Virus record (IMG/VR): IMGVR_UViG_2896607866_000006
From: a virus
Taxonomy: Duplodnaviria; Heunggongvirae; Uroviricota; Caudoviricetes
Length of the DNA stretch: 28,573 nt
Direction: 5' to 3' (one strand)
Shown here piece by piece: positions 1-28,573 of the stretch. The position numbers and the translations under genes are program-made. How positions within the stretch are numbered: the stretch's first letter is position 1; each line of letters starts with the position of its first letter. Under the pieces are notes generated by a model. That model saw only the letters and a program-made list of their open reading frames with translations. It was not told where the DNA came from and ran no database searches.

Positions 1-1236
1 CTACGATAACCGCGCATTCAACATGGCTACCTGTTCGTCGTTCATGTCATCAATCCACATACCGTAAATTTCATACACCATCTGCGCAGTTTCATGCCCC
101 ATCTGGCTGGCTATAAACGCCGGGTTCGCTCCTGCCGTCAACAGCCAGCAGGCAAAAGTATGCCGCGTATGGTACGGATTACGGCGGCGAATACCAGCAC
201 GTTTTACTGCTGCATTCCATCTCGCACCCAAACTGCTTACCGAGTAATAAGGTTTCTGTTTTCCGTTACACACTCTGGGCATGAAAACAAAATGCAGTTT
301 TTGCTTTTCGGTTCTGCCGTACTCCCGATGATAAAAAGTGATTTCGCTTTTGCGATGATGCCCGGTCAGTTTGTATTGCTCCTTCAGTGCTTCAAGAGCA
401 GGCTGCAGTAGTGTTACCGTCCGGATCCCCGCATTTGTTTTTGGGGGACCGAACATATCCAGTATCGTCAGGTTTCTTCTGACATTCACAACTCCCTTCT
501 CGAAATCCACATCCTCCCACGCCAGAGCAGCCAGTTCCCCGTGACGAAGCCCGGAGTATACGGCAAATTTCCACAAGTTCTGGCTCTGTCCTTTTTCACT
601 TTCCATTAATGCATTGAATTCTGTTTTAGATAACGGGTCAGGCTTTATTCTGTTTCTCTGTAATTTCTTTACTCCTTCAAATGGTTTGGTTGATATAAAT
701 CCCGACTGATACGCAAAACGTAACAACGAACAGAGCAGGGCGATATAGTTATCAACTGTGCGCACGGTTCTTCCTTTTTTGTTGGATCTTGGATTATCCA
801 GGTAAAGCGTTTCTCCATGCAGCAGTTCATTCCGGTAGTTTAAGATATCGCTATAACGAATATGCGATATCGGAGTACTCTCACAAATTATTATCCTGAG
901 TGTTTTTAATTGTGATTTCGTTTTCTTCATTGTGTTTGTTGTTAACTCTGTTTCTTTAATTTTTGTCCAGATATCACAAAGCTCCCCGAACGTTTTTATG
1001 ACCCTCGTTGTCACCATTTTTGCCCCAGTGCTGGACTGGGGAAAACGTCTTAAATACTCAAACTCACCGGAATTGATTTCATGAACTATCAACGCTCTTA
1101 AATTCCCGGCTTTTTTAATGTTACTGTTAGTAACCTCCCAGCCTTTCAATGTTTCCCGACATCGTTTTCCTCGAAACATGAACCAGATGCGAATGTATTT
1201 ACCTCGAATCTCGACACCTGTTGGTAATTTAGACAT
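1..1236 (-). CDS. intR: Phage integrase, tyrosine recombinase (Rac-type), 411 aa, complete
   Basis: 411-aa ORF with stop at 1-3; C-terminal tyrosine-recombinase signature (HTRHTFACWLL ... GHETAQMVYEIYGMW with H-x-x-R and catalytic Y); sits at the prophage end next to an excisionase-like gene. Matches the recalled length of Rac IntR. Confidence 0.85.
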   Translation of the reverse strand: MSKLPTGVEIRGKYIRIWFMFRGKRCRETLKGWEVTNSNIKKAGNLRALIVHEINSGEFEYLRRFPQSSTGAKMVTTRVIKTFGELCDIWTKIKETELTTNTMKKTKSQLKTLRIIICESTPISHIRYSDILNYRNELLHGETLYLDNPRSNKKGRTVRTVDNYIALLCSLLRFAYQSGFISTKPFEGVKKLQRNRIKPDPLSKTEFNALMESEKGQSQNLWKFAVYSGLRHGELAALAWEDVDFEKGVVNVRRNLTILDMFGPPKTNAGIRTVTLLQPALEALKEQYKLTGHHRKSEITFYHREYGRTEKQKLHFVFMPRVCNGKQKPYYSVSSLGARWNAAVKRAGIRRRNPYHTRHTFACWLLTAGANPAFIASQMGHETAQMVYEIYGMWIDDMNDEQVAMLNARLS

Positions 1237-1237
1237 A

Positions 1238-1453
1238 TCATGAGTCTTTGATAAACTGATTTATCTTTGGATAGTTATACCAGATAATCCCTCGCTTACT
1301 GTCTGGCTTCCCTAAAGGAGATACTCGTTTGAAGTGGAAGCCTTCCACCCAACAGTTCTGGCGGTATGCTTCAATTTGTCTGGCCCCCAGACCAGTGCGA
1401 AGCATCAGGCCGTATTCAACCATCCACTCTTCATTAAAGATTACTTGTGCCAT
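1238..1453 (-). CDS. xisR: Excisionase-like protein (Rac XisR/YdaQ-like), 71 aa
   Basis: Small ORF immediately downstream of int on the same strand, its stop abutting the int start; internal start [15 protein letters not shown] chosen over the longer 79-aa ORF by recalled YdaQ N-terminus. Confidence 0.65.
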
Positions 1454-1552
1454 CGCATCACCTCTGGCAGGCGCCAATGTTAGACTTAAATTGACGCCCG
1501 ATGTTGATTATTAATAATCAGCTATGAAGTTTTAATTTGAATACAATGCAAT

Positions 1553-1741
1553 TCACGAGGACTGAAGTTTCTCGCAATTAAAATTTATCAGTTTTACTTT
1601 CTGCTCTCTGGAAACGCCTGCTTCTTTTTTACCTGAGAGCATTTTTTCGCATTCTGATTTCGTTAGTTTAGATTTTGAATATCTTGTCCAGTTAGTAGGA
1701 GTGCCACCTTCCTTTTCAATAGTGGCGGTAATTTTATACAT
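1553..1741 (-). CDS. rcbA: Small Rac-type early protein (RcbA/YdaC-like), start MYKITAT
   Basis: ORF with GGAGG RBS 7 nt upstream of the ATG at 1741; position between xis and ralR as in Rac; the upstream extension of the 86-aa track ORF overlaps ralR and is rejected. Confidence 0.45.
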   Translation of the reverse strand: MYKITATIEKEGGTPTNWTRYSKSKLTKSECEKMLSGKKEAGVSREQKVKLINFNCEKLQSS

Positions 1742-1778
1742 GAACACCTCCATTATTATTTCCAGTGGTTCGTTTATT

Positions 1779-1928
1779 TCATCGTTCGAGTGCTTCTTTT
1801 TCACTTCCACCATAACCGGTTCGGGATTCGCATCCGTTACACTTCGCTCGGTAATATCCTGAAATGGCTTTCACCGTTACTGATGGACAACCACAAAATG
1901 GACATGGTTTAACATTGTCATATCTCAT
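1779..1928 (-). pseudogene. ralR: Restriction alleviation protein RalR/Lar-like, 49 codons ending at in-frame TGA; frame stays open 14 more codons to TAA
   Basis: Translation MRYDNVKPCPFCGCPSVTVKAISGYYRAKCNGCESRTGYGGSEKEALER then TGA; Cys-rich C-x2-C ... C-x2-C zinc-ribbon-like. ORF under 60 aa so absent from the track. The next 14 codons (NKRTTGNNNGGVHV) remain open, giving 64 codons total, which is the length I recall for K-12 RalR; suggests a TGG to TGA nonsense change. Confidence 0.5.
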
Positions 1929-1983
1929 AATTTTTCTCATAAAAATATTTCAAGTTGGCGGTGCATTACACCGCCAGGCTGAA

Positions 1984-2793
1984 TTATTCCTCTGAATTAT
2001 CGATTACACTGTATTCCCCGGTTAATACAGAGGAATCTGCAGGATCGATTGTCAGTGGTTCCTTTTCATCCATTGATACTGCACGCTGGATCTCAATTGA
2101 TACGGGCAGATATTTGAACAGGCGACGAATAGCCGTTTTCTTTGCCATTTCTTCCCAGTGAGTTACCCACGGCCCGTTATTACCAGCTTTACTCTGGCTG
2201 CGCACCAGCTCAATCTGTTTGCGCGTCATAACTTCAAACTGAGTACCTCCGTCTTTCAGTCTTGCGACAGCATAGACGTGGGTAACAGGGGCATCTTCGT
2301 TTTCTCCTGGGCGGTGTATTAACTTTTCATCAAGGCCAAATTCGAAATTAAACTCGTCACCTTCACGGACAACACGGGCTGACAGGCTGGCGATTTGACC
2401 TGAACGGCGAGCCAGATCAATCATGCCGCGATAGCCAATGATTAGCTGAACGTTTTTTTTACCGCTCTTTTCGTTTTTATTACCAAAAGGCAGTAAATAT
2501 GCATGACCGAGGGCGCTACCGGGCTCAAGTCCGAGCTGTGAACACTGTACGATTGCACTGACAAAACTCATAGTGTCACAGTTTCCTAACGCCGGAACTT
2601 TACGAATTTCTGTGGTGGCGATACGGATCATACGTTCAGCCGTCATATGGCGTGGAAGAGCTGCTGCCAGTTGCTCTTTCATTGATGGCTGGTTAATAAA
2701 ACTAATCACGTCGTTATTTTTAATTGCTGCTGGTGCACGGTTTCCCTGAGTTTTTTGCAGATCGGCTTTTGCGATTGGTGGTTGCTTAGTCAT
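1984..2793 (-). CDS. recT: Recombinase RecT (single-strand annealing protein), 269 aa
   Basis: Translation from [18 protein letters not shown] matches recalled RecT; 8-nt overlap with recE stop; classical recE-recT pair. Confidence 0.85.
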
Positions 2794-5386
2794 TTGCATA
2801 TTCCTTAGCCCAGCGGGGCAGTGATAACGTCTTAATAGCTGGCCATTCATCGGTATTGAGGCAGTCAGCCAGGGTTCGCAGATTGCGGTGATATTCCAGC
2901 TGACCTGCCAGTTTTGCTTCTTCGCCCATCATGAAAATTTCAACCGGATAACGTCCGCATTCAATAGTTGTGCTGGCAACCAGAAAAACGAAAGTTGGCT
3001 GCACTCCAAACTGTGCTTCATAACCGTCACTGTAGAATGCATCCTGAACGTGATAGCGGTAGTCGTAATAAGCGGTTTTGAATCGTTGAATATCCGCCGT
3101 AGTTTTCACGTCCATGATCCAGTGAAATTCAGGGATAATTTTGTCCGGACGGCACCGACACAAAATTGCTGTTTCAGGATCTTCCCAGTAAATTGATGAT
3201 TCAGCGTGTCCGGCGCTTTCAACAAGCCATTGCCCCAGCGGCAAAGCCATAACGCTCTGATACATGAGTTCAATTTTCCGGCCTTCTTCGGCAGTGATAA
3301 CCGTTTTTCCTGTGCTTGCGCATTCCCTCAGAAACGCTTTCTCTTCTTCTTTTCCGGAGTTTGTCCGGCGGTTAAATTCAGGTGCTACGATAAAGCGGTT
3401 ACTGAATTCTTCCGGCTCAAGTACCCGGCAGTGGAAAGCGGTTCCTAAATCGAGCGTTTTTGTCTTTGTGGTGTCCACGGGGGCATTTTTACGCCACAAA
3501 TACAGTGCCGGAGTATCAGCAATGTCATCGAGCTGAGACTTACTGACACCGGGACCCGCGTGGTAATTCTCATTCGAAATTCCGTAATAAATACCTAGCT
3601 CTATGTCTTCTACGATTACGGGATCTGCGACTTCGCCAGTTTCATCACTGCAATCGCGATGCGGATCGCTGCCAGCATTCTCATTGTGCGGATGTTCAGC
3701 GCCTTCCATTTCCTCCGGATCATTTTCCTTAGCTTCAACCTGACTCTCTTCATCGAATGTTTCCTGGTATGTTGCGTCGCCCATCACCGCACCACAGTCA
3801 GGGCAGTTATCCCCGCCAGTCTGGCCGCAGGCATTGCAGGCTATTTCCGGTTCCTGTTGCACTACTGGCTCAGGTTGATTCATATCCGGGCTGGTTTTTT
3901 CCGTTTCTGGCTGGTTCTGGTACACACAATCGCGAGTCTGGATCCCCTTTACCCATTTCGGATCGTTCGGGTCGCTAATTCCGTCAACAAATTCACCACG
4001 TGATGCAGCAAGCAATTTATCGGCATCGACAGGATTTTTTGATGGAATGTTTTTCCGGGCTTCATGGAGTTCTGCCCGCAGTTCCTGATATTTCGCATCA
4101 ACAGAATTTACCTGTGACTGAGCATCCAGCGGCTGCGTGTCCTGATGATGTTCAGTTGCGTCCGGTTCCATTGTTTCAGCCTCTCCCTGTTCAACTGCCG
4201 TTGTTCCAGATGGTTGCGGTTTTTCTTCATCATCCTGTTTTCCTTCTTCTGTTACTCGCTGCGGCATCGGGGCAGAGGAGCGACCGCAGGCAATATCCAC
4301 GATTTCCGGATCAGGGTTGGCATGATCGGTTTCAGTCAGTACTTTGTTCAGATATTCAGTGACGTGCGCGGGGATGACCTCGATCCCAATTGGTGCTTCT
4401 TTTACGGACGCAACCACGATGGCGCGGGAATAATCCAGCCCGCCAGGCATGGTGATGAATTTGTCGCGGAAAACAGAAAAGGGCGGTTTATTTTCAGCGA
4501 TAATTTCCTCAATGCGTTTAGCGTGTGCCGGATGAAGGTTATAGATGTCCAGATCCATTGAACGGGCCAGTACGCCAGTGGCTACGTCCCGCGCCAGTGA
4601 CGTCAGATCGTGTACGAAACCTTCGCCGCGATCGGTGAGGTTTCCGCCGCCAGCATTAGCACCGGAAGCCGTGCGAGTGATGTGTGAAACACGATTACCC
4701 TTCATCCACTCTTTTGTCAGCAGTCCTCGATCGGTGTAGTCAGCGTTCAGGTATGCTTCGAAAAAAGCAGTTATCAGTCCCAGGTTTGAATTACCAGGAT
4801 TAGGGAAAACTTTGTCAGTGTCACGAACCAGTTTGTGGAGTTCGCGAATTTCCAGCGGGTCGAGCAGGCTGGTTTTGTGGGAAACAGCCAGGGCAGTAAC
4901 AGCCGGTAGTTCTTCAGCCCGAGCAATGTGTAATGCCTGGAGTCCGTCGCGTGAAACGTGCGTTACCGGTTTTTCGCTGCCGTGTTGAGCAAGCCAACGA
5001 ATGGGCAGTTCCTGGCCAGAAATTGGGAGTAGCATATTCTCCTCAATCTCAGTCATGTCTTCGCCGTTGACGTTGGTATTGCCTTGATAGTGAGCGTTGT
5101 CTGGTGCTGCTCCCGGTTTTAGTTCCCATGTCATGGAGTCTTTGCTGAGTTGATAGCGTTCACTCCAGGTAAAATCGATCTCACCTTCAGCGGGCAGGTC
5201 ATTAACGACAGGAAAATTCGTGGCAACAGCTTTAAAATAGCTGCTCAGTTTTTTACCTGACTTAACGATCAGGTAGTCCAGAGTGGCACAGGTCGATTCA
5301 AAATCGTTGCTTGCCCACAGGACGACGTCAGGTTCACCGGATGATTTTTTCGCTTTCCGTAACAGGAAGAGTGGTTTTGTGCTCAT
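2786..5386 (-). CDS. recE: Exodeoxyribonuclease VIII (RecE), 866 aa
   Basis: 866-aa ORF immediately upstream of and overlapping recT, acidic low-complexity central region and C-terminal nuclease domain; length equals the recalled K-12 RecE. Confidence 0.85.
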
Positions 5387-5487
5387 TGTTTTTTAACCTC
5401 AACTCAGATTAAAATTCGTTTTGTTCAGTGAATGATCTTGCCGGATACACACTGTTCATAGCCTGCGCCATACGCAGGCTATTTCTT

Positions 5488-5763
5488 TCAGATTTCACCT
5501 TTTAATTTCATTGCAATTAGAGTTGCCAGAAATTCGGCTTTTTTTTCTGCGGGCAGATTCTTTCCGATATGCACCAGGCACATTTTTTTGACACCTTCAT
5601 CAAGTGTTTTTACGTTGCCTGATGGACCATCGATATCAACCACAGTGAATGGGGTTTCTTTATTTTCTGTTTTAATTACGTAGCCAATGCGCTTTCCTTC
5701 CAGATTCACCTCGTGAACAATGTCATCGGTAGTTACAACAGTGGCTTCATAATTGGTAATCAT
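5488..5763 (-). CDS. racC: RacC-like small protein, 91 aa
   Basis: Start MITNYEATVV with AAGGAG RBS; position immediately upstream of recE as in Rac. Confidence 0.55.
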   Translation of the reverse strand: MITNYEATVVTTDDIVHEVNLEGKRIGYVIKTENKETPFTVVDIDGPSGNVKTLDEGVKKMCLVHIGKNLPAEKKAEFLATLIAMKLKGEI

Positions 5764-5837
5764 GTTTTTCTCCTTAATTAAGGTTGAGCGAATACCTGCC
5801 ATTTCTGGCATAAATTCAGTTTCGAATAGTCAATTAA

Positions 5838-6008
5838 TTAAAGTTCATGTGCCATCTGGTCTTTTTCGGCACAAGCTTCACTGCAATATTTTCTCGGTTC
5901 GTCTTTTGATAAAATCCCGTGCATGAAGTGAAGCATTCTTTCAATAGCTTTGCTTTCTTCAACGTCTTTTTTGCAAAGGTGGTAAGCACATTTTATTTTC
6001 TTAGTCAT
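5838..6008 (-). CDS. ydaE: YdaE-like small Cys-rich protein, 56 aa (not in ORF track)
   Basis: Hand translation of the minus strand: [56 protein letters not shown]; its ATG overlaps the kilR stop in an ATGA junction (translational coupling). Confidence 0.5.
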   Translation of the reverse strand: MTKKIKCAYHLCKKDVEESKAIERMLHFMHGILSKDEPRKYCSEACAEKDQMAHEL

Positions 6009-6229
6009 CACCATGACTCCGCCTTTACAGGTAAACCATCACGACCGAGGAAGACTTTAATCATGCGGTCAGTAATGCATGTTTTTGTGGTCAGGTTACG
6101 AATATATAGTTTTCGCTTTTTAATATTGTTTGCCGAGGCAATATATGTCCGGCCTTCATGAAGAACATAATCGCCAGGAGTCACACACTGACGTGGTATT
6201 TCATCAGTTCCGAAGTGATGTGCAATCAT
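6008..6229 (-). CDS. kilR: KilR-like cell-division inhibitor, 73 aa
   Basis: ORF starting [14 protein letters not shown]; order racC-ydaE-kilR-sieB is as recalled for Rac. Confidence 0.55.
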
Positions 6230-6670
6230 AATTATCTCCATTTTTACAAATGAACTTTGTTGATGCGGTGCCTGGTGCCTCCAGGTGACTGCAACCAGTT
6301 AACAATTACAGTCGGCTTTCCCACCCAAACCAATAAGGACTAACATGACTTTTAACTGTGCCACGTGCGCTTAGCCGCATTCACCGCATCACAAAATTCA
6401 CTTTAAAAAGGGCGGACATCAGCCGAACTTCAAGAAAAAAACTGATGCCGCCAGGACTACACACAGCAATGTCGTTATTTACAACCGGAGGCGCACTCCC
6501 ACCATTTAAATTTAACAGACAAGACCGACTCTTTATGGATATCGGAAATGCGCCTTCGTGTTGTGCCCGGTTTTATTTCACCACCTCCGGGCTTCGGTGG
6601 TCTCGGCTATACCCCTACAGCGAGAGCTTGTGTTAACATTTCAATACCCTTACAGTTGAGAGTTATTGAT

Positions 6671-7159
6671 ATGTTGGATGTATTTACTCCATTGTTGAAA
6701 CTTTTTGCTAACGAGCCACTCGAAATACTTATGTATACGATTATCATTTTTGGTCTCACTCTCTGGCTGATACCGAAAGAGTTTACTGTCGCATTCAATG
6801 CTTATACTGAAATACCTTGGCTCTTTCAGATTATCGTTTTTGCCTTTTCTTTCGTGGTCGCCATTTCCTTCTCAAGATTGCGAGCACATATTCAAAAGCA
6901 TTATTCATTACTACCAGAGCAACGAGTATTGCTTCGTTTATCTGAGAAAGAAATCGCTGTATTTAAAGATTTCCTTAAAACAGGAAATCTTATTATCACT
7001 TCTCCTTGCCGTAACCCGGTTATGAAAAAATTAGAACGGAAGGGCATCATTCAACATCAGAGTGATAGCGCAAACTGTTCTTATTATCTCGTCACCGAAA
7101 AATACTCCCATTTTATGAAGTTATTCTGGAACAGCAGGAGTAGACGTTTTAATCGTTAG
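6671..7159 (+). CDS. sieB: Superinfection exclusion protein SieB-like, 162 aa, membrane protein
   Basis: Start MLDVFTPLLKLF; two hydrophobic helices (IIIFGLTLWLI, LFQIIVFAFSFVVAISF); the upstream in-frame extension of the track ORF has no support. Confidence 0.6.
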   Translation: MLDVFTPLLKLFANEPLEILMYTIIIFGLTLWLIPKEFTVAFNAYTEIPWLFQIIVFAFSFVVAISFSRLRAHIQKHYSLLPEQRVLLRLSEKEIAVFKDFLKTGNLIITSPCRNPVMKKLERKGIIQHQSDSANCSYYLVTEKYSHFMKLFWNSRSRRFNR

Positions 7160-7311
7160 CTTACTGTGTGCTTCTCCAACCATCGGCGCGCACCAGTTTC
7201 GGTTTTAAATGTTTTGCTTTTGGTATACGTCATGGCAGTGAACGTTCCATCCTGGTTGGGGAACACGCCGCACACCAGGGATTCGTTGTTGCCGAGGTCG
7301 ATTTTTTGCAT
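7156..7311 (-). CDS. ydaF: YdaF-like small protein, 51 aa (not in ORF track)
   Basis: Hand translation MQKIDLGNNESLVCGVFPNQDGTFTAMTYTKSKTFKTETGARRWLEKHTVS; convergent with sieB with overlapping stops. Confidence 0.45.
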   Translation of the reverse strand: MQKIDLGNNESLVCGVFPNQDGTFTAMTYTKSKTFKTETGARRWLEKHTVS

Positions 7312-7321
7312 TTTGCGAATC

Positions 7322-7456
7322 TCACATCTTGTTGCTGTGTATAGCGACTTCTGCCTGCCAGAGATCCCAGTCGTTGCTGCGTAAAGCCTGCACAGCTTGG
7401 TTGTAAGTGATACCGCAACAATCCATCAAATACTGAACTACTTCGTAATGCACCAT
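7322..7456 (-). CDS. ydaG: YdaG-like small protein, 44 aa
   Basis: Internal start MVHYEVVQYLMDCCGITYNQAVQALRSNDWDLWQAEVAIHSNKM within the 60-aa track ORF. Confidence 0.45.
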   Translation of the reverse strand: MVHYEVVQYLMDCCGITYNQAVQALRSNDWDLWQAEVAIHSNKM

Positions 7457-7746
7457 CTTATCTCTCCCCTTAACGCCGGGTGGCGGAACTGAAACCTGCT
7501 GCACTGCAAAATCTGAACCCTGCCGTCATGTTCATACGCCTCGGGCTGGCTACTTAACCCCTGACCACTGCCTGGTAACTCGAAGTATTGCCCTGCGTTC
7601 TGTGGGGCGGGGTGGGTTGGTAGGTATATAATGTACTTTGTGTTCATTGATGTAAAGTACTTTAAGTACATTTTGTGTGTAAAAAAATGAGATGGGATAA
7701 AGTGAAGCACAAACCCGGAGGGGGACGCTACCGGATTTATGCTGGT

Positions 7747-8166
7747 TTAAGAGGCTTTTTGTTTTTTCTTTCGTGCTAGCTCTTCGTAAATTGCATTGTA
7801 CTTCTGTTTTTTCTCCTCAAGAGTTTTTAAAAGTTCATCTGTCTCACTGTCAGGGAGCTCGTCCAGAAGGTCAATGATGATTTTTTGTCTTGGATTTAAC
7901 TCCTGATAGAAACGTACCTGTCCACTTTCTTCTGTATCCTCTCCCAAAAGATAGGTTGGTGTTGTTCCAATGAGTGTTGCTAATTCCCTTAATTTCTCTC
8001 GGCGAGGAATTGTTTCGCCATTAAACCATTTGCTAACCGCTTTTGGTGTTAATTTCATTCGACGGGCAATTTCTGCCTGCCTTCCATGTTGTTCATAACC
8101 AGCGTTTTCACAGGCTAGCGCAAGCCTACTGGCGAACTCTTTACGCGCTTTATCTTCATGAACCAT
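7747..8166 (-). CDS. racR: Prophage repressor, XRE-family HTH (cI-like, RacR-like), 139 aa
   Basis: HTH segment QAEIARRMKLTPKAVSKWFNGETIP; divergent from a cro-like gene across a short repeat-containing intergenic region. Confidence 0.55.
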   Translation of the reverse strand: MVHEDKARKEFASRLALACENAGYEQHGRQAEIARRMKLTPKAVSKWFNGETIPRREKLRELATLIGTTPTYLLGEDTEESGQVRFYQELNPRQKIIIDLLDELPDSETDELLKTLEEKKQKYNAIYEELARKKKQKAS

Positions 8167-8245
8167 AAGTTCAATGATATTCGCTCTTGAATGTACTGTC
8201 AGTTCTGTTATAGCATGTACTCAAAGTTCACATTGTGAGGGTGAT
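8167..8245. promoter_or_regulatory. Divergent racR / ydaS promoter-operator region with repeated ATGTACT heptamers
   Basis: ATGTACT at 8191-8197 and 8214-8220, between divergently transcribed repressor and cro-like genes. Confidence 0.35.
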
Positions 8246-8500
8246 ATGAACCAGAAAACACTTGAAGATGTAATCAAAACTGTTCGCGTTTCTGTTGTGG
8301 CCGACGTTTGTGGTGTCAGCCAAAGAGCAATCTACAAATGGATGGATAACGGAAAATTGCCTCGCACAGAATATACCGGCGAAACAAATTACGCTGAAAA
8401 AATCGCTCATGCATCAAACGGATTATTTTCTGCTGATGTAATTTTAACTATTGGCAGAAATAAAACTACTACGAAAAAGCTGATGGGAGTTGATTCATGA
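8246..8500 (+). CDS. ydaS: Cro/cII-like HTH protein YdaS
   Basis: Start MNQKTLEDVIKTV with GAGGG RBS; HTH segment VADVCGVSQRAIYKWMDNGKLP; ATGA overlap with ydaT. An upstream alternative start at 8174 is possible. Confidence 0.55.
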   Translation: MNQKTLEDVIKTVRVSVVADVCGVSQRAIYKWMDNGKLPRTEYTGETNYAEKIAHASNGLFSADVILTIGRNKTTTKKLMGVDS

Positions 8501-8919
8501 AAATCAAGCATGAGCACATCGAGTCAGTGTTGTTAGCCCTGGCAGCCGAAAAAGGGCAGGCATGGGTAGCCAATGCCATTACTGAAGAATATCTGCGCCA
8601 GGGGGGCGGCGAATTGCCCCTGGTACCAGGCAAGGACTGGAATAATCAGCAGAATATCTATCACCGTTGGTTGAAAGGTGAAACGAAAACGCAAAGAGAA
8701 AAAATTCAGAAGCTGATCCCAGCAATTCTGGCAATCCTTCCGCGCGAGCTGCGTCACCGACTCTGCATCTTCGATACCCTGGAACGCCGTGCATTACTGG
8801 CGGCGCAGGAAGCGTTAAGTACGGCAATTGATGCGCATGATGATGCAGTCCAAGCCGTTTACCGGAAAGCGCATTTCAGCGGCGGCGGGTCTTCCGACGA
8901 TTCTGTCATTGTTCATTAA
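8497..8919 (+). CDS. ydaT: YdaT-like protein, 140 aa
   Basis: 140-aa ORF translationally coupled to ydaS; matches recalled Rac YdaT length and N-terminus MKIKHEHIESV. Confidence 0.55.
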   Translation: MKIKHEHIESVLLALAAEKGQAWVANAITEEYLRQGGGELPLVPGKDWNNQQNIYHRWLKGETKTQREKIQKLIPAILAILPRELRHRLCIFDTLERRALLAAQEALSTAIDAHDDAVQAVYRKAHFSGGGSSDDSVIVH

Positions 8920-8931
8920 GCAAAAGTTTCC

Positions 8932-9789
8932 ATGCTGTTTGTGCTTATTCTAAGCCACCGGGCAGCATCATACGGGGCAATTATGGCCGCATTACCATAC
9001 ATGCAACTGTACATAGCTGATTACCTGGCTGACACCATGCATTTGTCAGCAGAGGAGCATGGTGCGTATTTGTTGCTGATGTTCAATTACTGGCAAACAG
9101 GAAAGCCAATACCTAAAAACAGGCTGGCAAAAATTGCCCGTCTGACTAACGAGCGATGGGCTGATGTTGAACCATCCTTGCAGGAGTTTTTTTGCGATAA
9201 CGGCGAGGAATGGGTGCATCTTCGGATTGAGGAAGATCTGGCATCAGTCAGGGAAAAATTAACCAAAAAATCAGCCGCAGGAAAAGCATCTGTTCAGGCC
9301 AGAAGAAGCAGAAAGGAAGCAGATGTTCAAACAAAACAAGAGAGAAATTTAACAGGTGTTCAAACAGATGTTGAAGTGGTGTTTGAACATGATGTCAACA
9401 CAAAGGCAACTAATAAAGATACAGATAAAGATCTAAAAACAGATCCCCCCCTAAATCCCCCCCGGGGGAATCGAGGTGTCAAAAAGTTTGACCCTCTGGA
9501 TATTGCTTTGCCGAACTGGATTTCTGTCTCGCTTTGGCGTGAGTGGGTTGAATTTCGCCAGGCATTGCGAAAACCGATTCGAACGGAGCAGGGCGCTAAC
9601 GGGGCGATACGGGAGCTGGAAAAATTCCGCCAGCAGGGTTTTTCACCTGAGCAGGTGATTCGACACAGCATCGCCAATGAATACCAGGGCTTGTTCGCGC
9701 CGAAAGGTGTTCGACCTGAGACGTTACTCCGACAGGTTAACACCGTCTCGTTACCGGATAGTGCGATCCCGCCAGGCTTCAGGGGGTAA
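8932..9789 (+). CDS. ydaU: YdaU-like replication-module protein (DUF1376-like), 285 aa
   Basis: ORF directly upstream of a DnaC-like ATPase gene; basic/acidic low-complexity central linker; lambdoid replication-initiator position. Confidence 0.5.
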   Translation: MLFVLILSHRAASYGAIMAALPYMQLYIADYLADTMHLSAEEHGAYLLLMFNYWQTGKPIPKNRLAKIARLTNERWADVEPSLQEFFCDNGEEWVHLRIEEDLASVREKLTKKSAAGKASVQARRSRKEADVQTKQERNLTGVQTDVEVVFEHDVNTKATNKDTDKDLKTDPPLNPPRGNRGVKKFDPLDIALPNWISVSLWREWVEFRQALRKPIRTEQGANGAIRELEKFRQQGFSPEQVIRHSIANEYQGLFAPKGVRPETLLRQVNTVSLPDSAIPPGFRG

Positions 9790-9795
9790 CTGACC

Positions 9796-10542
9796 ATGAA
9801 AAATATTGCGACAGGCGACGTTCTTGAACGTATCCGCAGACTGGCCCCGTCACATGTAACCGCGCCATTCAAGACGGTAGCGGAGTGGCGCGAGTGGCAA
9901 CTTTCCGAAGGCCAGAAACGTTGTGAGGAGATCAACCGTCAGAATCGTCAGTTGCGGGTGGAAAAAATTCTGAATCGCTCTGGCATCCAGCCATTGCACC
10001 GCAAATGCTCGTTTTCGAATTACCAGGTGCATAACGAAGCGCAGCGATACGCGTTGAGTCAGGCGAAATCCATCGCTGATGAACTGATGACCGGGTGTAC
10101 AAATTTTGCGTTCAGCGGAAAACCTGGTACCGGGAAGAACCACTTAGCGGCAGCTATCGGGAATCGCCTGCTGAAAGACGGTCAGACAGTGATTGTGGTT
10201 ACCGTGGCTGATGTTATGAGTGCCCTGCACGCCAGCTATGACGATGGGCAGTCAGGCGAAAAATTTTTGCGGGAACTATGCGAAGTGGATCTGCTGGTTC
10301 TTGATGAAATTGGCATTCAGCGCGAGACGAAAAACGAGCAGGTGGTGCTGCACCAGATTGTTGATCGCCGGACAGCGTCGATGCGCAGCGTGGGGATGCT
10401 GACAAACCTGAACTATGAGGCCATGAAAACATTGCTCGGCGAGCGGATTATGGATCGCATGACCATGAACGGCGGGCGATGGGTGAATTTTAACTGGGAG
10501 AGCTGGCGTCCGAATGTCGTCCAGCCAGGAATTGAGAAGTAA
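9796..10542 (+). CDS. ydaV: DnaC/IstB-like AAA+ ATPase, replication helicase loader (YdaV), 248 aa
   Basis: Walker [16 protein letters not shown] and Walker B LLVLDEIG motifs. Confidence 0.7.
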
Positions 10543-10564
10543 TTTTTACCGGGAGGAAATTTTT

Positions 10565-11326
10565 ATGGAGACTGTTTTTGACGCACTGAAAGCAATGGGA
10601 AAAGCCACATCCATAGAACTTGCTGCGCGACTTGATATCAGTCGTGAAGAAGTGCTGAACGAACTATGGGAACTGAAAAAAGCTGGTTTCGTTGATAAAA
10701 GCGCGTACACCTGGCGTGTGGCTGATAACAACGTTCAGCAGGAACAGCCAATGCAGGCAGAACTGCCGGAAGAAACCACCACGGCAACTGTAGTGAAAAT
10801 CTCAGAGTGCGATTTAACCGCGACGATTGAACAACGCGGACCACAAACGGCGGATGAACTGGCTACGCTGTTCGGTACAACATCCCGCAAAGTTGCTTCA
10901 ACGCTGGCAATGGCAATCAGCAAAGGACGCCTGATTCGCGTAAACCAGAACGGTAAATTTCGTTACTGCATGCCGGGCGATAATTTACCAGCAGAGCCGA
11001 AAGCTGCATCGGTAGCGGAAACTGATGGTAAAGCCTTTCCTCAGCCAGCCGGTGTTGCGTTACCAGTACAGGAAGCGGCAACACAGGAAGATATTAAAAC
11101 AGAAACTGTGGCGGACATTGTGCAGTCGCTGCCATCGTTTACTGAAACGCAAGCGGATGACCTAGTTTTACCATCGCTGCATATGGCAAACCGCGAACTG
11201 CGTCGGGCGAAAAATCATGTCCAGAAGTGGGAGCGAGTCTGCGCCGCGCTGCGGGAGCTGAACAAGCACCGGGATATTGTCCGACAGATTGTCGATTCCT
11301 CCAGTCGTATTGTGTCGGAAAAGTGA
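10565..11326 (+). CDS. Hypothetical phage protein with N-terminal winged-helix-like region (YdaW-like)
   Basis: Start [13 protein letters not shown] with GGGAGG RBS; follows ydaV; the track ORF begins upstream at 10514 with no RBS. Confidence 0.4.
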
Positions 11327-11341
11327 TTGCCGGAGGCGCTT

Positions 11342-11758
11342 ATGGCAAAAGTTTTTACACAGGAAGAGCGTGAAAAAATTAAGGAGCAGGTTGTTGAGTT
11401 GGTACGCCAGAGTGGGCGCGAGACGTTAAGGCAACTGGAGGCCAAGACAGGTGCGACAAGATATCTGATGAGCATTCTTGCCAGAGAGTTGGTTGCCAGT
11501 GGCGATGTATACAACTCTGGCTATGGGTTATTCCCGTCTGAACAGGCTCGTAAGGATTGGAAAAACGCCCGCAAAAAACTATCCAGGGCAAAGGTGAAAA
11601 AAACGGTTGTGGTTGATCCTGACCTTATCTGGTCATTACCAGACGGAGAAATACGCCGCTATGACAGGCGTCAGAACATAATCTGTCGCGAGTGCCGGAA
11701 GAGTGAAGTTATGAAACGTGTACTGGCATTTTATCAAGGAAATCTTCGGTATTTATAG
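11342..11758 (+). CDS. Hypothetical phage protein, 138 aa
   Basis: ATG with GGAGG RBS 6 nt upstream; basic central stretch KDWKNARKKLSRAKVKK; the track ORF begins at 11327 on a non-ATG codon. Confidence 0.4.
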   Translation: MAKVFTQEEREKIKEQVVELVRQSGRETLRQLEAKTGATRYLMSILARELVASGDVYNSGYGLFPSEQARKDWKNARKKLSRAKVKKTVVVDPDLIWSLPDGEIRRYDRRQNIICRECRKSEVMKRVLAFYQGNLRYL

Positions 11759-11954
11759 ACGTTACTAGATCAAAGAGCATTAGTTCATATGTAAATTGAC
11801 ATTTTTCTGGCACAGGGGAGAGCTAGCGTGGTTGTCCGCTTTGTGCCAGGAGCGGAAGTAGCAAACCAGATTTTACTGAAGCTTGAGCAGAGATACCACC
11901 AACTGATGCCTATCAGTAATGGGGCTCTTGATGATTCAAATAAAAAAGATTAAA

Positions 11955-11983
11955 TTGATTAAGATTATTCTTACTTGATTAAT
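11955..11983 (+). promoter_or_regulatory. Candidate sigma70 promoter for the three-gene cassette (TTGATT, 17-nt spacer, ATTAAT)
   Basis: -35-like TTGATT at 11955-11960 and -10-like ATTAAT at 11978-11983 in an AT-rich leader about 70 bp upstream of the cassette start. Confidence 0.25.
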
Positions 11984-12055
11984 TGTTTTGCGCATGGGCT
12001 TGGAAAACCATGAATCAGATCTTCACTAGATAAAACAACGAACTATGGAGGAAGC

Positions 12056-13147
12056 GTGGGCGGCGAAACTAAGAATATTGATGAGATTGCAGGTATCATT
12101 TCCAGTAGAATTTTTGATGAGTTAGGCTGGAAAACCCAAAATACAACGGATATAAGTTGGGACTGTTGTTTGAGATCTCATCTAAACGCTAAACAACTTT
12201 TATCTGAAAACCCAAAAAAAACTCATCCTACGGATGTAGTCTTCAAATATAAAGATCCTTATTCAGATATAACTCAGTATATACAAACAGATTTAAAATC
12301 TTATTGTGCCAGCACGCTTGACGGTACAAAATCAATATTGAACACTGTACGAAGTTTATCACAACAGGTAGCTTGCGCGCCAAGAAGTCCTGAGTGGCGG
12401 CGTCTATTTGTTGACAGCACAAATGAGAAATATCAAGTTAACGGCCTACTTTTTATATATAATCATGACAATAAATATGACTCTGATTTAATTGAGAAAT
12501 TAAATGGAGCAGCCACAGCAAGTTATGATTTTCCAGAGAACTCTGTGATTGCCGTTTTTGACCCAACTATGATCAGATTTTTACTAGATGTTACAGAACA
12601 CATCGAGACTAGAAGAGGAATTACTGACAAAGTAACACAAGAAACAAATATGTTATGGCAAAAAATTCCTGAGATAGAGAACTGTACATATTTTTACCCT
12701 GACAAACATAATAAAATAGCAACGAAAGGGAAAATCCTTCCAGCCACAATTGAAATGATAACATCTGGGATGATTTTTTACTCATATGAACACGAATATA
12801 TTAGAAATGATGGTGGCGATAGAATAAGAAATAAAATATTGAATATATTCTGGAAGGAAGAGGTTGATTCCAGTAACCACTTTATATTTCTTTTAGAGTA
12901 TATATTTAACTATCAATTACTCAATCAATTTGACAAAATATTTGTTATAACTCCGTTCTCATCACACTCAAGCATTCATTTGCAATCCGCCATTAATGAT
13001 TACATAGGAATATATTCTTTCACTCAATCTCATATAGAAACGTTAAAGGAAAAAATAGTATCCATTCCTTTTGTTAATCAAAAGCTATCTATATTTGAGT
13101 ACCAGGTTGCCAGCAAGCAGGTGAATAGAAAATGTCACTTTTCATAA
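12056..13147 (+). CDS. Cassette gene A: 363-aa protein of unknown function, possible N-terminal PD-(D/E)xK-like motif
   Basis: GTG start with GGAGG RBS 4 nt upstream; AT-rich codon usage unlike flanking prophage genes; HPTDVVFKY ... YIQTDLKSY has the spacing of a D ... (D/E)xK nuclease core (inference only). Confidence 0.55.
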   Translation: MGGETKNIDEIAGIISSRIFDELGWKTQNTTDISWDCCLRSHLNAKQLLSENPKKTHPTDVVFKYKDPYSDITQYIQTDLKSYCASTLDGTKSILNTVRSLSQQVACAPRSPEWRRLFVDSTNEKYQVNGLLFIYNHDNKYDSDLIEKLNGAATASYDFPENSVIAVFDPTMIRFLLDVTEHIETRRGITDKVTQETNMLWQKIPEIENCTYFYPDKHNKIATKGKILPATIEMITSGMIFYSYEHEYIRNDGGDRIRNKILNIFWKEEVDSSNHFIFLLEYIFNYQLLNQFDKIFVITPFSSHSSIHLQSAINDYIGIYSFTQSHIETLKEKIVSIPFVNQKLSIFEYQVASKQVNRKCHFS

Positions 13148-13157
13148 GGAGTATGAC

Positions 13158-14405
13158 ATGAATAAATATCAAGCTACGTTGTTTTCAAACGAAAGTGACA
13201 TTTATACCGCCCTCCACTCTAACAGTGCAAAAATCACAGATGTTACATTAAGGAAAATCGCCTTCAATAGAGGGATAATTTTCCCATCTAACTTATCAAA
13301 AGAGGTATTGATAGAAAAATTATCAGACCTGCCATTTTCATATAATCACATCAGAGAAGTACAAGATAAACTGGCAACCAAACCCAGCCAAGACGTCTTC
13401 TCAGTAAAACGTATATATGAAGAATTTGATATAGAGAAACTCTATGACGTTGTAAACAAAGTGAAAGAAAATAGACCCAAGTTGCTAGGGCATGAGAAAA
13501 TTGATCATTACTCAGGCTTGCAAACCTATCATATATCTATTGATTATACTGAGTTTGATTTTAGAAGGGGTAAGTTTCAGCAGAAAAAATTGTACAGTGG
13601 GAGTATAGTTTTTATAGTAAAAAAAGGATATGTTTCAGTAAGATATAACTATACGCCACGCATTTCAGAAATTCTCAAGCAAATAATTGATACATATTCA
13701 TCAACAGTTTGTAACAACATAGTTGTCAACGAAATAGATTTATCAAGTATCGTCGATACAGATCTTAGGAATATTTTTGCTGTTCATCTTTATGATTTTG
13801 ATGGAAATTATAAAAAAACAGGACTTGAATATGCTGGTCTTGAAAAGGTTAGAGTAAGCAGAATAAAAACATCTCTGGATATTAATGGAGATAATCTCGA
13901 AGGAAATAATAACGAAGAAACACAAGAGTTATTAAACAAGATTTCACCTTCTACAGATAACGAAAATGATGATGACATTAATAATCAGGAAATGGCATCT
14001 GACGATGATGAAAACCTAACTTTTAACATTAACAATGCCGCGTATGATGGCCTATCATTAGTGAACGCACCTCAAATTAAGGAACTGTGCAGTGATGGGT
14101 TTTATCGAAGCTTAATTCGATGGAAGTCATTTTCCTCAGTAGTTAAGAATCATACTATAACTTTTGAACTTAGTTTCGATGATAAATATCTTGGGAAAAA
14201 TATAAAATTCAGAGCGTTATACAAAGAAAGCAACTCTGCATCCGCAGAGAGAGAAAAACTCAGTGACGCAGACTTTGATCAAGTCATGAAACAATTAGAA
14301 GATAAAATATTTTTGATTAATGACTTTATTATCGAAGAGCATACCAAGCGATACCCAGTAACGAAAGCTATGTCTTGCGAGACTTTGAATCAGGAGGCTG
14401 GATGA
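13158..14405 (+). CDS. Cassette gene B: 415-aa protein of unknown function with an acidic low-complexity linker
   Basis: ATG 10 nt after gene A stop with AAGGAG RBS; acidic linker NEETQELLNKISPSTDNENDDDINNQEMASDDDEN separating two regions; no Walker or other recognisable catalytic motif. Confidence 0.6.
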   Translation: MNKYQATLFSNESDIYTALHSNSAKITDVTLRKIAFNRGIIFPSNLSKEVLIEKLSDLPFSYNHIREVQDKLATKPSQDVFSVKRIYEEFDIEKLYDVVNKVKENRPKLLGHEKIDHYSGLQTYHISIDYTEFDFRRGKFQQKKLYSGSIVFIVKKGYVSVRYNYTPRISEILKQIIDTYSSTVCNNIVVNEIDLSSIVDTDLRNIFAVHLYDFDGNYKKTGLEYAGLEKVRVSRIKTSLDINGDNLEGNNNEETQELLNKISPSTDNENDDDINNQEMASDDDENLTFNINNAAYDGLSLVNAPQIKELCSDGFYRSLIRWKSFSSVVKNHTITFELSFDDKYLGKNIKFRALYKESNSASAEREKLSDADFDQVMKQLEDKIFLINDFIIEEHTKRYPVTKAMSCETLNQEAG

Positions 14406-15058
14406 TGATAAAGGTAAAAATTTATAAAGCAGAAAAGGATATAACTAAAAGTGAGTTATTACATAAAGTAAATGACAACCTCTATGATGAAGATAAAGGA
14501 TATGGTTTTCAAATCATTAATAACTCTGAAGTGCTTAAACTAAGATTTACCATGAGAAGCATTAGCAAGCAAAGCTTAGAATATGCTAATGGCGAGCGTT
14601 CAGAGGTTGAAATAGCAACTTACTTAAATGTGGACTTTGGCGTCAGACAAGGGAAAAAAATCATACTATATGCCACTAATCCTCCATTAAGTATGAAAGT
14701 GCCTTATACTATGGTGCAAAAACTATTTGGTGAAGATAGTGGCTTGAGACCAGTAGAATTTGATCTGAGAAAAATTGTAAATGGTCTTTCTGAGGGCTTT
14801 GACATCAAGATAAAATCCATGTCTCTATCTAATATCTCTGTTGATCCTTTTACTTTAGCAAAGACAAAAATAGTAAGCTCAAAGAATCTCCAAGAAATTT
14901 ATCAGAATAAATACATGAATAGTTCGGCCGTTTTTGATTCCGTACATTTCTTCGTTAACGGAATTGAAACGGAATTATCTAGGACGGGTAGATTCCGTGT
15001 GAGAGAGAGTCAGCTTCCAACACTTTTATCCATCTTAGAAACTTTCAGAATTTTGTGA
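14402..15058 (+). CDS. Cassette gene C: 218-aa protein of unknown function
   Basis: Start MMIKVKIYK with GGAGG RBS; ATGA overlap with gene B stop; followed by an intrinsic terminator. Confidence 0.55.
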   Translation: MMIKVKIYKAEKDITKSELLHKVNDNLYDEDKGYGFQIINNSEVLKLRFTMRSISKQSLEYANGERSEVEIATYLNVDFGVRQGKKIILYATNPPLSMKVPYTMVQKLFGEDSGLRPVEFDLRKIVNGLSEGFDIKIKSMSLSNISVDPFTLAKTKIVSSKNLQEIYQNKYMNSSAVFDSVHFFVNGIETELSRTGRFRVRESQLPTLLSILETFRIL

Positions 15059-15074
15059 AATATATAAGGAACTC

Positions 15075-15102
15075 AGGCCTACTTCGTCAGTAGGCCCCTT
15101 TT
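15075..15102 (+). terminator. Rho-independent terminator closing the three-gene cassette
   Basis: aggcctac / gtaggcc stem followed by cccTTTT, 17 bp after the gene C stop. Confidence 0.6.
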
Positions 15103-15612
15103 CCGGTTTGTACTTATCTAGTCATCGATTTGATCGTAATGATTCACACAGGATGCTGTTAGCAATGTCCGCTCTTCGCTCAAAGCGGACTAAAATGTTG
15201 GCTTGTTTCTGACTTAGAGCATTTAAGGAAGTGCTGGTGGTGACTGGTTGTTGTGTTCCATTTCTACAGAATAAAATCACAGAAACTATACCCAATAGTT
15301 GTATTGAATCACTGACGAGACAGCCTCATATTTATCAGGACTGGTGTGCGTCTAATACAGGGGGTTGTCGTGCTGGTTCTCAAATGTGCGCTGGCTATTG
15401 CGGCTGTAATGGCAATTTATTGTCTTGCTGTTGTTCTTATGGAGCGGCTTTCTGATTGATTACATACTGGCTAGAAAAAAGGTGTTACCTTGGTTTATCT
15501 TTGTCCGGCAAGGTGCGCTCATTAATCTTAAGTAAATTTATTGCTCAAGTATTCAGATTACTTCTTATGGTTGAAGTCTCCTGTCAATGTAGAACCAATA
15601 TATTTACAAAAA

Positions 15613-15642
15613 TGAGACCCGTCGGGGATAGCCCTGCCGGGT
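15613..15642 (-). terminator. Putative intrinsic terminator downstream of the YeaR-like gene
   Basis: agacccg / cgggtct stem; on the minus strand it is followed by a T-run (plus-strand A-run 15607-15612). Confidence 0.4.
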
Positions 15643-15673
15643 CTGACTGTTAAAGCATTTTTAATATGATCAT

Positions 15674-16012
15674 CTATTTTTTGGTGCTATAGACTTTTTC
15701 GCCCGAAAAGTCTGGAGCGACCCAAAAGTTAATATTAAACTGAGCATCATCGCTTAGTTCAACACGGTGCCAGTATTGTGGTGGGCTTGTTGCAAAAGCG
15801 CCAGCATTAATGACTACTTTTATCTCCGGTTCAGTAGCATTCTCATCAGTAAAACCATAATATGTTACAGTGCCTTCCATTACGCACAACTGCCCAAAAA
15901 CACCTGCTGCTGTATTATGATGTGTTAATAACGCTGAAGGTACGTTCTCTTTTGTGAAGAACGGAGTTGAGCGTTTGATTACCCAATCTTTAGGAATTCT
16001 CTTGTGTGTCAT
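15674..16012 (-). CDS. DUF1971 / YeaR-like small cupin-type protein, 112 aa
   Basis: Start MTHKRIPKDW with GGAGGAGGTGG RBS; segments RSTPFFTKENVPSA, GFTDENATEPE and FNINFWVAPD resemble recalled E. coli YeaR (RSTPFW ... FNIDFFVAPE). Confidence 0.45.
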   Translation of the reverse strand: MTHKRIPKDWVIKRSTPFFTKENVPSALLTHHNTAAGVFGQLCVMEGTVTYYGFTDENATEPEIKVVINAGAFATSPPQYWHRVELSDDAQFNINFWVAPDFSGEKVYSTKK

Positions 16013-16021
16013 AACCACCTC

Positions 16022-16056
16022 CTCCAAAAGATGCATTAAAAATGCATCTTTTGGAG
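16022..16056. promoter_or_regulatory. Perfect 15-bp-arm palindrome overlapping the RBS of the YeaR-like gene
   Basis: ctccaaaagatgcat (taaaa) atgcatcttttggag; the minus-strand GGAGG Shine-Dalgarno lies inside one arm; no flanking T-run, so not a terminator. Confidence 0.4.
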
Positions 16057-16825
16057 GGTTATGTCAAGCTGTTATGAAACACATAATTGATATGTTGATT
16101 AGAGGAGAAGATAGAATAAATATGGTTGTTTTTCGTATAACTATTTGTTTTACTTTTAGTTTATGCATTCTGTGTGTTAGGAATAAGTTATTAAAGTTTA
16201 ATCAAAAAATCTCGATGTAGTCCACATAGATTACTGTTACTGAACCTTATTGTGTGTATTAGTTGTGTTCTGAAATTTCAGCTTAATTATTTATGATGTA
16301 TTTTTTAACGATAAATATTTTCCCAGGATACCTTTACTGTGTATATAAATAAATTATATACGCATAAATAATGTAAAGGCGTCCTTTTAGATATATCTTA
16401 TCAAATGTTAATGACTTGAGTGGGAAATATGATTCCAGCAACTTATCATGTGGCTACTTTATAAAAATAATGCCCATATAAAACAACAAGCGAAAAGGAT
16501 TACGGATAAAAAAGGAGCGAGATGTGCGAACTTGTTATTTTCCATGTTTAACCACCTTAAATAATTGATGATGACGGGATGATTGCATCTGTAATGCTTT
16601 TATTGAAATGTTATGATAAAAAAGAACTTTTGCATAACATTAAAATGTAATTTATCTAATCGTTTTTAATAATAAGTGTCGTATTTCTATCCTTGTACCA
16701 GCTATTTGATATGTAGTGTTTGTTCATGCTATGTGGGGCTTTACACCATAGCCAGTTTATTTATACTTTATTCGTCAGCCTGAACAACTGGCATCTGCTG
16801 CGCTGCGCCATCGAGAGATTGAGAA

Positions 16826-17425
16826 ATGGCGCATATACAACTGGTCAAACAAACCTCTTCTGGTTTACTTCTCCCGGCGACGCCGGAGAGTTGCGATTTT
16901 CTGCATCAAATCAAAATAGGTGAGTGGATACACGCAGACTTTAAGCGTGTGCGTAACTACGCATTCCACAAGCGTTTTTTCAAACTCCTGCAACTGGGAT
17001 TCGATTACTGGACTCCGGTCGGTGGGGCGATCACGCCTCGCGAACGAGAACTGCTGTCTGGTTTCGTTGATTACCTGTGCGAATCAGTTGGTCGGGAACA
17101 CACGCCAGCCCTGAGTGATGCCGCAGAGCAATACCTTAACACCGTTGCGACTCGTAGAACCCGGGATACGGCGTTGCTAAAGTCGTTTGAGGCTTTCCGC
17201 GAGTGGGTAACCATTCAGGCCGGATTTTACACCGAGCATATTTATCCGGACGGTAGCCGTGGGCGTCGGGCAAAATCCATCGCTTTTGCGAATATGGACG
17301 AAGTCGAGTTTCAGCAGGTTTATAAATCTGTACTGAATGTGTTGTGGAACTGGATTCTGTTCCGTAAATTCTCCTCTCAGGAGGAAGTTGAAAATGTGGC
17401 CGCACAACTACTGGAGTTTGCGTAA
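16826..17425 (+). CDS. Hypothetical lambdoid nin-region protein, 199 aa
   Basis: Upstream of and coupled (TAATG) to a ybcO-like gene; first ORF after the AT-rich non-coding region. Confidence 0.45.
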   Translation: MAHIQLVKQTSSGLLLPATPESCDFLHQIKIGEWIHADFKRVRNYAFHKRFFKLLQLGFDYWTPVGGAITPRERELLSGFVDYLCESVGREHTPALSDAAEQYLNTVATRRTRDTALLKSFEAFREWVTIQAGFYTEHIYPDGSRGRRAKSIAFANMDEVEFQQVYKSVLNVLWNWILFRKFSSQEEVENVAAQLLEFA

Positions 17426-17715
17426 TGGTGAATTTACGTAAAGCGGCTAAAGGCCAGATGTGCCAGATCAGAATCCCTGGCTACTGCAATCACAATCCCG
17501 AAACCTCTGTGCTGGCGCATTACAGGCTGGCGGGGACGTGCGGAACAGCGACAAAACCACATGATATGCAGGCGGCGATAGCCTGTAGCTCATGCCACGA
17601 TCTAATCGACGGGCGGGTAAAAACCAGCGATTACACCAAAGAAGAATTGCGCCTGATGCATGCTGAAGGGGTTTTTCGCACACAAGAAATCTGGAGAAAG
17701 AAAGGTCATTTATGA
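17425..17715 (+). CDS. YbcO-like putative nuclease (Cys/His-rich), 96 aa
   Basis: Cys/His pattern CQIRIPGYCNHNPE ... HYRLAGTCG ... CSSCHDLIDGR; same length as recalled DLP12 YbcO; position immediately before the Q-like gene. Confidence 0.5.
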   Translation: MVNLRKAAKGQMCQIRIPGYCNHNPETSVLAHYRLAGTCGTATKPHDMQAAIACSSCHDLIDGRVKTSDYTKEELRLMHAEGVFRTQEIWRKKGHL

Positions 17716-18254
17716 TTTACCCAACGAATACAGGAAAAAGCGGAGAACACCTTCGCCTCACCACGCTGGAAAGTGTCTGGATTCAGGGAAAACTACGTAT
17801 GTGGGGGCGCTGGTCGTATATTGGCGGTGGCAGGTCAGGGAATATGTTCAATCAGTTGTTGGCATCCAAAAAACTGACGAAAACAGCCATTAATGAAGCC
17901 CTGCGCAGAATGAAAAAAGCGGGAATAGAGAAAGCTGAGCTGGAAGCGTTTTTGCGAGAGATGATCAACGGCAAGCAAAAGAGCTGGCTGGCGCATTGTA
18001 CTGATGCAGAGGCGTTATGTATTGATCGAGTCATAAGTGAGGTGCTGGCAGAGCATCCAGGATTGATTTGCATTCTCCGGCAACGCTATGAAGGGCGGGG
18101 GATGACTAAGCGCAAAATGGCTGAATTGCTAAATGATGCACACCCAGAGTGGTGTTTTAGCACATGCGAAAAACGGATTGCTAATTGGTTAGCTGTTGCT
18201 GAGTATGCCCTATATATTCCCATGCGTGAATCATTTGCTGAGAAAATGGCTTGA
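17712..18254 (+). CDS. Late-gene antiterminator Q-like protein (phage 82/QuuD-type), 180 aa
   Basis: N-terminal KLRMWGRWSY resembles the LERWGAW motif recalled from QuuD-type Q proteins; ATGA coupling to the upstream gene; a strong intrinsic terminator lies 80 bp downstream. Confidence 0.45.
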   Translation: MIYPTNTGKSGEHLRLTTLESVWIQGKLRMWGRWSYIGGGRSGNMFNQLLASKKLTKTAINEALRRMKKAGIEKAELEAFLREMINGKQKSWLAHCTDAEALCIDRVISEVLAEHPGLICILRQRYEGRGMTKRKMAELLNDAHPEWCFSTCEKRIANWLAVAEYALYIPMRESFAEKMA

Positions 18255-18333
18255 TTTCTTACGTATAAACTGCTTCAATTTTGCTATGCTTCGCAAAGCT
18301 GTATCGCGAGGCGGATTGCAGACATGGACATCG

Positions 18334-18361
18334 TAAAAAAACCGCTTAATGCGGTTTTTTT
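18334..18361 (+). terminator. Rho-independent terminator (tR'-like) downstream of the Q-like gene
   Basis: AAAAAAA-accgc-ttaat-gcggt-TTTTTTT; symmetric A/T runs, so potentially bidirectional. Confidence 0.65.
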
Positions 18362-18681
18362 ACGTCAGGAAAGCAGGGGAGAATGCTGCTAGTTGGGCAA
18401 CTGGTCTTTCTGCTCCAAATTATAACAGAGACCAGTTATAGTTTCGGTGCTGTGTTTTTTTTACAATATTGTGATAACACATTGCTGGCGGGAGTTTTGA
18501 TATTTCTTGGCAGGGGCTGATGATGCGTTATCCTGATGTCGTCAACTCATATAAAATGAGATGAGAGATCATTGCAGGGTGGTTTGTAATTCGCTGTTTA
18601 GCGGGACAATATGTTGTCTGATACAAGACACCCGACGCCTCAGATTACTATAATAAAGACGAAGCATCCTTTGTATTGACC

Positions 18682-18707
18682 AACCGCCTGTTTAGGCGGT
18701 TCTTTTT
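18682..18707 (+). terminator. Second Rho-independent terminator
   Basis: aaccgcct-gttt-aggcggtt stem-loop followed by cTTTTT. Confidence 0.5.
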
Positions 18708-18965
18708 GGGCTGGTTTATTGTATGCCAAATGATTATTAAAAAGGTTGTGTTAATAACAAAATCCGAAATAATATGCCTGCATATTTTTATCTTGCTTAT
18801 ATTCTGCATATTGTGCATAGCAGGCTCATCCCTGCAATCAAAACTGTATGATGAGTATTTTTTGTTTTCCTTTTTTCCAGTCATCTGATGATGACCTGCT
18901 TCTTTTTAATCCGGATCGACATCAGTTTTTTAAGTAAGCGCCCCGAGAAGTACGTAGCGTAAGGA

Positions 18966-28573: not shown

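What the first reader, a model, noticed from the sequence alone, without database searches (positions are those of the whole stretch)
7620..8245. Repeated ATGTACT / AGTACAT motifs flank the prophage repressor gene: candidate operator sites
ATGTACT occurs at 8191-8197 and 8214-8220 in the divergent racR / ydaS intergenic region and again at 7631-7637 downstream of racR. Nearby, 7655-7664 is a perfect 10-bp palindrome AAAGTACTTT followed by AAGTACAT. Such spaced half-sites around a cI-like repressor gene are the expected signature of repressor operators controlling the lysogeny switch.
Basis: seen in the sequence. Interest (0 to 1): 0.45.

Follow-up and report, generated by a model that had tools for sequence, protein, structure and literature searches.

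The report
HK022-type operators around prophage repressor

Summary
The motifs are real. All four ATGTACT copies in the 28.6-kb window lie in two clusters flanking one repressor gene.

The genes are not racR/ydaS. Homology to K-12 Rac stops at 7622 and resumes at 8491. The segment between is a different immunity cassette. Its repressor DNA-binding domain, cro-like gene, operator sequences and spacings (24, 24 and 33 bp) match phage HK022, whose CI binding to OL/OR is documented.

A site model trained only on HK022/HK75 annotations picks exactly these five sites as the top window hits. The same layout recurs in 27 of 31 loci from other species that encode the same recognition helix. The half-site cores are nearly invariant while the DNA around them drifts.

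Operator function is therefore strongly supported by homology, but binding by this protein was not tested.

The one unusual feature is the repressor itself. It has 139 aa and carries a DicA-like helical tail instead of HK022 CI's self-cleaving S24 domain. The cassette occurs in 1047 of 5426 complete E. coli genomes with only generic annotation.

Verdict: a new member of a known kind, of low to moderate interest.

The parts
7623..8490 (.). Exchangeable immunity cassette: OL, repressor gene, OR and cro-like gene. It lies between segments 98-99% identical to K-12 Rac.
   Evidence: BLASTN against K-12 Rac aligns 7001-7622 and 8491-9200 only. The cassette is 98-99% identical in phages vB_EcoS-666R9 and Tritos. 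It is shared with Tritos over 7465-8520 between different flanks. It is intact in 1047 of 5426 complete E. coli genomes.
7632..7646 (.). OL1 operator, TGTACTTTGTGTTCA. It lies between the -35 and -10 of the leftward promoter and overlaps the -10.
   Evidence: 13.0 bits with the HK022-trained matrix. Aligns with HK022 oL site 2201-2215, TGTACTTAAAGTTCA.
7656..7670 (.). OL2 operator, AGTACTTTAAGTACA, 24 bp from OL1. It abuts the -35 of the leftward promoter.
   Evidence: 17.6 bits. Aligns with HK022 oL site 2225-2239, AGTACCAATAGTACA. All 20 OL half-site core columns are invariant across 5 diverged sequences.
7628..7656 (-). PL-like leftward promoter: TTTACA (7656-7651), 17-bp spacer, CATTAT (7633-7628). 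It drives the small ORF/ydaF/kilR/recET arm. The predicted start near 7621 coincides with the left cassette junction.
   Evidence: Consensus scan. The position is equivalent to the annotated HK022 pL -35 and -10 (alignment). The transcription start is inferred.
7706..7743 (-). Strong RNA hairpin immediately after the repressor stop codon. It may be a terminator or stabiliser of the repressor transcript.
   Evidence: RNA fold -19.4 kcal/mol, z = -5.6, 0 of 200 shuffles fold as well. No U-run follows directly, and the terminator scan did not call it, so function is inferred.
7747..8166 (-). Prophage repressor gene, 139 aa. HK022-CI-type HTH domain (aa 1-75), disordered linker, DicA-like helical C-terminal hairpin. 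No S24 peptidase domain.
   Evidence: ORF. Pfam HTH_3. 47% identity to HK022 CI over aa 4-102, with no match to its C-terminal part. NCBIfam DicA model matches aa 29-137 at E=2e-15, below the cutoff. BLASTP to K-12 DicA gives E=5e-15, tail included. AF2 model has pLDDT 83.
8159..8173 (.). OR3 operator, TGAACCATAAGTTCA. Its centre lies on the repressor start codon (CAT, 8164-8166).
   Evidence: 20.0 bits. Identical to HK022 oR3 and oR1. A site over the start codon is present at the same offset in most related loci.
8174..8202 (-). PRM-like repressor promoter: CTGACA (8202-8197), 17-bp spacer, TATCAT (8179-8174). It predicts a leaderless or near-leaderless repressor mRNA. The -35 lies inside OR2.
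   Evidence: Consensus scan, 10 of 12 matches. Sequence read on the minus strand. The OR2 spacer bases TC and the -10 bases ATA are invariant in the alignment. Function is inferred.
8192..8206 (.). OR2 operator, TGTACTGTCAGTTCT, 33 bp from OR3. It lies between the PR -35 and -10.
   Evidence: 14.3 bits. Aligns with HK022 oR2, TGTACTATCAGTTCC.
8187..8214 (+). PR-like rightward promoter for cro/ydaT/ydaU/ydaV. The -35 is TTGAAT (8187-8192). The -10 is TATAGC (8209-8214), or TAGCAT shifted by 2.
   Evidence: Positional equivalence to the annotated HK022 pR -35 TTGACT and -10 CATAAT. It is a weaker consensus match than in relatives and was not called by the scan.
8216..8230 (.). OR1 operator, TGTACTCAAAGTTCA, 24 bp from OR2. 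It covers the predicted PR transcription start region.
   Evidence: 17.3 bits. Aligns with HK022 oR1. OR half-site cores are invariant at 25 of 30 columns against 16 of 81 elsewhere, p=1e-9.
8246..8500 (+). cro-like gene, 84 aa, 62% identical to HK022 Cro. It is not ydaS.
   Evidence: Its HTH (VSQRAIYKW) resembles the repressor's (TPKAVSKW).
8490..8507 (.). Perfect YdaT (CII-analogue) box, TTGATTCATGAAAATCAA, over the ydaT start codon at the right cassette junction.
   Evidence: 0 mismatches to TTGATTN6AATCAA. The motif is defined in PMC9986795, and its role in activating a reverse promoter towards racR is described in PMC11879457.

Best explanation
The motifs are half-sites of five 15-bp dyad-symmetric operators with consensus TGWAC-N5-GTWCA. 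They belong to an HK022-type immunity cassette carried by a Rac-family prophage. Dimers of the 139-aa repressor bind through an HK022-CI-type helix-turn-helix. Binding to the OL1/OL2 pair (24 bp apart) blocks the leftward PL-like promoter. Binding to the OR1/OR2 pair (24 bp apart) blocks the rightward PR-like promoter of cro, ydaT and the replication genes. This keeps the prophage silent and makes the cell immune to phages with the same operators. OR3, 33 bp further on, sits on the repressor's own start codon and transcription start, and OR2 covers the -35 of the repressor promoter, so the repressor probably limits its own synthesis. The Cro-like protein, 62% identical to HK022 Cro, most likely binds the same sites to shut off the repressor promoter during lytic growth. 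Shown here: the sites, their geometry, their conservation, their homology to HK022 operators, and their movement together with the repressor gene. Inferred: binding by this particular protein, cooperativity through its DicA-like tail, the promoter assignments, and autoregulation.
For: (1) The extended dyad is far above chance: 3 exact matches against 0.00 expected. A matrix trained only on HK022/HK75 annotated operators ranks the five sites as the top five hits in the window, with 5 sites of at least 13 bits against 0.33 expected. (2) The sites correspond one-to-one with the GenBank-annotated HK022 oL and oR sites, with identical spacings of 24, 24 and 33 bp and the same relation to pL and pR. 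(3) HK022 CI binds adjacent OL/OR operators cooperatively and loops OL-OR in vivo (PMC8053113, citing Carlson and Little 1993). (4) The repressor DNA-binding domain is 47% identical to HK022 CI, with recognition region TPKAVSKWFNGETIPR against TPKAISKWFNGESIPR. Cro is 62% identical. (5) Footprint test: half-site cores are invariant at 25/30 columns against 16/81 elsewhere in OR (p=1e-9), and at 20/20 against 18/59 in OL (p=1e-8). The three operator differences between the window and phage Tritos all fall at central positions 7-10. (6) Cross-species test: all 31 full-length loci encoding the TPKAVSKW helix have at least 2 sites just upstream of or over the start codon, 27 of 31 have the 24/33 triple, and 18 of 31 have a 23-25-bp pair downstream. 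Density is 18 sites/kb in the OR zone, 0.31/kb elsewhere and 0.04/kb in shuffles. Two retrieved loci without the helix have no sites. (7) Sites and repressor are exchanged together. K-12 Rac, with RacR in the same position, has WTAGGC-N3-GCCTAW dyads in both equivalent places and none of these sites, and the reverse holds for the window. (8) Diverged short-repressor cassettes in Salmonella keep the layout even with a HigB/HigA-like insertion between the repressor gene and OL.
Against: No binding or reporter data exist for this protein; everything rests on homology and conservation. The C-terminal domain is unrelated to that of HK022 CI, so cooperative pairwise binding and OL-OR looping cannot simply be carried over. 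The long-repressor relatives have extra sites: an OL3 53 bp beyond OL2, and in HK022/HK75 an OFR after cro. Both are absent here. The PR -10 (TATAGC) is a poor consensus match. The predicted repressor promoter has its -35 inside OR2, which does not fit lambda-style activation by repressor bound at OR2. OL1 is the weakest site (13 bits). The 31 loci were retrieved with a peptide pattern that includes the recognition helix, so the shared helix is by construction. The DNA sites were not used for retrieval.
Confidence: 0.9

Rival explanations
1. The sites are operators of a RacR orthologue, i.e. the K-12 racR/ydaS switch.
For: The genomic position is the same, between ydaF/small ORF and ydaT/ydaU/ydaV of a Rac-family prophage. 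The dyad geometry, 6-N3-6, is the same as the footprinted RacR operators (PMC9638921).
Against: DNA homology to K-12 Rac is interrupted exactly over 7623-8490. The repressor matches RacR only over 33 HTH residues, and the cro-like protein shows no significant match to YdaS. The RacR motif WTAGGCN3GCCTAW has 0 matches in the window even with 2 mismatches. K-12 Rac has no site of at least 12 bits with the HK022 matrix.
Confidence: 0.01
2. The repeats are not protein-binding sites. They are chance or promoter-element similarities in AT-rich intergenic DNA.
For: The 7-mer count alone is not significant: 4 against 2.5 expected. The motifs overlap -10 and -35 hexamers, which are themselves conserved.
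Against: The conserved columns form dyads of fixed 15-bp geometry at five places, one of them inside a coding start. Promoter hexamers do not explain this. The same dyads at the same offsets occur in 31 of 31 loci from many genera, at about 470 times the shuffled density. HK022 sites of this sequence are documented repressor targets (PMC8053113).
Confidence: 0.02
3. The sites are bound mainly by another regulator, either the Cro-like protein alone or the CII-analogue YdaT, and the 139-aa protein acts elsewhere or through different sequences.
For: Cro proteins of lambdoid phages share operators with their repressors. YdaT binds within the racR-ydaS intergenic region in K-12 (PMC11879457). The Cro-like HTH resembles the repressor's.
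Against: Across species the sites track the repressor's recognition helix, including loci with different neighbours to the right. The YdaT box is a different motif, TTGATTN6AATCAA, and it is found at 8490-8507, not at these sites. ydaT is shared with K-12 Rac while the sites are not. Cro sharing the sites is part of the main explanation rather than a contradiction of it.
Confidence: 0.05

Closest known systems
Phage HK022 immunity region (CI, Cro, OL1-3, OR1-3, OFR; GenBank X16093; Carlson and Little 1993 as cited in PMC8053113)
   Same: Same operator consensus; OR3 is identical (TGAACCATAAGTTCA). Same spacings: OL1-OL2 24 bp, OR1-OR2 24 bp, OR2-OR3 33 bp. Same overlap with pL and pR, and OR3 lies over the repressor start codon. 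The repressor DNA-binding domain and Cro are homologous (47% and 62% identity).
   Different: The repressor has 139 aa instead of 235. Its C-terminal domain is a DicA-like helical hairpin, not the S24 self-cleaving oligomerisation domain. There is no OL3 or OFR site. The flanking genes are Rac-type (ydaF, kilR, recET; ydaT, ydaU, ydaV), not nun/cIII/cII.
K-12 Rac prophage RacR/YdaS/YdaT switch (PMC9638921, PMC11879457)
   Same: Same prophage family and same slot in the genome. Divergent repressor/cro genes followed by ydaT. 6-N3-6 dyad operators, one of which overlaps the repressor start codon. The YdaT box is retained at the ydaT start.
   Different: The repressor and Cro are unrelated beyond the generic HTH. 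The operator sequence differs, WTAGGC-N3-GCCTAW against TGWACY-N3-RGTWCA, with no cross-matches. K-12 spacing is 25-26 bp, against 24 bp here.
DicA/DicC of the Qin prophage, and the Gifsy-type short non-cleavable repressors (PMC3121763)
   Same: The repressor has the same length class and architecture: an N-terminal HTH_3 plus a short helical tail. It aligns with DicA over 112 residues including the tail, E=5e-15. It lacks an S24 cleavage domain, as do the Gifsy repressors, which are inactivated by antirepressors (PMC3121763).
   Different: The score against the NCBIfam DicA model is below its cutoff (56.8 against 101 bits). The DicA operators are a different sequence (TTAGY...RCTAA type). No antirepressor or LexA box was identified in the window.
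Phage lambda OL/OR switch
   Same: Divergent repressor and cro genes. Operator clusters on both sides of the repressor gene overlap PL, PR and PRM. Adjacent sites are about 24 bp apart. The repressor mRNA is predicted to be leaderless.
   Different: 15-bp rather than 17-bp operators, of a different sequence. OR2-OR3 spacing is 33 bp. OR2 overlaps the -35 of the predicted repressor promoter, so lambda-style positive autoregulation is not evident.

Membership tests
HK022-type immunity module | 15-bp dyad operators with the HK022 consensus (TGWACY-N3-RGTWCA) | tested here: met
   A matrix trained only on HK022/HK75 annotated sites scores the five window sites at 13.0-20.0 bits, and they are the top five hits in 28.6 kb. 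OR3 is identical to HK022 oR3.
HK022-type immunity module | Operator layout: an OL pair 24 bp apart over pL; OR1-OR2 24 bp apart over pR; OR3 33 bp further on, over the repressor start codon | tested here: met
   Window site starts are 7632/7656 and 8159/8192/8216. HK022 starts are 2201/2225 and 3000/3033/3057.
HK022-type immunity module | Repressor DNA-binding domain and Cro homologous to HK022 CI and Cro, with the same recognition helix | tested here: met
   CI N-terminal domain 47% identical (E=6e-32), helix TPKAVSKWFNGE against TPKAISKWFNGE. Cro 62% identical (E=2e-34).
HK022-type immunity module | CI carries a LexA-like S24 C-terminal domain (RecA-stimulated self-cleavage, cooperativity) | tested here: not met
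   No Pfam S24 hit. No alignment to the HK022 CI C-terminal part. The model shows a helical hairpin at aa 92-138. Long relatives do carry PF00717.
HK022-type immunity module | Accessory operators OL3 (53 bp beyond OL2) and OFR (after cro) | tested here: not met
   No site of at least 9 bits at those positions in the window or in Tritos. They are present in HK022, HK75, and in Klebsiella, Citrobacter and Salmonella phages.
HK022-type immunity module | The repressor physically binds the sites and confers immunity to HK022-immunity phages | not testable with these tools
   Needs EMSA or footprinting and superinfection assays.
K-12 Rac RacR/YdaS switch | The repressor is orthologous to RacR and the Cro analogue to YdaS | tested here: not met
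   BLASTP finds only 12/33 residues within the HTH and no significant match to YdaS. DNA homology breaks over 7623-8490.
K-12 Rac RacR/YdaS switch | RacR operators WTAGGC-n3-GCCTAW in the intergenic region (PMC9638921) | tested here: not met
   0 matches in the window with up to 2 mismatches. K-12 has four such dyads.
K-12 Rac RacR/YdaS switch | Rac-family gene context (recET, kilR, sieB, ydaF on the left; ydaT, ydaU, ydaV on the right) | tested here: met
   Annotation of the 99.9%-identical E. coli 1428 locus. The flanks are 98-99% identical to K-12 Rac.
DicA-type short prophage repressors | Full-length similarity to DicA, including the C-terminal helical tail | tested here: inconclusive
   BLASTP to K-12 DicA gives 29% identity over 112 aa, E=5e-15. 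NCBIfam NF007257 covers aa 29-137 at E=2e-15 but scores 56.8 bits, below the 101-bit cutoff. The architecture is shared, but the protein is not an equivalog.
DicA-type short prophage repressors | Induction through an antirepressor rather than self-cleavage, as shown for Gifsy repressors (PMC3121763) | not tested
   Absence of an S24 domain is shown. No antirepressor gene was identified, and the only CTGT-N8-ACAG match is at 25091.

The most novel reading that the evidence does not exclude
This cassette is a natural domain swap. An HK022-type DNA-binding domain and its full OL/OR operator geometry are run by a DicA-type helical tail instead of the S24 domain. If the short repressor still binds the 24-bp pairs cooperatively and loops OL-OR, then two unrelated oligomerisation domains serve one operator architecture. 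In that case the roughly 19% of E. coli genomes carrying the cassette would be immune to HK022-immunity phages. Their prophage would also be uncoupled from direct RecA-mediated cleavage and induced, if at all, through an antirepressor that has not been identified.
Probability: 0.35. Interest if true: 0.45.

Novelty: new member of a known kind. Interest (0 to 1): 0.25.

Why it matters
It replaces a wrong label (racR/ydaS) with the correct one. This immunity cassette is present in about one in five complete E. coli genomes and is annotated only as 'helix-turn-helix protein'. The analysis gives base-level predictions of five operators and three promoters, so the switch can be tested directly. It predicts cross-immunity between these Rac-family prophages and HK022-immunity phages. 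It also shows that the TPKAVSKW helix / TGWAC-N5-GTWCA operator pair is conserved across Enterobacterales, Vibrionaceae, Pasteurellaceae and beyond. The short DicA-like repressor with HK022 specificity is a ready-made natural experiment on how far operator spacing depends on the oligomerisation domain. None of this changes the general picture of lambdoid switches.

Tried and rejected
(1) The K-12 RacR operator reading was rejected, because the motif is absent and the proteins are not orthologous.

(2) The 10-bp palindrome AAAGTACTTT as a site in its own right was rejected. It is not conserved; relatives have AAAGTACCAA. It arises from the OL2 left half-site AGTACT together with flanking A/T bases.

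(3) A third OL site and an HK022-like OFR site were looked for and not found in the window.

(4) A LexA box or antirepressor that could explain induction was looked for. Only one loose CTGT-N8-ACAG match turned up, at 25091, with nothing near a candidate gene. An attempt to translate a KilA-N gene by transferring coordinates from strain 1428 failed, because the window diverges from that genome beyond 11747. This was not pursued further.

(5) The terminator scan found nothing in 7400-8400. The hairpin after the repressor gene was found only by folding and lacks a directly adjacent U-run.

(6) The fold search of the repressor model against the PDB gave only generic Xre-type HTH matches, best E=1.7e-3, and did not identify the C-terminal hairpin. 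The sequence search of the PDB found only the P22 C2 N-terminal domain.

(7) The primary HK022 operator paper (PMC206910) is not held, so HK022 binding is cited second-hand through PMC8053113 and the GenBank annotation.

(8) A literature search for this protein accession, phage Tritos or vB_EcoS-666R9 found no study of this switch.
Full report
**Observation.** ATGTACT occurs four times in the 28,573-bp window: at 7631-7637, 8191-8197 and 8215-8221 on the plus strand, and at 7665-7671 on the minus strand, where it reads AGTACAT on the plus strand. The palindrome AAAGTACTTT is at 7654-7663, not 7655-7664. The count alone is unremarkable: 2.5 copies are expected, and 26 of 100 shuffles reach 4. 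But every copy lies in one of two ~40-bp clusters on either side of one gene. Each copy also extends into a 15-bp imperfect dyad. The repeat finder shows two pairs in register exactly 24 bp apart. The pattern WGTACTNNNWGTWCA has 3 exact matches against 0.00 expected.

**What the genes are.** The surrounding genes belong to a Rac-family prophage: intR, xisR, recT, recE, racC, kilR, sieB and ydaF on the left, and ydaT, ydaU and ydaV on the right. However, DNA homology to K-12 Rac (98-99%) stops at 7622 and resumes at 8491. The 868 bp in between hold both motif clusters, a 139-aa HTH repressor gene (7747-8166, minus strand) and an 84-aa cro-like gene (8246-8500). The repressor matches K-12 RacR over only 33 residues of the HTH. 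The cro-like protein has no significant match to YdaS. This is a heteroimmune cassette sitting in the racR/ydaS slot.

**The cassette is HK022-type.** A sensitive DNA search of phage genomes found the cassette at 98-99% identity in phages vB_EcoS-666R9 and Tritos. It also found ~70% identity between window 8006-8416 and the cI 5' end, OR and cro of phage HK022. The HK022 GenBank record X16093 annotates two oL and three oR repressor-binding sites, together with pL and pR. Extracting them gives a one-to-one correspondence:

| Site | HK022 | Window | Window coordinates |
|---|---|---|---|
| OL1 | TGTACTTAAAGTTCA | TGTACTTTGTGTTCA | 7632-7646 |
| OL2 | AGTACCAATAGTACA | AGTACTTTAAGTACA | 7656-7670 |
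| OR3 | TGAACCATAAGTTCA | identical | 8159-8173 |
| OR2 | TGTACTATCAGTTCC | TGTACTGTCAGTTCT | 8192-8206 |
| OR1 | TGAACCATAAGTTCA | TGTACTCAAAGTTCA | 8216-8230 |

The start-to-start spacings are identical in both: 24 bp within OL, 33 and 24 bp within OR. The repressor's N-terminal domain is 47% identical to HK022 CI, with recognition region TPKAVSKWFNGETIPR against TPKAISKWFNGESIPR. The Cro-like protein is 62% identical to HK022 Cro. HK022 CI is reported to bind adjacent operators in OL and OR cooperatively and has been shown to loop OL-OR in vivo (PMC8053113, citing Carlson and Little 1993).

**Statistics independent of the window.** A position weight matrix was built only from the HK022 and HK75 annotated sites. 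It ranks the five window sites as the five best hits in the window (13.0-20.0 bits). At 13 bits or more, 0.33 hits are expected and at most 3 were seen in 200 simulated sequences.

**Conservation.** The same layout is present in HK022, HK75, Tritos, two Klebsiella phages, Citrobacter phage Omnitron, Salmonella phage S9-5 and a Providencia phage. K-12 Rac has none of these sites.
- In alignments of these diverged regions, the TGWAC/GTWCA cores are invariant at 25 of 30 columns against 16 of 81 elsewhere in OR (p=1e-9). In OL the figures are 20 of 20 against 18 of 59 (p=1e-8).
- The three operator differences between the window and Tritos all lie at central positions 7-10.
- Salmonella cassettes with short repressors 62-65% identical to this one keep OR1-24-OR2-33-OR3 and an OL pair 24 bp apart. 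They do so even though a HigB/HigA-like pair is inserted between the repressor gene and OL.
- A scan of one genome per species returned 35 loci. All 31 full-length loci that encode the TPKAVSKW helix have at least two sites just upstream of or over the start codon. These come from Enterobacterales, Vibrio, Photobacterium, Pasteurellaceae, Pseudomonas, Salinicola and an alphaproteobacterial MAG. 27 have the 24/33 triple, and 18 have a 23-25-bp pair downstream.
- Site density is 18/kb in the OR zone, 0.31/kb elsewhere and 0.04/kb in shuffles. Two loci without the helix have no sites.
- Caveat: the loci were retrieved with a peptide pattern that contains the helix, so the shared helix is by construction. 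The DNA sites were not used for retrieval.

The derived consensus is T-G-W-A-C-Y-W-W-W-R-G-T-W-C-A.

**Co-variation with the repressor.** K-12 Rac has a different repressor in the same slot. It carries WTAGGC-N3-GCCTAW dyads, footprinted as RacR operators (PMC9638921), both in the racR-ydaS intergenic region and downstream of racR. That motif is absent from the window even with two mismatches. Qin likewise has its own dyads on both sides of dicA. In all three cases, operators on both flanks change together with the repressor. That is what operator function predicts.

**How it most likely works.**
- *Leftward promoter.* On the minus strand, TTTACA-17-CATTAT (7656..7628) matches the position of the annotated HK022 pL. 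OL1 overlaps its -10 and spacer, and OL2 abuts its -35. The predicted start near 7621 coincides with the left junction of the cassette.
- *Rightward promoter.* The pR equivalent is TTGAAT (8187-8192) plus TATAGC or TAGCAT (8209-8216). OR2 lies between the hexamers and OR1 lies over the start. This -10 is weaker than the CATAAT of relatives.
- *Repressor promoter.* CTGACA-17-TATCAT (8202..8174, minus strand, 10 of 12 matches) would start transcription at or next to the AUG, giving a leaderless mRNA as for lambda cI. Its -35 lies inside OR2, and OR3 lies over the start. This suggests negative rather than positive autoregulation.
- *Other elements.* A strong hairpin (7743..7706, -19.4 kcal/mol, z=-5.6) follows the repressor stop codon. 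A perfect YdaT box, TTGATTCATGAAAATCAA, covers the ydaT start at 8490-8507 (motif from PMC9986795). In K-12 this box lets the CII analogue activate a reverse promoter towards the repressor gene (PMC11879457).

The promoter roles, cooperativity and autoregulation are inferences.

**What is unusual.** The repressor is not a full HK022 CI. It has 139 aa instead of 235. It lacks the S24 peptidase domain found in the long relatives. Its C-terminal part aligns with DicA of Qin: BLASTP E=5e-15 over 112 aa, and the NCBIfam DicA model matches at E=2e-15 but below its cutoff. An AlphaFold2 model (pLDDT 83) shows a five-helix HTH domain, a disordered linker (aa 77-88) and a helical hairpin (aa 92-138). 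Fold search gave only generic Xre-type matches. DicA, RacR and the Gifsy repressors are grouped as short, non-cleavable repressors, and those of the Gifsy phages are inactivated by antirepressors (PMC3121763). No antirepressor or LexA box was identified here. The short-repressor cassettes also lack the OL3 and OFR sites of the long-repressor phages.

**Distribution and novelty.** The cassette is intact in 1047 of 5426 complete E. coli genomes and is always generically annotated. I found no paper on it. The operator family, its geometry and its mode of action are known from HK022. This is a new, widespread and unannotated member of that family with a swapped C-terminal domain, placed in a Rac-family prophage.

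**Verdict.** The interpretation as operators of the lysogeny switch is supported. The gene identification is wrong. Overall interest is low to moderate.

Noticed in passing
window 8490-8507: A perfect YdaT (CII-analogue) box, TTGATTCATGAAAATCAA, centred on the ydaT start codon. It lies exactly where homology to K-12 Rac resumes (8491). The reverse promoter it would activate must lie inside the foreign cro-like gene and was not identified.
   Followed up: partly
L002 1830-1844 and 1855-1869 (K-12 BW25113 Rac, about 100 bp beyond the racR stop codon): Two RacR-consensus dyads 25 bp apart (ATAGGTAATGCCTAA, ATAGGCTATGCCTAA) lie downstream of racR, in the position of an OL. The RacR operator paper (PMC9638921) describes sites only in the racR-ydaS intergenic region and does not mention ydaF, ydaG, kilR or leftward transcription. 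These may be an undescribed OL controlling the kilR/recET arm.
   Followed up: partly
window 7706-7743 (minus strand): A stable hairpin (-19.4 kcal/mol, z=-5.6) lies directly after the repressor stop codon. No U-run follows immediately. It could be a terminator or stabiliser separating the repressor transcript from the PL operon.
   Followed up: partly
window 7505-7621: The roughly 115-nt G+C-rich stretch between the predicted PL start and the first small leftward ORF is 98% identical to K-12 Rac, although the promoter and operators upstream are exchanged. It might hold a nut/put-like antitermination element. Not examined.
   Followed up: no
L012 3053-3720 and L013 3088-3755 (Salmonella enterica): In diverged short-repressor cassettes, a HigB-toxin/HTH-antitoxin-like gene pair is inserted between the repressor gene and the OL pair. 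This is the position of rexAB in lambda.
   Followed up: no
window 8209-8216: The PR -10 region reads TATAGC/TAGCAT in the window and in phage Tritos, whereas all long-repressor relatives have CATAAT or TAATAT. The short-repressor cassette seems to have a weaker lytic promoter.
   Followed up: no
window 11748 onward: The window is collinear with E. coli strain 1428 at 99% only up to 11747. It then diverges, with patchy 92-95% matches at 15673-18316. Another mosaic junction therefore lies just right of the replication genes. A repressor protein 100% identical to this one is also encoded in Shigella flexneri SFBU0723 (L016).
   Followed up: no
L015 2100-2200 and 2597-2770 (K-12 Qin): Qin has TGTTAGYYATRRCTAACA-like dyads both in the dicC-dicA intergenic region and downstream of dicA. 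This is the same two-sided operator arrangement as in Rac and in this cassette.
   Followed up: no
L015-type relatives P0015, L006, L007: Several relatives have an in-frame upstream start that adds about 15 residues (MSELIVHAS...) ahead of the MVHEDK start used here. This is reminiscent of the N-terminally extended GfhR* seen on induction of Gifsy-3 (PMC3121763). The window has a stop codon upstream, so no extension is possible.
   Followed up: no

What the first reader, a model, noticed from the sequence alone, without database searches (positions are those of the whole stretch)
11955..15102. AT-rich three-gene cassette of unknown function in the nin-region slot of a Rac-type prophage: candidate undescribed accessory or anti-phage system
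Three same-strand ORFs (363, 415 and 218 aa) form a compact operon: GTG/ATG starts with good RBSs, a 10-nt A-B gap, an ATGA-overlapped B-C junction, and a dedicated intrinsic terminator at 15075-15102. Hand counts on sampled 60-nt lines give roughly 30-35 % GC inside the cassette against roughly 50-57 % in flanking prophage genes, so it looks like a horizontally acquired moron. It sits between the replication genes and the ybcO/Q genes, a slot where lambdoid phages commonly carry accessory cargo. None of the three proteins shows a Walker A/B, helicase, HNH, TIR, SIR2 or transmembrane signature, so I cannot place it in any multi-gene defence family I know.
Basis: partly seen in the sequence, partly recalled or inferred. 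Interest (0 to 1): 0.88.

Follow-up and report, generated by a model that had tools for sequence, protein, structure and literature searches.

The report
Known 3HP anti-phage cassette, GAPS4-related
The three AT-rich genes are real, but they are a divergent copy of the already validated "3HP" anti-phage defence system, and comparison here suggests a nuclease guided by two ring-forming DNA-binding proteins, like the DNA-break-sensing system GAPS4.

Summary
Three co-oriented ORFs (363, 415 and 218 aa) form a tight AT-rich operon in the variable slot between the replication genes and the Q-like genes of a Rac-type prophage.

"Undescribed" does not hold. All three proteins match the PADLOC Hp1, Hp2 and Hp3 models in order. 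They align to the three proteins of pFR109 ("hp+hp+hp", Rousset 2022), which protects E. coli against phage P1, at 33%, 25% and 22% identity.

The triad is colinear in 77 of 80 species-level loci from many phyla. The 3.36-kb block (11833-15190) is also 97% identical on Enterobacter, Citrobacter and Klebsiella plasmids.

Three results go beyond the literature I could search:
- Hp1 is homologous to the GAPS4a PD-(D/E)xK nuclease. The invariant HPxD60...D79-L-K81 motif lines up with GAPS4a's essential Asp.
- Hp2 is a distant full-length homologue of GAPS4b.
- Predicted structures of both Hp2 and Hp3 have the RdgC toroidal DNA-binding fold.

Best model (inferred): an Hp2/Hp3 RdgC-fold ring senses DNA ends or breaks and licenses the Hp1 DNase, as shown experimentally for GAPS4.

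Verdict: a new member of a known kind. Interest is moderate, because it yields a testable mechanism for 3HP.

The parts
11833..12055 (+). Upstream non-coding leader that travels with the cassette; presumed native promoter region
   Evidence: The block shared at 96.8% identity with Enterobacter, Citrobacter and Klebsiella plasmids starts at window 11833 (query 534 of 11300-16300). No sigma-70 match of at least 9/12 was found upstream of A on the + strand. The best candidate by eye is TTGATG-N17-TAAATT at 11928-11956 (8/12, inference only). The GC drop begins around 11935.
12056..13147 (+). Gene A = Hp1 (363 aa): GAPS4a-type PD-(D/E)xK nuclease, predicted effector. Candidate catalytic residues are E4, H57, D60, D79 and K81.
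   Evidence: - PADLOC Hp1 E 5e-41.
- 33% identity to pFR109 Hp1, E 9e-49.
- All 71 homologues carry precomputed Pfam PF26115, and some sources name them 'GAPS4 PD-(D/E)XK nuclease domain-containing protein'.
- Invariant H57, P58, D60, D79, L80, K81, S82 and Y83 in 43 sequences.
- Hp1-family profile against GAPS4a-RiKo: 44.7 bits, E 6e-16; hhalign probability 96.4%.
- D60 aligns with the GAPS4a-RiKo Asp49 of the HGxD motif, which the preprint reports as required for protection.
13158..14405 (+). Gene B = Hp2 (415 aa): GAPS4b-like protein. It has an N-terminal helical SAP/HeH-like domain (about residues 12-72), an RdgC-fold body and an acidic disordered insert (244-289).
   Evidence: - PADLOC Hp2 E 9.6e-11, N-terminal half only.
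- 25% identity to pFR109 Hp2 over residues 9-207.
- AF2 model pLDDT 75.8, with a disordered stretch at 244-289.
- Hp2 profile against GAPS4b: 24.4 bits E 7e-10 (MAVP-R), 13.6 bits E 1.4e-6 (RiKo); hhalign 89.5% over 338 columns.
- Confirmed on a database GAPS4 locus, E 4e-5.
- The acidic insert is conserved family-wide.
14402..15058 (+). Gene C = Hp3 (218 aa, pI 9.2): stand-alone RdgC/Iml3/CENP-L-fold protein. It is the component that GAPS4 lacks.
   Evidence: - PADLOC Hp3 E 3.7e-11.
- 22% identity to pFR109 Hp3, E 2e-12.
- AF2 model pLDDT 91.5.
- Foldseek: RdgC 2owy/2owl E 1e-5, probability 1.0, TMq 0.54-0.56.
- 266 clusters at 50% identity; every full-length protein among the 150 best is a stand-alone protein of about 211-237 aa, the few shorter entries look like fragments.
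- No sequence similarity to Hp2 or GAPS4b.
15076..15102 (+). Hairpin plus short U-tract; probable intrinsic terminator of the operon
   Evidence: dG -17.1 kcal/mol, z -3.2, and 1 of 200 shuffles folds as well. The consensus scan did not call it because only 4 U follow the stem.
15103..15190 (.). Right-hand end of the transferred block
   Evidence: Plasmid homology ends at window 15190. Homology to other E. coli prophages that carry different cargo resumes at about 15166-15175.

Best explanation
The cassette is a divergent member of the 3HP (Rst_3HP) anti-phage defence family. It is carried as a self-contained 3.36-kb mobile block in the variable slot between the replication genes and the Q-like genes of a Rac-type prophage.

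Shown here:
- All three genes are homologous, in the same order, to the experimentally validated P2-hotspot system pFR109.
- The triad is an obligate, conserved unit across phyla.
- Hp1 is a GAPS4a-type PD-(D/E)xK nuclease with an invariant HPxD...DLK motif.
- Hp2 is a distant full-length homologue of GAPS4b.
- The predicted structures of both Hp2 and Hp3 have the RdgC toroidal DNA-binding fold.

Inferred mechanism:
- Hp2 and Hp3 assemble into an RdgC-like ring or horseshoe around DNA. This would be a heterodimeric counterpart of the GAPS4b2 ring, much as Iml3-Chl4 and CENP-L-CENP-N are heterodimeric versions of the same fold.
- Hp1 docks on the helical N-terminal domain of Hp2.
- Free DNA ends or breaks produced during infection load or open the ring and license Hp1 to degrade DNA non-selectively.
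- Phage replication then stops at the cost of the infected cell (abortive infection), as shown experimentally for GAPS4.
- The conserved acidic disordered insert of Hp2 may act as an autoinhibitory DNA mimic. This is speculation.
For: Membership of 3HP:
- PADLOC Hp1, Hp2 and Hp3 hits.
- The PADLOC Hp1 model is pFR109 Hp1 itself (792 bits).
- BLASTP to the pFR109 proteins: E 9e-49, 7e-12 and 2e-12.
- pFR109 protects against P1 (PMC9122126).

Obligate triad: 77 of 80 loci are colinear.

Mobility and hotspot.

Nuclease:
- Motif conservation.
- PF26115 / GAPS4 naming.
- Profile matches to GAPS4a.
- D60 aligns with the Asp of the HGxD motif that is required for GAPS4 protection.

Hp2 and GAPS4b.

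RdgC fold of Hp2 and Hp3, by two methods.

Published background:
- RdgC, RexA and Iml3-Chl4 are DNA-binding rings or horseshoes (PMC11077077).
Against: - No phenotype exists for this variant. It shares only 22-33% identity with the validated system.
- pFR109 protected against only 1 of 8 phages, which is narrower than GAPS4.
- The Hp2-GAPS4b link is weak by sequence (13.6-24.4 bits).
- The Hp2-Hp3 heterodimer, the ring and the Hp1 docking site are not modelled here, because no multimer prediction was available.
- The RdgC similarity rests on AF2 models (B pLDDT 75.8).
- The catalytic motif differs from GAPS4a (DxK versus SxK; HP versus HG).
- GAPS4 works without any Hp3, so the extra subunit may change the trigger or the logic.
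- GAPS4a-RiKo, GAPS4b-RiKo and GAPS4b-MAVP-R were hand-transcribed from supplementary CIF files. The a and b matches were cross-checked on a database locus that is 94% identical to GAPS4b-RiKo; GAPS4b-MAVP-R, which gives the strongest Hp2 score, has no such check.
- No convincing promoter was found.
Confidence: 0.7

Rival explanations
1. It is a defence system of the 3HP family but uses a different logic from GAPS4. For example, the RdgC-fold subunits might recognise a specific phage DNA structure, a replication or recombination intermediate or a phage protein, with Hp1 cutting phage DNA selectively without killing the host.
For: - The validated 3HP protected only against P1, whereas GAPS4 is broad.
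- 3HP always has a third subunit that GAPS4 lacks.
- The catalytic motif differs.
- For RexA, an RdgC-fold exclusion protein, DNA binding was not strictly required for exclusion.
Against: Hp1 and Hp2 are homologous to both GAPS4 components. Conservation of the core machinery makes a shared trigger the simpler assumption. No data here bear on selectivity.
Confidence: 0.2
2. It is a recombination or replication accessory module that serves the prophage or plasmid itself: a nuclease plus RdgC-like RecA or fork modulators. This would resemble the lambda nin-region recombination genes (Orf/NinB, Rap/NinG) rather than a defence system.
For: - RdgC is a recombination-associated DNA-binding protein that inhibits RecA.
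- The cassette sits in the nin-equivalent region.
- On plasmids it lies near psiB/parB.
Against: - A three-gene homologue confers phage resistance.
- The triad occurs in chromosomes of many phyla without a phage context, in P2 defence hotspots, and in a slot that holds AbiH and similar cargo in other prophages.
- Only 11 of 5426 complete E. coli genomes carry it, which is not what a core phage function would show.
Confidence: 0.07
3. It acts mainly as an addiction or stabilisation module: a toxic nuclease held in check by Hp2/Hp3. Any phage effect would be secondary.
For: - On plasmids it neighbours hok and relE.
- According to the GAPS4 preprint's discussion, GAPS4 incurs autoimmunity when over-expressed.
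- It moves as a compact mobile block.
Against: - Neither GAPS4 gene protects without the other. This fits a complex whose parts must act together, though it does not exclude a toxin-antitoxin arrangement.
- The tight translational coupling and conserved 1:1:1 gene set fit a structural complex.
- This reading is not exclusive with abortive-infection defence.
Confidence: 0.08
4. It is silent or decaying cargo of a defective prophage with no current function.
For: - The prophage is degraded: IS66 copies and truncated genes are present in this and related genomes.
- No strong promoter was detected.
Against: - All three ORFs are intact and at least 99.8% identical in 10 other E. coli genomes, and about 97% identical on plasmids of other genera.
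- Ribosome-binding sites and translational coupling are preserved.
Confidence: 0.05

Closest known systems
3HP / Rst_3HP (pFR109 'hp+hp+hp', E. coli E1114 P2-like prophage hotspot; Rousset et al. 2022, PMC9122126)
   Same: It has the same three genes in the same order and on the same strand. All three proteins are homologous (33%, 25% and 22% identity) and hit the PADLOC Hp1/2/3 models. It is also prophage-borne cargo.
   Different: - This copy is very divergent.
- Hp2 is 56 aa longer and has a larger acidic insert. Only its N-terminal half matches by BLASTP or the PADLOC model.
- It sits in a Rac-type lambdoid slot and on plasmids, not in the P2 hotspot.
- No phenotype has been measured for this variant.
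- A 2024 survey stated that 3HP has no recognisable domain.
GAPS4 (GAPS4a + GAPS4b; Mahata et al., bioRxiv 10.1101/2023.03.28.534373 and 10.1101/2025.09.07.674715)
   Same: - Hp1 is homologous to GAPS4a over about 210 N-terminal residues, including the essential Asp.
- Hp2 is distantly homologous to GAPS4b along its full length.
- The nuclease gene comes first and the partner second.
- GAPS4b is predicted to form a ring, which fits the RdgC fold found here for Hp2.
   Different: - GAPS4 has two genes or a fusion and no Hp3.
- Its motif is HGxD-SxK, against HPxD-DLK here.
- The C-terminal third of Hp1 does not align.
- The GAPS4 papers do not mention 3HP or RdgC.
RdgC (E. coli / P. aeruginosa recombination-associated toroidal DNA-binding protein, PDB 2owl / 2owy)
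   Different: - There is no detectable sequence similarity (about 8% identity; no Pfam hit for B or C at E up to 1).
- RdgC is a homodimer with no nuclease partner.
- Hp3 is about 80 aa shorter.
- Hp2 has an extra N-terminal helical domain and an acidic insert.
Lambda RexA (RexAB exclusion) and the Iml3-Chl4 / CENP-L-CENP-N kinetochore heterodimers
   Same: They share the RdgC-type fold. RexA shows this fold already used in prophage-encoded phage exclusion. Iml3-Chl4 shows that a small and a large paralogue can form a heterodimeric DNA-binding horseshoe, which is the arrangement proposed for Hp3 and Hp2.
Shedu and Hachiman (PD-(D/E)xK nuclease defence systems that respond to DNA ends or aberrant DNA states)
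   Same: The proposed logic is the same: sensing free DNA ends or damage activates a PD-(D/E)xK effector (discussed).
   Different: The sensor modules are unrelated (Shedu N-terminal clamp; Hachiman helicase). No homology was detected here, and PADLOC returned only the Hp1/2/3 models.

Membership tests
3HP / Rst_3HP | Three adjacent co-oriented genes in the order Hp1-Hp2-Hp3 | tested here: met
   A, B and C are on the + strand with a 10-nt gap and a 4-nt overlap. The same order occurs in 77 of 80 related loci.
3HP / Rst_3HP | Each protein matches the corresponding family HMM (PADLOC PDLC03004, PDLC03005, PDLC03006) | tested here: met
   E 5e-41, 9.6e-11 and 3.7e-11, each as the only hit. The Hp2 match covers profile positions 6-209 of 359 only. 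The Hp1 model was verified to be the pFR109 protein.
3HP / Rst_3HP | Direct homology to the experimentally validated proteins (pFR109) | tested here: met
   BLASTP: 33% identity E 9e-49; 25% E 7e-12 (residues 9-207); 22% E 2e-12. The sequences come from Table S2A.
3HP / Rst_3HP | Confers phage resistance (P1) when expressed from its native promoter | not testable with these tools
   This is known only for pFR109. It needs EOP assays with the cloned 11833-15190 fragment.
GAPS4 | Two-gene (GAPS4a+GAPS4b) or fused single-gene architecture | tested here: not met
   This cassette and all related loci have a third gene. A bona fide GAPS4 locus (Ewingella plasmid, L084) has two genes and no Hp3-like ORF.
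GAPS4 | GAPS4a-type PD-(D/E)xK nuclease domain with the HGxD-SxK motif | tested here: inconclusive
   Domain homology is met: PF26115 on all homologues, 44.7 bits E 6e-16, hhalign 96.4%, and GAPS4a hits PADLOC Hp1 at E 3e-5. The motif is HPxD...DLK, not HGxD...SxK.
GAPS4 | GAPS4b partner protein | tested here: inconclusive
   Hp2 profile against GAPS4b: 24.4 and 13.6 bits (E 7e-10 and 1.4e-6 for single comparisons); hhalign 89.5% over 338 columns; E 4e-5 on a database locus. The similarity is real but weak. Hp3 shows none.
GAPS4 | Non-selective DNase activated by DNA breaks; a2b2 complex | not testable with these tools
   This is known for GAPS4 only. No multimer prediction or biochemistry was available here.
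PD-(D/E)xK nuclease superfamily (gene A) | Conserved acidic residue followed about 20 residues later by (D/E)xK | tested here: met
   D60 and D79-L80-K81 are invariant in 43 sequences that go down to 26% identity; E4 is nearly invariant.
PD-(D/E)xK nuclease superfamily (gene A) | Restriction-endonuclease-like alpha/beta fold | not tested
The local Pfam copy lacks PF26115.
RdgC family (genes B and C) | Sequence membership in a Pfam RdgC family | tested here: not met
   No significant Pfam hit for B or C at E up to 1; the only match was HeH at E 0.15 for B. No PDB sequence hit. Identity to RdgC in structural alignments is about 8%.
RdgC family (genes B and C) | RdgC fold | tested here: met
RdgC family (genes B and C) | Ring-shaped dimer that encircles DNA | not testable with these tools
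   Only monomer predictions were possible. C is basic (pI 9.2) and the B core has pI 8.4, which fits DNA binding but does not prove it.

The most novel reading that the evidence does not exclude
3HP and GAPS4 are sister branches of one defence superfamily. Its sensor is an RdgC-type toroidal DNA clamp: a homodimeric GAPS4b2 ring in GAPS4 and a heterodimeric Hp2-Hp3 ring in 3HP. Together with lambda RexA, this would make the RdgC fold a recurrent DNA-state sensor in bacterial immunity. The extra Hp3 subunit and the acidic Hp2 insert would retune what DNA end or structure is recognised. None of the papers I could search states the 3HP-GAPS4 or the GAPS4b-RdgC connection.
Probability: 0.4. Interest if true: 0.6.

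Novelty: new member of a known kind. Interest (0 to 1): 0.4.

Why it matters
The cassette itself is not a new system. Annotation pipelines based on PADLOC or DefenseFinder should label it 3HP. RefSeq still calls two or three of its proteins hypothetical.

The analysis gives 3HP its first concrete, testable mechanism. The only earlier experimental fact was "three domain-less genes that protect against P1". Here it becomes a GAPS4a-type nuclease plus two RdgC-fold DNA-binding subunits.

The work also links 3HP to GAPS4, for which DNA-break sensing, abortive DNA degradation, sensitisation to quinolones and inhibition by homing endonucleases have been shown. If the link holds, strains and plasmids that carry this cassette, including clinical Enterobacter plasmids, may show altered quinolone sensitivity and phage-therapy outcomes.

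The slot after the DUF977 gene of Rac-like prophages also emerges as a defence hotspot worth mining.

Tried and rejected
- Pfam and NCBIfam scans of A, B and C gave nothing significant. A Pfam scan of 43 Hp1 homologues also gave nothing, so the local Pfam copy lacks PF26115, which the protein database lists for them.
- PHROGs gave only 'unknown function' families.
- PDB sequence-profile searches for all three families found no relatives.
- Paralogy of Hp2 and Hp3 was tested twice by profile-profile comparison and was not detectable. Their kinship is structural only.
- Hp3 against GAPS4b showed no similarity.
- The afdb50 fold library was unavailable, so I could not look for named GAPS4b-like models.
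- tblastn of GAPS4b against plasmids gave only two close homologues, too few to build a GAPS4b profile.
- The promoter scan found no candidate upstream of A.
Folding supports the hairpin.
- Rfam found nothing inside the cassette.
- I considered enrichment of defence genes around the 80 loci and did not run it, because a validated homologue already exists.
- I considered membership of GAPS4 proper and rejected it on architecture (three genes).


Full report
**1. The observation**

The three ORFs exist as described: A at 12056-13147 (GTG, 363 aa), B at 13158-14405 (415 aa) and C at 14402-15058 (218 aa). Each has a Shine-Dalgarno sequence 5-7 nt upstream. The A-B gap is 10 nt and the B-C junction is an ATGA overlap.

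GC content is 0.30-0.36 across 12001-15000, against 0.49-0.54 in the replication genes upstream.

The proposed terminator is a real, stable hairpin at 15076-15096 (dG -17.1 kcal/mol, z -3.2). Its U-tract is short, and the consensus scan missed it.

The surroundings are a Rac-type prophage at ttcA. Upstream are intR, xisR, ralR/RalA, recET, kilR, sieB, a DnaC-like gene, and DUF1627 and DUF977 genes. Downstream are DUF1971, DUF1367, DUF1364 and a DUF1133/Q-like gene.

**2. What it is**

A PADLOC scan gave one hit per protein, in order: Hp1 (5e-41), Hp2 (9.6e-11, N-terminal half only) and Hp3 (3.7e-11). These models represent the "3HP" system of Rousset et al. 2022.

- Table S2A lists it as pFR109 "hp + hp + hp" and gives the sequences.
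- The PADLOC Hp1 model matches pFR109 protein 1 end to end at 792 bits.
- BLASTP of A, B and C against the pFR109 proteins gives 33% identity (E 9e-49), 25% (E 7e-12, residues 9-207) and 22% (E 2e-12).

The cassette is therefore a divergent member of a validated defence family, not an undescribed one. Pfam, NCBIfam, PHROGs and PDB sequence searches add no functional name.

**3. Conservation and mobility**

A scan of one genome per species returned 80 loci that encode Hp1 relatives. They come from Proteobacteria, Verrucomicrobia, Acidobacteria, Cyanobacteria, Desulfobacterota and other groups.

With iterated profiles, 77 of the 80 loci carry Hp1, Hp2 and Hp3 colinear on one strand. Median lengths are 332, 375 and 228 aa. 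Of the three exceptions, two loci end before the next gene and one has a split Hp2.

Hp3 relatives form 266 clusters at 50% identity. Every full-length protein among the 150 best hits is a stand-alone protein of about 211-237 aa; the few shorter entries look like fragments.

This exact variant is present in only 11 of 5426 complete E. coli genomes. Window 11833-15190 is 96.8% identical to a block on Enterobacter, Citrobacter and Klebsiella plasmids. There it lies beside hok, relE and the psiB-parB region.

In other E. coli lambdoid prophages the flanks are conserved. Homology ends at about 11747-11856 and resumes at about 15166. The slot itself carries other cargo: AbiH plus a hypothetical gene, SMEK plus a methyltransferase, DUF5677, or KilA-N plus Hok.

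**4. The parts**

*Gene A (Hp1).*
- All 71 database homologues carry precomputed Pfam PF26115, and some sources name them "GAPS4 PD-(D/E)XK nuclease domain-containing protein". The local Pfam copy lacks this model.
- In a 43-sequence alignment that goes down to 26% identity, H57, P58, D60, D79, L80, K81, S82 and Y83 are invariant and E4 is nearly so. This is a D...(D/E)xK signature.
- I obtained the GAPS4 sequences from the AF3 CIF supplements of the GAPS4 preprint.
- The Hp1-family profile matches GAPS4a-RiKo at 44.7 bits (E 6e-16 for a single comparison). hhalign gives 96.4% probability over 206 columns.
- GAPS4a hits PADLOC Hp1 as its only match (E 3e-5).
- On a database-derived GAPS4 locus (Ewingella plasmid L084) the profile finds the GAPS4a ORF at E 6e-15.
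- D60 aligns with the GAPS4a-RiKo Asp49 of the HGxD motif. The preprint reports that this conserved Asp is required for protection (D59A in the Vibrio system, and likewise in the E. coli system).

*Gene B (Hp2).*
- The AF2 model has pLDDT 75.8 and an acidic disordered insert at 244-289. The insert is a family-wide feature.
- The Hp2-family profile matches GAPS4b-MAVP-R (24.4 bits, E 7e-10) and GAPS4b-RiKo (13.6 bits, E 1.4e-6).
- It aligns to a two-sequence GAPS4b alignment over 338 columns at 89.5% probability.
- It finds the GAPS4b ORF of L084 at E 4e-5.

*Gene C (Hp3).*
- The AF2 model has pLDDT 91.5.
- Foldseek independently ranks the two RdgC structures first (E 1e-5, probability 1.0, TMq 0.54-0.56), then Iml3 and CENP-L.
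- Hp3 has no detectable sequence similarity to Hp2 or GAPS4b.
- GAPS4 loci have no Hp3.

**5. How it most likely works**

Published background:
- RdgC forms ring-shaped dimers that bind DNA non-specifically through a basic pore.
- RexA, a prophage exclusion protein, shares the fold.
- Iml3-Chl4 shows the fold working as a heterodimer of a small and a large subunit on DNA (PMC11077077).
- GAPS4 degrades phage and host DNA and is triggered by DNA breaks from nalidixic acid or a T6SS DNase. It is abortive and is attenuated by DNA-binding homing endonucleases.

Combining these with the homologies above, I propose the following. This is inferred, not shown.
- Hp2 and Hp3 form an RdgC-like ring or horseshoe on DNA, the heterodimeric equivalent of GAPS4b2.
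- Hp1 docks on Hp2.
- DNA ends or breaks that arise during infection license non-selective DNA degradation.

C is basic (pI 9.2). B is basic outside its acidic insert (core pI 8.4). The insert could be an autoinhibitory DNA mimic, which is speculation.

My confidence by level:
- About 0.9 that this is a 3HP-family system.
- About 0.75 that this copy defends against some phages.
- About 0.45 that the GAPS4-like trigger and ring model is correct.

**6. Rivals**

- A different sensing logic within the same family. pFR109 has a narrow P1-only range, the extra subunit is obligate and the motif differs.
- A recombination accessory module for the element itself. RdgC biology and the nin-like position favour it. 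The validated phenotype, the phage-independent distribution and the rarity in E. coli count against it.
- An addiction module. The hok and relE neighbours and the reported GAPS4 autoimmunity favour it. It is not exclusive with abortive defence.
- Silent cargo. Intact, highly conserved ORFs count against it.

**7. Comparison and novelty**

The cassette passes every testable membership criterion for 3HP. It fails the architectural criterion for GAPS4 while sharing both GAPS4 components. It has the RdgC fold without RdgC sequence membership.

In the literature I could search, the only functional description of 3HP is three genes of no clear domain that protect against P1. A 2024 survey lists Rst_3HP among systems with no recognisable domain family. 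The other papers that mention it do so only in system listings. The GAPS4 papers mention neither 3HP nor RdgC.

The locus is therefore a new member of a known kind. What is potentially new is the inferred 3HP-GAPS4-RdgC connection.

**8. Caveats**

- GAPS4a-RiKo, GAPS4b-RiKo and GAPS4b-MAVP-R were transcribed by hand from three-letter CIF records. The a and b matches were cross-checked on a database locus that is 94% identical to GAPS4b-RiKo. GAPS4b-MAVP-R, which gives the strongest Hp2 score, has no such check.
- Fold matches rest on AF2 monomer models.
- The afdb50 library was unavailable.
- No promoter was identified.

Noticed in passing
window 18934-24267: There are two 100%-identical IS66-family copies in inverted orientation (arms 18934-21368 and 21688-24122, 319 nt apart). 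An extra 145-nt inverted match joins 21224-21368 and 24123-24267. The ORFs are IS66 TnpC (533 aa), TnpB (115 aa) and an HTH TnpA. The IS copies replace the stretch right of the Q-like gene where related Rac prophages carry the lysis genes.
   Followed up: partly
window 25189-26904 (- strand) and 27033-27215 (+): An IpaH-type type III secretion effector (LRR_TTSS + NEL E3 ligase domains) lies next to a CssrB 'Shigella sRNA B' Rfam match. The window is probably from Shigella or EIEC rather than a commensal E. coli.
   Followed up: partly
window 1557-1735 (+): A full-length RalA sRNA (antitoxin of the Rac RalR type I toxin-antitoxin pair) scores 225 bits. This confirms the Rac identity of the prophage.
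   Followed up: no
window 15103-17000: Low GC continues to the right of the cassette (29% at 16001-16500). This stretch includes an oppositely oriented DUF1971/TehB-like gene (15674-16036) and about 600 nt without a convincing gene. The 15167-15475 segment is conserved next to different cargo in other prophages, and its function is unknown.
   Followed up: no
window ~11747-11856 to ~15166 (slot), compared with E. coli genomes; L082: In other E. coli lambdoid prophages the same slot after the DUF977 gene holds AbiH + hypothetical, SMEK + class I methyltransferase, DUF5677, KilA-N + Hok, or unnamed genes. It looks like an uncatalogued defence hotspot of Rac-like prophages.
   Followed up: partly
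L083 (CP043768.1 Enterobacter hormaechei plasmid) 5001-8358: The same 3.36-kb cassette (96.8% identical) sits on mobilizable or conjugative plasmids of clinical Enterobacter, Citrobacter and Klebsiella isolates. It lies between hok/relE and the psiB-parB region. In one plasmid (OW970321.1) and in one E. coli chromosome (strain 30COLEC, ISApl1) the match is split in two by an insertion.
   Followed up: partly
window 13887-14024 (Hp2 residues 244-289) and B homologues in L002-L081: Hp2 carries a strongly acidic, predicted-disordered insert (16 D/E and 2 K/R in residues 236-292, 57 aa). It recurs at about 60% of the protein length across the whole family (median maximum net charge -10 per 30 aa). 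It is not reported for GAPS4b.
   Followed up: partly
L073 (Photorhabdus noenieputensis) and L069 (Nannocystis bainbridge): In these two loci the Hp2 gene is split into two ORFs (frameshift or stop) while Hp1 is intact. Hp3 is also intact in L073. These may be decaying copies.
   Followed up: no

What the first reader, a model, noticed from the sequence alone, without database searches (positions are those of the whole stretch)
12056..13147. Cassette protein A carries a possible PD-(D/E)xK nuclease core near its N-terminus
The segment HPTDVVFKYKDPYSDITQYIQTDLKSY has an Asp followed by hydrophobic residues and, 19 residues later, a hydrophobic-x-D-x-K element, which is the spacing and pattern of restriction-endonuclease-fold active sites. 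An acidic helix (DEIAGIISSRIFDELGW) precedes it. If real, gene A would be the effector nuclease of the cassette.
Basis: inference. Interest (0 to 1): 0.6.

Follow-up and report, generated by a model that had tools for sequence, protein, structure and literature searches.

The report
Nuclease effector of a 3HP defence cassette
Gene A really does encode a restriction-endonuclease-fold (PD-(D/E)xK) nuclease with an intact, invariant active site, but databases already record this, and it belongs to the known three-gene "3HP" anti-phage system, carried here as cargo in an E. coli Rac-type prophage.

The parts
12047..12052 (+). Shine-Dalgarno GGAGGA, 3 nt before the GTG start of gene A
   Evidence: read directly from the sequence
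12056..13147 (+). Gene A (Hp1-like, 363 aa, 42.1 kDa): N-terminal PD-(D/E)xK nuclease domain (about residues 1-190) plus a C-terminal alpha/beta domain of unknown role
   Evidence: PADLOC Hp1 5e-41; phrog_7059 4e-91; PF26115 on all homologues; RefSeq name; fold
12224..12304 (+). Catalytic beta-hairpin, residues 57-83: H57-P-T-D60 on strand 2 and T-D79-L-K81-S-Y on strand 3
   Evidence: invariant in 219 sequences; strands E56-66 and E73-83; equivalents D49/S69/K71 lie 3.5-4.4 A apart in the AF3 model of GAPS4a
12164..12376 (+). Span holding the predicted structural Zn ligands C37 (12164-12166), H42 (12179-12181), H57 (12224-12226) and C107 (12374-12376)
   Evidence: all at least 95% conserved; equivalents C36/H41/H46/C97 of GAPS4a lie 3.1-3.9 A apart in its AF3 model (my arithmetic). 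Inference only; no metal was modelled.
13158..14405 (+). Gene B (Hp2-like, 415 aa, acidic): fold unknown; weak N-terminal HeH-like motif (residues 30-53); N/D/E-rich low-complexity segment at residues 236-295
   Evidence: Hp2 1e-10; phrog_6531
14402..15058 (+). Gene C (Hp3-like, 218 aa from the ATG that overlaps B's stop, pI 9.2): RdgC/RexA/Iml3/Chl4-fold protein, the presumed DNA binder
15076..15104 (+). Terminator-like hairpin GGCCTACT-tcgtc-AGTAGGCC followed by CCTTTTCC, 18 nt after C's stop
   Evidence: read directly from the sequence; its T-run is too short for the scanner's rule

Best explanation
Gene A is the Mg2+-dependent DNase effector of a three-gene anti-phage cassette of the 3HP type, acquired as low-GC cargo by a Rac-type lambdoid prophage. 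Its N-terminal domain is a PD-(D/E)xK nuclease in which D60 (strand 2) and D79/K81 (strand 3) form the metal-binding catalytic centre. C37, H42, H57 and C107 probably hold a structural zinc. Protein C is a basic, RdgC-like protein that probably binds or encircles DNA and acts as the sensor. Protein B is probably the scaffold that joins sensor and nuclease. By analogy with the homologous effector GAPS4a, the complex probably stays inactive until infection produces DNA ends, breaks or aberrant DNA. It then degrades DNA without sequence or self/non-self selectivity, stopping the phage at the cost of the infected cell. Status of each step: (1) Shown here: the fold, the conserved triad, homology to GAPS4a and to Hp1/Hp2/Hp3, conserved three-gene synteny, and the RdgC-like fold of C. 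(2) Shown by others for relatives: 3HP protects against P1, and GAPS4 is a break-triggered non-selective DNase that needs the equivalent Asp. (3) Inferred: activity and trigger of this locus, the roles of B and C, and the Zn site.
Against: No experiment exists for this locus or this sub-family, which is only about 27-32% identical to the relatives whose gene lengths resemble the PADLOC 3HP models. B and C show no detectable sequence relationship to GAPS4b, so the GAPS4 trigger and stoichiometry may not transfer. Foldseek gave no significant hit for the whole chain. No conserved acidic residue on helix 1 can be placed in the active site: the equivalent of the invariant E4 lies about 25 A from the catalytic Asp in the GAPS4a AF3 model, in a low-confidence stretch. 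I could not obtain coordinates of my own model, so the clustering of D60/D79/K81 is inferred from the strand register and from the homologue's model. The reference 3HP was reported active only against P1.
Confidence: 0.65

Rival explanations
1. The cassette is a defence system, but A acts selectively on phage DNA in a restriction-like, non-abortive way (for example on a particular DNA structure, modification or replication intermediate) and does not degrade host DNA.
For: Many structural neighbours are site- or modification-specific restriction enzymes such as FokI, HindIII, AspBHI and MspJI. A keeps the canonical D...DxK, unlike GAPS4a, and has different partner proteins. The reference 3HP had a narrow reported range, P1 only.
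Against: The cassette contains no methyltransferase or other self-marking gene. No recognisable specificity domain was found in A. The only characterised homologue degrades both host and phage DNA.
Confidence: 0.15
2. The three genes are a phage recombination or replication accessory module, not an immune system. On this view a nuclease works with an RdgC-like modulator of RecA or DNA ends and serves the prophage's own life cycle.
For: The cassette lies between the replication genes and the nin-type genes of a lambdoid prophage, where recombination functions are often encoded. RdgC itself is a recombination regulator.
Against: All three proteins match the models of an experimentally validated defence system. 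The same trio occurs outside prophages among housekeeping genes, and A and B occur next to restriction-modification genes. The cassette is rare, low-GC cargo rather than a conserved phage function.
Confidence: 0.08
3. A is a nuclease-fold protein that no longer cleaves. It would serve as a DNA-binding or sensing module, with toxicity exerted by B or by a host factor.
For: Inactive PD-(D/E)xK domains are common. No conserved helix-1 acid could be placed in the active site. B is of unknown fold.
Against: D60, D79 and K81 are invariant across 219 sequences spanning 24-100% identity, which is the signature of a retained catalytic site. The equivalent Asp is essential in GAPS4.
Confidence: 0.05
4. 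A cleaves RNA, for example tRNA or mRNA, rather than DNA.
For: Some members of the superfamily are RNases, and the substrate was not tested here.
Against: The structural neighbours are overwhelmingly DNases. The homologous GAPS4 degrades DNA in vivo. The partner C has a DNA-binding fold.
Confidence: 0.05

Closest known systems
3HP (DefenseFinder Rst_3HP; PADLOC Hp1/Hp2/Hp3), the P2-hotspot three-gene system of Rousset et al. 2022 (PMC9122126)
   Same: All three proteins hit the three PADLOC models in the same gene order, and gene sizes are similar. The system is carried by a temperate phage. The original paper and a 2024 survey list it without predicted domains.
   Different: The matches are moderate (Hp2 1e-10, Hp3 4e-11, partial profile coverage), so this is a divergent sub-family. 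It sits in a Rac-type lambdoid prophage, not the P2 hotspot. This locus has not been tested for anti-phage activity.
GAPS4 (GAPS4a/GAPS4b; bioRxiv 10.1101/2025.09.07.674715; Pfam PF26115 PDDEXK_GAPS4)
   Same: A and GAPS4a share the nuclease domain: hhalign 96.5%, the same N-terminal position of the motif, and the same Cys/His quartet. The equivalent Asp has been shown to be essential. In both cases it is the effector of a multi-protein defence complex.
   Different: A has the canonical HPxD...D[L/F]K, whereas GAPS4a has HGxD...SxK. GAPS4 has two genes and no third gene follows GAPS4b. B and C show no detectable similarity to GAPS4b. The accessions of this window's proteins are absent from the stored (cut) text of the supplements, including the homologue table.
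Lambda RexA of the RexAB exclusion system, and E. coli RdgC
   Different: There is no sequence similarity to the RdgC family (no Pfam hit). C is shorter than RdgC (218 against 303 aa). Its partner is a nuclease, not a RexB-type membrane protein. DNA binding and ring formation have not been tested.
Shedu (SduA) and Hachiman (HamA): PD-(D/E)xK defence nucleases activated by DNA ends or aberrant DNA
   Different: There is no sequence homology, and the sensors differ (the SduA N-terminal domain and the HamB helicase, against the RdgC-like C plus B here).

Membership tests
PD-(D/E)xK phosphodiesterase superfamily | alpha-beta-beta-beta-alpha-beta restriction-endonuclease core fold | tested here: met
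   [not shown]
PD-(D/E)xK phosphodiesterase superfamily | Conserved Asp on strand 2 and (D/E)xK on strand 3 | tested here: met
   D60 219/219, D79 217/219, K81 219/219; located in E56-66 and E73-83
PD-(D/E)xK phosphodiesterase superfamily | The three residues cluster in space to bind metal | tested here: inconclusive
   Coordinates of my model are not exported. In the AF3 model of the homologue GAPS4a the equivalents lie 3.5-4.4 A apart.
PD-(D/E)xK phosphodiesterase superfamily | Metal-dependent phosphodiester cleavage | not testable with these tools
   needs biochemistry
GAPS4 (GAPS4a nuclease domain, Pfam PF26115) | Match to the family profile / homology to GAPS4a | tested here: met
   Precomputed PF26115 on all 71 homologues, including the 100%-identical P0001, unmarked (E<=1e-5); hhalign 96.5%. 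The local Pfam copy lacks the model.
GAPS4 (system) | Non-canonical HGxD...SxK motif | tested here: not met
   HPxD...D[L/F]K in 217/219 family members
GAPS4 (system) | Two-gene (or fused) architecture with a GAPS4b partner | tested here: not met
   Three genes here. B against GAPS4b: hhalign E 0.72. GAPS4b hits neither Hp2 nor Hp3. The GAPS4 locus has no third gene.
3HP (Rst_3HP) | Hp1, Hp2 and Hp3 homologues | tested here: met
   PADLOC PDLC03004 5e-41, PDLC03005 9.6e-11, PDLC03006 4.2e-11
3HP (Rst_3HP) | Collinear, tightly packed three-gene operon | tested here: met
   10-nt gap between A and B and a 4-nt overlap between B and C. The same order occurs in L002 and L004.
3HP (Rst_3HP) | Protection against phage | not testable with these tools
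   Reported only for the reference system, against P1
RdgC/RexA fold group (for protein C) | Two-domain RdgC-type fold | tested here: met
   [not shown]
RdgC/RexA fold group (for protein C) | Sequence membership in the RdgC family | tested here: not met
   No Pfam family at E<=1. The profile search against PDB sequences found nothing significant.
RdgC/RexA fold group (for protein C) | Dimeric ring or horseshoe that binds DNA non-specifically | not testable with these tools
   Only indirect evidence: pI 9.2 and 13 conserved K/R positions

The most novel reading that the evidence does not exclude
3HP and GAPS4 are two branches of one effector family. In the 3HP branch a canonical D...DxK, zinc-stabilised nuclease (Hp1) is controlled by an RdgC-fold DNA-encircling sensor (Hp3), through Hp2. 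The B/C pair may work as a long/short RdgC-like heterodimer, analogous to Chl4/Iml3. That would make the RdgC fold a recurrent DNA-state sensor of prophage-encoded exclusion systems (RexA, Hp3) and would give the so-far domain-less 3HP system a concrete, testable mechanism.
Probability: 0.35. Interest if true: 0.55.

Novelty: new member of a known kind. Interest (0 to 1): 0.33.

Why it matters
The core claim, that A is a PD-(D/E)xK nuclease, is correct but already recorded in Pfam and RefSeq, so it adds little by itself. The useful outcome is a mechanistic frame for 3HP, which the original paper and a 2024 survey list without any classifiable domain. The frame has three parts. The effector is a GAPS4a-type nuclease with an intact canonical active site. 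The third protein has the RdgC/RexA DNA-binding fold. A conserved Cys/His quartet suggests that the His of the published 'HGxD' motif is structural rather than catalytic. These give specific mutants and assays for a defence system that prophages spread among enterobacteria, vibrios, aeromonads and pseudomonads.

Tried and rejected
1. Local Pfam and NCBIfam scans of A gave nothing. This is uninformative, because the local Pfam copy lacks PF26115: GAPS4a itself gets no hit.
2. A sequence search of A against PDB chains found nothing.
4. E4 as the helix-1 catalytic acid, and N136/D138 as extra active-site residues: rejected for now. Their GAPS4a equivalents lie about 25 A and at least 14 A from the catalytic cluster in the AF3 model.
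5. B = GAPS4b, C = part of GAPS4b, and C = paralogue of B: no support from hhalign.
7. The genome scan for GAPS4a relatives returned a single near-identical locus, too little to build a GAPS4b profile.
8. B stays uncharacterised. It has scattered weak HeH/Rho_N hits only and no PDB sequence match.
9. No paper in the library describes a mechanism for 3HP or an RdgC-like defence component other than RexA.
10. The phage (INPHARED) collection has no record carrying the cassette; only the flanks match.

Full report
WHAT IS AT THE COORDINATES. The ORF 12056-13147 (+) encodes 363 aa. It has a GTG start, with GGAGGA at 12047-12052 three bases upstream. It is the first of three tightly packed genes: A (12056-13147), B (13158-14405, 415 aa) and C (14402-15058, 218 aa from the ATG that overlaps B's stop). 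A hairpin with a short T-run follows at 15076-15104. The quoted segment is residues 57-83, with D60, D79 and K81 at nt 12233-12235, 12290-12292 and 12296-12298.

IS IT MORE THAN CHANCE? The pattern alone is not. A D-hydrophobic-hydrophobic...[DE]xK pattern appears in 46% of shuffles of A, and in 13% within the first 100 residues. Conservation decides the question. In 41 homologues down to 26% identity, H57, P58, D60, L80, K81, S82 and Y83 are invariant. A profile search of 1.84 billion representatives found 578 family members. In an alignment of 219 sequences (24-100% identity to A), H57, D60 and K81 are 219/219 and D79 is 217/219, and the motif is HPxD...D[L/F]KSY.

ALREADY KNOWN. Every homologue, including the 100%-identical cluster P0001, carries the precomputed Pfam family PF26115 (PDDEXK_GAPS4), and UniRef names some of them 'GAPS4 PD-(D/E)XK nuclease domain-containing protein'. 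RefSeq names this exact protein (WP_001625141.1) a 'PD-(D/E)XK nuclease domain-containing protein' in E. coli ES5. My own Pfam scan was negative only because the local copy lacks that model.

RELATION TO GAPS4. GAPS4 is a two-protein system (GAPS4a/GAPS4b, a 2:2 complex). Its conserved Asp in an N-terminal 'HGxD...SxK' motif is required for defence. It degrades host and phage DNA and is triggered by DNA breaks, including those caused by nalidixic acid or a T6SS DNase. I transcribed GAPS4a and GAPS4b of E. coli RiKo from the AlphaFold3 file in the preprint's supplement and found a 97%-identical locus in Silvania hatchlandensis. A aligns to GAPS4a with BLASTP E 1e-6, placing H57-P-T-D60 on H46-G-I-D49. 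With hhalign the probability is 96.5% and E is 8e-10 over 208 columns. GAPS4a also hits the PADLOC Hp1 model at 4e-5. The effector is therefore homologous, but A's family keeps the canonical Asp where GAPS4a has Ser.

GEOMETRY IN THE HOMOLOGUE'S MODEL. I took distances from atom records of the GAPS4a AF3 model (the arithmetic is mine). D49 OD2 to S69 OG is 3.5 A, S69 OG to K71 NZ is 3.9 A, and D49 OD2 to K71 NZ is 4.4 A, so this is a compact catalytic centre. C36 SG, H41 ND1, H46 NE2 and C97 SG are all 3.1-3.9 A from one another, which is the geometry of a tetrahedral zinc site modelled without its ion. These four map onto A's invariant C37, H42, H57 and C107. The His of the 'HPxD/HGxD' motif is therefore more likely a structural metal ligand than a catalytic residue (inference). 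The equivalents of A's invariant E4, N136 and D138 lie about 25 A or at least 14 A from the centre, so I do not call them catalytic.

THE CASSETTE. PADLOC matches A, B and C to the consecutive models Hp1 (5e-41), Hp2 (1e-10) and Hp3 (4e-11). PHROGs has a family for each protein. This is the '3HP' system. Rousset et al. [quoted passage not shown] The three-gene order is kept in distant relatives in Pseudomonas and Aeromonas chromosomes. Consecutive locus tags show the same in Yersinia, Morganella, Vibrio and Shewanella. A Kiritimatiellae contig has A and B next to restriction-modification-type genes, but no recognisable C.

CONTEXT. The window is a Rac-type prophage next to ttcA, with integrase, the RalA sRNA, recT/recE, sieB, replication genes and lysis genes. 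The cassette is 33.5% GC against 49-50% in its flanks. It is full-length in only 11 of 5426 complete E. coli genomes, while 1186 genomes match the query region at least partially. It is variable cargo.

MECHANISM. My best-supported reading (confidence 0.65) has four steps. A is the DNase effector. C is the DNA sensor. B is the adaptor. Activation follows an infection-associated DNA state, and DNA is then degraded as in GAPS4.
- Shown here: the fold, the catalytic residues, the homologies, the synteny and C's fold.
- Shown by others for relatives: phage protection by 3HP, the need for the equivalent Asp in GAPS4, DNA degradation, and the break trigger.
- Inferred: everything about the activity, trigger and assembly of this locus, and the Zn site.
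- Rivals: selective restriction-like action (0.15); a phage recombination module (0.08); a non-catalytic nuclease fold (0.05); an RNA target (0.05).

VERDICT. I therefore rate it a new member of a known kind, with modest interest (0.33). Three side results were not found in the searchable literature: the sequence link between 3HP Hp1 and GAPS4a, the RdgC-like fold of Hp3, and the probable Cys2His2 site.

Noticed in passing
[not shown]
   Followed up: yes
window 12164-12376 (+): codons C37, H42, H57, C107 of gene A: This Cys/His quartet is at least 95% conserved in 219 sequences. Its GAPS4a equivalents lie 3.1-3.9 A apart in the published AF3 model, which suggests a structural Zn site. If so, the His of the 'HPxD/HGxD' motif is a metal ligand rather than a catalytic residue.
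   Followed up: partly
window 13158-14405 (+), residues 30-53 and 236-295 of B: B has a weak HeH/LEM-like N-terminal motif (2 of 32 family members, best E 0.0035). It also has a 60-residue N/D/E-rich low-complexity segment (16 acidic, 14 Asn, 2 basic) in the part of B where the 32-sequence family alignment shows no majority residue. Its fold is unknown.
   Followed up: partly
window 18934-21368 and 21688-24122: Two IS66-family copies (TnpB_IS66 plus a 533-aa DDE_Tnp_IS66 transposase) form a perfect 2435-nt inverted repeat, 100% complementary and separated by only 319 nt, inside the prophage late region. This could be a real head-to-head insertion pair or an assembly artefact.
   Followed up: partly
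window 15100-16800, incl. 15674-16036 (-): The low-GC stretch (about 34-38%) continues beyond the cassette. It holds a 120-aa DUF1971/TehB-N-like protein on the opposite strand (phrog_34268), a second cargo gene of unknown role.
   Followed up: no
window 1557-1735 (+) and 27033-27215 (+): Rfam matches above the gathering score: the RalA antitoxin sRNA (225 bits) beside the Rac recET region, and the CssrB sRNA (152 bits) near the right end of the window.
   Followed up: no
L003 5001-7110 (Kiritimatiellae MAG contig): A distant A+B pair lies directly downstream of a PLD/SNF2-helicase gene and a type IIG-like methyltransferase gene. It has no recognisable C gene: 1.4 kb without a credible ORF of that family follows B.
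   Followed up: partly
literature: bioRxiv 10.1101/2025.09.07.674715: The preprint calls the E. coli RiKo catalytic mutant both D49A and D59A. The sequence in its own AF3 file has H46-G-I-D49, so D49 applies to RiKo and D59 to the Vibrio protein.
   Followed up: yes
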